Assembly: GCA_046753405.1 (NCBI GenBank)
Contig: JBHHTN010000007.1
Coordinates: 1 to 20,879, forward strand
Direction: 5' to 3'
Origin: Candidatus Micrarchaeia archaeon
GTDB taxonomy: Archaea; Micrarchaeota; Micrarchaeia; Norongarragalinales; CAINOH01
Length of the DNA stretch: 20,879 nt
The notes under the pieces were generated by a model, which did not search any database, was not told the DNA's origin, and saw only the letters and a program-made list of their open reading frames with translations. Positions 1 to 20,879 of this stretch are shown here, piece after piece. How positions within the stretch are numbered: position 1 is the first letter of the stretch; every line of letters begins with the position of its first letter. Both the position numbers and the translations under genes were made by a program.

Positions 1-192
1 CCTGTTAGGCCGCTGGTGGTTGAGGTTCCTGTTGTGGATGATTGTGGTTGTTTCACTCTTTACCTTCCTGTTTGCGGTGCTGACGGAAATACTTGTTCCA
101 ACTCCTGCGTAGCGCGCTGTGAGGGTGTTGCGGTGAATTATGATGGAACGTACAAGCCCTCGGTTTATTCGTCTTTCGTCGTATCGCAATAG
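1..192 (+). CDS. 3' end of an unknown Cys-rich protein (5'-partial, open from the window edge to TAG at 190-192). The translated tail contains PVCGADGNTCSNSCVARC, which resembles a Kazal-type inhibitor motif.
   Basis: Frame 1 is open for 63 codons from position 1 to the stop at 190-192 and is more GC-rich than the flanks. The Cys spacing resembles the Kazal core PVCGxDGxTYxNxCxxxxC, but the final Cys is missing. There is no in-window start, so it is absent from the ORF track. Confidence 0.3.
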   Translation, partial: PVRPLVVEVPVVDDCGCFTLYLPVCGADGNTCSNSCVARCEGVAVNYDGTYKPSVYSSFVVSQ

Positions 193-204
193 TTTTTTTA
201 ACGG
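193..204 (+). promoter_or_regulatory. A/T-rich TATA-like element about 30 nt upstream of the porD ATG, consistent with a leaderless archaeal promoter
   Basis: The sequence tagtttttttaacgg sits 27-38 nt upstream of the ATG at 231. No SD-like sequence lies between it and the start. Confidence 0.25.
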
Positions 205-230
205 CGTTATTCAAACTGTTTTAAAGTAAA

Positions 231-467
231 ATGGAAGTTGTAATCAAGCCGGGAACCAACAATCCCACCGGGTCCTGGCGCAACAAAAAGCCGGTTGTGG
301 ATTTGTCAAAGTGCACCAAGTGCAAGCTTTGCGAAACCTACTGTCCGGACACGTCTATATGCGTTCATTCTGAAGGCGCGGTGCCTGACTTAGAGTACTG
401 CAAAGGATGCGGTATTTGTGCGACGGAGTGTCCTGTTAAGTGCATTGAAATGCAGGAAGAACGTTGA
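231..467 (+). CDS. porD: 2-oxoacid (pyruvate):ferredoxin oxidoreductase delta subunit, a 2x[4Fe-4S] ferredoxin
   Basis: The 78-aa product carries two CxxCxxCxxxCP-type clusters (CTKCKLCETYCP and CKGCGICATECP). It lies immediately upstream of the alpha subunit. Confidence 0.85.
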   Translation: MEVVIKPGTNNPTGSWRNKKPVVDLSKCTKCKLCETYCPDTSICVHSEGAVPDLEYCKGCGICATECPVKCIEMQEER

Positions 468-564
468 AAATCGTTCGCTTTTCGTCGTAATGCGTTTTGT
501 TTTTTAATGTTGGTTTGGTTAATTGGTAAACCAAAGTTTTTCCCTTGTACTGTGTTTTTGAAAA

Positions 565-1689
565 ATGAAGACTATTTTGGAGGGCAGCAAGGCGGTTGCC
601 CGTACGGTTGCTTTGTGCCGGCCTCATGTTATTCCAGCTTATCCTATTACGCCCAGTACGCATATTCCAGAGGAGTTGTCCAAAGAGCTTGCAGACTACG
701 AGTTTATTCCAGTTGAAGCCGAGTTTTCCGCAATGAGCGCGTGCATTGGGGCAAGCGCTGCAGGTGCTAGGGCGTTCACTGCTACCAGCAGCCAGGGGTT
801 GGCTTTGATGCACGAGGCGTTGCACAACGCAAGCGGAATGCGTCTTCCCATTGTCATGGCCGTTGCCAACAGGGCGTTGAGCGCTCCGATGAACATTTGG
901 TGTGACTGGCAGGACTCTGTTTCGCAGAGGGACACCGGTTGGATGCAGTTTTACTGCAAGAACAACCAGGAAGTTGTGGACACGATGATTCAATCGTTCA
1001 GGCTTGCTGAAAAGGTCCAGTTTCCGATAATGGTTTGCATGGATGGTTTTTACTTGACTCATGAAATTTCCCCAATTGACTTGCCTGTCCAAGAAGAGGT
1101 TGACGGGTTTTTGCCTGCTTTCAAACCCCGGTTTTCTTTGGACGTTGACGACGTGCATTCTTTTGGAACTTTTTTCCCGCCGGCGCATTATCATGATGCC
1201 AAGCGCGACCAGCAAAAGGAAATGCTCGCGGTTTTTCCTCATGTTGAACTTGTTGCAAAAGAGTTTGGGGAAAAGTTTGGTCGAGAGCAGTTTGGGGTTT
1301 TGGAAGAGTACTTCATGAAAAACTCGCAAGTGGTTTTTGTTTCAATGGGAGCGTTGGCTGAAAACGTTGAGTTGGTTGTGGATTCTTTGCGTGAGAAAGG
1401 AGAGCACGTGGGTTTGCTTCGCGTTAAGTGCTTCAGGCCGTTTCCATCTGTTCAATTTGCAAGGGCGTTGGAAAACGCGAGGGCGGTTGTTGTTTTGGAG
1501 AAAGATTTTTCACCTGGTTTGGAAGGCGCGCTTGCAACCGAAGTGAAAGCAGCGTTGCAGGACGCGCGCGAGAGGCCGAGCGTGTTGAGCGTTGTTTGCG
1601 GTCTTGGCGGGCGCGATGTCACTTTGAAGGAAATTGAAAGTGTTTTTGAACGGGCAAAAGGCGGGGAAACGGGTCCGACGTGGCTTTGA
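565..1689 (+). CDS. porA: 2-oxoacid (pyruvate or ketoisovalerate):ferredoxin oxidoreductase alpha subunit
   Basis: The 374-aa product shows PorA/VorA hallmarks (AYPITPST, GASAAGARAFTATSSQGL, DTGW). It has an ATG start and sits in the por cluster. Confidence 0.85.
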   Translation: MKTILEGSKAVARTVALCRPHVIPAYPITPSTHIPEELSKELADYEFIPVEAEFSAMSACIGASAAGARAFTATSSQGLALMHEALHNASGMRLPIVMAVANRALSAPMNIWCDWQDSVSQRDTGWMQFYCKNNQEVVDTMIQSFRLAEKVQFPIMVCMDGFYLTHEISPIDLPVQEEVDGFLPAFKPRFSLDVDDVHSFGTFFPPAHYHDAKRDQQKEMLAVFPHVELVAKEFGEKFGREQFGVLEEYFMKNSQVVFVSMGALAENVELVVDSLREKGEHVGLLRVKCFRPFPSVQFARALENARAVVVLEKDFSPGLEGALATEVKAALQDARERPSVLSVVCGLGGRDVTLKEIESVFERAKGGETGPTWL

Positions 1690-1713
1690 AATTTTAAGAG
1701 GGTGTTTTTTTGA

Positions 1714-2376
1714 TTGGTTTTGAAAAAGTTTCAACAAGACTTGCTGGTGTTATTGGCGCAGGAAGGCGCGCTTTACCGCTTTGTGAAGCTTACCACGGGG
1801 GAGTTGGCCGGGAAAGTGAGCGTTTCACAGCAAACTGTTTCTCGCTGGATTTCGGGTTTGGAAGAAGCTGGACTGATCTACAAAAACAAGCAAGGCTTTC
1901 GAATAACGCAGAGTGGCAGAGAGTTTTTGCAGGGAGTTCACTTGGCCTTGGACAAAGTGCTTTCGAAGAAGGCGGGCAGCGTTTTCTTGCAGGGAACGGT
2001 GACGGAGGGTTTTGGAGACGGCGCGTACTACACTTCCCTGCCGGAATACAAGAAACAGTTGAAAAAGAGCGTTGGCTTCGAAGCCTTTCCAGGCACTTTG
2101 AACATCCGTCTTTCTTCGGAAGAGGATTTAAGGCAGAGAATGAAGTTGGACTCCAAGACAGGGTTGCACGTGAGGGGGTTTACGAAAGGCAAGAGGAGGT
2201 TCGGTTCTGCAAAGTGTTTTCCAGCGCTTGTGAACGGAAAAGTGAAGGCAGCGGTGATTATTCCGCAAAGGAGTCATTACTCGGCGGAAGTGGTGGAGTT
2301 GATTGCGCCTCTGAAGTTGCGAAAGGCGTTGAAGTTGAAGGATAATTCGATTGTTGAAATTGAAGTAAAAGAATAG
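1714..2376 (+). CDS. ribK: CTP-dependent archaeal riboflavin kinase (MJ0056 family) fused to an N-terminal winged-helix HTH, i.e. an RbkR-like regulator/kinase
   Basis: The N-terminus carries an HTH (LTTGELAGKVSVSQQTVSRWISGLEEAGLI). The C-terminus carries archaeal RibK motifs (FPGTLNIRL, GKRRFGSAKCFPA). The start is TTG, with GGGTG about 9 nt upstream. Confidence 0.7.
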   Translation: MVLKKFQQDLLVLLAQEGALYRFVKLTTGELAGKVSVSQQTVSRWISGLEEAGLIYKNKQGFRITQSGREFLQGVHLALDKVLSKKAGSVFLQGTVTEGFGDGAYYTSLPEYKKQLKKSVGFEAFPGTLNIRLSSEEDLRQRMKLDSKTGLHVRGFTKGKRRFGSAKCFPALVNGKVKAAVIIPQRSHYSAEVVELIAPLKLRKALKLKDNSIVEIEVKE

Positions 2377-2386
2377 TTGAAAAAAA

Positions 2387-4312
2387 ATGGCTGGAAAATT
2401 TGAAAAACCAAAGGAGTACTTTTTGCACGGGCACAGGTCTTGCGCTGGGTGCGGTCCGGCTGTTGCCATGCGACAGTGCTTGCAGGCACTTGGCGACGAG
2501 ACGGTTGTGGTGAACGCCACAGGTTGCATGGAAGTTGTAAGCACGCAGTACCCTGAAAGTTCTTGGAACTTGCCTTACATTCACTCTCTTTTTGAAAACG
2601 TGCCGTCTGTTGCAAGCGGTGTTTCTCGCGCCTTCAAAAAATTGGGCAAAAAAGGGGTTGTTGTTGGAATAGGCGGCGACGGTGCATGTTATTCGCCCGA
2701 CACGAAAATTTTGACGGCCGATGGTTTCAAGTGGGTGGCCGACGTTTCAACTAAAGATATTCTTTGGAGCGTTAACCCTGACACCTTTGAGCTTGAATTG
2801 CAACCTGTTGAAAAACTGCATCAATATTTTTTTGAAGGAAAAATGGTGCGGGCAAATACGCGATACGTTGATTTTCTTGTTACTTCTAACCACAACATTC
2901 CTGCAATGTTTCGTAAATCTGGAAAAATAGTTTTTTTAAAGGCAGAAGAGCTGTTGAAAAAATATAAAACCTTGTTGCCAAGAAGTTTCAAGTGGCATGG
3001 AGAGAAGAAAGATAGATTTGTTCTTCCAAAACTTCCAAGCAAAACCAGTATGAGGCAGTATTCGTCTTTTGACGCTGGCGACTGGGCCGAATTTGTTGGC
3101 TGGTACGTTACCGAAGGCAGTTGTTATCATAGCGACAGTGGCTACCTTGTAAGAATTTATCAGTCAAATAAAAAGAACCGCAAGCATATTTTGCAGTTAG
3201 TTAGGAAAATGGGGTTGCGTGCTTCTGAGTGTAGTCGTTCTGTTGATATTTCATCCAAGCAGCTTTTTACCTGCCTCAAAAATACTTGCGGGGATTATTT
3301 TTACAATAAAAGAATTCCGAAAGACGTTCTTTCATTATCTTCTGACAAGCTTTTACGGCTTTTCGATGCAATGATTCGTGGCGACGGCTGCAAAGTTCGC
3401 CCAGGTAAGGGGAGAACTTCATTTAGAACAACTTTCATAACCAAGTCGTCGTACTTGGTAAGTCAATTTACCGAGCTTTGCTTAAAGCTTGGAAAAGGCG
3501 TTCACATAACTTATGATAATAGGAGGATAGCAAGAATTGGCGTTCAAGAGAAACATGTAAAAAACGAGTTGTATTCCACAAGAAAATTTTCCCAGGGAAA
3601 GACTCAAGTTTTTGAGGAGGATTATGAAGGAATAGTTTACTGTCCTCAACTTCCAAAGAACCATACGCTGATAATCGAACGAAATGGAAAAGTCTCGTTG
3701 AGCGGAAACAGTTACGACATCGGTTTCGGCGCGTTGTCTGGGGCGATGGAGCGAAACGAGGACATGATTTACATTGCCTACGACAACGAGTGTTACGCCA
3801 ACACAGGAGTGCAAAGATCGGGCGCTACTCCTATTGGCGCGGTTACTACCACCTCGCCTGCAGAAATTCACGGCAAAGCACAGTGGAAGAAGAACTTGCC
3901 GTTTATTGCCGCCGCGCACGCTATTCCTTACGTTGCAACAAGTAGCATTGCGTTTATTCCGGATTTGAAAAAAAAGCTGCAAAAGGCAAAGGAAAAAAAG
4001 GGCTTTAGGTTGGTTCACGTTCACGCGCCTTGCCCTCTTGGCTGGAGGTTCGATTCGGGGAAAACAATTGAAGTTGCACGCCTTGCAGTCCGATGCGGTT
4101 TGTGGAACTTGTTTGAAATTGAAAACGGTCTCTTCAAGCAGTCAATGCGTTTTCCAAAGTTGGTTGATGTTGAGGATTACTTGAAATTGCAGGGAAGATT
4201 CAAGATACTTGATGAACAACAGTTGAAACAAATCAAGGAACACCTTGCGCGTGTTCAAACAGAATTGAAAAAGCTTGAGGACGCCAAACTGAATTTAGAG
4301 TACTTTTTGTAA
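2387..4312 (+). CDS. porB: 2-oxoacid:ferredoxin oxidoreductase beta subunit (TPP-binding), interrupted by an intein
   Basis: The N-extein (CAGCGP, GIGGDGA) and C-extein (SYDIGFGALSG, YDNECYANTGVQRSGATP) match PorB. The 641-aa ORF is about 340 aa longer than a typical beta subunit. Confidence 0.9.
   Translation: MAGKFEKPKEYFLHGHRSCAGCGPAVAMRQCLQALGDETVVVNATGCMEVVSTQYPESSWNLPYIHSLFENVPSVASGVSRAFKKLGKKGVVVGIGGDGACYSPDTKILTADGFKWVADVSTKDILWSVNPDTFELELQPVEKLHQYFFEGKMVRANTRYVDFLVTSNHNIPAMFRKSGKIVFLKAEELLKKYKTLLPRSFKWHGEKKDRFVLPKLPSKTSMRQYSSFDAGDWAEFVGWYVTEGSCYHSDSGYLVRIYQSNKKNRKHILQLVRKMGLRASECSRSVDISSKQLFTCLKNTCGDYFYNKRIPKDVLSLSSDKLLRLFDAMIRGDGCKVRPGKGRTSFRTTFITKSSYLVSQFTELCLKLGKGVHITYDNRRIARIGVQEKHVKNELYSTRKFSQGKTQVFEEDYEGIVYCPQLPKNHTLIIERNGKVSLSGNSYDIGFGALSGAMERNEDMIYIAYDNECYANTGVQRSGATPIGAVTTTSPAEIHGKAQWKKNLPFIAAAHAIPYVATSSIAFIPDLKKKLQKAKEKKGFRLVHVHAPCPLGWRFDSGKTIEVARLAVRCGLWNLFEIENGLFKQSMRFPKLVDVEDYLKLQGRFKILDEQQLKQIKEHLARVQTELKKLEDAKLNLEYFL
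2687..3709 (+). mobile_element. Intein (341 aa) with a LAGLIDADG homing endonuclease, inserted in the GDG TPP-binding motif of PorB
   Basis: It starts CYSPDTKILTADG (intein block A) right after GIGGDGA. Two LAGLIDADG blocks are present (WAEFVGWYVTEGS and LLRLFDAMIRGDGC). It ends ...VSLSGN followed by Ser +1 (SYDIG). The predicted spliced product GDGA-SYDIGF matches the native PorB motif. Confidence 0.8.
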
Positions 4313-4344
4313 GAGTCGAAAAGCGTTTGTTCTTATAACTGTTT

Positions 4345-4938
4345 TTACTCCGTGTTATGGCTTTCATTCGTGCTTTGGTTTTTTGTTTGGTTTTTCAAAA
4401 GGCTTTCGCGGTATTCTTTGAGTATCTCGTCGGCTTGTCGTTGAGGCACTGTGGTGCCGCCCAAGGCGTAGGAAATCATGCTTCCGACTACTTCGGAGTT
4501 TTTGCATAAGAACTCGTCGTTTCCTTCGATTATCACTTGCTCGTTTATTTTCACGCAGTTGCACTCTCCGTGGGAAATCAAAATGTTTGGTTCTGCGCAT
4601 GTTTTTTGGCTTTCTTCAAGTGAAATGCATTTTTCTCCTGTTTTTGCTTCTACCAAAACGTTTTTGTTGCTTGCACCAAGTCCTAGGGAGACTTGGGTGA
4701 GCATTGATGAAATACATTCAATGTCTTCAACGCTTCTGAAATCGGCTTGTAATGTCACGTTTTTTTCAGTCAGCGCGTCGGGAAACGCGATTGCCGGCTT
4801 TTTAGAGCTTATTACCCGGACTCCTTCAACGTTGTATTCTTGGGTATTAGTCAAAAAAATCAAAAGCGCGAAGGCCGTGAGGAATGCAACGGCCCCGACA
4901 GTTGCTATTTTTGCAAGTGGAAATTCTTTTTCAGTCAT
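4345..4938 (-). CDS. Hypothetical membrane-anchored protein with a Cys-rich extracytoplasmic domain
   Basis: There is one N-terminal TM helix (IATVGAVAFLTAFALLIFL) followed by a soluble domain with 6 Cys. The tracked ORF extends to a TTG at 4962 that overlaps the rnz stop, but the ATG at 4938 is more plausible. It is co-directional with and immediately downstream of rnz. Confidence 0.5.
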   Translation of the reverse strand: MTEKEFPLAKIATVGAVAFLTAFALLIFLTNTQEYNVEGVRVISSKKPAIAFPDALTEKNVTLQADFRSVEDIECISSMLTQVSLGLGASNKNVLVEAKTGEKCISLEESQKTCAEPNILISHGECNCVKINEQVIIEGNDEFLCKNSEVVGSMISYALGGTTVPQRQADEILKEYRESLLKNQTKNQSTNESHNTE

Positions 4939-4958
4939 TTGTTGTAAACCTTTTTCAT

Positions 4959-5855
4959 TCAAATTTCAAGTTCCAATCCTTCTTCGGATAAAGCGCTTTC
5001 TTTGAATTCTTTTTTTGCTTCGACAAGCAAAGGGGTTCTGTCGTCGTACCTGTTGCTGAAGTGGGTAAGCACGAGTTTTTTCACTTGCGCTTTTTTGCAG
5101 GTTTTTGCAATTTGAAACGCGGTGCAGTGTTCTTTTTCCTTTGCCAGATCTTTGTGTTCGTGTAAAAACGTGCTGTCGGCAATTACTGCGTTGGCGTTTT
5201 CAAAGTGTTTTTCAAGCCCTGAAAAAAACGCGGTGTCTCCGGTGTAAACAATTTTTTTGCCCATCTGGACGAAGGTTACCTCTTCGTACTTAACGGTTTT
5301 TTTGCCGATTTTCAAAACGCCTTTTTTCCCTATTTCCGTGAAAAGCCTTCCTTTTATTCCTGCTTTGACGGCTTTTTTCTTGTCAAATCGTCGCTTGTCT
5401 TTTTCTTTGAAAACGTAGCCCAAAGCGTTTTTGCCGTGTTTGACCTGAAATGCGCGGACTTCGAAAACGTCGGTTTCAAAAACGGGTTTTTTTTCAGTTC
5501 CGGAGACTTCTTTTACTTTTACCTTAAAATTAGGTTTCAATTCATTGGTTGAAAACAAGGTTTCCAAGAATTTGCCAGAGCCTTTGGGCCCGAATACAAG
5601 AAGTTCTTCGGCGCGAGTGCTCATGTTAAGGGTTTGAACAAGCCCGAACAATCCCAAGAAATGGTCGGCGTGCAAGTGTGATAGAAACACGCTTTTCACT
5701 TTGGAGTAGCTGACGTTGTACTTCATCAATTGCCTTTGCACGCCTTCACAGGCGTCAAACAAGTAAGCTTTGTCTGCTTGGACTGCAAAGCACGATGGAA
5801 CGTGTTTTTTTGTTGGGACGGAGGCAGTGCTTCCGAGCATTACGATTTTAATCAT
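4959..5855 (-). CDS. rnz: Ribonuclease Z (tRNA 3'-processing endonuclease, metallo-beta-lactamase fold)
   Basis: The 298-aa product has HLHADH (the HxHxDH motif), LFDACEGVQRQL and a C-terminal THFS motif. The ATG start is at 5855. Confidence 0.85.
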   Translation of the reverse strand: MIKIVMLGSTASVPTKKHVPSCFAVQADKAYLFDACEGVQRQLMKYNVSYSKVKSVFLSHLHADHFLGLFGLVQTLNMSTRAEELLVFGPKGSGKFLETLFSTNELKPNFKVKVKEVSGTEKKPVFETDVFEVRAFQVKHGKNALGYVFKEKDKRRFDKKKAVKAGIKGRLFTEIGKKGVLKIGKKTVKYEEVTFVQMGKKIVYTGDTAFFSGLEKHFENANAVIADSTFLHEHKDLAKEKEHCTAFQIAKTCKKAQVKKLVLTHFSNRYDDRTPLLVEAKKEFKESALSEEGLELEI

Positions 5856-5985
5856 TTCAGACCTCTCAAAGCATATATAATTCTGTTTGGAATAATTTTT
5901 TCATTAAAGTATTTAATGCGCTTGCTTCCTTAATTTAAGGAGAGGGTGCTTTTTTTTTAATTTTGTTTTATTGGAGAGTGGTTTT

Positions 5986-8490
5986 ATGAGGAACGGAAAA
6001 TACTTGTTTACGTCTGAGTCGGTTACCGAGGGGCATCCTGACAAGGTATGCGACCAGATTTCCGACGCGGTTTTGGACTCTATTTTTGAAAAAGACCCCA
6101 ACGGCCGCGTTGCAGTTGAAGCATTGGTGACAACGGGACAAGTGGTAATAGCAGGAGAGGTTAGGACAAACGCTTACGTTGACGCTGCTGGCATTGCCAG
6201 GAAAGTAATCAATGATATTGGGTACACTGACGCGGAACTTCAGTTTTCCGGGGACAGTTGCGGTGTTTTGGTTGCAATTCACGAGCAGTCTCAAGACATC
6301 GCGCAAGGTGTTGACGAAGGCGAGAAAAAAGAGCAGGGTGCAGGCGACCAAGGACTCATGTTCGGGTACGCCTCGAACGAAACTCCTGAATTGATGCCGT
6401 TGCCGATTATTTTGGCTCACAAGCTTACAAAAAAACTTTCAAAGGCAAGAAAAAGCGGGGAGATTCCTTATCTTAGGCCGGATGGGAAAAGCCAGGTAAC
6501 TGTTGAATACGACGGGAACAAGCCGGTTCGCGTTACCGCAGTTGTCATTTCAACGCAGCACTCCGACGAGGTTTCAAACGAGCAAATACGAAAAGACGTT
6601 ATTGAAAAGGTAATAAAGCCGGTTTGCGGCGACTGGTTGAAAGACGACACCAAGTTTTTCATCAACGCAACAGGACGCTTTGTTTTGGGAGGGCCCGCGG
6701 CAGACACAGGCGTAACAGGAAGAAAGATAATCGTCGACACCTACGGCGGGCACGGAAGCCATGGGGGCGGCGCGTTTTGTGTTTCCGGGGAGTCAATCGT
6801 AAATTCGGAGAAAGGTTTGGCGCCAATTAACGAACTTTCTTCTCTTCCTTCTGGTTCGCTTGTCAAAACGGATGTTTCTCCAACTCCAATGGAAACATGG
6901 CTTGACAATGGAGTTATGAGTACTTTACGGTTAGAAACAAAAGATGGTTACGGGCTTGAAGGCACGCCAAACCAATGCATTCGTGCGATTGATTTCAAGG
7001 GTAATTACGTTTGGCGGCGTTTTGACGCGATTCAGTCAACTGACTGGGTTGCAATACAACGCAAGAACAGGTTGTTTGGCCAAAAATCTGTTGTGAATTT
7101 TGAATTTAAACACAAAAAAGCCGCGCATAGAAAAAACGATTTTTCTTTTCCTGCGGAGCTTACCGAAGACTATGCTTATTTGCTTGGCCTTTTAACCGGC
7201 GATGGCATGTGCACTACGCGTGACGGCGTGCGAGTATGCGTTTGCGAAAAACAAATGGAAGAAGTCGTGCAATCCTTGTTAACTCGTCTGTTTGGAAAAA
7301 AAGGCAAGATATTCGGACACTGGGCGCATTATTGCGGAGTGGAACTGCGAGCTTATCTGGAACAATTGGGTCTTGGTTATTGGCGTTCATGGCAAAAAAA
7401 AGTACCTGCCAGTGTTTTGAGCGCGCCAAAAACCACTGTCGCAGCTTTTATTCGCGGTTTGTTTGACGCTGACGGTACTGTTAGAAGAACCGGAAGAAAC
7501 AAGAATTCTGTGGAAGTGAAATTGACCACGACTTCCAAAGAACTTGCATTAGGAGTTCAACAATTGTTGTTGAACTTTGGAATAGTCTGCGCAATTCAAA
7601 CGGTGCAAACAACCGGGAAAACCTCGCGCATTCGCAACCGGACTGTTCGTTCTGCAAGGCCTCTTTACCACGTTCGTGTAAAAGGCGTTGACAGTGTTCG
7701 AATCTTCCAAAAAGAAATCAATTTTGCGCTTGCTCGCAAGGCCAAGATTCTAAACAACATTGAAAACTCGTCAAAACGCAGTCGTCTAACTATTCCAAAC
7801 CAGCGCGAGCGCGTGAGGAGGCTTTGGTTAAAGCTTTCCTCAAGTGAGCATCAGAAAGACCGCGCCGGCGTTGGGCACTGGTTGCGCAATCCAAGCACCA
7901 AAGGTACAAAGGAACTTACTTACGCCAAAATGATTGATTTTATTGACGCTTACGAAACAAAGTTTGCAGGCAATAATGATTTTGAGTACTTGAGAACGTT
8001 TTTTGTCATGAATCATTATTATTCGAAAGTCAAATCTACGCAAAAAAGTCAAAGTCACGTTTATGACTTTGTTGTTCCCGGAGCCCATGCGTTTACTGCC
8101 AACGGTTTTGTGTGCCACAATTCTGGAAAAGACCCTTCCAAGGTTGACCGTTCGGCATCTTACATGGCCAGGTACATTGCGAAAAACATTGTTGCAGCTG
8201 GTTTGGCCGACCAGTGCGAAGTACAAATTGCGTACTGCATTGGAGTGGCAGAACCGGTGTCGGTTTTGGTCAGCACTTTTGGCACGAACAAGATTCCTGA
8301 AGAGAAGATTGCCCAGCTTGTTCGCGAGCACTTTCCGCTTAAGCCCTCGGAGCTTATCGAGCACTTGAACCTGCGCAGGCCGATTTTCAGGAAAACAGCT
8401 GTGTACGGCCACTTCGGACGCGAAGACCCTGATTTCACGTGGGAAAAAACGGACAAAGCAGACGAGTTGAAGAAAGCGGCAGGGCTTTGA
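5986..8490 (+). CDS. metK: S-adenosylmethionine synthetase of the bacterial/eukaryotic MetK type, interrupted by a large intein
   Basis: MetK motifs are present: [42 protein letters not shown] before the insert, and [14 protein letters not shown] / [14 protein letters not shown] after it. The ATG is at 5986; the tracked ORF begins at an upstream TTG at 5971. Confidence 0.9.
6778..8121 (+). mobile_element. Intein (448 aa) with a LAGLIDADG homing endonuclease, inserted in the GGGAF|SGKD triphosphate-binding loop of MetK
   Basis: It starts at the Cys right after HGGGAF (CVSGESIVN...). LAGLIDADG blocks are [14 protein letters not shown] and [14 protein letters not shown]. It ends ...GFVCHN followed by Ser +1 ([11 protein letters not shown]). 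The predicted spliced product [16 protein letters not shown] is the canonical MetK motif. Confidence 0.85.
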
Positions 8491-8680
8491 AAAAAAAATC
8501 CTTGCGCTTTTAAGAAGCTTTTTTAAGGGGGTTGAAGTGTGTAATTTTTACTTTTTGCCAGCAACATTTGCGTGAGCTGAAACCGTGTTCAACTCTTCCT
8601 TTTTGAAAAAGTTGTTTGTCGTTGCTTGCCTTTAAGCAAAGGGTATTTATTGTCTTTTTTGCTAATTTCTTCTCTTTGAA

Positions 8681-8709
8681 GGCGTCAAACGCCGTTTTTC
8701 TGTTTTTTG
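8681..8709 (+). promoter_or_regulatory. GC hairpin plus double T-tract in the lon 5' leader; a terminator- or attenuator-like element
   Basis: GGCGT-caaa-ACGCC (8681-8694) is followed by gTTTTTctgTTTTTTg and ends about 10 nt before the lon ATG. A TATA-like TATTTAT lies at 8645-8651. Confidence 0.3.
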
Positions 8710-8719
8710 TGGGTAAGTT

Positions 8720-11182
8720 ATGAGGAAGTCTGTTCGGTCCAAAAAGGTTTCAGCGTCAAAGGCTGCAAAGTCTAAAGACCAAGACCCTTCTTTTTTGAAA
8801 GACTTCAAGTCTACTGCTGAAATTCACGTTTCTGAAAAACTGGTTGACCAGATCATCGGCCAGGAAAAAGCCGTTGAAGTAATAAAGAAAGCGGCAAGGC
8901 AAAAGAGGAACGTTTTGCTCATCGGCATTCCCGGAACCGGCAAAAGCATGATTGCACAGGCAATGAGCGAGCTTATTCCGCTTCAAGAGTTGCAGGACAT
9001 TATAGTTGAAGCAAATCCGGATGACGAAAACGTTCCTAAAATAAAAGTTGTGAAAGCAGGGGATGCGCGAAAATTCGTTGCAGCCGAAAAAACCAAAGGC
9101 AAAATGGCCGGAGGCAACATAAACATCGTGTTGTTCGTTTTCATGGCCTTGTCTACCATGGTTCTCTTGTACTTTGGACCCGGGTTTTTCGGCGAAGTCA
9201 TCACGGCCGCGCTTTTAATCGGGTCGTTCATGATGGGCGCAGGACTCATGTTTGCCTCGCAACTCGGACGAGGCCGCCTGATGGCCGAGGCAGAGTCATT
9301 GAAAGTGCTTGTGGACAACAAGGGAAGGAAAAAAGCTCCTTTTGTTGAGGCAACAGGAGCCAAGGCAGGGTCTTTGCTTGGCGACGTGAGGCACGATCCC
9401 TTTCAATCTACAATTGACGAAACAAAATTGTATGTTAGGCGTAGTGGTGGAATGCAGAAAATTTCTTTTGGAGCTCTTTGGAAAGAGATGGTTAAGAAGT
9501 ATCCTGACTTGTTTGAGCGTCGTGAGGATGGTTACGAAGCAATAATGCTTCCCGAAAGTGAAGAGCTTTACACGCTTGGAGTAAAGGATGGGCAGGTTGT
9601 GGCAACGAGAATGCTTGTTATTAACCGCCGTCCATTTAAGGGAAAAATTGTTGCTACTTATTCAAATAAAGGACTGCTTGAAACTACTCCTGAACATGCG
9701 TACATTCTTTCTGACAAAGAGAAAAAAGCATCAGAACTGGATGCTGATGACGAGCTTTTGATATTGCAGGATAAGCAAATTGTCGAGGAAAAAATTTCTT
9801 CTAAATCGGAGAAGGATTTTGACGGTTGGGTTTACAACACTACGACGGATACTGGGAATTTTTTTGCCAACGATGTTCTAATTCACAACTCCGGCGGTCT
9901 TGGAACTCCTCCGCATTTGCGTGTTGAGGCGGGTTTTGTTCACAAGGCTAATAAGGGGGTTTTGTTTGTTGATGAAGTTGCGACTTTGAGGCAGAAGAGC
10001 CAACAAGAGTTGTTGACTGCAATGCAGGAGCGAAAGTACTCGATTACAGGTCAAAGCGAGATGTCAAGCGGGGCCATGGTGAGAACCGAGCCAGTTCCGT
10101 GCGATTTTGTTTTGGTTGCAGCGGGTAATTACACTGACTTGCGCAAGATGCATCCGGCTTTGCGCTCCAGGATAAGGGGTTATGGTTACGAGGTTTACAT
10201 GGAGAAGTCTATTCCAAGCAATGTTGAAAACATAAAGAGGCTTGTCCAGTTCATAGCGCAGGAAGTTAAAAAGGACGGTAAGATTCCGCATTTTGACAAA
10301 AGTGCGGTAGTTGAAATAATCAAAGAAGCACACAAGAGATCTGGTCGCAAGAATAAGCTTACTTTGAAGCTTCGCGACCTTGGCGGTTTGATTCGTGCTG
10401 CTGGGGACCTGGCAAAAGAGCAGGGCGCGCACCATGTTTCTGTTTCTCATGTTAGACGGGCAAAAGTGATTTCAAGTACTTTGGAGCAGCAGGCAATGGC
10501 GCAGTATATTTCCATTAGGAAGGATTACCAAGTGTTTCAGACCAGAGGCAAAGCCATTGGAAGAGTCAATGGTTTGGCGGTGATGGCTGACGCCGGGCTT
10601 GTGCTTCCGATTGTTGCAGAGGTCAGTCCTGCTGCAAGCAAGCTTGAGGGAAAAATTATTGCAACTGGCAAGCTTGAGAAAATTGCCGAGGAAGCAGTGC
10701 AAAACGTAAGTGTCATTATCAAAAAGCATTTGGGAAAAGACACGTCCAACTACGACGTGCACGTTCAATTTTTGCAGACTTATGAGGGAGTGGAAGGAGA
10801 CAGTGCCAGTGTTTCTGTTGCAACCGCGGTTATTTCCGCGTTGGAGGAAGCGCCCATTGACCAGAATATTGCAATGACTGGCTCGTTGTCGGTTCGCGGA
10901 GAGGTTTTGCCAGTGGGCGGTGTTACTGGGAAGGTTGAAGCTGCAATTGAAGCGGGTTTGACAAAGGTGCTTGTTCCCAAGGCAAACGAGGGAGACATTG
11001 TGCTTGAAGAGGCAAAGTTGAAAAAAGTGGAAATCATCCCAGTGTGCGACATCTTCGACGTTTTGGATCACGCGTTGTCAAAGTCAAAGAAGAAAAAGCA
11101 ATTGCTTGGAACAATCAAAGAAGAATTGGGAGGATCATTTGAAAGTTTTTCAGATGTTATTAAGACAAGGCGCGAAAAGTAA
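8720..11182 (+). CDS. lonB: Archaeal membrane-bound ATP-dependent Lon protease (LonB), interrupted by a mini-intein
   Basis: Walker A is GIPGTGKS. Two TM helices are inserted in the AAA module (NINIVLFVFMALSTMVLLYF and ITAALLIGSFMMGAGLMF). GDVRHDPFQ and SGGLGTPPHLRVEAGFVHKANKGVLFVDE flank the insert. There is a C-terminal Lon protease domain (SVATAVISAL, GEVLPVGGVTGK). Confidence 0.9.
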   Translation: MRKSVRSKKVSASKAAKSKDQDPSFLKDFKSTAEIHVSEKLVDQIIGQEKAVEVIKKAARQKRNVLLIGIPGTGKSMIAQAMSELIPLQELQDIIVEANPDDENVPKIKVVKAGDARKFVAAEKTKGKMAGGNINIVLFVFMALSTMVLLYFGPGFFGEVITAALLIGSFMMGAGLMFASQLGRGRLMAEAESLKVLVDNKGRKKAPFVEATGAKAGSLLGDVRHDPFQSTIDETKLYVRRSGGMQKISFGALWKEMVKKYPDLFERREDGYEAIMLPESEELYTLGVKDGQVVATRMLVINRRPFKGKIVATYSNKGLLETTPEHAYILSDKEKKASELDADDELLILQDKQIVEEKISSKSEKDFDGWVYNTTTDTGNFFANDVLIHNSGGLGTPPHLRVEAGFVHKANKGVLFVDEVATLRQKSQQELLTAMQERKYSITGQSEMSSGAMVRTEPVPCDFVLVAAGNYTDLRKMHPALRSRIRGYGYEVYMEKSIPSNVENIKRLVQFIAQEVKKDGKIPHFDKSAVVEIIKEAHKRSGRKNKLTLKLRDLGGLIRAAGDLAKEQGAHHVSVSHVRRAKVISSTLEQQAMAQYISIRKDYQVFQTRGKAIGRVNGLAVMADAGLVLPIVAEVSPAASKLEGKIIATGKLEKIAEEAVQNVSVIIKKHLGKDTSNYDVHVQFLQTYEGVEGDSASVSVATAVISALEEAPIDQNIAMTGSLSVRGEVLPVGGVTGKVEAAIEAGLTKVLVPKANEGDIVLEEAKLKKVEIIPVCDIFDVLDHALSKSKKKKQLLGTIKEELGGSFESFSDVIKTRREK
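9407..9889 (+). mobile_element. Mini-intein (161 aa, no endonuclease domain) in the DPFQ|SGGLGTP motif of LonB
   Basis: It starts with Ser (STIDETKL...) and has a Hint block B-like LLETTPEHAYIL. It ends VLIHN followed by Ser +1. The predicted spliced product DPFQSGGLGTP matches the native archaeal LonB motif. No LAGLIDADG or HNH blocks were seen. Confidence 0.7.
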
Positions 11183-11197
11183 TTGTTTTACTTCTAG

Positions 11198-11228
11198 TTT
11201 TTTTTCGTCGAACAGCGAAAAAAAGGGC
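11198..11228 (+). terminator. T8 tract plus U:A-rich inverted repeat downstream of the lon stop; a putative bidirectional terminator
   Basis: T8 spans 11198-11205. The sequence TTTTTTTCG-tcgaacag-CGAAAAAAA is a 9-bp inverted repeat that gives a T-run on both strands. Confidence 0.4.
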
Positions 11229-11599
11229 AAAGTTTATAAACTAGGTGGTTGCAAGTTACTATTCATCGAATTTTGAAGAGAAAGTGTGGTTAAGAGAGGG
11301 TAAACAGCGCATTTCAAAACGTCTTTTTCTCCGGATTGCCTCCGAGGGGTTTTTCACGCCTTTTACTTGCTCTCTTTTCCACCTGTGTTTGGTTTTCTAT
11401 TTTTTTCCAAGTTTTTCCCTTTTTTTTGCGCCTCACCTTCCGGTTTTTTATGCCGCGTTTATTACGCCGTACTCCTTAATATATTTTACGGTTTTTCCTG
11501 CCTCCGTTTTCCAAAACAAGCCCACTGAAGCCTTTTTACGGGATAAAGAGCTTTCTGTGGCCTTTTTGAAACTGTTGCTTTTGTTGTGTTTGAAAAGCG

Positions 11600-11790
11600 A
11601 TGGTCTGCAAACCTAAAAAAGCGAGAAGGCGCCAAAAAAAAGGTTTGCTTCATTCCGAAAGCTTATGCGGAATTTCCGTATGGAATTCCCTTGTTGCTTT
11701 CGGTATAAAAAGTTCCGGTAAGACATTCTACAAAGTAGATAAAATGAGCGTGCATTCTTCTTGCAAGAAATGCGTGATCCATACCGGTTT
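11600..11790. other. Cluster of perfect inverted repeats and stem-loops in non-coding DNA; a candidate structured ncRNA or protein-binding sites
   Basis: An 8-bp stem GCAAACCT (11607-11614) pairs with AGGTTTGC (11641-11648) around a symmetric loop aaaaaaGCGAGAAGGCGCCaaaaaaa. ATTCCG (11652-11657) pairs with CGGAAT (11668-11673). TTCC-gtat-GGAA follows. CCGGTA (11715-11720) pairs with TACCGG (11782-11787) and encloses a CTAC-aaa-GTAG hairpin and the 12-nt palindrome TTCTTGCAAGAA (11758-11769), which is flanked by GCAT/ATGC. Confidence 0.25.
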
Positions 11791-11835
11791 TGCCTCGAAT
11801 AAAAAGGGTAACCGAAGTTAATAAACGTTGTTGTT

Positions 11836-12681
11836 TTAGTGTTTTCTTTTTTTGGTTAGTCTCGCGTATTCTGTTTGGTAAGGCCTTAAAAAGAATTCGT
11901 TGAACTGTCTTTTTTTTACAAGTCCTCTGATTTTTGTGAAGTCTGTTGTCAGTTTTCTTATGTCTTTGGCTTTTTCTTTTTCGGATGCAGCGTTTGTTTT
12001 CGCGTTTTCCAAGTCTACGAGGTAGAAGTGCGGAAACGGGTTTTTTTTACTGTTAACAGTTTTTGAGGTTCCCAGTTTTATCAGCAGGTTTTTTGCCCTC
12101 AGATCGCCAAGGATGGTGTTTTTCGAGTGCAGGTGTGCAATGAATTCAGCTACGCGGTTGAGGGTGTGTTTTTTGTCGGCTATTCGCAGGGTTTTCCAGT
12201 TTATTGCAAGAAGGGGGATTGCACCTTCTTTAAGGTGCGTTATGAGCCATCCACGTCTGTATTTCTTTCCGGGTTTTTTCTTTTCGCCTTTCCTGTATTT
12301 TTCGAAAACGCAGCCTACTACTCGTACTGCGTTTATTTTAGGTTCAAATGTTCTTATTTTTTTGAGTGCTTTTGCTTCGTTGGTCAGTTTTTCTGAGCTT
12401 AAGTGGGGTTTTATGACCAGTTTAATTGTTGTTTTTGGTTTTTTGGGGTCGTCCACCACGTTAACTGGGAAAACCCGGTGGCTTGAGTCTCCTGCGAGCA
12501 TTAGTTCTACTTCTTGGTGTTTGCCGGTTCTGCTGTCTGGTAAGAGATAGTGTCCTTTTTCTTCAAGAAGTTCGCGAAGTTTTCCGCGGTCGAACGGTGG
12601 TTCTAACTTGAAGACGAATCTTTCTGAGTTTTCCCATTTTTCTGTTTTGACCATTAGCGTATTATACCTGAAAAACAGCAA
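11836..12681 (-). CDS. Putative atypical protein kinase with a Bud32/RIO/Kdo-like fold
   Basis: A catalytic-loop-like HSKNTILGDLRAKNLLI (the HxDLxxxN pattern with Leu replacing His) is present. A DFG-position-like YLVDLE and a VAIK-like KLVIKP are also present. The alternative ATG start at 12654 (MVKTEKW) may be the true start. Confidence 0.5.
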   Translation of the reverse strand: MLFFRYNTLMVKTEKWENSERFVFKLEPPFDRGKLRELLEEKGHYLLPDSRTGKHQEVELMLAGDSSHRVFPVNVVDDPKKPKTTIKLVIKPHLSSEKLTNEAKALKKIRTFEPKINAVRVVGCVFEKYRKGEKKKPGKKYRRGWLITHLKEGAIPLLAINWKTLRIADKKHTLNRVAEFIAHLHSKNTILGDLRAKNLLIKLGTSKTVNSKKNPFPHFYLVDLENAKTNAASEKEKAKDIRKLTTDFTKIRGLVKKRQFNEFFLRPYQTEYARLTKKRKH

Positions 12682-12724
12682 ATAAAAAAAGCGCGGTTTT
12701 GATGAAAATTTGCTTTGTTTTCAA

Positions 12725-13936
12725 TTAGTACCGCACGATTATTTTTTCGCTTATTTTGCTTATTTGGTCGAAGTCGAAGTCTATTTTTTGGCTGTTTATG
12801 GTTTTGACTTCGAAGAAGTTTTTTTCCGGGCTCACTTTTTTTATTGTGCCTATTGAACCGCCTAGTTCGGAGTAGACTTCTTTGCCTTCTAGGTTCAGGT
12901 TTGCAATGAGGTTGTTTTTGAGTTCTCGGGATAGGCGTATTACTATGAACAAGGCGGCTGTTGACAGGAGCATTAGGTAGAATATGTTTTGGAAGCTGTC
13001 GTTTCCGAGTATCCATTCGGAGGCGCTGTAGAATACGAGTGATAGTAGTACTATGGAGCTTGCGTGGTTTATTTCATCTGCAATCAGGTACCTTTTTTTG
13101 CGGCTTAGGTGTTGTACGGTGTTGCCTGCTACTATTAGTAGGAGGGAGGCGGTGAACAGCAGTAGGAATGTTTTGGTGAATTGTGCGGCTAGTTTTACTC
13201 CTCCCAATCCGCTTGAAAGCGTGTTGTCTGCGGCGACGAAGAGGGCCACTATTGCTATTGGTATTGATAGGAAGTAGAAGACGAATGAGGGGTTGTCGAT
13301 GCTTACTTGTATTGAGGAGATTTTTCTCAGGATTACTTCTTCTATTCCGAAGCCTTTTATGAGGAGGTAGGCGCCGAGGAGGCCTATGAATACTCTGATT
13401 CCTGCGTCTGCAAGCCAGAAGTACAGCAGTAGGGCTATTGCGGGTATGCCGAACACGATTCGTGCGTAGTGTGGTTCTTTTAGTTTTTCAAGGATTACAA
13501 AGTATGTTTTTTCGAGTTCTTTTGTTTGGCGTACTATTACGTGGCGCACGCTTGTTATTTTTACGCGGGATTGGATTATGGGGATGACTTGGTCGTCGTG
13601 GGCGCTGTCGCTTACAAAAACGCATTCGTCTGCTTGGAATTTTGTGAGGACTTTTTCCAGTTGGCTTGTTATTTCGCGGTCTGCGTAGAAGCCTAGCCGG
13701 GAATTTCCGGTTATTGTGGCTACTTCTGTTTTGTAGTCTTGGCTTAGCTGGTCGTATTCTTTTACTGCTTGGAAGATGGTGTTTGAATCGGTTTCTGCGG
13801 GGTCTTTTAGCGCGAGTTTGGTTGCGGCTTTGATGTTTGCTTCTCTTCCTATTATTGGCCCTCGCAAACCGGTTTTTTCTCCTACGTCGTTGTCTACGTC
13901 TGTTGCTATTATTAGCATTTTTTTTGTTTTGGCCAT
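12725..13936 (-). CDS. Polytopic membrane protein resembling the archaeal DUF373 family
   Basis: The N-terminal cytoplasmic domain MLIIATDVDNDVGEKTG resembles the DUF373 N-terminus. At least 6 TM helices follow. It sits 43 nt upstream of the kinase gene on the same strand. Confidence 0.45.
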   Translation of the reverse strand: MAKTKKMLIIATDVDNDVGEKTGLRGPIIGREANIKAATKLALKDPAETDSNTIFQAVKEYDQLSQDYKTEVATITGNSRLGFYADREITSQLEKVLTKFQADECVFVSDSAHDDQVIPIIQSRVKITSVRHVIVRQTKELEKTYFVILEKLKEPHYARIVFGIPAIALLLYFWLADAGIRVFIGLLGAYLLIKGFGIEEVILRKISSIQVSIDNPSFVFYFLSIPIAIVALFVAADNTLSSGLGGVKLAAQFTKTFLLLFTASLLLIVAGNTVQHLSRKKRYLIADEINHASSIVLLSLVFYSASEWILGNDSFQNIFYLMLLSTAALFIVIRLSRELKNNLIANLNLEGKEVYSELGGSIGTIKKVSPEKNFFEVKTINSQKIDFDFDQISKISEKIIVRY

Positions 13937-14041
13937 TTTGTTTTTTTTTTAAACCTCTTTGTTTGTTTTTACTTATCATTGTTTTTTAATAAGTAGGGTT
14001 TTTTAAGTTGGAAAAACGCTTTTTTTAACTAGGGATTTGAA

Positions 14042-15049
14042 GTGGATAGGCAGGCTTTTGTTTTTGTAGCGGTTATTTCCGCGGCGCTTGTTATCGCGGG
14101 TATTGTTCTTTCTGGGGGTATTCCTTTGTGGCAGTTTTTCTTGCTGCTTTTGGTTGGAGTTCCCGTAGTGCTTTTTTTTCCTTATCGCGTTGTGGTAAAG
14201 GAGTACGAGCGCATTGTCGTTTTTCGTTTTGGAAAGTTTGTGGGTGTCCAGGGGCCAGGTTGGTTTTGGCATTTTTCTCGGATTGAAACGTACGAGAGAG
14301 TTGACTTGCGGGTGCAGGCTGTTGATATTCCTCCTCAGCAGGTTATCACCCGTGACAACATAGAGTTTACGATTGACGCTGTTATTTACTTGAAAGTTGT
14401 TGACGCTGAAAAAGCGATTACTACTGTTAAGGATTACAAGGGCGCGGCGGTTTTTTTCACTCAGACGCAGATTCGCAACAGTATTGGAAAGCTTTTGCTT
14501 GAAGAGGTCATTGCCAGGACCGAGGAGGTTAACGAGCAGGCTCGCGCTGCTTTGGATGATGTGGCTTCGAAGTGGGGCATTAAGACAGTCAAAGTGGAGA
14601 TTCAGACTATTACTCCGCCGGAGGAATTGGTTGTTGCCATGCGCAAGCGGATGGAAGCGCAGGTGTTGAAGGCAAGGGTTGAAACAGAGGCGCAGGCTCG
14701 ACAGGTTTCAATTGACATTTTGGATAAGGCTGCAAGCAAGATGAGTGACCGTACGTTGGCTTATCTTTACTTGGATGCGTTGAAGAAGATTGCGGATGGC
14801 AAGAGCAGCAAGATTATTTTTCCGCTTGAATTGTCGCGTTTGGCCTCGGTGATTTCGAAAACGCTTTCGCCTGCGCGTTCAGATGAAATGAAGACTGCGG
14901 TTAAGGATTTGTCTTCTGAGACCAAAAAAGGCAGAGGGGGCGACGAGGTTGATTACGATAAGGTTGTTGACGAGTTGTTGAAGGCGTACAGGCGTAAGCA
15001 GTCCGAGTTTTTGGATGATGGTGGGAGCAAAAAAGTTGTTTCTTCTTGA
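14042..15049 (+). CDS. SPFH/Band-7 (stomatin/prohibitin-like) membrane protein
   Basis: An N-terminal TM anchor is followed by an SPFH core (YERIVVFRFGKFVGVQGPGWFW, DLRVQAVDIPPQQVITRDN) and a coiled-coil tail. The start is GTG at 14042. Confidence 0.8.
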   Translation: MDRQAFVFVAVISAALVIAGIVLSGGIPLWQFFLLLLVGVPVVLFFPYRVVVKEYERIVVFRFGKFVGVQGPGWFWHFSRIETYERVDLRVQAVDIPPQQVITRDNIEFTIDAVIYLKVVDAEKAITTVKDYKGAAVFFTQTQIRNSIGKLLLEEVIARTEEVNEQARAALDDVASKWGIKTVKVEIQTITPPEELVVAMRKRMEAQVLKARVETEAQARQVSIDILDKAASKMSDRTLAYLYLDALKKIADGKSSKIIFPLELSRLASVISKTLSPARSDEMKTAVKDLSSETKKGRGGDEVDYDKVVDELLKAYRRKQSEFLDDGGSKKVVSS

Positions 15050-15056
15050 AAATTTT

Positions 15057-15899
15057 TCATAGTACTATTGCATTGCTTTCTATGAGGGCGCCTATTGCCA
15101 GGAACAGTATTGCCCAGGACACCAGTTTTGCAACGTCGTAGAGGATGACTGCGAATTCCGGTTTTTTGTATGCTTTTCTTATTATTGCTCGGCTTAGGAT
15201 TCCTCCTGCCAGTGCTGCTGTTAGGTATGCCAAAAGTTCGAAGCTTCCGTGGGGGATTAGTCCGAATACTCCTCGGCTTAGCCCTACTGCCACGGAGTAC
15301 TCTGGTGCCATTTGGAAAACGTATTCTTGTGCGAGGCTTCCTATGAATACTCCGATTATGGACGCGTTCCAAATCAGTATGAATATGCTTCCTGCGCCGT
15401 AGACTACGGATGCAATTAGTATTATTGCCAGTACTTGGAGGTTGTTCATGAAGACCAGTTCGAATGCTTGTACCAGCGTGAATTTTGTTGCAAAACCGGT
15501 TGTTAGGGCTCCTTGAATTGCTTGCAGTTCGCTTATTTGGTTTTGGAATATGTGCGCGCTTAGTTCTTGCGGGAGTGCGAGGTGCCAGAAGGTGAACCCG
15601 ATTATTAGTCCGATGAAGTAGGCGACAAGGACGATGAGTACGTCAAGGTGGCGTGCGAGCGTGTGGCTGTGCAGCAGTTGTATTTCTCTTTCTGTTTGTT
15701 TTTCTTCGTATGAAAAAAAGGAGTTTATGAGGGGGATGGAGGGAAGGAGCACTGCGACTGTTGCCATGATTCCTGCGATGTTGCTTTCAAAGAATTGCGC
15801 TACCCATATACCTAGTGTTACAAAGAAGAAGCTTAACACGGTGATTTTAACTGGGTTTTTCGCGGCGCTTTCAGCGTCAACCAATGCTTCTAAAACCAT
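15057..15899 (-). CDS. SpoIIM-like / DUF95 family integral membrane protein
   Basis: There are 6 or more TM helices. GLIPHGSFELLAYLTAALAGG is characteristic of the stage II sporulation M / DUF95 family. Confidence 0.55.
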   Translation of the reverse strand: MVLEALVDAESAAKNPVKITVLSFFFVTLGIWVAQFFESNIAGIMATVAVLLPSIPLINSFFSYEEKQTEREIQLLHSHTLARHLDVLIVLVAYFIGLIIGFTFWHLALPQELSAHIFQNQISELQAIQGALTTGFATKFTLVQAFELVFMNNLQVLAIILIASVVYGAGSIFILIWNASIIGVFIGSLAQEYVFQMAPEYSVAVGLSRGVFGLIPHGSFELLAYLTAALAGGILSRAIIRKAYKKPEFAVILYDVAKLVSWAILFLAIGALIESNAIVL

Positions 15900-16006
15900 T
15901 TATGTTTTTTACCTTTGGAATTTTTGATGGTTTCCCGCGCTTGCTTTTTTTCAGAGGGGGGTTTCAAGCACATATGTATTTATAGGATTTGCAGGCATAA
16001 CTTTTT

Positions 16007-16390
16007 ATGACTTCTACAGATGGCCAGGATCTGAAACACGCGTATATCGAAGGTCGGTTGCTTGGTTTGAGTCAGTTGATTTCAATTTTAAAGGAAGCTG
16101 TTGGATCTGAAGAGGAAGAGGGTTCTCCTTTGCTTGTCAAGTCAATTGTCGGGCACATTTCAAGCGAGATGGACTCGATAATTGTTGATTTGAAAGAGCG
16201 CCATGGCGGCCTTCCGGTGTTGGAACAGGCGCAGGAAAAGTCAAAGCAGATTGCCTCGGGAGCGGCTCGTATTAATTCCTCTAAGGAAGCAAAAAAGCAT
16301 GTTGAGGCTGCCGATGACTTGATGAAGAACCTTCTTGAAATGAAGGAGGGTCAGGACGTCAAGGCTTCTGGCAAAAACGGAAGCGAGTAG
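16007..16390 (+). CDS. Hypothetical acidic, alpha-helical 127-aa protein
   Basis: The ATG is preceded by a TATA-like TATTTATAGG at about -35 to -25. There is no recognisable motif. It lies immediately upstream of csl4. Confidence 0.45.
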   Translation: MTSTDGQDLKHAYIEGRLLGLSQLISILKEAVGSEEEEGSPLLVKSIVGHISSEMDSIIVDLKERHGGLPVLEQAQEKSKQIASGAARINSSKEAKKHVEAADDLMKNLLEMKEGQDVKASGKNGSE

Positions 16391-16420
16391 CTTTTTAAAA
16401 AAAAACTCGCGTTCGTGTTT
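16383..16420 (+). terminator. Hairpin spanning the stop codon of the 127-aa ORF, followed by T-rich sequence
   Basis: GCGAGT (16383-16388) pairs with ACTCGC (16405-16410). The loop agcTTTTTaaaaaaaa can extend the stem. gttcgtgttt follows. Confidence 0.25.
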
Positions 16421-16470
16421 GATGTCTGTTTGTCGTGTTGACATAATTCGTTTGTGTTGTGGTTTAGAAA

Positions 16471-17025
16471 ATGGTTTCGAGGATTGTTTTTCCAGGAGAG
16501 TGTGTTGCGGTTTCCGAGGAGTTTGCCGCTGAGCGGGGCACTGTGGAAACTAAAGACGGAAAGATTCTTTCTGTTTGTGTTGGCAACGCGGTTTTGGATT
16601 CTAACAAGCGTAGTGCGGGCGTTAAGTGCGCAAAGCTCGCAGAACGCCTTTCTGCAGGAGACTTGGTTTATGGTTCGGTTCAAGACGTTTATGACTCTGT
16701 TTCTTTGGTGCGTTTTCAGCCTGTGGAGGAAAACGGCGTTTTCAAAGCGTCAAGCCGTACTTACGCGTACCTGCGTATTTCCGAAATACAACGCGGTTAT
16801 GTTGAGTCTTTTCGGGATGTTCTTAAAATAGGCGATTACATTCGTGCTCGTGTCAAGGAAATAACGCCTTTGGGGGTTTACTTGACTGTAATGGATGTTG
16901 ATTTGGGCGTGGTGCGTGCGCACTGTTCCAAGTGCAGGGCGCATCTTCAGGAGCGTGGACGGCTTTTTGTCTGCTTTGCGTGCGGGTTTAAAGAAACGCG
17001 GAAGGCAGCGCGGAAAAGCCGTTGA
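16471..17025 (+). CDS. csl4: Exosome complex RNA-binding subunit Csl4 (S1 domain plus C-terminal Zn-ribbon)
   Basis: The product is 184 aa. An S1-like central domain is present. The C-terminus carries a CSKC...CFAC zinc ribbon. Confidence 0.75.
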   Translation: MVSRIVFPGECVAVSEEFAAERGTVETKDGKILSVCVGNAVLDSNKRSAGVKCAKLAERLSAGDLVYGSVQDVYDSVSLVRFQPVEENGVFKASSRTYAYLRISEIQRGYVESFRDVLKIGDYIRARVKEITPLGVYLTVMDVDLGVVRAHCSKCRAHLQERGRLFVCFACGFKETRKAARKSR

Positions 17026-17069
17026 AAATGAACGTTTGCTAATATCAAAAGGGAGTTGTTTTGAAAAAG

Positions 17070-17336
17070 ATGAATGTTGAAACTTTAAAAGATGAAGAAG
17101 GGTTTTTGGAAGTAAAGCTTTCAGGAGAGGACTTGGGCGTTGCAAGCTTGGTTGTAGAAAGGCTTTTGCATAACAAGTCCGTTGCTTTTGCAGGCGCAAA
17201 GCTTGACCATCCTATCAAGGGAAACCCCGTGATAACCGTCAAGGCAAAGAATGCAAAAAAAGAATTGCAAAAAGCTGTTTCCGAGGTTGCAAAGGACATG
17301 GATAAGTTGCAGAAGGAATTGGAAAAAGCCAAGTGA
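17070..17336 (+). CDS. rpoL: DNA-directed RNA polymerase subunit L (Rpo11)
   Basis: The product is about 88 aa. FLEVKLSGEDLGVASLVVERLLHNKSVAFAGAKLDHP matches the RpoL/Rpb11 fold pattern. GGGAG lies 13 nt upstream of this ATG. The tracked ORF starts at a TTG at 17061. Confidence 0.7.
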   Translation: MNVETLKDEEGFLEVKLSGEDLGVASLVVERLLHNKSVAFAGAKLDHPIKGNPVITVKAKNAKKELQKAVSEVAKDMDKLQKELEKAK

Positions 17337-17349
17337 GTTTTTGCTGCTT

Positions 17350-18177
17350 ATGGCACGTTCCAAAAAAACAAGTAATCGTAAAAAGCAAGAAAAAGCCGTT
17401 GAAGCTTCTTTTTTGTCACAGTACGCTCATTACTTGGCTCTTGTAACCTTTCTGGCGTTGTACTTGTTCTTTTCAAACACTGCTTTGCAACTTCTTTTTG
17501 GAGTTTTAGTGTTCCTTTCGCTGGTTTTTGTTCTTGTGAAAGAGTTGTCTCCGTCGGATTGGAGCAAAAGCGGGCTTTTGGAGTTTGCAAGGGAAACAGG
17601 AACTGCTTTTGTTGCTGCTTTGGTTTTCTGGTTCTTGATTTCTTTTTTGCTTTACACGTCGAAGCCTTTGGATGTCGTAACTTCGTGCAGCATGCGTCCG
17701 GTTCTGGATCGAGGGGACATGATTGTGATACAAGGCGGGAGTGTTAAAGCGCAGGTGGTGGAGGTTCAAAACGAGTCAAAGCCGTTTGTTCCCTTAAGGC
17801 GGGTTTGCACGAGAACTTTCAACGACGGGTCAAACGTTTCGCTTCTTTGTACTGCGGGTCTTGAAATAGAAGGAAACGAGTATTTGTTTGACAAGTCAAA
17901 CGATGTCATAGTCTTTGATTCCAACTCGGTTGGCGGTTTGGTGGTGCACCGTGTGGCGCTTGCAATAACAACCGTTGATGGTAAAACAAGGTTTTTGACT
18001 AAAGGAGACAACAATCCTTCGCTTGACCAAGAAGCACGCTTTTTTCCAGCTGTTGAAGAAGAAAGCGTTCATGGAAGGCTTTTGTTTCGCATTCCGTTGA
18101 TTGGATACTTGAAATTGCTGCTCTTTGGGCAGTTTCAAACGCCTCCTGGGTGCGAGTCAGCGCAAACAAACCTTTGA
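17350..18177 (+). CDS. Signal peptidase I of the archaeal/eukaryotic Sec11 type
   Basis: The ATG (MARSKK) is followed by a TM helix and the catalytic Ser box VVTSCSMRPVLDRGDMIVIQG, which resembles SGSMEPxLxxGD. The tracked ORF start at 17251 overlaps rpoL and is unlikely to be real. Confidence 0.75.
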   Translation: MARSKKTSNRKKQEKAVEASFLSQYAHYLALVTFLALYLFFSNTALQLLFGVLVFLSLVFVLVKELSPSDWSKSGLLEFARETGTAFVAALVFWFLISFLLYTSKPLDVVTSCSMRPVLDRGDMIVIQGGSVKAQVVEVQNESKPFVPLRRVCTRTFNDGSNVSLLCTAGLEIEGNEYLFDKSNDVIVFDSNSVGGLVVHRVALAITTVDGKTRFLTKGDNNPSLDQEARFFPAVEEESVHGRLLFRIPLIGYLKLLLFGQFQTPPGCESAQTNL

Positions 18178-18258
18178 CCGGCGCTGGTTTGAAACAAGCC
18201 TTTTTAACTTTCACACCCCTTAGACTTCAATATATTTCTTAAAGGAGGGTTTGTCAAA

Positions 18259-19008
18259 ATGCAGCTTCAGGTAGATGACGCCAAGTTCTTCAAGCAGTGC
18301 GTGGATGCAATTGTAAACTTGGTTGAAGAAGGCACTTTTGACGTTTCTTCCCAGGGTTTGAAGCTTCGTTCAATGGACCCGTCACAAATTGCCATGGTTG
18401 ACTTTTCGTTGCCAAAAGAAGCGTTCAAAAAACTTGAAGCCGACTCTGGCGCGCTTTTGGGCGTTAACTTGTCGGATTTAAGCAAAGTTTTGTCTCGTGC
18501 TAGAAGTAGCGAGTCACTGACAATTTCAGTTGACGAAAAAGAAGCCAATAAGTTGGAGCTTGAATTCAAAGGTGAAAGCAGGAGAAACTTCAAACTACCT
18601 CTTTTGGATTTGTCTGCGTCAACTGCTAAGGAACTCAAAATACCTTTTGCTGCGAAAGTGAAAGTGAAGGGGGGAGCGTTCAAAGACTTGCTTAAAGACG
18701 CTGCGTTGTTGTCCTCGCACGTCGCGCTTGAGGCGGACGAAAACGCTTTTTTCGTTGACGCTCACGGCGATGCTGGGGATTTGCGGACGGAAACTAAAAA
18801 AGACACGTCCTCAATTTCAGAGTTGAAAACAACGGAGAAAGCGCGTTCAATGTTTCCATTTGAATACCTTGACGATATTTCCCGTGCTTGTCCGGACGAG
18901 GAAGACATGTCAATAGAACTTAAAACAGACGCTCCTGTAAAAATTTCCTATAAAATCGGAAAAGCGCAACTTTCCTACTTTTTGGCACCGCGCGTGGAAA
19001 CAATCTGA
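18259..19008 (+). CDS. pcn: DNA polymerase sliding clamp PCNA
   Basis: The 249-aa product has the PCNA N-terminus (FFKQCVDAIVNLVEEGTFDVSSQGLKLRSMDPSQIAMVDFSLPKEAF) and an acidic C-terminal half. Confidence 0.85.
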   Translation: MQLQVDDAKFFKQCVDAIVNLVEEGTFDVSSQGLKLRSMDPSQIAMVDFSLPKEAFKKLEADSGALLGVNLSDLSKVLSRARSSESLTISVDEKEANKLELEFKGESRRNFKLPLLDLSASTAKELKIPFAAKVKVKGGAFKDLLKDAALLSSHVALEADENAFFVDAHGDAGDLRTETKKDTSSISELKTTEKARSMFPFEYLDDISRACPDEEDMSIELKTDAPVKISYKIGKAQLSYFLAPRVETI

Positions 19009-19060
19009 TTCAGGAGCGGAAAGTCAAGGATTAAAATGCGTTTGAACTCTTCTTATTGTT

Positions 19061-20299
19061 ATGGCTGCCTCAAGCCGTAAATTCCGCGCTTCCTCTGGTG
19101 CTTTGTCCAAGGTCAGGTCCAAGCAGGGTTTGAAGTTCAAGTGGAAAGGGCACTTGCGAACCATTTTGAAGCATTATCAGAGTTTTTACGGTTTAAAAGA
19201 CGTCGGCACAATCGAACGGGCATTCTGGTTTTCGGCAAAAGCGCATGAAGGGCAAAAGCGTGCAGACAAAAAAACCGATTACTTTTCGCACCCGGTTTTT
19301 GTTGCAGGGCTTGCCGCGCAAACGGGTTCTGACGCGAAGATAGTCGCCGCCTGTCTTTTGCACGATGTTGCCGAAGACTGCAACGTTTCTTTTCATACTC
19401 TTAGAAAAAATTTTGGAAGAGAAATTGCCGGAATAGTTGACTTTGTTTCAAAGCCAAAGGTTTCAGGGAGCAATTGTGTTCACTTGCACGATCCCCGTTA
19501 CACTAAATTGAATGACGAGCATCACTTTCCGAAAGGCGATTTGTTGCGGTTGGCGTCTTCGGAGTATTTTTACCAGCGTCTTCACAGTTTGGGCGGTTCA
19601 AGGCCTCTTTTCGTCAAGCTTTTTGACAACTTGCACAACATGCAGACAATTACGAATTTGAACCGGCAAAAGAGAGAAGTCAACATTTCAGAGTGCCTAA
19701 AGTATAATTTGTGGATTGCCCAGAAGGTGCATCCGCGGCTTTACAAACAGTTTTTGAAAGCAGTGTACAAGGGGCTTAAGTCCGTTGGAAAAAACAAACG
19801 GGAAATCCAGCTAATTGTCCGGGGAAACGTTCCTCGCAATAGAAAGCGAGCTGCTGACCGAATTATTAAAACTCATCGTTTGTTTGACTATGATTACTTT
19901 CGGGCTTTTGTGCCCGAAGACGAGAAAACCGTTTTAGTGTATCACTTGACGGACAGTGGAAAGCGTTTTATTCGTCTGCCTCGCGGGGGAGTGCTGGCAA
20001 GACTTTCTTACCTTCCAAGCACGCAAGTTGTCATGCGAAGATTTCCTAAAATTTCAAGCATGCGTAAGGAGACTGAAAAAAGGATGATTAAAAATGCGAA
20101 GGGCATTCTTGAAAAAGAAAAACTTAAAGTGAAATTTACAAGGCATAACTACCCGTTGTTTTACCGCAACGCGTGCCTGTTTGAATTAATGCAAAGTGTT
20201 AAGCAACTGCCTAATTCGAGGCTTTCCAGAGTGCTTGGAAAAATCGAAGAAAAACACTTCAAGCGGGGTTTGCGTCGTTTCAACGTGAAAAAGGGTTAA
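19061..20299 (+). CDS. RelA/SpoT-homolog HD-domain protein (small-alarmone-hydrolase-like (p)ppGpp hydrolase domain) with an unrecognised ~200-aa basic C-terminal extension
   Basis: AHEGQKR, HPVFVAGLAA, LLHDVAEDC, TLRKNFGREIAGIVDFVSK and KLFDNLHNMQTI match the conserved blocks of the RSH hydrolase domain in order. The C-terminal ~200 aa are K/R-rich and show no synthetase motifs. Confidence 0.7.
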   Translation: MAASSRKFRASSGALSKVRSKQGLKFKWKGHLRTILKHYQSFYGLKDVGTIERAFWFSAKAHEGQKRADKKTDYFSHPVFVAGLAAQTGSDAKIVAACLLHDVAEDCNVSFHTLRKNFGREIAGIVDFVSKPKVSGSNCVHLHDPRYTKLNDEHHFPKGDLLRLASSEYFYQRLHSLGGSRPLFVKLFDNLHNMQTITNLNRQKREVNISECLKYNLWIAQKVHPRLYKQFLKAVYKGLKSVGKNKREIQLIVRGNVPRNRKRAADRIIKTHRLFDYDYFRAFVPEDEKTVLVYHLTDSGKRFIRLPRGGVLARLSYLPSTQVVMRRFPKISSMRKETEKRMIKNAKGILEKEKLKVKFTRHNYPLFYRNACLFELMQSVKQLPNSRLSRVLGKIEEKHFKRGLRRFNVKKG

Positions 20300-20316
20300 C
20301 CGGTTGTTTTAGGAAA

Positions 20317-20879
20317 ATGACTCCGCGGGAACTTAAAGAATTGAAGGGGAAGCGCAGGGTTTGCGCGCTTACTTGCTATGATTATTCATCTGCACGGGTT
20401 TTGGATCGTGCAGGTGTGGACGTTCTTCTTGTCGGCGATTCTTTGGGCATGGTTGTTTTAGGTTATGATGACACAAAGAGCGTGACTATGCAAGACATGT
20501 TGTCTCACACCGCGGCAGTATGCCGCGGCGCTCAAAAGACTTTGGTTGTAGGCGACATGCCCATTGGCACTTACGGCTCTTCGCAAAAAGCGTTGCAAAA
20601 CGCAAAGTGCTTCATTGACGCCGGCGCGCACGCCGTGAAACTTGAAGGCCCTGTTTTCGAACAAGCAAGGTTGTTAGTTGAAAACAAGGTTCCCGTGATG
20701 GGGCATCTTGGCTTGCTTCCGCAGACTGCCAAGGATTACAAAGTGCAAGGCAAAACACAAGGGGAAGGCGAAAAAATTTTGAAGGACGCGGTTGCCTTGG
20801 AAAAAACAGGCGTGTTTGCAATTGTTTTGGAGTGTGTTCCCTCAAGCCTTGCAAAAAAAATCACTCAAACAATTTCAGT
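20317..20879 (+). CDS. panB: 3-methyl-2-oxobutanoate (ketopantoate) hydroxymethyltransferase, 3'-truncated by the window edge
   Basis: LTCYDYSSARVLDRAGVDVLLVGDSLGMVVLGYDDT and VVGDMPIGTYG are canonical PanB motifs. It starts at the ATG at 20317 and is open to the window end, so it is absent from the ORF track. Confidence 0.8.
   Translation, partial: MTPRELKELKGKRRVCALTCYDYSSARVLDRAGVDVLLVGDSLGMVVLGYDDTKSVTMQDMLSHTAAVCRGAQKTLVVGDMPIGTYGSSQKALQNAKCFIDAGAHAVKLEGPVFEQARLLVENKVPVMGHLGLLPQTAKDYKVQGKTQGEGEKILKDAVALEKTGVFAIVLECVPSSLAKKITQTIS

Follow-up and report, generated by a model that had tools for sequence, protein, structure and literature searches.

Three adjacent housekeeping genes of an uncultured Micrarchaeia (DPANN) archaeon very probably carry class-1 inteins, selfish and self-excising elements that entered their hosts in independent invasions. 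The genes lie on the plus strand of the window, the 20,879-nt stretch of DNA analysed here, and all three read as uninterrupted frames (3/3): a porB-type gene for a 2-oxoacid:ferredoxin oxidoreductase beta subunit (2387-4312; GenBank MFQ5405696.1), a bacterial-type metK (5986-8490) and an archaeal lonB (8720-11182; MFQ5405700.1). Their precursors of 641, 834 and 820 aa contain in-frame inserts of 341, 448 and 161 aa, respectively, without stops or frameshifts, and the predicted spliced products are 300, 386 and 659 aa long. Together the inteins span 7.2 kb. The first insert residue is Cys in PorB and MetK and Ser in LonB, the last is Asn in each, and the +1 residue is Ser in each, and within each intein family these positions are conserved; G+C is 0.40, 0.44 and 0.40 in the inserts against 0.48, 0.51 and 0.47 in the exteins. 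The MetK precursor is counted from the ATG at 5986, as opposed to the TTG at 5971 that opens the mechanically called reading frame. GenBank starts lonB 34 codons downstream of the 8720 start, and its MetK entry covers no more than 186 aa, a problem of annotation in a sequence that is itself sound. Minus-strand reading frames overlap the inteins (e.g., 3482-4024 and 7840-8412), and these were assumed to be spurious by-products of the long plus-strand frames. A tRNA scan and an Rfam scan of the whole window returned no matches.

The first-pass annotation had called three in-frame inteins, each with a nucleophile at residue 1, a terminal Asn and a +1 Ser, and the junction residues combined with profile searches bear this out: the inserts gave intein matches in all three cases and LAGLIDADG matches in PorB and MetK. 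Its further statement that every insert contains both Hint and LAGLIDADG blocks is correct for these two, whereas LonB has the Hint blocks without LAGLIDADG. Likewise, all three insertions do interrupt highly conserved motifs, as it had proposed, but the LonB motif is probably not a catalytic site in a strict sense. Sensitivity of the standard models was limited. Pfam Intein_splicing gave every insert a score under its curated cut-off, whole-protein Pfam scans found no intein match in PorB or LonB, and insert-only scans were weak; the PorB and LonB inserts could be identified only through the PDB, profiles of their families and predicted structures. The HINT fold was thus recognised from AF2 models and Foldseek for PorB and LonB, and from a profile match to solved mini-inteins for MetK. 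When the inserts are removed, each protein aligns contiguously with an intein-free orthologue that has no natural insertion (9bt4_C, 7r2w and 3k1j). At DNA level, related genomes have uninterrupted sites whose sequence corresponds to the joined flanks precisely at the junction (6-13 mismatches in 48 nt), which also speaks for mobility. The penultimate His of block G is present in MetK (H447) and LonB (H160), with Gly340 in its place in PorB; this His assists splicing without being obligatory, according to PMC4031507 (refs 74, 75, 87).

The PorB intein (2687-3709, plus strand; aa 101-441) has the junctions GGDGA/CYSPDTKIL...VSLSGN/SYDIG and interrupts the TPP-binding GDG...NN motif directly behind GDGA, at a point we call site a. 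NCBIfam PRK11865 matches the precursor (E 1.9e-105) on either side of the insert, over aa 1-100 and 442-641, and the de-inserted protein aligns gap-free through the junction with the solved, intein-free PFOR beta subunit 9bt4_C (E 1.1e-86). Besides Cys1, its key residues are T66 and H69 of block B (VTSNH, 2879-2893), C319 of block F (VYCP, 3632-3652), the terminal Gly340-Asn341 and the +1 Ser (3710-3712). H69 never varies and T66 is conserved to at least 90%, and the block aligns with VTPiH of V-ATPase inteins. With the AF2 model (pLDDT 92.2, pTM 0.91), Foldseek ranked the TliVMA intein best (1.5e-15) and recovered PI-PkoII, PI-SceI and PI-PfuI as well as I-DmoI, I-SceI and I-Tsp061I, while a family profile searched against the PDB found PI-PkoII (2.3e-13), V-ATPase inteins and the KlbA intein. 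The LAGLIDADG core (3092-3388, plus strand) comprises motif 1, FVGWYVTEGS (3092-3121, Glu143), and motif 2, LFDAMIRGDG (3359-3388, Asp233); it aligns with the endonuclease region of PI-PkoII, and E143 and D233 show no variation in a 14-sequence family alignment. The single sequence reaches 17 bits with Pfam LAGLIDADG, under the cut-off, and the support comes from the family profile and the structure matches. TliVMA/PhoVMA (7qsu, 7qss, 7qst) and PI-PkoII (2cw7), its best structural and profile matches, are built likewise, with a two-motif LAGLIDADG endonuclease set into a HINT splicing domain, but occupy other hosts and sites (V-ATPase A, DNA polymerase), are just 11-15% identical, and differ from the PorB element in its Gly-Asn end and in its Cys at the block-F position that is usually Asp.

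Homologous inteins at PorB site a form 29 clusters from DPANN archaea, with Cys1 in 29/29, a Gly-Asn end in 28/29 and Met-Asn in the remaining one, and a second PorB intein site is occupied in 53 clusters of public sequences. Full-length relatives of this intein, at 38-39% identity, also reside in a glutamate-synthase-like protein and in UDP-glucose dehydrogenase, which counts towards mobility. The Ceu ClpP and Mja RpolA' inteins also have a penultimate Gly, and the Ceu ClpP intein reportedly required a Gly-to-His change to splice in E. coli. The PorB family resembles the inteins without penultimate His that PMC4031507 cites from Chen, Benner & Perler 2000 and, for the Chlamydomonas eugametos ClpP intein, from Wang & Liu 1997, all in different hosts. 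A class 3 assignment of the PorB intein, raised by the block-F Cys, was discarded: Cys1 is there and never varies, and two residues of the class 3 signature Trp(B:12)-Cys(F:4)-Thr(G:5), its Trp and its Thr, are missing. B:12 is Ile71, a variable position, G:5 is Ser339 (Ser or Asn in the family), and Cys319 alone fits. Class 3 inteins as a rule lack a Cys1 or Ser1 nucleophile. The placing of C319 at F:4 would follow from the resemblance of VYC to VYD, and Cys is the second commonest F:4 residue among inteins generally (PMC4031507).

In MetK, the intein (6778-8121, plus strand; aa 265-712) divides the GGGAFSGKD motif into GGGAF and SGKD, with the junctions GGGAF/CVSGES...GFVCHN/SGKD. The TIGR01034 metK model matches in two pieces (E 1.2e-170), and without the insert the protein aligns gap-free through the junction with E. 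coli MetK (7r2w, E 5.6e-157; 1fug). The insert scores 79 bits with Pfam LAGLIDADG_3 (cut-off 22.5) and 24.4 bits with TIGR01443 intein_Cterm (cut-off 15.6), and it also matches Hom_end and the models of intein-bearing DnaB, GyrA, IF2, RecA and RNR; a profile of its splicing domain finds the Mxe GyrA, Ssp DnaB and Mtu RecA inteins at 4e-10 to 1e-7. Key residues are Cys1, T63-P-N-Q66 of block B (6961-6984), D430 of block F (VYD), His447-Asn448 and the +1 Ser (8122-8124). The LAGLIDADG core (7177-7476, plus strand) carries motif 1 at 7177-7206 (Asp142) and motif 2 at 7447-7476 (Asp232), both acidic residues being present in 75/75 family members, and the endonuclease region aligns with that of the TliVMA intein (7qsu), its best sequence match. 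Elements of the form C...HN/SGKD occupy the identical site in 74 further clusters, giving at least 75 protein clusters in total. A contig scan of genomes with the single MetK intein as query returned just two distant loci (26-29% identity).

Block B of the MetK intein departs from the Thr-x-x-His pattern, with Gln where His is expected: Q66 aligns to the block-B His of the three inteins that the splicing-domain profile finds (His75 in Mxe GyrA, His73 in Ssp DnaB). Within the 75 clusters a Gln clade of 53, diverging down to 46% identity, stands beside a His clade of 22, in perfect covariation with one block-F position. The block-B His is essential in many inteins, yet as an assisting residue it is absent from a few natural ones (PMC6333167), so that the Gln is compatible with intein membership. 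Close parallels are the Tko CDC21-1 intein orthologues, which likewise lack the block-B His and have a bulky -1 residue, Leu there and Phe in MetK; a bulky residue at -1 can make up for the missing His (PMC6333167). Unlike those inteins, the MetK intein belongs to an unrelated host and family, and its replacement residue is Gln.

The LonB element (9407-9889, plus strand; aa 230-390) has the junctions HDPFQ/STIDETKL...VLIHN/SGGLGTP and splits a strongly conserved AAA+ motif lying between the Walker A and B motifs; by likeness to LonA, this AAA+ motif is probably pore-loop 1. TIGR00764 LonB matches at E 3.4e-253, and the de-inserted protein aligns gap-free through the junction with Thermococcus onnurineus LonB 3k1j (E 2e-221). 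Ser1 is accompanied by T94-P-E-H97 of block B (9683-9697), N144 of block F (VYN), His160-Asn161 and the +1 Ser (9890-9892); T94 and H97 are invariant and align to TPSH of the Pho RadA mini-intein. By sequence the insert finds Pho RadA (3.6e-6) and the NrdJ-1 intein (3e-5). Its AF2 model (pLDDT 95.9), built on an alignment of natural mini-inteins only, retrieved PhoCDC21-1 (8.9e-11, TM 0.85) and the Pho RadA, TvoVMA and PabCDC21-1 inteins. The model shares the HINT-only fold of these mini-inteins (TM-score 0.77-0.85), with Pho RadA aligned to residues 27-161 and TPxH and blocks F and G in register, but the host is different, identity is about 20%, the block-F residue is Asn rather than Asp, and the first residue is Ser rather than Cys. 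Neither a Pfam scan nor the AF2 model revealed a LAGLIDADG domain in the 161 residues. LonB inteins of 492-497 aa match the element at both of their ends, one end with its residues 1-137 and the other with 138-161, and from this alignment we take it to be a mini-intein whose endonuclease was lost.

Many Micrarchaeota LonB proteins, as well as those of P. abyssi, P. kukulkanii and a Thermococcus sp., have identical junctions, and among the 120 nearest LonB clusters the site HDP[FL]Q/[ST]GGLGTP is occupied in 40 and empty in 77. The insertion site is already known, being the classical, experimentally studied site of the Pyrococcus abyssi Lon intein (UniProt LONB_PYRAB), whose splicing was investigated by O'Brien et al. 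2010, as cited in PMC4031507. The two elements agree in insertion point, +1 Ser and C-terminal Asn, and a TPxH block B and a VYN-type block F are common to LonB-site inteins; the present element differs from Pab Lon in length (161 vs 333 aa), first residue (Ser1 vs Cys1) and C-terminus (His-Asn vs Lys-Asn), and direct similarity is marginal (BLAST E 0.01-0.02). Its nearest relatives are Micrarchaeota LonB inteins (33-39% identity), and among 1.84 billion proteins only 49 representatives are similar at E<=1e-3.

Splicing and homing are inferred to take place. In the proposed pathway, which is the standard one of four steps, residue 1 of the intein (Cys for PorB and MetK, Ser for LonB) would attack the preceding peptide bond in an N-S or N-O acyl shift; the N-extein would then be passed to the +1 Ser by trans-esterification, cyclisation of the terminal Asn would free the intein, and an O-N shift would bring back a regular peptide bond, so that GDGA-SYDIG, GGGAF-SGKD and HDPFQ-SGGLGTP are re-formed. 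One ligated junction peptide expected from predicted splicing is HDPFQSGGLGTPPHLR. Each enzyme would work only after this reaction. The PorB and MetK inteins, with intact two-motif LAGLIDADG domains, presumably still home, cleaving alleles without an intein at the same conserved DNA site, whereas the LonB element, without an endonuclease, would persist only because precise deletion is rare. The proximity of the three elements would reflect the chance adjacency, in this lineage, of three target genes that are highly conserved.

One alternative is that at least one of the inserts is a decayed intein that no longer splices, its host protein being either inactive (a pseudogene covered by a backup copy or by the host organism of the DPANN cell) or tolerant of the insert as a permanent domain. 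Q66 in MetK, the missing penultimate His in PorB, the lost LonB endonuclease and the sub-threshold Pfam Intein_splicing scores of all three inserts are what such decay might leave; the Gln and the Gly-Asn terminus could in principle impair splicing, and DPANN archaea are often host-dependent, which makes a loss of function conceivable. We nevertheless consider decay improbable, as Cys1, Cys1 and Ser1, the terminal Asn and the +1 Ser are all intact, and 341, 448 and 161 codons are free of stops and frameshifts. The deviant residues are clade-wide rather than sporadic, and their fixation over old and diverse clades argues for compensated, functional splicing; natural inteins without one or the other His can splice (PMC6333167; refs 74-75 in PMC4031507). 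The exteins remain 74-83% identical to those of relatives, including intein-free orthologues, and keep every motif residue, and a permanent insert of 161-448 aa would hardly be tolerable in an Mg-TPP motif, a triphosphate-binding loop or an AAA+ loop. We count the extein identity, the invariant acidic residues of the endonucleases and the lower G+C of the inserts as signs of selection on function.

The clustering could also point to a linked unit, imported together on one recombination tract of about 8 kb from an intein-rich donor or maintained as co-ordinated conditional-splicing switches for pyruvate oxidation, SAM synthesis and proteolysis. Three inteins do fall within 7.2 kb, and no further oversized gene was found within 30.3 kb of the 42,351-nt Logan contig. 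In a simulation of uniform placement over 1.2 Mb, the chance of such a cluster is ~0.01 if the genome has 10 inteins and 0.1-0.3 if it has 20-30; this uniform null overstates the surprise, since intein targets are conserved genes that are unevenly spread. Comparison with relatives weighs against a unit. In the syntenic relative GCA_053535615.1 (L003), where 12 orthologues of 32-83% identity follow one another as they do here, MetK and LonB are intein-free, PorB site a is empty and a different intein occupies PorB site c; in a second relative that shares the gene order (L006) MetK is occupied and LonB empty. Such different combinations of occupied and empty sites indicate that the three inteins were gained or lost independently. 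They also belong to unrelated families, each widely distributed on its own, and have not all reached the same stage of the homing cycle, two endonucleases being intact and one deleted. A linked unit is therefore very unlikely, slightly more so than decay, and because each intein type is common and the same sites are empty in relatives, the cluster looks like coincidence: the unusually dense trio of the first-pass annotation consists of three real inteins that do not form a unit. An artefact of assembly or gene calling, such as a chimeric contig or misjoined reads, might be suspected from the metagenomic source and the 186-aa GenBank MetK, but can practically be dismissed. The three precursors agree residue for residue between the 20,879-nt GenBank MAG contig and the 42,351-nt Logan contig, homologous inteins sit at exactly the same sites in independent assemblies of other samples, which number from dozens to over 100, and the short MetK is a fault of annotation rather than of sequence.

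Independent invasion by selfish inteins is thus the reading we retain, and a functional extension of it seems improbable to us. In its broad form, the inteins would go beyond parasitism and act as conditional-splicing switches by which this archaeon, with its reduced genome, gates pyruvate oxidation, SAM supply and membrane proteolysis after translation; in these switches Cys1, PorB Cys319 and several Cys residues of the MetK intein might sense redox state or temperature. In its narrower form, which is the likelier of the two, inteins of the MetK Gln clade would activate the N-terminal junction without a block-B His, with the bulky -1 Phe and/or an invariant Arg69 as what might compensate. If true, this clade would provide a new natural model of alternative intein catalysis.

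None of the three inteins is unique, each type being already common in public data, and they reveal neither a new kind of element nor a functional three-intein system. They add two intein hosts and at least five insertion sites, abundant in DPANN archaea and not found in the searchable literature: GDGA/S, IYL/CYDNE and Y.N/TG in PorB, all within the TPP-binding motif, and GGGAF/SGKD and GAGDQG/ in MetK. PorB and MetK had been singled out as non-classical hosts. This agrees with the searchable literature, including PMC5498576 and PMC10643990, in which their inteins are undescribed (subscription journals and InBase lie outside this coverage), but inteins in both are abundant in public DPANN sequences. 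A survey tabulating inteins by archaeal group took in just two DPANN genomes (PMC10643990). The hosts also bring two natural families with non-consensus catalytic residues, one in which Gln replaces the block-B His and Phe stands at -1, the other with a Gly-Asn terminus. For annotation, inteins break automated gene calls, as in the 186-aa MetK fragment, and broken calls of this type can make pathways seem absent in metabolic reconstructions of DPANN archaea. Some PorB proteins are already labelled 'intein/homing endonuclease' by JGI.

The PorB-type oxidoreductase beta subunit (2387-4312), the bacterial-type MetK (5971/5986-8490) and the archaeal LonB (8720-11182) are encoded by plus-strand open reading frames, and in each protein the host family model matches both flanks and leaves a central segment uncovered. 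These segments span residues 101-441 of PorB (341 aa, nt 2687-3709, junctions GGDGA/CYSPDTKIL...VSLSGN/SYDIG, slashes marking the splice points), 265-712 of MetK (448 aa, nt 6778-8121, GGGAF/CVSGES...GFVCHN/SGKD) and 230-390 of LonB (161 aa, nt 9407-9889, HDPFQ/STIDETKL...VLIHN/SGGLGTP). Their G+C content is lower than that of the exteins (0.40 vs 0.48, 0.44 vs 0.51 and 0.40 vs 0.47, respectively). Once the inserts were deleted in silico, solved intein-free orthologues aligned gap-free through all three junctions: PFOR beta subunit 9bt4_C for PorB (E = 1.1e-86), E. coli MetK 7r2w (5.6e-157) and Thermococcus onnurineus LonB 3k1j (2e-221). The first-pass annotation had proposed both this comparison and three in-frame inteins, and the reading frames, junctions and profile and structure matches agree with it. 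The three inteins are real and that interpretation is correct; inteins of this kind are already well known.

As a single sequence, the PorB insert gives weak matches (PI-PkoII, 2e-5; Pfam LAGLIDADG_3, 0.007), and the profile of a 14-member family matches PI-PkoII (2.3e-13), V-ATPase inteins, the KlbA intein and a BIL domain. Its AlphaFold2 model (pLDDT 92.2, pTM 0.91) places the TliVMA intein (1.5e-15), PI-PkoII, PhoVMA, PI-SceI and PI-PfuI at the top of the Foldseek list, with free-standing LAGLIDADG enzymes ranked below the inteins. The splicing residues are Cys1, T66/H69, the block-F VYC (Cys319, invariant), Gly340-Asn341 and a +1 Ser; Glu143 and Asp233 of the endonuclease do not vary within the family. 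At the block-F position, Cys ranks second in frequency (PMC4031507). The departure from consensus is the Gly-Asn terminus, found in 28 of the 29 clusters of the family; splicing without the penultimate His is on record in work cited by PMC4031507 (refs 74, 75, 87). A class 3 intein was ruled out, because Cys1 is present and the signature Trp and Thr are absent.

Among the 120 best PorB clusters, 29 carry an intein at this GDG[AG]/[ST]xDIG site and 53 have one with canonical C...HN ends at Y.N/TGxQ, the second site, with both occupied at once in two proteins. A third site, IYL/CYDNE, is used in the syntenic relative GCA_053535615.1, bringing the total to at least three (L003:3609-6173 in that genome; homologues P0010, P0015 and P0032-P0101), and all three fall in the ~35-residue GDG...NN TPP-binding motif. 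Some of the intein-bearing PorB proteins already bear the name 'intein/homing endonuclease' at JGI. Relatives of the window's PorB intein (P0107, P0117) lie in a glutamate-synthase/FMN-dehydrogenase-like protein (GAKPG/C) and in a UDP-glucose dehydrogenase, are 38-39% identical end to end and share the CYSPDT start and VYCP...GN end; therefore, one intein family has colonised at least three unrelated hosts.

The MetK insert scores 79 bits against Pfam LAGLIDADG_3 (cut-off 22.5), matches Hom_end, exceeds the cut-off of TIGR01443 (intein C-terminal region) and matches the intein parts of the DnaB, GyrA, IF2, RecA, RNR, RpoA'' and V-ATPase models, and its family splicing-domain profile matches the Mxe GyrA, Ssp DnaB and Mtu RecA inteins (4e-10 to 1e-7). 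Its splicing residues are Cys1, T63-P-N-Q66 (block B, 6961-6984), the block-F VYD (Asp430; 8056-8064), His447-Asn448 and a +1 Ser, and all 75 family members (from the MetK set P0121-P0240) have Asp142 and Asp232 of the endonuclease. Here the departure is Gln66, which falls in the alignment precisely where Mxe GyrA and Ssp DnaB have their block-B His. The 75 MetK inteins have Gln (53) or His (22) at this position, in perfect covariation with the residue two positions ahead of the block-F Asp (Val with Gln, Thr with His), and the Gln clade retains Gln despite divergence to 46% identity. The intein follows the conserved Phe of GGGAF (position -1), and its Arg69 does not vary; either may compensate for the missing His. 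The family seems to provide a natural setting in which to test how the N-terminal splice junction is activated without His.

All 120 best MetK clusters, from Nanoarchaeota, Aenigmarchaeota, Woesearchaeota and Micrarchaeota, contain intein domains, with C...HN/SGKD at the same point in at least 75. A second intein of ~405 aa occupies another MetK signature motif, GAGDQG/C...VHN/SMFG, in homologues of ~1,235-1,242 aa (P0122, P0123, P0125, P0173, P0179, P0205); this site is empty in the window. The window's SAM synthetase, which aligns with E. coli MetK over its whole length, belongs to the bacterial/eukaryotic MetK type rather than the divergent archaeal MAT type. Since intein-bearing MetK spans these four lineages, its distribution points to bacterial-type MetK having been acquired long ago within DPANN.

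Sequence comparison links the LonB insert to the Pho RadA mini-intein (3.6e-6) and to the NrdJ-1 intein, and its model (pLDDT 95.9) superposes on the PhoCDC21-1, Pho RadA, TvoVMA and PabCDC21-1 mini-inteins with TM 0.77-0.85. It has Ser1, T94/H97, the block-F VYN (Asn144, invariant), His160-Asn161 and a +1 Ser. Hint and LAGLIDADG blocks had been assigned to every insert, which holds for PorB and MetK but not for the 161-aa LonB insert, where the endonuclease domain is absent. Same-site inteins of 492-497 aa match the mini-intein at both ends, their first 137 residues aligning with its residues 1-137 and their last 24 with its residues 138-161 (33-39% identity), the pattern that would be expected after endonuclease deletion. 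The Pyrococcus abyssi Lon intein (UniProt: 'lon intein containing'), whose splicing has already been studied according to PMC4031507 (its ref 84), is inserted at exactly this site. The site is also occupied in P. kukulkanii, a Thermococcus sp. and many Micrarchaeota; among the 120 nearest LonB clusters it is occupied in 40 and empty in 77. At E<=1e-3 the mini-intein itself matches no more than 49 representatives out of 1.84 billion proteins.

Standard class-1 splicing would make three host motifs whole again: in PorB the GDG motif, which binds TPP and Mg, in MetK the triphosphate loop GGGAFSGKD, and in LonB the HDPFQSGGLGTP loop. This last loop is located between Walker A and Walker B and, judged from LonA, probably corresponds to pore-loop 1. 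The inserts do lie in conserved functional motifs, although the placement in catalytic motifs first reported is too strict for the LonB loop; from these positions it follows that host function would require splicing.

A 1.23-Mb contig of GCA_053535615.1 shares the gene order of the window (porA, riboflavin kinase, porB, hypothetical, metallo-beta-lactamase, metK, lonB, DUF373, Band_7, SpoIIM, rpoL, PCNA; 12 orthologues, 32-83% identical). Its MetK (388 aa, 83% identical to the window extein) and LonB (659 aa, 74-75%) are intein-free, and its PorB is empty at the GDGA/S site and carries a 545-aa intein at the third. In GCA_053535535.1, MetK is occupied and the adjoining LonB empty. Empty sites in relatives match the window's joined flanks at the DNA level, exactly at the junction. 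If inteins were scattered uniformly at random over 1.2 Mb, the probability of finding three within 7.2 kb would be ~0.01 at 10 inteins per genome and 0.1-0.3 at 20-30, where the intein number is assumed and inteins in reality target conserved genes that are themselves not uniformly distributed. No further oversized genes are visible in the 30.3 kb of source contig read. On the comparison of loci, the cluster is not a unit, and it is most simply read as three target genes, highly conserved and next to one another, that were each invaded independently. The inteins differ in how far they have moved through the homing cycle: two retain an intact endonuclease and one has lost it. None is unique, each type being found in other public sequences.

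In the openly searchable literature outside InBase, searches pairing inteins with DPANN, host and site topics returned no description of PorB or MetK inteins, and the table of a 2023 survey has only two DPANN genomes and one intein gene (PMC10643990). Of modest interest are these undescribed insertion sites and how abundant they are in DPANN, two families that would suit mechanistic work (the MetK clade without the His and the PorB family ending in Gly-Asn), and the harm that inteins do to annotation. Inteins break automated gene calls, as the deposited MetK (MFQ5405699.1, 'methionine adenosyltransferase domain-containing protein') is only the last 186 aa (~7930-8490) and starts inside the intein, so that SAM synthesis could look absent in metabolic reconstructions. 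The deposited LonB starts 34 codons late (786 vs 820 aa).

The window comes from an uncultured archaeon whose proteins carry the GenBank name 'Candidatus Micrarchaeia archaeon' (DPANN). A 42,351-nt Logan contig (run SRR29324598) begins with the window sequence, which has archaeal gene content (PCNA, RNA polymerase subunit L, LonB, DUF373, CTP-dependent riboflavin kinase); tRNA and Rfam scans of it found no tRNA genes or Rfam families. Within 565-4312, a winged-helix plus CTP-dependent riboflavin kinase gene (1714-2376) separates porA from porB, as in the syntenic relative, and no genes for gamma or delta subunits are present upstream within the window, in contrast to the porGDAB operon of comparison locus L005. 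After lonB, a low-G+C stretch (~0.38; 11183-11835) contains a sole ORF of 123 aa (11245-11616) with no Pfam match. The syntenic relative has a 389-aa gene there (weak Hpr_kinase_C match), which makes this stretch a variable spot amid conserved synteny.

Follow-up and report, generated by a model that had tools for sequence, protein, structure and literature searches.

Bases 2687 to 3709 of the window, the 20,879-nucleotide stretch of Micrarchaeia archaeon DNA analyzed here, very probably encode a bifunctional, mobile intein of the class 1 type that belongs to the Gly-Asn lineage, which includes the Ceu ClpP intein. The element, referred to as PorB-a, is 341 amino acids (1023 nucleotides) in length, runs from Cys1 to Gly340-Asn341, and interrupts the gene for the beta subunit of a 2-oxoacid:ferredoxin oxidoreductase within its thiamine pyrophosphate (TPP)-binding motif. 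All of the features described below are found on the forward strand.

The host gene, porB, is an uninterrupted open reading frame of 641 codons including the intein (2387 to 4312 in the ORF list, with the stop codon at 4310 to 4312), and its product is identical to P0001, a protein titled [quoted passage not shown]. In a profile search the precursor matches the NCBIfam PorB model NF008819 (E=1.9e-105) as two segments parted by the insert, whereas the 300-residue protein spliced in silico gives a single stretch over residues 8-288. The N-extein (2387 to 2686, 100 amino acids) ends in GIGGDGA, with the GDG at residues 97-99 (nucleotides 2675 to 2683), and the C-extein (3710 to 4309, 200 amino acids) starts with SYDIGFGALSG. 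In TPP enzymes the GDG is the ligand motif for Mg2+ and the TPP diphosphate. Upstream lies porA, encoding the alpha subunit (565 to 1689, 374 amino acids), which matches the NCBIfam model PorA_Arch NF040682 (E=1.2e-141) at 472 bits, under the 550-bit equivalog cut-off. This in turn is preceded by a porD-like gene (231 to 467, 78 amino acids) for a putative 2x[4Fe-4S] ferredoxin subunit, read from its motifs only, namely two CxxCxxCxxxCP motifs in the frame-3 translation. Spliced PorB has NF008819 as its best match, at 373 bits versus 343 bits for the VorB-type model NF008818; 373 bits falls under the 405-bit equivalog cut-off of NF008819, so that pyruvate would be only a putative substrate, and the safest name is that of the beta subunit of a PorB/VorB-type 2-oxoacid:ferredoxin oxidoreductase.

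The insert is in frame, opening with TGT (Cys) at 2687 and closing with AAC (Asn) at 3709. It starts with CYSPDTKILT and ends with KVSLSGN, followed by an AGT codon for Ser+1 at 3710 to 3712, and the insertion point is one residue past the GDG of the TPP/Mg2+ motif. Removal of the insert restores a contiguous, conserved host motif, GGDGASYDIGFGALSG, in exact agreement with PorBs that lack an intein. The spliced junction, GGDGASYDIGFGALS, recurs unchanged in the intein-free protein P0061 and with one residue altered in P0030, and the sequence GGDGASYDIG formed after splicing is the same as in the intein-free homologues. The junction peptide of the spliced protein is GVVVGIGGDGASYDIGFGALSGAMER, and the DNA of the insertion site in its intein-free form reads ...GGCGGCGACGGTGCA|AGTTACGACATCGGT.... 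The splice junctions are settled to the residue because the extein alignment fixes both of them. The first-pass annotation had described the 341-residue in-frame insert, its block A and two LAGLIDADG motifs, its Gly-Asn|Ser terminus, and its insertion into a PorB-like protein at that end of the TPP-binding motif which carries the GDG, and these observations all hold. It had also allowed that the true C-terminal junction might lie elsewhere and restore a His-Asn dipeptide, a shift that the extein alignment rules out; the sole nearby His, in KNHTLII, is found 15 residues upstream of that junction.

An AlphaFold2 model of the insert is confident (pLDDT 91.8, pTM 0.90), and when it is compared with the PDB by Foldseek the top matches are the inteins TliVMA (7qsu, 1.1e-15) and PI-PkoII (2cw7, 3.7e-15), along with PI-SceI and PI-PfuI. 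Further matches are to the Hint domain only, and include the PhoCDC21-1 intein, hedgehog, and BIL2 (6rpq, 1at0, and 6tmm). The model and these matches give the insert a Hint fold, and so dispose of the possibility, also raised at first pass, that it lacks Hint homology. An exhaustive HMMER search with the insert recovers 7318 proteins at E<=1e-3; many are matched end to end, over residues 1-341, and many of these end-to-end matches lie inside unrelated hosts that often contain several inteins. The resemblance is far beyond chance. Comparison of the insert with Pfam and NCBIfam gives no significant Hint or Intein_splicing match, and Pfam LAGLIDADG_3 reaches only 17 bits, under its gathering score. 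With the Pfam models below threshold, the family assignment leans on the fold, the PDB profile matches, and the exhaustive search, and by its predicted structure the insert consists of a Hint splicing domain with a nested LAGLIDADG homing endonuclease.

The residues of a class 1 intein, Cys1, Thr66-x-x-His69, Asn341, and Ser+1, are all present, and are invariant or nearly so among 29 PorB-a alleles. These alleles, and the 142 related inteins of other hosts referred to below, are the matches most similar to the query, and the counts do not describe an unbiased sample. Block A (2687 to 2725; CYSPDTKILTADG) carries Cys1, the nucleophile, and C1, Y2, T6, G13, and F14 are invariant among the alleles. 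Block B (2864 to 2905; YVDFLVTSNHNIPA) contains Thr66 (B:7), His69 (B:10), and Ile71 (B:12). His69 is invariant and Thr66 occurs in at least 90% of the alleles, while position B:12 is V, I, F, or M in the family and never Trp. Block F (3623 to 3676; YEGIVYCPQLPKNHTLII) harbors Cys319 at F:4, where Asp is usual, and the block F His, His326. Here C319 and P320 are invariant and all but one of the 29 alleles have H326; in alignments C319 falls on the Asp of the segment IYDLTV of Mja KlbA (2jmz) and of VYDLSV in PI-PkoII, and H326 on the block F His of KlbA. The invariant Cys at F:4 is a more unusual residue than the Gly-Asn end, and the first-pass annotation passed over it. Block G, taken with the Ser+1 codon (3689 to 3712), reads KVSLSGN, such that the penultimate position (G:6) is occupied not by His but by Gly340, with Asn341 at G:7. 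Every allele keeps N341 and all but one keep G340 (28/29, with Met in the exception), and the +1 residue is Ser or Thr in every case (29/29). The alleles share only 34-69% identity, yet C1, H69, C319, N341, E143, and the GDG at residues 232-234 are invariant across them.

The first-pass annotation took the Gly-Asn terminus as the sign of an atypical or impaired allele. As put, that view is not supported: Gly-Asn is the rule both at this site (28/29, the window's own intein included) and among the relatives (136/142). The hosts of these relatives include one DNA polymerase B, confirmed by Pfam, and RNA polymerase, recognized from flanking motifs only. Nor is the dipeptide peculiar to the allele: inteins with this ending form one cluster with 99% support (Goodwin et al. 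2006, PMC1635734), and the insert is homologous to the Ceu ClpP intein (Wang & Liu 1997, cited in PMC4031507), the first to be described with a penultimate Gly. An hhalign comparison of these two inteins gives a probability of 99.6 (E=2.5e-24, 265 columns), and the C-terminal block YxGxVYC...RNGK...GN is matched by BLASTP at E=3e-4. His at G:6 is missing in about 5% of functional inteins (PMC4031507). Judged from these alignments, a Gly-Asn end is normal for, and typical of, a large, known intein lineage, for which PorB appears to be a new host gene.

The Ceu ClpP intein, from the chloroplast of Chlamydomonas eugametos, offers the closest comparison, made with the sequence given in the supplement of PMC5784728. 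The two inteins are homologous in their N-terminal Hint halves, their endonuclease domains, and their C-terminal blocks (YKGPVYC...VQRNGKAVWTGN versus YEGIVYC...IERNGKVSLSGN), and both have Cys1, a TPNH-type block B (...LVT[SP]NH...), the F:4 Cys, and the Gly-Asn end. In contrast, PorB-a resides in an archaeal TPP enzyme rather than a chloroplast protease, is shorter (341 versus 456 amino acids), and shares an overall identity of only ~25%. It also keeps Glu143 and Asp233 intact, whereas in Ceu ClpP the equivalent acids are Asn (IANGH, LGNC), a replacement that makes the Ceu ClpP endonuclease look dead. The cluster of Goodwin, Butler & Poulter 2006 (PMC1635734) brings together Pno RPA2, Cre RPB2, Cst/Sas RPB2, Ctr/Cpa ThrRS, Ceu ClpP, and "a set of prokaryotic inteins". 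PorB-a resembles its members in the Gly-Asn C-terminus, the LAGLIDADG-type endonuclease, and the non-allelic spread over unrelated host genes, and its own top matches include multi-intein polymerase proteins with Gly-Asn ends. Its archaeal host in central metabolism differs from the eukaryotic, organellar, and viral information-processing genes of that cluster, of which PorB-a would probably be a member by way of its homology to Ceu ClpP. The structurally characterized inteins PI-PkoII (2cw7), TliVMA/PhoVMA (7qsu, 7qss, 7qst), PI-SceI, and PI-PfuI likewise combine Hint and LAGLIDADG domains (Foldseek E values of 1e-15 to 1e-9), and the endonuclease domain of PI-PkoII is also matched by sequence. 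The inteins of this set share only 10-15% sequence identity with PorB-a, and PI-PkoII has Asp (VYD) rather than Cys at F:4. These characterized inteins are reported to terminate in the canonical His-Asn.

The endonuclease domain (3062 to 3586, intein residues ~126-300, with approximate boundaries) is matched by that of PI-PkoII at E=2e-5 with phmmer and E=1.2e-13 with a profile. Its Foldseek matches are I-DmoI and I-Tsp061I, with target-normalized TM-scores of 0.59-0.63 for I-DmoI. In the model, helices and strands alternate, in keeping with the alpha-beta-beta-alpha-beta-beta-alpha repeat fold of LAGLIDADG endonucleases, and both motifs end in acidic residues. Motif 1 (3083 to 3124; WAEFVGWYVTEGSC, residues 133-146) contains Glu143 as its putative catalytic acid, with E143 and G144 invariant in the 29 alleles and Glu or Asp present in 137 of the 142 relatives. 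Motif 2 (3347 to 3391; KLLRLFDAMIRGDGC, residues 221-235) contains Asp233 in the same putative role; G232, D233, and G234 are invariant in the alleles, and the Asp is found in 138/142 relatives. The intein has a GC content of 39.8% (39% at third codon positions, GC3), compared with 46-51% (GC3 51-53%) for the exteins. Among 26 homologues with an intein at the same site, 22 are more similar in the intein than in the extein, and the proteins closest in their exteins (P0030-P0035, with 53-82% identity per extein segment) have the site empty. These patterns favor mobility of the element. The identification of the insert as an intein at first pass is borne out by its Hint fold and by LAGLIDADG motifs with putative catalytic acids that do not vary in the family.

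In the proposed cycle, the 641-residue PorB precursor would fold and Cys1, assisted by Thr66 and His69 of block B, would attack the Ala(-1)-Cys1 bond to give a thioester. The N-extein would then pass to the hydroxyl of Ser+1, forming a branched ester, after which cyclization of Asn341 would free the intein and an O-to-N shift would yield the 300-residue PorB, its GDGASYDIG TPP/Mg2+ loop intact. In an unspliced protein, 341 residues would separate the two parts of this cofactor loop. Since G:6 is Gly and not His, aid to Asn cyclization must come from elsewhere, and the candidates, all conserved in the clade, are the block F His326, the Arg332-Asn333-Gly334 motif, and/or Cys319 (F:4). The endonuclease, acting through Glu143 and Asp233, would cut an intein-free porB at the GDG-coding site GGCGGCGACGGTGCA|AGTTACGACATCGGT, and repair of the cut allele would copy the intein in, constituting homing.

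The alternative that survives best is that PorB-a is a real intein that splices slowly or conditionally, with Gly at G:6 weakening Asn cyclization such that it limits the rate of PorB maturation or makes maturation sensitive to conditions such as temperature, redox state, or partner subunits. In essence this is the reduced-efficiency reading of the first-pass annotation. The Ceu ClpP intein is said to have spliced in E. coli only after its Gly was changed to His. A His at G:6 normally makes the scissile bond more electrophilic and stabilizes the tetrahedral intermediate, most of the inteins examined have Asn cyclization as their slowest step, and reversion of G:6 to His improves splicing in some inteins that lack it (PMC4031507, citing Wang & Liu 1997 among others). 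Together, the Ceu ClpP account and the reversion data suggest that the Gly can, depending on context, be a genuine impediment. However, the Gly has been kept in 28/29 alleles and in 136/142 relatives from very different hosts, and this retention points to a compensated, selected state and not a defect. Slow or conditional splicing of PorB-a is unlikely.

The role of Cys319 gives rise to a further alternative, in which this residue is either catalytic or regulatory. As a catalyst it would be a second thioester carrier between Cys1 and Ser+1, with a branched intermediate similar to that of class 3; as a regulator it would form a reversible disulfide with Cys1 that blocks splicing under oxidizing conditions and gates the maturation of an oxygen-labile enzyme. 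Cys319, which takes the place of the F:4 Asp of KlbA and PI-PkoII, is invariant in the alleles and Cys is found in 122 of the 142 relatives, where it goes with a +1 Ser or Thr in 113/122 cases, while an F:4 Asp goes with a +1 Cys in 7/14 (Fisher p=1.7e-4, a statistic that ignores phylogeny, so that the covariation may be mere shared ancestry). In InBase-era surveys an F:4 Cys was the hallmark of class 3, the prototype of which is the mycobacteriophage Bethlehem DnaB intein, and class 3 also favors Ser or Thr at +1 (PMC2807308). The remaining marks of that class are nevertheless absent. Of the defining WCT triplet (Trp at B:12, Cys at F:4, and Thr at G:5) only the Cys is found: B:12 is Ile in this intein (V/I/F/M in the family) and G:5 is Ser (Ser or Asn in the family), while Cys1 and the standard TxxH of block B are invariant. 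A class 3 assignment is thus rejected. Assignment to class 2, represented by KlbA, fails as well, as it calls for Ala1 and a Ser at G:6, and the intein has Cys1 and Gly340. The same F:4 Cys also occurs where the host protein has nothing to do with oxygen sensitivity and is consequently not an adaptation of PorB. A functional Cys319 of either kind is regarded as distinctly improbable. It is similarly doubtful that the lineage with Cys1, an F:4 Cys, and a G:6 Gly, mostly with Ser or Thr at +1, represents a mechanistically distinct group with a functional block F Cys, and not a plain class 1 variant. Were the Cys a second acyl carrier, the lineage would represent an extant intermediate linking class 1 to class 3, the latter having an origin that is thought difficult to explain by stepwise mutation (PMC7664689). 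Were it instead part of a redox switch with Cys1, assembly of the TPP site in this oxygen-labile enzyme would need reducing conditions.

A decaying, non-splicing remnant, which would make this porB copy effectively a pseudogene, is disfavored and exceedingly improbable, for although the Pfam intein models stay under threshold on the insert and the source organism is uncultured, the 641-codon frame is unbroken, the key splicing and endonuclease residues are intact and invariant in 29 diverged alleles, the structure model is confident, the exteins keep a full-length PorB match, and the gene adjoins porD and porA. The preferred reading continues to be a bifunctional, mobile class 1-type intein. 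As a compact, 341-residue Gly-Asn member with seemingly intact endonuclease motifs and 29 diverged homologues available for comparison, PorB-a is a convenient test case, suited to asking how Asn cyclizes without a penultimate His and what an F:4 Cys does beside Cys1.

Surveys of inteins reveal a strong bias toward ATPases of replication, repair, and nucleotide metabolism (PMC4760082). A TPP-dependent iron-sulfur enzyme of central carbon metabolism, with inteins at no fewer than three sites in a 30-residue motif, widens this surveyed host range, and fits the rule that inteins occupy the most conserved ligand-binding loops. No paper on a PorB or PFOR intein was found in the openly searchable, non-subscription literature, and the main text of the Novikova 2016 survey contains none. 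The first-pass statement that no such allele had been described is upheld to this extent, but many alleles are present in public metagenome data, some of them annotated automatically by JGI as "PorB/intein/homing endonuclease". The PorB intein is thus undescribed rather than rare. For annotation, DPANN PorB genes of 630-1000 amino acids are better read as intein-bearing precursors than as novel fusions.

PorB inteins are common in genomes of DPANN type from metagenomes, where at least three sites within the 30-residue TPP motif are used. Four records bear the label Omnitrophota, which would stem either from mis-binning or from transfer between domains. The PorB-b site (Y.N|CL...VVHN|TG; 49 clusters) has the canonical His-Asn end and Thr at +1, and the PorB-c site has the form Y[LIV]|CLP...VI[QS]N|CYDNE. 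The inteins at these two sites share with PorB-a the host protein, the TPP-binding motif, and a distribution mostly in DPANN-type genomes, but they are unrelated to it in sequence. Both sites are empty in the window, the PorB-b site being found within the C-extein as ...YAN|TG, with its Asn at 3800 to 3802. The PorB-a and PorB-b sites are occupied together in P0010 and P0015.

The porB precursor is encoded by one unbroken open reading frame (2387..4312, + strand, 641 aa), within which the insert occupies 1023 nt (341 aa), from a TGT codon for Cys at 2687 to an AAC codon for Asn that ends at 3709, with AGT for Ser following directly (3710-3712). It runs from CYSPDTKILT to KVSLSGN/S, where slashes here and below mark splice junctions. 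As the N-terminal flank is GIGGDGA, with the GDG of the TPP-binding motif at nt 2675-2683, the insert lies one residue past this GDG. The unspliced precursor matches the NCBIfam PorB model NF008819 as two separate segments, with the gap at the insert, whereas the protein spliced in silico gives a single stretch over residues 8-288 (373 bits), confirming the placement proposed in the first-pass annotation. The spliced junction, GGDGASYDIGFGALS, is the same as that of the intein-free homologue P0061 and differs by 1 residue from P0030 (both protein-search clusters), and the junction is therefore placed to the residue. No other C-terminal junction restores a His-Asn dipeptide, as the extein comparison pins it, and the Gly-Asn terminus followed by Ser, read directly from the DNA, stands.

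The insert is a genuine intein. In an exhaustive HMMER search with the insert alone, 7318 proteins match at E<=1e-3 and 177 at E<=1e-30. Matching proteins often contain several matched stretches each, and most top matches span the full length of the query (residues 1-341) while lying internal to far larger, unrelated proteins, which is the pattern that would be expected of inteins. When a profile of the 29 PorB inteins at this site, the window's included (alignment A1), was searched against solved structures, it matched the PI-PkoII intein endonuclease (E=1.2e-13) and also the TliVMA intein, the Hint domain of Mja KlbA (2jmz) and a bacterial intein-like domain. The AlphaFold2 model made from A1 is confident (pLDDT 91.8, pTM 0.90). 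In Foldseek comparisons with the PDB its first ranks are whole intein/homing-endonuclease structures (7qsu, 1.1e-15; 2cw7, 3.7e-15; then 7qss, 7qst, PI-SceI and PI-PfuI), followed at lower ranks by the free-standing LAGLIDADG enzymes I-DmoI, I-Tsp061I and I-SceI and by the Hint-only structures of the PhoCDC21-1 intein, hedgehog (1at0) and BIL2. Hint-domain homology is thus found by both profile and fold. Pfam intein models gave no significant match to the insert, and a word-index protein search with the intein alone returned nothing, though that database holds the identical precursor and relatives number in the thousands; these blanks are sensitivity failures and no sign of uniqueness. A result of "no homologues" from word-indexed searching of divergent, Lys-rich inserts is not trustworthy.

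The A1 inteins are 34-69% identical to that of the window. Invariant among them are the N-terminal nucleophile Cys1, His69 (B:10), Cys319-Pro320 in block F and Asn341 (G:7). Thr66 (B:7) and Arg332 of the RNG(K) motif are each conserved in at least 90%, the block-F His326 is found in 28/29, and Gly340 (G:6) likewise in 28/29, with Met in the remaining one. The +1 residue is Ser or Thr in all 29. The residue matched to Cys319 is Asp both in Mja KlbA (IYDLTV) and in PI-PkoII (VYDLSV); in KlbA it is Asp147, which occupies block F position 4 (PMC2807308). His326 is matched to the block-F His of KlbA. The predicted active site is accordingly composed of Cys1, T-x-x-H, Cys (F:4), His (F), Gly (G:6), Asn (G:7) and Ser (+1). 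Both LAGLIDADG blocks are present as first described, with Glu143-Gly144 in motif 1 and Gly232-Asp233-Gly234 in motif 2 invariant throughout A1. The invariance of the endonuclease acids argues for selection on homing.

The Gly-Asn end is a known hallmark of a lineage of inteins that resemble the Chlamydomonas eugametos (Ceu) ClpP intein, the classic penultimate-Gly intein. Scanning the proteins of two protein searches with a local HMM of A1 yielded 172 full-length intein copies, of which 164 end in GN. Among the 142 in hosts other than PorB, the GN terminus is found in 136 (the remainder being GQ in three, SN, MN and KN), Cys at position 1 in all, Cys at F:4 in 122 and Asp in 14, with Arg332, Asn333 and Gly334 each in at least 127. 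Among the hosts, Pfam confirms DNA polymerase B and an enzyme of the ornithine cyclodeaminase family, and precomputed Pfam domains identify a UDP-glucose dehydrogenase and a GltB-like FMN enzyme; RNA polymerase subunits are assigned from flanking motifs only. The closest non-PorB relatives, at 31-42% identity, all end in GN with Cys at F:4, and they are inserted in cofactor loops, rich in glycine, of metabolic enzymes other than PorB. They are the inteins of the ornithine cyclodeaminase-family enzyme in Brockarchaeota and Thermoproteota (P0126; genome loci L010, 2707-3753, and L012, 3001-4047; IGADA/C...GN/SGKEE), the GltB-like FMN enzyme (P0107; L011, 2921-3928; GAKPG/C...GN/SGG) and UDP-glucose dehydrogenase (P0117). 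The Ceu ClpP intein itself, taken from the supplement of PMC5784728, is homologous to the PorB family (hhalign probability 99.6, E=2.5e-24, 265 aligned columns), with which it has in common the C-terminal signature YxGxVYC...RNGK...GN (BLASTP E=3e-4). Gly-Asn termini are described in Ceu ClpP, the Candida ThrRS inteins, Pno RPA2 and Cre RPB2 (Goodwin et al. 2006). Residues other than His at G:6 occur in about 5% of functional inteins, some of which are helped and others harmed when His is restored (PMC4031507). The suggestion that Gly-Asn marks reduced splicing of this particular allele is unsupported, given its presence in nearly all copies of the lineage and in Ceu ClpP. Reduced splicing is possible as a property of the whole lineage, because the Ceu ClpP intein reportedly requires a Gly-to-His change to splice in E. 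coli.

The most likely route is standard class 1 splicing, in which a thioester would form at Cys1, transesterification would transfer the N-extein onto Ser+1, succinimide formation from Asn341 would release the intein, and an O-to-N shift would restore GDGA-SYDIG. Since the cofactor loop is split in the precursor, activity is to be expected only after splicing. With Gly at G:6, Asn cyclization would have to lean on other residues, for which His326, the Arg332-Asn333-Gly334 motif and Cys319 are candidates because they are conserved across the clade. F:4 is most frequently Asp, then Cys, then Trp (PMC4031507). A class-3-like role for Cys319, or one in redox control, is the less likely reading: F:4 covaries with +1 within the clade, as Cys accompanies Ser/Thr in 113/122 and Asp accompanies +1 Cys in 7/14 (Fisher p=1.7e-4, a statistic that ignores shared ancestry), but the class 3 WCT triplet is missing, with V/I/F/M at B:12, S/N at G:5 and an invariant Cys1. 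The clade-wide Cys at F:4 together with Cys1 is the main remaining novelty.

The precursor is deposited identically as [quoted passage not shown] (P0001). A survey of PorB homologues at the GDG position, site a, finds occupied alleles in 28 further protein clusters and empty ones in P0030-P0035 and P0061. Site a is occupied in 10/14 species-representative genome loci found (L001-L009, L013), with labels that include Iainarchaeum, Diapherotrites, Woesearchaeota, Nanoarchaeota and uncultured archaeon. Four (L003, L005, L008 and L009, each matching from 3001 to about 4029) are GTDB species representatives labelled "Candidatus Omnitrophota bacterium", and one record so labelled is the single-cell genome AM-312-C06. 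Their exteins closely resemble Woesearchaeota and Nanoarchaeota records, and either mis-binning or cross-domain transfer could account for them. Mapping of insert positions in other PorBs (among P0030-P0113) on the spliced extein gives two further sites. Inteins at site b (Y.N/CL...VVHN/TG; 49 clusters), where the GDG...N motif ends in Asn, have canonical His-Asn and +1 Thr; those at site c (Y[LIV]/CLP...VI[QS]N/CYDNE; P0030, P0031, P0068, P0079, P0109) have a non-His G:6. Their window equivalents, the Asn at nt 3800-3802 and about 3776, are empty; all three sites fall inside a ~30-residue TPP/Mg2+-binding motif, and P0010 and P0015 have both a and b occupied. The earlier impression that no PorB allele had been described holds for papers, as a literature search found none on an intein in PorB or PFOR, but not for databases, given the 28 clusters and some JGI records auto-annotated "PorB/intein/homing endonuclease".

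The intein has a GC content of 39.8% (GC3 39%) against 46-51% (51-53%) in the exteins. Intein identity to the window exceeds extein identity in 22/26 same-site homologues, for instance 69% versus 50% in P0002 and 64% versus 41% in P0009, and in the closest exteins (P0030-P0035, 53-82% identity by extein segment) site a is empty while b or c is occupied. Such sporadic, extein-independent spread is as would be expected of a homing element, and the intein is probably active and mobile.

Upstream lie a porD-like ferredoxin gene (231-467) and porA (565-1689). The por operon is usually contiguous; here it is interrupted between porA and porB by a winged-helix/CTP-dependent riboflavin kinase gene (1714-2376, + strand; NF010762, E=4e-54). 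PorA and spliced PorB both score under NCBI equivalog cut-offs, and substrate specificity is therefore uncertain. A second intein (6778-8121, + strand, 448 aa; ORF 5971..8490) interrupts MetK, a bacterial/eukaryotic-type S-adenosylmethionine synthetase, with ends GGGAF/CVSGES...FVCHN/, canonical His-Asn, and LAGLIDADG_3 (E=2.6e-22) and Intein_splicing (E=1e-6) domains. A probable third (9407-9889, + strand, 161 aa; ORF 8720..11182) lies in the archaeal LonB protease (HDPFQ/STIDETKL...DVLIHN/SGGLGTP). With Ser1, a His-Asn end and no endonuclease domain, it looks like a mini-intein; its GC content is 39.8% and its Pfam Intein_splicing match is weak (E=1.3e-4, under the gathering score). Three intein-like inserts in 20.9 kb fit an intein-rich DPANN genome.

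What the first reader, a model, noticed from the sequence alone, without database searches (positions are those of the whole stretch)
6778..8121. Large LAGLIDADG intein in a bacterial-type MetK inside an archaeal genome
The host gene is the bacterial/eukaryotic MetK form (GHPDK, GAGDQG, DTYGG, GGGAFSGKD), not the archaeal MAT form, although all neighbouring genes are archaeal. That suggests a horizontally acquired metK. The gene carries a 448-aa intein exactly between GGGAF and SGKD in the triphosphate-binding loop, with the canonical C1 ... HN / S+1 junctions. Both the gene type and the intein allele are unusual in an archaeal setting.
Basis: partly seen in the sequence, partly recalled or inferred. 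Interest (0 to 1): 0.7.

Follow-up and report, generated by a model that had tools for sequence, protein, structure and literature searches.

The report
Mobile intein interrupting archaeal SAM synthetase
The gene for the enzyme that makes S-adenosylmethionine in this tiny (Micrarchaeota) archaeon is interrupted by a self-splicing, self-copying protein element (an intein) that its closest relatives lack; it belongs to a so-far undescribed intein family in which most members have glutamine in place of a catalytic histidine that is conserved in nearly all known inteins.

Summary
ORF 5986..8490(+) is a bacterial-type MetK (TIGR01034, 594 bits after removing the insert). It is interrupted at 6778..8121 by a 448-aa class-1 intein (Cys1 ... 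His-Asn / Ser+1) with a nested two-motif LAGLIDADG homing endonuclease. The model has pLDDT 93.6, and its best fold matches are the TliVMA intein, PI-PfuI, PI-TkoII and PI-SceI.

The 'horizontally acquired, unusual metK' reading is only weakly supported. The host is a Micrarchaeia (DPANN) MAG. Bacterial-type MetK is the usual form in Micrarchaeota, other DPANN and Thaumarchaeota, and here it tracks the host. Two fully syntenic relatives carry intein-less metK that is 83% identical.

What is new is the intein allele. At least 47 distinct intact homologues sit at the same GGGxF|SGKD site in environmental archaea. Their distribution is patchy and does not match the extein tree. dN/dS is 0.07-0.20 in both the splicing and endonuclease parts. 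I found no paper describing a MetK intein.

In 36 of the 47, including this one, the block-B histidine (B:10) is glutamine. All 101 nearest non-MetK relatives, which sit in Walker-A loops of PhoH, RecA and RuvB, keep histidine.

PorB and LonB in the same window also carry inteins. Overall this is a new member of a known kind, of moderate interest.

The parts
5986..8490 (+). metK precursor ORF (834 aa plus stop): bacterial-type S-adenosylmethionine synthetase interrupted by an intein
   Evidence: Translation. Pfam S-AdoMet_synt_N, _M and _C, LAGLIDADG_3 and Intein_splicing. The exact protein is found on Logan contig SRR29324598_27730. The NCBI record annotates only a 186-aa fragment of it.
5986..6777 (+). 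N-extein (264 aa), ending ...[14 protein letters not shown]. Phe is the -1 residue.
   Evidence: It is 83% identical to the intein-less orthologues together with the C-extein.
6778..8121 (+). MetK intein, 448 aa, class 1 (Cys1 ... His447-Asn448), with a nested LAGLIDADG homing endonuclease
   Evidence: AlphaFold2 model with pLDDT 93.6. Foldseek matches to 7qss, 1dq3, 2cw7 and 1vde at E 2.5e-21 to 3e-10. Absent from the syntenic orthologues.
6778..7131 (+). N-terminal part of the HINT splicing domain (about aa 1-118). Block A is CVSGESIVN. Block B is [10 protein letters not shown], with Thr63 at B:7 and Gln66 at B:10 (CAA, 6973-6975) where inteins normally have His.
   Evidence: Beta-strands at residues 7-93 in the model. 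Family alignment. HMM alignments to 101 relatives that all have His in this column.
7132..7737 (+). LAGLIDADG homing-endonuclease domain (about aa 119-320). Motif 1 is [12 protein letters not shown] (Asp142, 7201-7203). Motif 2 is [12 protein letters not shown] (Asp232, 7471-7473).
   Evidence: Pfam PF14528 over precursor residues 485-578. PDB sequence match to the TliVMA intein endonuclease region. Both Asp residues are invariant in 47 family members. dN/dS is 0.05-0.15.
7738..8013 (+). Helical region between the endonuclease core and the C-terminal splicing strands (about aa 321-412). Probably an accessory DNA-binding or structural module (inferred).
   Evidence: Helices at 343-411 in the model, with one low-confidence stretch near residue 375. 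Conserved, with dN/dS 0.06-0.3. Function not tested.
8014..8121 (+). C-terminal part of the HINT domain (aa 413-448). Block F is VYDFVVP (Asp430). Block G is ANGFVCHN (His447, Asn448).
   Evidence: TIGR01443 intein_Cterm over residues 427-448. Invariant D430, H447 and N448.
8122..8490 (+). C-extein (122 aa plus stop). It begins with Ser+1 (TCT, 8122-8124), the native Ser of GGGAFSGKD.
   Evidence: PF02773 C-terminal domain match resumes at precursor residue 712.

Best explanation
This is a mobile, self-splicing class-1 intein carrying an active-type LAGLIDADG homing endonuclease. It sits in the resident, vertically inherited bacterial-type metK of a Micrarchaeia (DPANN) archaeon.

Inferred mechanism, following the standard class-1 pathway:
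1. The 834-aa precursor folds.
2. Cys1 attacks the Phe(-1)-Cys1 peptide bond (N-S acyl shift).
3. The native Ser+1 hydroxyl takes over the N-extein (transesterification).
4. Asn448 cyclises, helped by His447, and releases the intein.
5. An O-N shift restores the GGGAF-SGKD loop of active MetK.

The free intein, or the endonuclease domain within it, cuts intein-less metK alleles at the conserved GGGAFSGKD coding sequence. Repair from the intein-containing allele then copies the intein in (homing). This explains its patchy spread among DPANN and Asgard metK genes.

One step must differ from the textbook. The block-B histidine (B:10), which normally strains and activates the N-terminal scissile bond, is glutamine here and in about three quarters of the family. 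I infer that activation is compensated, most plausibly by the bulky Phe at -1 and by co-varying active-site neighbours (B:6 Gly, F:2 Val).

Shown: anatomy, fold, insertion polymorphism, family distribution, and purifying selection. Inferred: that splicing and homing actually occur, and how the missing histidine is compensated.
For: - Junctions and length are exact. The spliced product matches TIGR01034 end to end at 594 bits.
- Fold: pLDDT 93.6, pTM 0.93. Top Foldseek hits are all HE-containing inteins (TliVMA 7qss E 2.5e-21, PI-PfuI, PI-TkoII, PI-SceI), followed by mini-inteins and I-DmoI.
- Insertion polymorphism: L166 (1.30-Mb contig) and L167 (1.23-Mb contig) share the gene order PorA-RFK-PorB-x-MBL-MetK-LonB...DUF373-Band7-SpoIIM...RpoL. 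Both have uninterrupted 386/388-aa MetK. Their empty site is 48/60 nt identical to the fused window site.
- None of the 120 closest exteins in the protein database and none of the 80 best GTDB species-representative loci carries an insert.
- Family: 19 protein clusters and 67 metagenome loci have a 43-69% identical intein at the identical site. 66 of the 67 have no in-frame stop. Intact copies are 442-460 aa, with no mini-derivatives.
- Named hosts include Micrarchaeota, Heimdallarchaeaceae and Aenigmatarchaeota.
- Mobility: intein and extein pairwise identities correlate poorly by rank (Spearman 0.18). Some exteins that are 80% identical carry inteins only 48% identical. The window's intein is 68% identical to inteins whose exteins are only 66% identical, while its own 83%-identical orthologues are empty.
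- Selection: dN/dS is 0.07-0.20 overall, 0.05-0.15 in the endonuclease part and 0.07-0.30 in the HINT part. C1, D142, D232, D430, H447 and N448 are invariant in 47 unique sequences.
- The host gene is not decaying. MetK is the most conserved of nine syntenic genes (83% against 53-76%).
- Gln at B:10: 36 of 47 unique family members have it and 40 of 49 metagenome copies, against His in 101 of 101 nearest non-MetK relatives.
- The -1 residue is Phe in 48 copies and Tyr in 1. Bulky -1 residues are reported to compensate for a missing block-B His (PMC6333167).
Against: - No experiment shows splicing or endonuclease activity.
- His B:10 is described as the most conserved intein residue, and one of the two earlier inteins lacking it was a pseudogene (PMC4031507). 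A Gln variant could therefore splice poorly or only under certain conditions.
- Only this contig of the genome was examined (a 42-kb Logan version exists). I could not exclude a second SAM synthetase (archaeal MAT) or SAM scavenging from a host cell. Either would relax the need for splicing.
- GC3 of the intein (0.41) differs from the extein (0.55) but equals the window average (GC 0.45), so composition does not date the insertion.
- The extein tree is a quick neighbour-joining tree without support values.
- One homologue (L083) has an in-frame TGA at intein codon 7, so decay does occur in some copies.
Confidence: 0.88

Rival explanations
1. The intein is splicing-dead because it lacks the block-B histidine. 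The interrupted metK would then be a non-functional relic, and the symbiotic DPANN cell would get SAM from another enzyme (archaeal-type MAT) or from its host.
For: - Gln replaces His B:10.
- One earlier His-less intein was a pseudogene (PMC4031507).
- DPANN archaea commonly depend on hosts for metabolites (general knowledge).
- NCBI's pipeline annotates only a 186-aa fragment of this gene.
- L083 carries a premature TGA.
Against: - The ORF is intact over 2.5 kb.
- The extein is the most conserved of nine syntenic genes and scores 594 bits on TIGR01034.
- The Gln clade comprises 36 distinct intact sequences down to 47% pairwise identity, with dN/dS about 0.1 in the splicing domain. All other catalytic residues (C1, T63, D430, H447, N448, S+1) are kept. 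A dead element would not be conserved like this.
Confidence: 0.07
2. The insert is an old, vertically inherited and now domesticated or immobile intein. On this view it was present in an ancestor of DPANN metK and lost repeatedly, and it is no longer a homing element.
For: - The ranking of intein identity to the window roughly follows the ranking of extein identity.
- Pearson correlation of the pairwise identities is 0.74.
- The closest known copy is only 68% identical, so there is no evidence of very recent transfer into this genome.
Against: - The endonuclease domain is under the strongest purifying selection of the three parts (dN/dS 0.05-0.15), and both catalytic Asp residues are invariant. 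This is not expected for an immobile intein, which usually decays to a mini-intein. No mini-derivative was found among 67 loci.
- Rank correlation of intein and extein identity is only 0.18. Near-identical exteins carry very different inteins.
- The three closest relatives are empty.
- Hosts span DPANN and Asgard.
Confidence: 0.15
3. The metK gene itself, together with its intein, was recently acquired by horizontal transfer from bacteria.
For: - The gene is of the bacterial type.
- Bacterial MetKs (Clostridia, CPR) score only slightly lower than archaeal ones.
- The extein's GC3 (0.55) is higher than the window's overall GC (0.45).
Against: - Orthologous, syntenic, 83%-identical metK occurs in related Micrarchaeia genomes, with the same branching order as eight neighbouring genes.
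- The best hits are all DPANN or Thaumarchaeota.
- The archaeal acquisition of bacterial-type MAT is described as an early event (PMC4122925).
Confidence: 0.03

Closest known systems
Archaeal HE-containing class-1 inteins with solved structures: TliVMA/PhoVMA inteins (7qss, 7qst), PI-PfuI (1dq3), PI-TkoII (2cw7), PI-SceI (1vde)
   Same: The architecture is the same: a HINT splicing domain split by a two-motif LAGLIDADG endonuclease. Cys1, the TxxX block B, the block-F Asp, the terminal His-Asn and a hydroxyl/thiol +1 residue are all present. These are the best Foldseek matches (E 2.5e-21 to 1e-9, TM 0.5-0.66).
   Different: Sequence identity is only 11-18%. The host protein is a metabolic enzyme (MetK), not a V-ATPase, ribonucleotide reductase or DNA polymerase. 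Block B:10 is Gln instead of His. There is an extra helical region at aa 321-412.
Walker-A (P-loop) inteins of bacterial PhoH, RecA and RuvB (PhoH is listed among intein hosts in PMC4760082)
   Same: These are the nearest sequence relatives: 28-31% identity over the full 448 aa, E about 1e-40. They share the same domain order and length, and also sit in a glycine-rich nucleotide-phosphate-binding loop.
   Different: Their insertion site is GxxGxGK|T in P-loop NTPases (93 of 93 examined), whereas MetK's site is GGGAF|SGKD. Their +1 residue is Thr, not Ser. They all keep His at B:10 (101 of 101). They are mostly bacterial.
Tko CDC21-1 intein and orthologues (Tori et al. 2012, as summarised in PMC4031507 and PMC6333167)
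   Same: They are natural class-1 inteins that lack the block-B histidine yet splice. They have a bulky -1 residue (Leu there, Phe here).
   Different: They sit in a different host (CDC21/MCM) and are not evidently related. Compensation there is by Lys58, outside the conserved blocks. No equivalent was identified here. Instead, B:6 (Gly/Ala) and F:2 (Val/Thr) co-vary with Gln/His. Splicing of the MetK intein is untested.
Ssp DnaB M86 G-1F/H73A engineered intein (PMC6333167; PDB 6fre)
   Same: It shows that a Phe at -1 can functionally replace the block-B histidine in the N-S acyl shift. The MetK intein has the same combination, Phe(-1) with no His at B:10.
   Different: It is an engineered mini-intein and not a natural one. 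The missing His is Ala there and Gln here. The relevance to the MetK intein is an inference.

Membership tests
Class-1 intein (HINT splicing domain) | N-terminal nucleophile Cys/Ser at intein position 1 | tested here: met
   Cys1 (TGT, 6778-6780). Invariant in 47 family members.
Class-1 intein (HINT splicing domain) | C-terminal Asn (usually His-Asn) followed by a Cys/Ser/Thr +1 extein residue | tested here: met
   His447-Asn448 followed by Ser+1. TIGR01443 intein_Cterm match.
Class-1 intein (HINT splicing domain) | Block B TxxH motif (Thr B:7, His B:10) | tested here: not met
   Thr63 is present, but B:10 is Gln66 (TPNQ). Homologous relatives have His in that column in 101 of 101 cases. This is a rare deviation with a known precedent (Tko CDC21-1; PMC4031507). 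It weakens textbook membership but not the overall assignment.
Class-1 intein (HINT splicing domain) | HINT fold | tested here: met
   High-confidence model. Foldseek probability 1.00 to full-length inteins, mini-inteins (Npu/Ssp DnaB, Mtu RecA, Mxe GyrA) and the Hedgehog autoprocessing domain.
Class-1 intein (HINT splicing domain) | The insert is absent from orthologues, and its precise removal restores a conserved host motif | tested here: met
   The syntenic loci L166 and L167 and the 120 closest MetKs lack it. Removal restores GGGAFSGKD.
Class-1 intein (HINT splicing domain) | Autocatalytic protein splicing actually occurs | not testable with these tools
   Supported only indirectly, by the conserved extein and purifying selection on the splicing domain.
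LAGLIDADG homing endonuclease (two-motif, monomeric) | Two LAGLIDADG helices, each ending in a catalytic acidic residue | tested here: met
   LLGLLTGD142G and IRGLFDAD232G. Both Asp residues are invariant. PF14528 at 78 bits.
LAGLIDADG homing endonuclease (two-motif, monomeric) | Site-specific cleavage of the intein-less allele | not testable with these tools
   Inferred from dN/dS of 0.05-0.15 in the endonuclease domain and from the patchy, incongruent distribution. A candidate target is the 60-nt empty site of L166 or L167.
Bacterial/eukaryotic-type MetK (TIGR01034; PF00438, PF02772, PF02773) | Full-length match above the curated cut-off, with signature motifs GHPDK, GAGDQG and GGGAFSGKD | tested here: met
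   594 bits against a cut-off of 309, covering model positions 1-376 of 377. Motifs are visible.
Archaeal-type MAT (PF01941) | Match to the archaeal AdoMet synthase family | tested here: not met
   The Pfam scan of the precursor lists only bacterial-type MetK domains plus intein families; PF01941 is not among the families reported at E<=0.001.

The most novel reading that the evidence does not exclude
The Gln-B:10 MetK inteins would be a natural, diversified and splicing-competent clade of class-1 inteins that has dispensed with the histidine described as the most conserved intein residue. The histidine would be replaced functionally by strain from the invariant aromatic -1 residue (Phe/Tyr of GGGAF) and by re-tuned neighbours (B:6 Gly, F:2 Val). 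If so, this is a natural counterpart of the engineered G-1F/H73A DnaB intein. It could also make MetK maturation, and hence SAM supply, conditional on the state of the triphosphate-binding loop.
Probability: 0.55. Interest if true: 0.6.

Novelty: new member of a known kind. Interest (0 to 1): 0.45.

Why it matters
1. It adds a central metabolic enzyme, SAM synthetase, to the list of intein hosts, with two insertion sites. Both sites lie in substrate-binding glycine-rich loops. This extends the published observation that inteins cluster in nucleotide-binding motifs (PMC4760082) beyond replication and repair proteins.

2. It offers at least 36 natural sequences of a class-1 intein lineage without the block-B histidine, alongside 11 sister sequences that keep it. 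That is a ready-made comparative set for studying how the first splicing step can be activated without that residue.

3. There is a practical consequence. NCBI's pipeline annotates only fragments of these genes (186 aa here, 582 aa in the Heimdall MAG). Metabolic reconstructions of DPANN and Asgard MAGs may therefore wrongly score SAM synthesis as missing.

4. Three intein-interrupted genes within 9 kb, each polymorphic among syntenic relatives, make this Micrarchaeia clade a good natural system for studying intein gain and loss.

Tried and rejected
- Synteny of the window with 80 GTDB metK loci and with 80 metagenome intein loci: none beyond metK itself. Synteny appeared only once the closest exteins were located.
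- Viral contigs scanned with the intein: only two 21%-identical hits, so no evidence for a viral carrier. A profile query was not tried.
- Literature: searches for intein plus MetK or S-adenosylmethionine synthetase, and for inteins plus DPANN, found no description of a MetK intein. The main text of the Novikova et al. survey does not mention it. Its supplements were not searched.
- tRNA scan of the window: none found.
- First dN/dS script timed out. It was redone from the multiple alignment.
- Composition as a dating tool: rejected as uninformative. The intein's GC equals the window average, and it is the extein that is GC-richer.
- The idea that the NCBI 'domain-containing' fragments mean split or frameshifted genes: rejected for L082, whose 840-aa ORF is continuous. 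L083 does have an in-frame TGA.
- Model coordinates are not exposed, so I could not measure the distance of Gln66 from the scissile bond.
Full report
**1. Observation**

The window holds one long ORF, 5971/5986..8490(+). Its translation carries the MetK signatures GHPDK, GAGDQG, DTYGG and GGGAF...SGKD. The last motif is split by 448 residues that start with Cys and end with His-Asn. Coordinates computed from the translation are exactly 6778..8121.

With the insert removed, the 386-aa product matches TIGR01034 (metK) over positions 1-376 of 377, at 594 bits against a cut-off of 309. The insert matches Pfam LAGLIDADG_3 (78 bits), Intein_splicing (weak) and TIGR01443 intein_Cterm. It also matches the intein parts of NCBI's intein-containing DnaB, GyrA, IF-2 and RecA models.

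**2. Host genome**

- The exact precursor is on a 42-kb Logan contig.
- The window's LonB is in NCBI as 'Candidatus Micrarchaeia archaeon', on a contig of 20,879 bp, which is this window's length.
- All the best LonB relatives are Micrarchaeota, followed by Diapherotrites.
- Neighbouring genes are PorA/PorB, an MBL-fold hydrolase, LonB, DUF373, Band7, SpoIIM, RpoL and PCNA.

The host is therefore a DPANN archaeon.

**3. Is a bacterial-type MetK unusual here?**

No.
- Among GTDB species representatives, the best matches to the extein are Micrarchaeota (71%), Nitrosopumilaceae (70%), Woesearchaeota, Nanoarchaeota, Iainarchaeum, Bathyarchaeia and Nitrososphaera. These are interleaved with Clostridia and CPR bacteria at 60-66%.
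- In the 5.8-billion-protein collection, the named entries among the 120 closest exteins are Micrarchaeia, Diapherotrites, Woesearchaeota, Nanoarchaeota and Aenigmatarchaeota, plus one Patescibacteria entry.
- The three best (82-83% identity) come from the same three assemblies that hold the three closest LonBs.
- Two of those, L166 (1.30-Mb contig) and L167 (1.23-Mb contig), are syntenic with the window across about 20 kb.
- Across nine shared genes the window is always the outgroup to L166+L167. MetK is the most conserved of the nine, at 83% against 53-76%.

So metK is resident and vertically inherited in this clade. Any bacterial origin is ancient, as already published for Thaumarchaeota (PMC4122925, Fig. 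5).

**4. The insert is an insertion, not a domain**

- L166 and L167 encode uninterrupted MetK of 386 and 388 aa, with GGGAFSGKD and GGGAYSGKD respectively.
- Their 60-nt empty site is 48/60 identical to the window's fused junction.
- None of the 120 closest exteins and none of the 80 best GTDB loci carries an insert.

**5. Fold**

An AlphaFold2 model built from 48 aligned sequences has pLDDT 93.6 and pTM 0.93. Its layout is:
- beta-strands at residues 1-93 and 414-447, forming the HINT domain;
- an alpha/beta core at about residues 130-330;
- helices at residues 343-411.

Foldseek against the PDB returns the TliVMA intein (E 2.5e-21, TM 0.66), PI-PfuI, the PhoVMA intein, PI-TkoII and PI-SceI. 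These are followed by I-DmoI-type endonucleases, mini-inteins and the Hedgehog autoprocessing domain. The only sequence-level PDB hit is the endonuclease region of the TliVMA intein.

**6. A family at one site**

The intein alone retrieves 19 protein clusters of MetK with a 47-69% identical insert. Named hosts are Heimdallarchaeaceae, Micrarchaeota and Aenigmatarchaeota.

A profile scan of metagenome contigs adds 67 loci.
- Every one has the insert at GGG[ACS][FY]|C ... [HV]N|SGKD.
- 66 of 67 have no internal stop.
- Complete copies are 442-460 aa, and no mini-intein derivative was seen.
- The Heimdall locus L082 has an intact 840-aa ORF, although NCBI annotates only 582 aa.
- NCBI annotates only 186 aa of the window's gene.

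**7. Mobility**

In a neighbour-joining extein tree the intein-bearing genes are scattered. They fall among Micrarchaeota, Woese-/Nanoarchaeota-like, Iainarchaeum-like, Thaumarchaeota-adjacent, Heimdall and an Omnitrophota-like branch, each next to intein-less genes.

Over 27 complete loci, intein and extein pairwise identities have Spearman rho 0.18.
- Exteins 80% identical can carry inteins only 48% identical.
- Some inteins are more similar than their exteins.
- The window's intein is 68% identical to inteins in metK genes whose exteins are only 64-72% identical, while its 83%-identical orthologues are empty.

This pattern fits homing followed by loss better than strict co-divergence.

**8. 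Selection**

Nei-Gojobori dN/dS was computed for 39 non-saturated pairs at 70-87% identity.
- Whole intein: 0.07-0.20.
- Endonuclease part: 0.05-0.15.
- HINT part: 0.07-0.30.
- Residues 321-412: 0.06-0.33.

Invariant residues in 47 unique sequences include C1, D142, D232, D430, H447 and N448.

**9. The unusual feature**

Block B reads G57-Y-G-L-E-G-T63-P-N-Q66. Gln therefore sits at B:10, where inteins have histidine.
- HMM alignment to the nearest non-MetK relatives shows T-x-N-H in the same columns.
- All 101 relatives with that column have His.
- Within the MetK family, 36 of 47 unique sequences have Gln and 11 have His. Positions B:6 (Gly vs Ala) and F:2 (Val vs Thr) co-vary with this.
- The Gln clade is old, with pairwise identity down to 47%.
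- The -1 residue is Phe in 48 copies and Tyr in 1.

[quoted passage not shown] It also states that only two inteins lacked it, one a pseudogene and one (Tko CDC21-1) using a compensatory lysine (PMC4031507). A 2018 study showed that bulky -1 side chains, including Phe, can compensate for the missing histidine in an engineered DnaB intein (PMC6333167).

I infer that the MetK Gln clade splices with such compensation. This is not shown.

**10. Origin of the lineage (inference)**

All 93 full-length nearest relatives (PhoH, RecA, RuvB and others) sit in the Walker-A loop, GxxGxGK|T. The MetK site is another glycine-rich phosphate-binding loop. The MetK family may descend from P-loop inteins that moved to a similar sequence.

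**11. Verdict**

This is a genuine, probably active, mobile LAGLIDADG intein at a previously undescribed host site. The metK-HGT angle is ordinary. The intein family and its Gln B:10 are the noteworthy parts.

The main limits are:
- no biochemical evidence;
- only one contig of the genome was examined;
- the trees are quick distance trees without support values;
- the literature check is limited to the open-access library and did not include the supplements of the intein surveys.

Noticed in passing
window 2687..3709 (+), inside PorB ORF 2387..4312: A second probable intein: a 341-aa insert (CYSPDTKILT ... SLSGN / Ser+1) inside the TPP-binding GDG motif of pyruvate:ferredoxin oxidoreductase subunit beta (GIGGDGA|...|SYDIGFG). 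Spliced PorB is 300 aa, the length of the NF008819 model. The insert has LAGLIDADG-like motifs and a canonical TSNH block B, but Gly instead of His before the terminal Asn. It gives a PDB sequence hit to PI-PkoII (E 2e-5). It is absent from the syntenic L166 PorB (305 aa).
   Followed up: partly
window 9407..9889 (+), inside LonB ORF 8720..11182: A third probable intein: a 161-aa mini-intein with Ser1 (STIDETKLYV), block B TTPEH, and ending VLIHN / Ser+1, splitting VRHDPFQ|SGGLGTP of LonB. It gives PDB sequence hits to the Pho RadA intein (E 7e-6) and the NrdJ-1 intein. Both syntenic relatives have uninterrupted 659-aa LonB. Other Micrarchaeota LonBs of 815-1132 aa carry intein Pfam domains.
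   Followed up: partly
L167 5049..7613 (JAIYIW010000001.1, syntenic Micrarchaeia genome): The PorB of this relative carries a 545-aa intein at a different PorB site from the window's (EDMIYL|CLPANEE ... FVIQN|CYDNECYANTG). PorB therefore has at least two intein insertion sites in this clade, both in the TPP-binding motif.
   Followed up: partly
L086 (about 1911..3125) and L088 (about 3078..4292); also L089: Some metagenomic metK genes carry two inteins. One is the GGGAF|SGKD intein. The other is a 405-aa LAGLIDADG intein (25% identical, canonical TPDH block B) inside the GAGDQG motif (GAGDQG|C...VHN|SMFG), where the native Leu at +1 is replaced by Ser.
   Followed up: partly
L083 5962..5964 (ENA DOMB18-1 scaffold_6302): This MetK-intein homologue has an in-frame TGA at intein codon 7, where the others have Leu/Ile/Phe. 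The gene was therefore called as two ORFs. It could be a pseudogene or a sequencing error. Its neighbours (PTS HPr, enzyme I, GH57) and its extein placement near Omnitrophota suggest the family may reach bacteria.
   Followed up: partly
L134 2984..4117: Directly upstream of an intein-bearing metK lies a second, very divergent MetK-like gene. It is 25% identical to the window extein, with PF02773 at 54 bits and PF02772 below cut-off. It may be a paralogue of unknown role.
   Followed up: partly
window 5986..8490; L082 7100..9749: Public annotation misses these genes. NCBI lists only a 186-aa 'methionine adenosyltransferase domain-containing protein' for the window's contig and a 582-aa fragment for the Heimdall contig, although both ORFs are continuous (834 and 840 aa).
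   Followed up: yes
window 1710..2345 (+): The ORF between PorA and PorB has no Pfam hit on record for the window. It occupies the position of a CTP-dependent riboflavin kinase (PF01982) in both syntenic relatives.
   Followed up: no

What the first reader, a model, noticed from the sequence alone, without database searches (positions are those of the whole stretch)
19061..20299. RelA/SpoT-homolog (p)ppGpp-hydrolase-type HD domain in an archaeon, fused to an uncharacterised basic C-terminal domain
All conserved blocks of the RSH hydrolase domain are present in order (AHEGQKR, HPxxVA, LLHDVAEDC, FGREIAGIVDFVSK, KLFDNLHNMQT). No synthetase domain was detected. RSH proteins are rare in archaea. 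The ~200-aa K/R-rich C-terminal extension has no motif I recognise; it could be a nucleic-acid-binding or ribosome-association module. Its position in a pcna / rsh / panB housekeeping block argues that it is a resident gene rather than a recent mobile acquisition.
Basis: partly seen in the sequence, partly recalled or inferred. Interest (0 to 1): 0.65.

Follow-up and report, generated by a model that had tools for sequence, protein, structure and literature searches.

The report
RSH-type hydrolase with orphan domain
A gene in a tiny uncultured archaeon (Micrarchaeota) encodes an enzyme with the intact catalytic core of the bacterial ppGpp ("alarmone")-degrading domain, joined to a fast-evolving basic domain that matches nothing known; it is a rare lineage-specific variant of a well-known enzyme family, not a new kind of system.

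Summary

Best reading: a monofunctional Mn2+-dependent 3'-(pyro)phosphohydrolase acting on (p)ppGpp-like nucleotides. Because no (p)ppGpp synthetase is known in this lineage and the gene is linked to panB/panK, a shift of substrate to NADPH- or CoA-type nucleotides remains a live rival. New variant of a known kind; moderate interest.

The parts
19061..20299 (+). Complete gene: 412-aa RSH-type HD_4 hydrolase fused to an orphan C-terminal domain. Identical to NCBI MFQ5405710.1, 'HD domain-containing protein [Ca. Micrarchaeia archaeon]'.
19030..19036 (+). TATA-like element (ATTAAAA) 25-31 nt upstream of the ATG. Suggests an own promoter and a leaderless or near-leaderless mRNA (inference). Equivalent TTATTATA elements sit at the same distance in orthologous loci.
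   Evidence: sequence
19061..19195 (+). Basic N-terminal leader (aa 1-45) containing the family-conserved KW.G.L..IL..Y..F helix (W28 and F42 invariant).
19196..19795 (+). RSH hydrolase (HD_4) domain plus the following helices that are homologous to long-RSH N-terminal domains (aa ~46-245).
19259..19261 (+). HD1 motif, Arg67 (RelSeq R44; stacks on the base).
19289..19291 (+). HD2 motif, His77 (metal ligand; RelSeq H53).
19361..19381 (+). HD3 His101-Asp102 (metal ligands) and HD4 Glu105-Asp106 (activate the nucleophilic water), followed by the family-specific Cys107 (EDC where long RSHs have EDT).
19460..19570 (+). Family-specific insertion (aa 134-170, about 22 residues longer than in bacterial RSHs) following the invariant K131-P132-K133.
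19625..19648 (+). HD5 Asp189 (metal ligand) with Asn190 replacing the canonical Arg/Lys; HD6 Asn193; Thr196 (RelSeq T151).
19796..20296 (+). Orphan basic α/β C-terminal domain (aa 246-412; pI ~11). It has a five-stranded sheet and a long helix in the AF2 model. Invariant residues: G300, R305, P307, L350, P365, R369, L373. A variable insertion lies around aa 308-335.
20317..20879 (+). panB (3-methyl-2-oxobutanoate hydroxymethyltransferase), 5' part cut by the window end. It starts 17 nt after the HD stop, preceded by AGGA, and is probably co-transcribed. A type II pantothenate kinase-like gene follows on the parent contig.
18259..19008 (+). PCNA, the upstream neighbour. It is part of the conserved Micrarchaeota backbone and not of the HD-panB block.

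Best explanation
The gene encodes a monofunctional, catalytically competent RSH-family (RelA/SpoT-homologue) hydrolase. A Mn2+ ion would be held by His77, His101, Asp102 and Asp189. The Glu105-Asp106 pair would activate water to attack the 3'-(pyro)phosphate of a purine nucleotide, whose base is positioned by Arg67, Asn193 and Thr196. The most likely substrates are (p)ppGpp/(p)ppApp-type 3'-pyrophosphorylated nucleotides. The HD domain most resembles those of bacterial long RSHs and was probably acquired from bacteria, as proposed for other DPANN RSHs. The synthetase and TGS/ACT parts are absent. In their place is a lineage-specific, rapidly evolving basic α/β domain that most plausibly tethers or regulates the enzyme, for example by binding a polyanion such as RNA. 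The gene heads a small transcription unit with panB and a type II pantothenate kinase in a metabolic gene block found only in one Micrarchaeota sub-lineage. Shown here: family membership, conservation of the catalytic residues, absence of other RSH domains, orphan status of the C-terminal domain, phyletic distribution and synteny. Inferred: metal dependence, substrate, role of the C-terminal domain, and operon structure.
For: HD_4 scores 60.5 bits against a 27.2-bit cutoff, while generic HD at 20 bits is below its 22-bit cutoff. All members hit HD_4. TIGR00691 matches aa 54-222. The best PDB relatives are Rel/RelA/SpoT N-terminal domains, then Mesh1 and SAHs. HHalign of the family N-terminal part against 60 long RSHs gives 99.9%, E=8e-38. 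Motifs HD1-HD6 as defined in PMC9293644 are invariant in five members: R67, H77, H101, D102, E105, D106, D189, N193; T196 is T or S. Orthologues at 35-49% identity still keep these residues, which implies purifying selection on catalysis. No SYNTH, TGS or ACT domain was found. The C-terminal domain is conserved in 4-5 members with a consistent predicted fold at pLDDT 72. Positive charge is family-specific: HD cores have pI 8.5-9.7 against a median of 5.7 in 112 bacterial HD_4 cores, and the C-terminal domain has pI 9.6-11.0. The archaeal context and synteny are shown.
Against: No (p)ppGpp synthetase is known in Micrarchaeota, and I could not scan the genomes for one. (p)ppGpp was undetectable in the archaea that have been tested (PMC8646023). 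The HD5 Arg/Lys partner is replaced by an invariant Asn190, and a ~22-aa insertion lies near the active site; both could mean altered specificity. The conserved position at the head of panB-panK has no obvious link to alarmone turnover. RSH hydrolases in ppGpp-free organisms, such as MESH1, use NADPH (PMC9894426). Part of the basic charge may reflect a generally basic proteome, since PanB has pI 8.8 and LonB 9.2.
Confidence: 0.5

Rival explanations
1. Same fold and chemistry, but the substrate has shifted. The enzyme would be a MESH1-like phosphatase acting on a 2'/3'-phosphorylated adenine-nucleotide cofactor (NADPH, CoA/dephospho-CoA, or pAp) and would be functionally coupled to pantothenate/CoA biosynthesis through the HD-panB-panK unit.
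For: The gene lies immediately upstream of panB in 4 of 5 known contexts, with a 4-nt overlap or a 12-17 nt gap and an own TATA-like element. PanB and a type II PanK-like gene are confirmed. HD5 Arg/Lys is replaced by an invariant Asn190, and there is a family-specific insertion. There is precedent: MESH1 and a Xanthomonas SAH dephosphorylate NADPH, with MESH1 doing so in organisms lacking ppGpp synthetases (PMC9894426). (p)ppGpp is not detected in the archaea tested (PMC8646023).
Against: These genomes are close relatives (PCNA 71-87% identical) in which the gene order of the whole region is conserved, so adjacency alone is weak evidence for functional coupling. The P0002 copy is not next to panB. 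HD1 Arg, HD6 Asn and Thr196, which position the guanine base in Rel, are all retained. By sequence the domain is closer to long-RSH HD domains than to Mesh1.
Confidence: 0.27
2. An RNA-directed enzyme. The basic leader and C-terminal domain would bind tRNA, rRNA or the ribosome, and the HD site would remove a 3'-(pyro)phosphate from RNA ends, for example reversing toxSAS-type pyrophosphorylation of the tRNA CCA end.
Against: No significant structural or sequence match to any RNA-binding domain was found. There is no toxSAS or other toxin gene nearby. PADLOC gives no hit. The local proteome is itself basic.
Confidence: 0.1
3. A decayed long RSH: the C-terminal domain would be a degenerate, unrecognisably diverged synthetase (pseudo-SYNTH) domain kept for allosteric control of the hydrolase.
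For: The HD domain is most similar to those of long RSHs, and homology continues through the helices that precede SYNTH in Rel, to about aa 245. The C-terminal part is α/β, roughly SYNTH-sized, and evolves fast.
Confidence: 0.05
4. A generic HD-superfamily phosphohydrolase unrelated to RSH function, or a non-catalytic HD pseudoenzyme.
For: NCBI annotates it only as 'HD domain-containing protein'. Pfam aligns only the first half of HD_4 in the query itself.
Against: HD_4 greatly outscores generic HD. In orthologues HD_4 aligns to profile positions 1-137. TIGR00691 and PDB Rel alignments cover both halves. All six RSH motifs are in place and invariant.
Confidence: 0.02

Closest known systems
Hydrolase (HD) domain of bacterial long RSHs (Rel/SpoT; e.g. 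RelSeq 1vj7, T. thermophilus Rel 6s2t)
   Same: These are the closest sequence relatives (E 1e-17 to 1e-12; 30-38% identity over aa ~45-245). The HD1-HD6 motifs are the same, as is T151. There is no extra residue after HD1 in most members. The helices following the HD core are shared.
   Different: There are no SYNTH, TGS, helical, zinc-finger or ACT domains. HD5 has Asn where Arg is expected. The motif is EDC, not EDT. A ~22-aa insertion follows SKPK. The pI is basic. A new C-terminal domain is present. The host is archaeal.
Small alarmone hydrolases / Mesh1 (e.g. RelH Cg, PaSAH, human MESH1 3nr1/5vxa)
   Same: Monofunctional: a hydrolase without a synthetase. The catalytic motifs are the same. 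Mesh1 sets the precedent for an RSH hydrolase working in an organism without ppGpp synthetases, and on NADPH.
   Different: SAHs are single-domain proteins of ~180-220 aa, whereas this protein is 412 aa with an added ~165-aa domain and a basic leader. Sequence similarity to SAHs and Mesh1 is weaker (E 1e-8 to 0.1) than to long RSHs.
RelA/SpoT homologues reported in other DPANN archaea (Diapherotrites, Woesearchaeota, Pacearchaeota, Nanoarchaeota; PMC8407392)
   Same: These are RSH-family genes in DPANN archaea, inferred to have been acquired from bacteria.
   Different: Micrarchaeota are not in that list. The architecture of those proteins was not examined here. The present family was found only in Micrarchaeota and has its own C-terminal domain.
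HTH(XRE)-HD_4 proteins of ~271 aa from Clostridia-type bacteria (P0100-P0116)
   Same: An HD_4 domain fused to a non-RSH domain. They share the EDC variant of HD4 and a W-containing helix before the HD core.
   Different: The extra domain is an N-terminal DNA-binding HTH, not a C-terminal α/β domain. They keep the HD5 Arg. Similarity is weaker (E 1e-8 to 1e-5).

Membership tests
RSH superfamily hydrolase domain (Pfam HD_4, PF13328) | Scores above the HD_4 gathering threshold and better than generic HD (PF01966) | tested here: met
   60.5 bits against a 27.2-bit cutoff; generic HD scores 20 bits against a 22-bit cutoff. Orthologues score 45.8-71.3 bits. HHalign against long RSHs gives 99.9%.
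RSH superfamily hydrolase domain | HD1 Arg (RelSeq R44), which stacks on the base | tested here: met
   R67, invariant in 5 members. Motif definition from PMC9293644.
RSH superfamily hydrolase domain | HD2 His, HD3 His-Asp and HD5 Asp as Mn2+ ligands | tested here: met
   H77, H101-D102 and D189, all invariant.
RSH superfamily hydrolase domain | HD4 Glu-Asp pair (nucleophilic attack) | tested here: met
   E105-D106, invariant.
RSH superfamily hydrolase domain | HD5 Arg/Lys following the metal-binding Asp | tested here: not met
   Asn190, invariant in all 5 members. PMC9293644 notes that some SAHs also lack the R/K at this position.
RSH superfamily hydrolase domain | HD6 Asn (RelSeq N148), with T151 supporting HD1 | tested here: met
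   N193 is invariant. T196 is T in 4 members and S in L171.
RSH superfamily hydrolase domain | Mn2+-dependent hydrolysis of (p)ppGpp to GDP/GTP plus PPi | not testable with these tools
   Requires a biochemical assay.
Long RSH (Rel/RelA/SpoT) | Synthetase domain (RelA_SpoT, PF04607) C-terminal to the HD domain | tested here: not met
Long RSH (Rel/RelA/SpoT) | Regulatory C-terminal region (TGS, helical, ZFD/RIS, ACT/RRM) | tested here: not met
   No Pfam hit. HHalign against whole long RSHs gives 0.05%.
Small alarmone hydrolase (SAH) class | HD domain only: a small single-domain protein | tested here: not met
   412 aa, with a conserved extra ~165-aa C-terminal domain and a basic leader.
Small alarmone hydrolase (SAH) class | Placement in one of the 11 SAH subfamilies of Jimmy et al. 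(subfamily HMMs) | not tested
   The subfamily HMMs are not available here. The classification is described in 10.1101/575399.

The most novel reading that the evidence does not exclude
This is not an alarmone hydrolase. It would be an archaeal RSH-fold phosphatase recruited to cofactor metabolism, removing the 3'-phosphate of CoA or the 2'-phosphate of NADPH (or acting on pAp or a pantetheine nucleotide) as a regulator or salvage step in the horizontally acquired panB-panK CoA pathway of less host-dependent Micrarchaeota. The orphan basic domain would supply substrate or partner specificity. That would be a second, independent case, after MESH1, of the ppGpp-hydrolase fold being repurposed outside bacteria, with a new accessory domain.
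Probability: 0.2. Interest if true: 0.65.

Novelty: new variant of a known kind. Interest (0 to 1): 0.4.

Why it matters
Whether archaea use (p)ppGpp-type signalling at all is unresolved: the nucleotides were not detected in model archaea, and RSH genes are sporadic. This family gives a concrete test object. It is a catalytically intact RSH hydrolase, vertically maintained in one Micrarchaeota sub-lineage, lacking a synthetase domain and carrying a domain with no known relative. If it hydrolyses (p)ppGpp, these archaea must meet alarmones, whether their own or from neighbours or hosts. If it prefers NADPH- or CoA-type substrates, it would be a second MESH1-like repurposing of the fold. The orphan domain is also a candidate new fold or accessory module. 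The family is very small (5-6 sequences from uncultured organisms), which limits both its generality and the strength of any inference.

Tried and rejected
2. Diverged TGS, ACT or zinc-finger domain: rejected.
4. The full-length AF2 model from a 2-sequence alignment was too poor to use (pLDDT 48).
5. A profile search of the 5.8-billion-protein word index with the C-terminal alignment returned nothing, not even the query. I regard this as a failure of the candidate step, not evidence; the exhaustive HMMER scan is the valid result.
6. The afdb50 fold library was unavailable.
8. Defence-system or toxin-antitoxin association: no PADLOC hit and no SAS neighbour.
9. The taxonomic origin of the nearest HD relative, P0003, could not be read from its contig.

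Full report
**Observation.** The ORF at 19061-20299 (+) is real: ATG start, 412 aa. The identical protein is deposited as MFQ5405710.1, 'HD domain-containing protein [Candidatus Micrarchaeia archaeon]'. The parent 42-kb contig is clearly archaeal. It carries Csl4, RpoL, PCNA, PriS, a PriL-like gene, GINS51, L44e, aIF2α, LonB, DUF373 and archaeal-type PEP carboxylase.

**N-terminal half.**
- Pfam HD_4 (the RelA/SpoT hydrolase family) scores 60.5 bits against a 27.2-bit cutoff, while generic HD scores 20 bits, below its 22-bit cutoff.
- TIGR00691 (spoT_relA) aligns aa 54-222 to its first 147 positions.
- The best solved-structure relatives are Rel/RelA/SpoT N-terminal domains (E 5e-14 to 4e-12), followed by Mesh1 and small alarmone hydrolases.
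- HHalign of the family's N-terminal alignment against 60 long RSHs gives 99.9% probability, E=8e-38.
- Using the HD1-HD6 motif definition of PMC9293644, the query has HD1 R67, HD2 H77, HD3 H101-D102, HD4 E105-D106, HD5 D189 and HD6 N193, plus T196 (equivalent to RelSeq T151). All are invariant in five full-length family members, apart from a T/S change at 196.
- The one departure is the HD5 partner residue. The canonical Arg/Lys is an invariant Asn190.
- Other family-specific traits are EDC in place of EDT, an invariant KPK (131-133) followed by an insertion of about 22 residues, and a conserved W-containing helix in a basic leader.

**What is not there.** No synthetase, TGS, helical, zinc-finger or ACT domain is detectable by Pfam, even at E<=10. 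HHalign gives 0.24% against 70 synthetase regions and 0.05% against whole long RSHs.

**C-terminal half.**
- Homology to RSH N-terminal domains runs to about aa 245, so the remaining ~165 aa are the real novelty.
- It is a genuine domain and not a low-complexity tail. An exhaustive HMMER scan of 1.84 billion representative proteins with a C-terminal profile found the query, P0002, P0117 and P0118, and nothing else. All four have the same leader–HD_4–C-terminal domain architecture. Conserved blocks are shared, including the invariant G300, R305, P307, L350, P365, R369 and L373.
- AlphaFold2 on the four-sequence alignment gives a moderately confident α/β model (pLDDT 72.2, pTM 0.63) with five strands and a long helix.
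- The domain is basic in every member (pI 9.6-11.0). The HD cores are basic too (pI 8.5-9.7), against a median of 5.7 for 112 bacterial HD_4 cores. Neighbouring proteins are also rather basic, so the charge argument is only suggestive.

**Distribution and context.**
- Among one genome for each of 185,579 species, full-length matches occur only in two Micrarchaeota MAGs; all other hits are bacterial long RSHs that match only the N-terminal part.
- Neighbour inspection through PCNA homologues found a fifth full-length member (L171, 55% identical to P0002). A metagenome scan found one truncated member, L094.
- In the window, L083, L085/L004 and L171, the order is …Csl4–RpoL–x–PCNA–(orf)–HD–panB(–type II PanK-like).
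- The HD stop overlaps the panB start by 4 nt in two loci and lies 12-17 nt upstream of it in the other two. Each HD gene has a TATA-like element 25-31 nt upstream of its ATG. I infer an HD-panB-panK transcription unit separate from PCNA.
- Other Micrarchaeota with the same backbone (PCNA 61-67% identical) lack the HD gene. Two of them run from PCNA through a single intervening ORF to PriS–GINS–L44e.
- The HD gene is therefore part of a lineage-specific block of metabolic genes inserted between PCNA and PriS (panB, panK, and variously RNR, CobO, PEP carboxylase). This fits the reported gain of biosynthetic genes by horizontal transfer in some Micrarchaeota orders (PMC12892359).
- The gene is 'resident' within that sub-lineage, but it is not housekeeping.
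- It evolves faster than its neighbours: 35-49% identity overall and 24-42% in the C-terminal domain, against PCNA 71-87%, PanB 58-74% and PanK 58-61%. The catalytic residues stay fixed throughout.

**Mechanism.** Established knowledge of RSH hydrolases (PMC9293644) implies the following. Mn2+ is bound by H77, H101, D102 and D189. Water is activated by E105 and D106. The base is positioned by R67, N193 and T196, and the 3'-(pyro)phosphate of a purine nucleotide is cleaved. I commit to a monofunctional (p)ppGpp/(p)ppApp-type 3'-pyrophosphohydrolase as the most likely activity (confidence about 0.5), with the orphan basic domain acting as a tether or regulator.

The main rival (about 0.27) is a MESH1-like shift to NADPH- or CoA-type nucleotides. 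It is motivated by four points:
- No (p)ppGpp has been detected in the archaea tested (PMC8646023).
- There is no known synthetase in this lineage. I could not test this.
- The HD5 Arg/Lys-to-Asn change.
- The conserved position at the head of panB-panK.

MESH1 and a bacterial SAH do dephosphorylate NADPH (PMC9894426). An RNA-3'-end activity (about 0.1) and a decayed-synthetase origin for the C-terminal domain (about 0.05) are less likely. A generic or dead HD domain is effectively excluded.

**Comparison with known families.** The protein works like, and is a member of, the RSH hydrolase (HD_4) family. It is not a long RSH, because SYNTH and the C-terminal regulatory region were tested and not found. 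It does not fit the single-domain definition of an SAH. RSH homologues are known from a few euryarchaea (PMC3153485) and from several DPANN phyla (PMC8407392), but Micrarchaeota were not listed, and I found no description of this architecture.

**Verdict.** This is a new variant of a known kind, of moderate interest (0.4). The enzyme class is ordinary, but the orphan domain, the restricted archaeal distribution and the open substrate question make it a reasonable target for a small biochemical study.

Noticed in passing
window 5971-8490 (+): An 839-aa bacterial/eukaryal-type S-adenosylmethionine synthetase (MetK; PF00438/02772/02773) is interrupted by an intein with a LAGLIDADG homing endonuclease (aa ~318-717). 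A MetK of this type carrying an intein in a DPANN archaeon is unusual.
   Followed up: no
window 8720-11182 (+): Archaeal LonB (820 aa) has its AAA+ module split by about 300 aa (matches at aa 43-96 and 403-485). That is larger than I recall (from memory, not checked) for the membrane-anchor insertion usual in archaeal LonB, so a second intein or another insertion is possible. No intein Pfam hit was listed.
   Followed up: no
L083 ~9965-10000, L085 ~9915-9955, L171 ~3545-3581: The upstream regions of the orthologous HD genes share a near-identical promoter-like pattern, (c)TTATTATA(c)…TTTTCACTT(c/t)TT…ATG, with the TATA-like box about 30 nt before the start codon. The window has ATTAAAA at the same distance, but the rest differs.
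   Followed up: partly
between PCNA and PriS in L002, L083, L085 versus L168, L170: The PCNA–PriS interval is a variable region of the Micrarchaeota chromosome. It holds a single ORF in some genomes and 6-12 kb of metabolic genes in others (panB, type II PanK-like, class II RNR, CobO-like, RsmB-like methyltransferase, VapBC/PIN, archaeal PEP carboxylase).
   Followed up: partly
P0100-P0116 (bacterial proteins, ~271 aa): A family of XRE-type HTH + HD_4 fusion proteins, named Clostridia in one record, shares the unusual EDC variant of the HD4 motif and a W-containing helix before the HD core with the Micrarchaeota family.
   Followed up: no
window 1714-2376 (+): A winged-helix HTH is fused to a CTP-dependent riboflavin kinase (PF01982), an archaeal RbkR-like regulator/kinase architecture.
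   Followed up: no
window 17251-18177 (+): A 308-aa protein has an archaeal signal peptidase I match confined to aa ~215-288. It has a long, basic N-terminal extension of unknown function containing transmembrane-like segments.
   Followed up: no
L083 15429-16391: A second, generic HD-domain protein (PF01966, 320 aa) lies in the same inserted block of the P0117 genome, four genes downstream of the HD_4 gene.
   Followed up: no
L085 9995 / L004 7914-9284; L171 3528-4712: Start codons of two orthologues look mis-called. P0118 (GTG start) is probably 13 aa longer, as in P0119/MFA6049287.1 (MKKPPS…). The L171 ORF probably starts at the internal Met (MAPKTPRQ…, nt 3582), not 18 codons upstream where it would overlap orf124.
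   Followed up: partly
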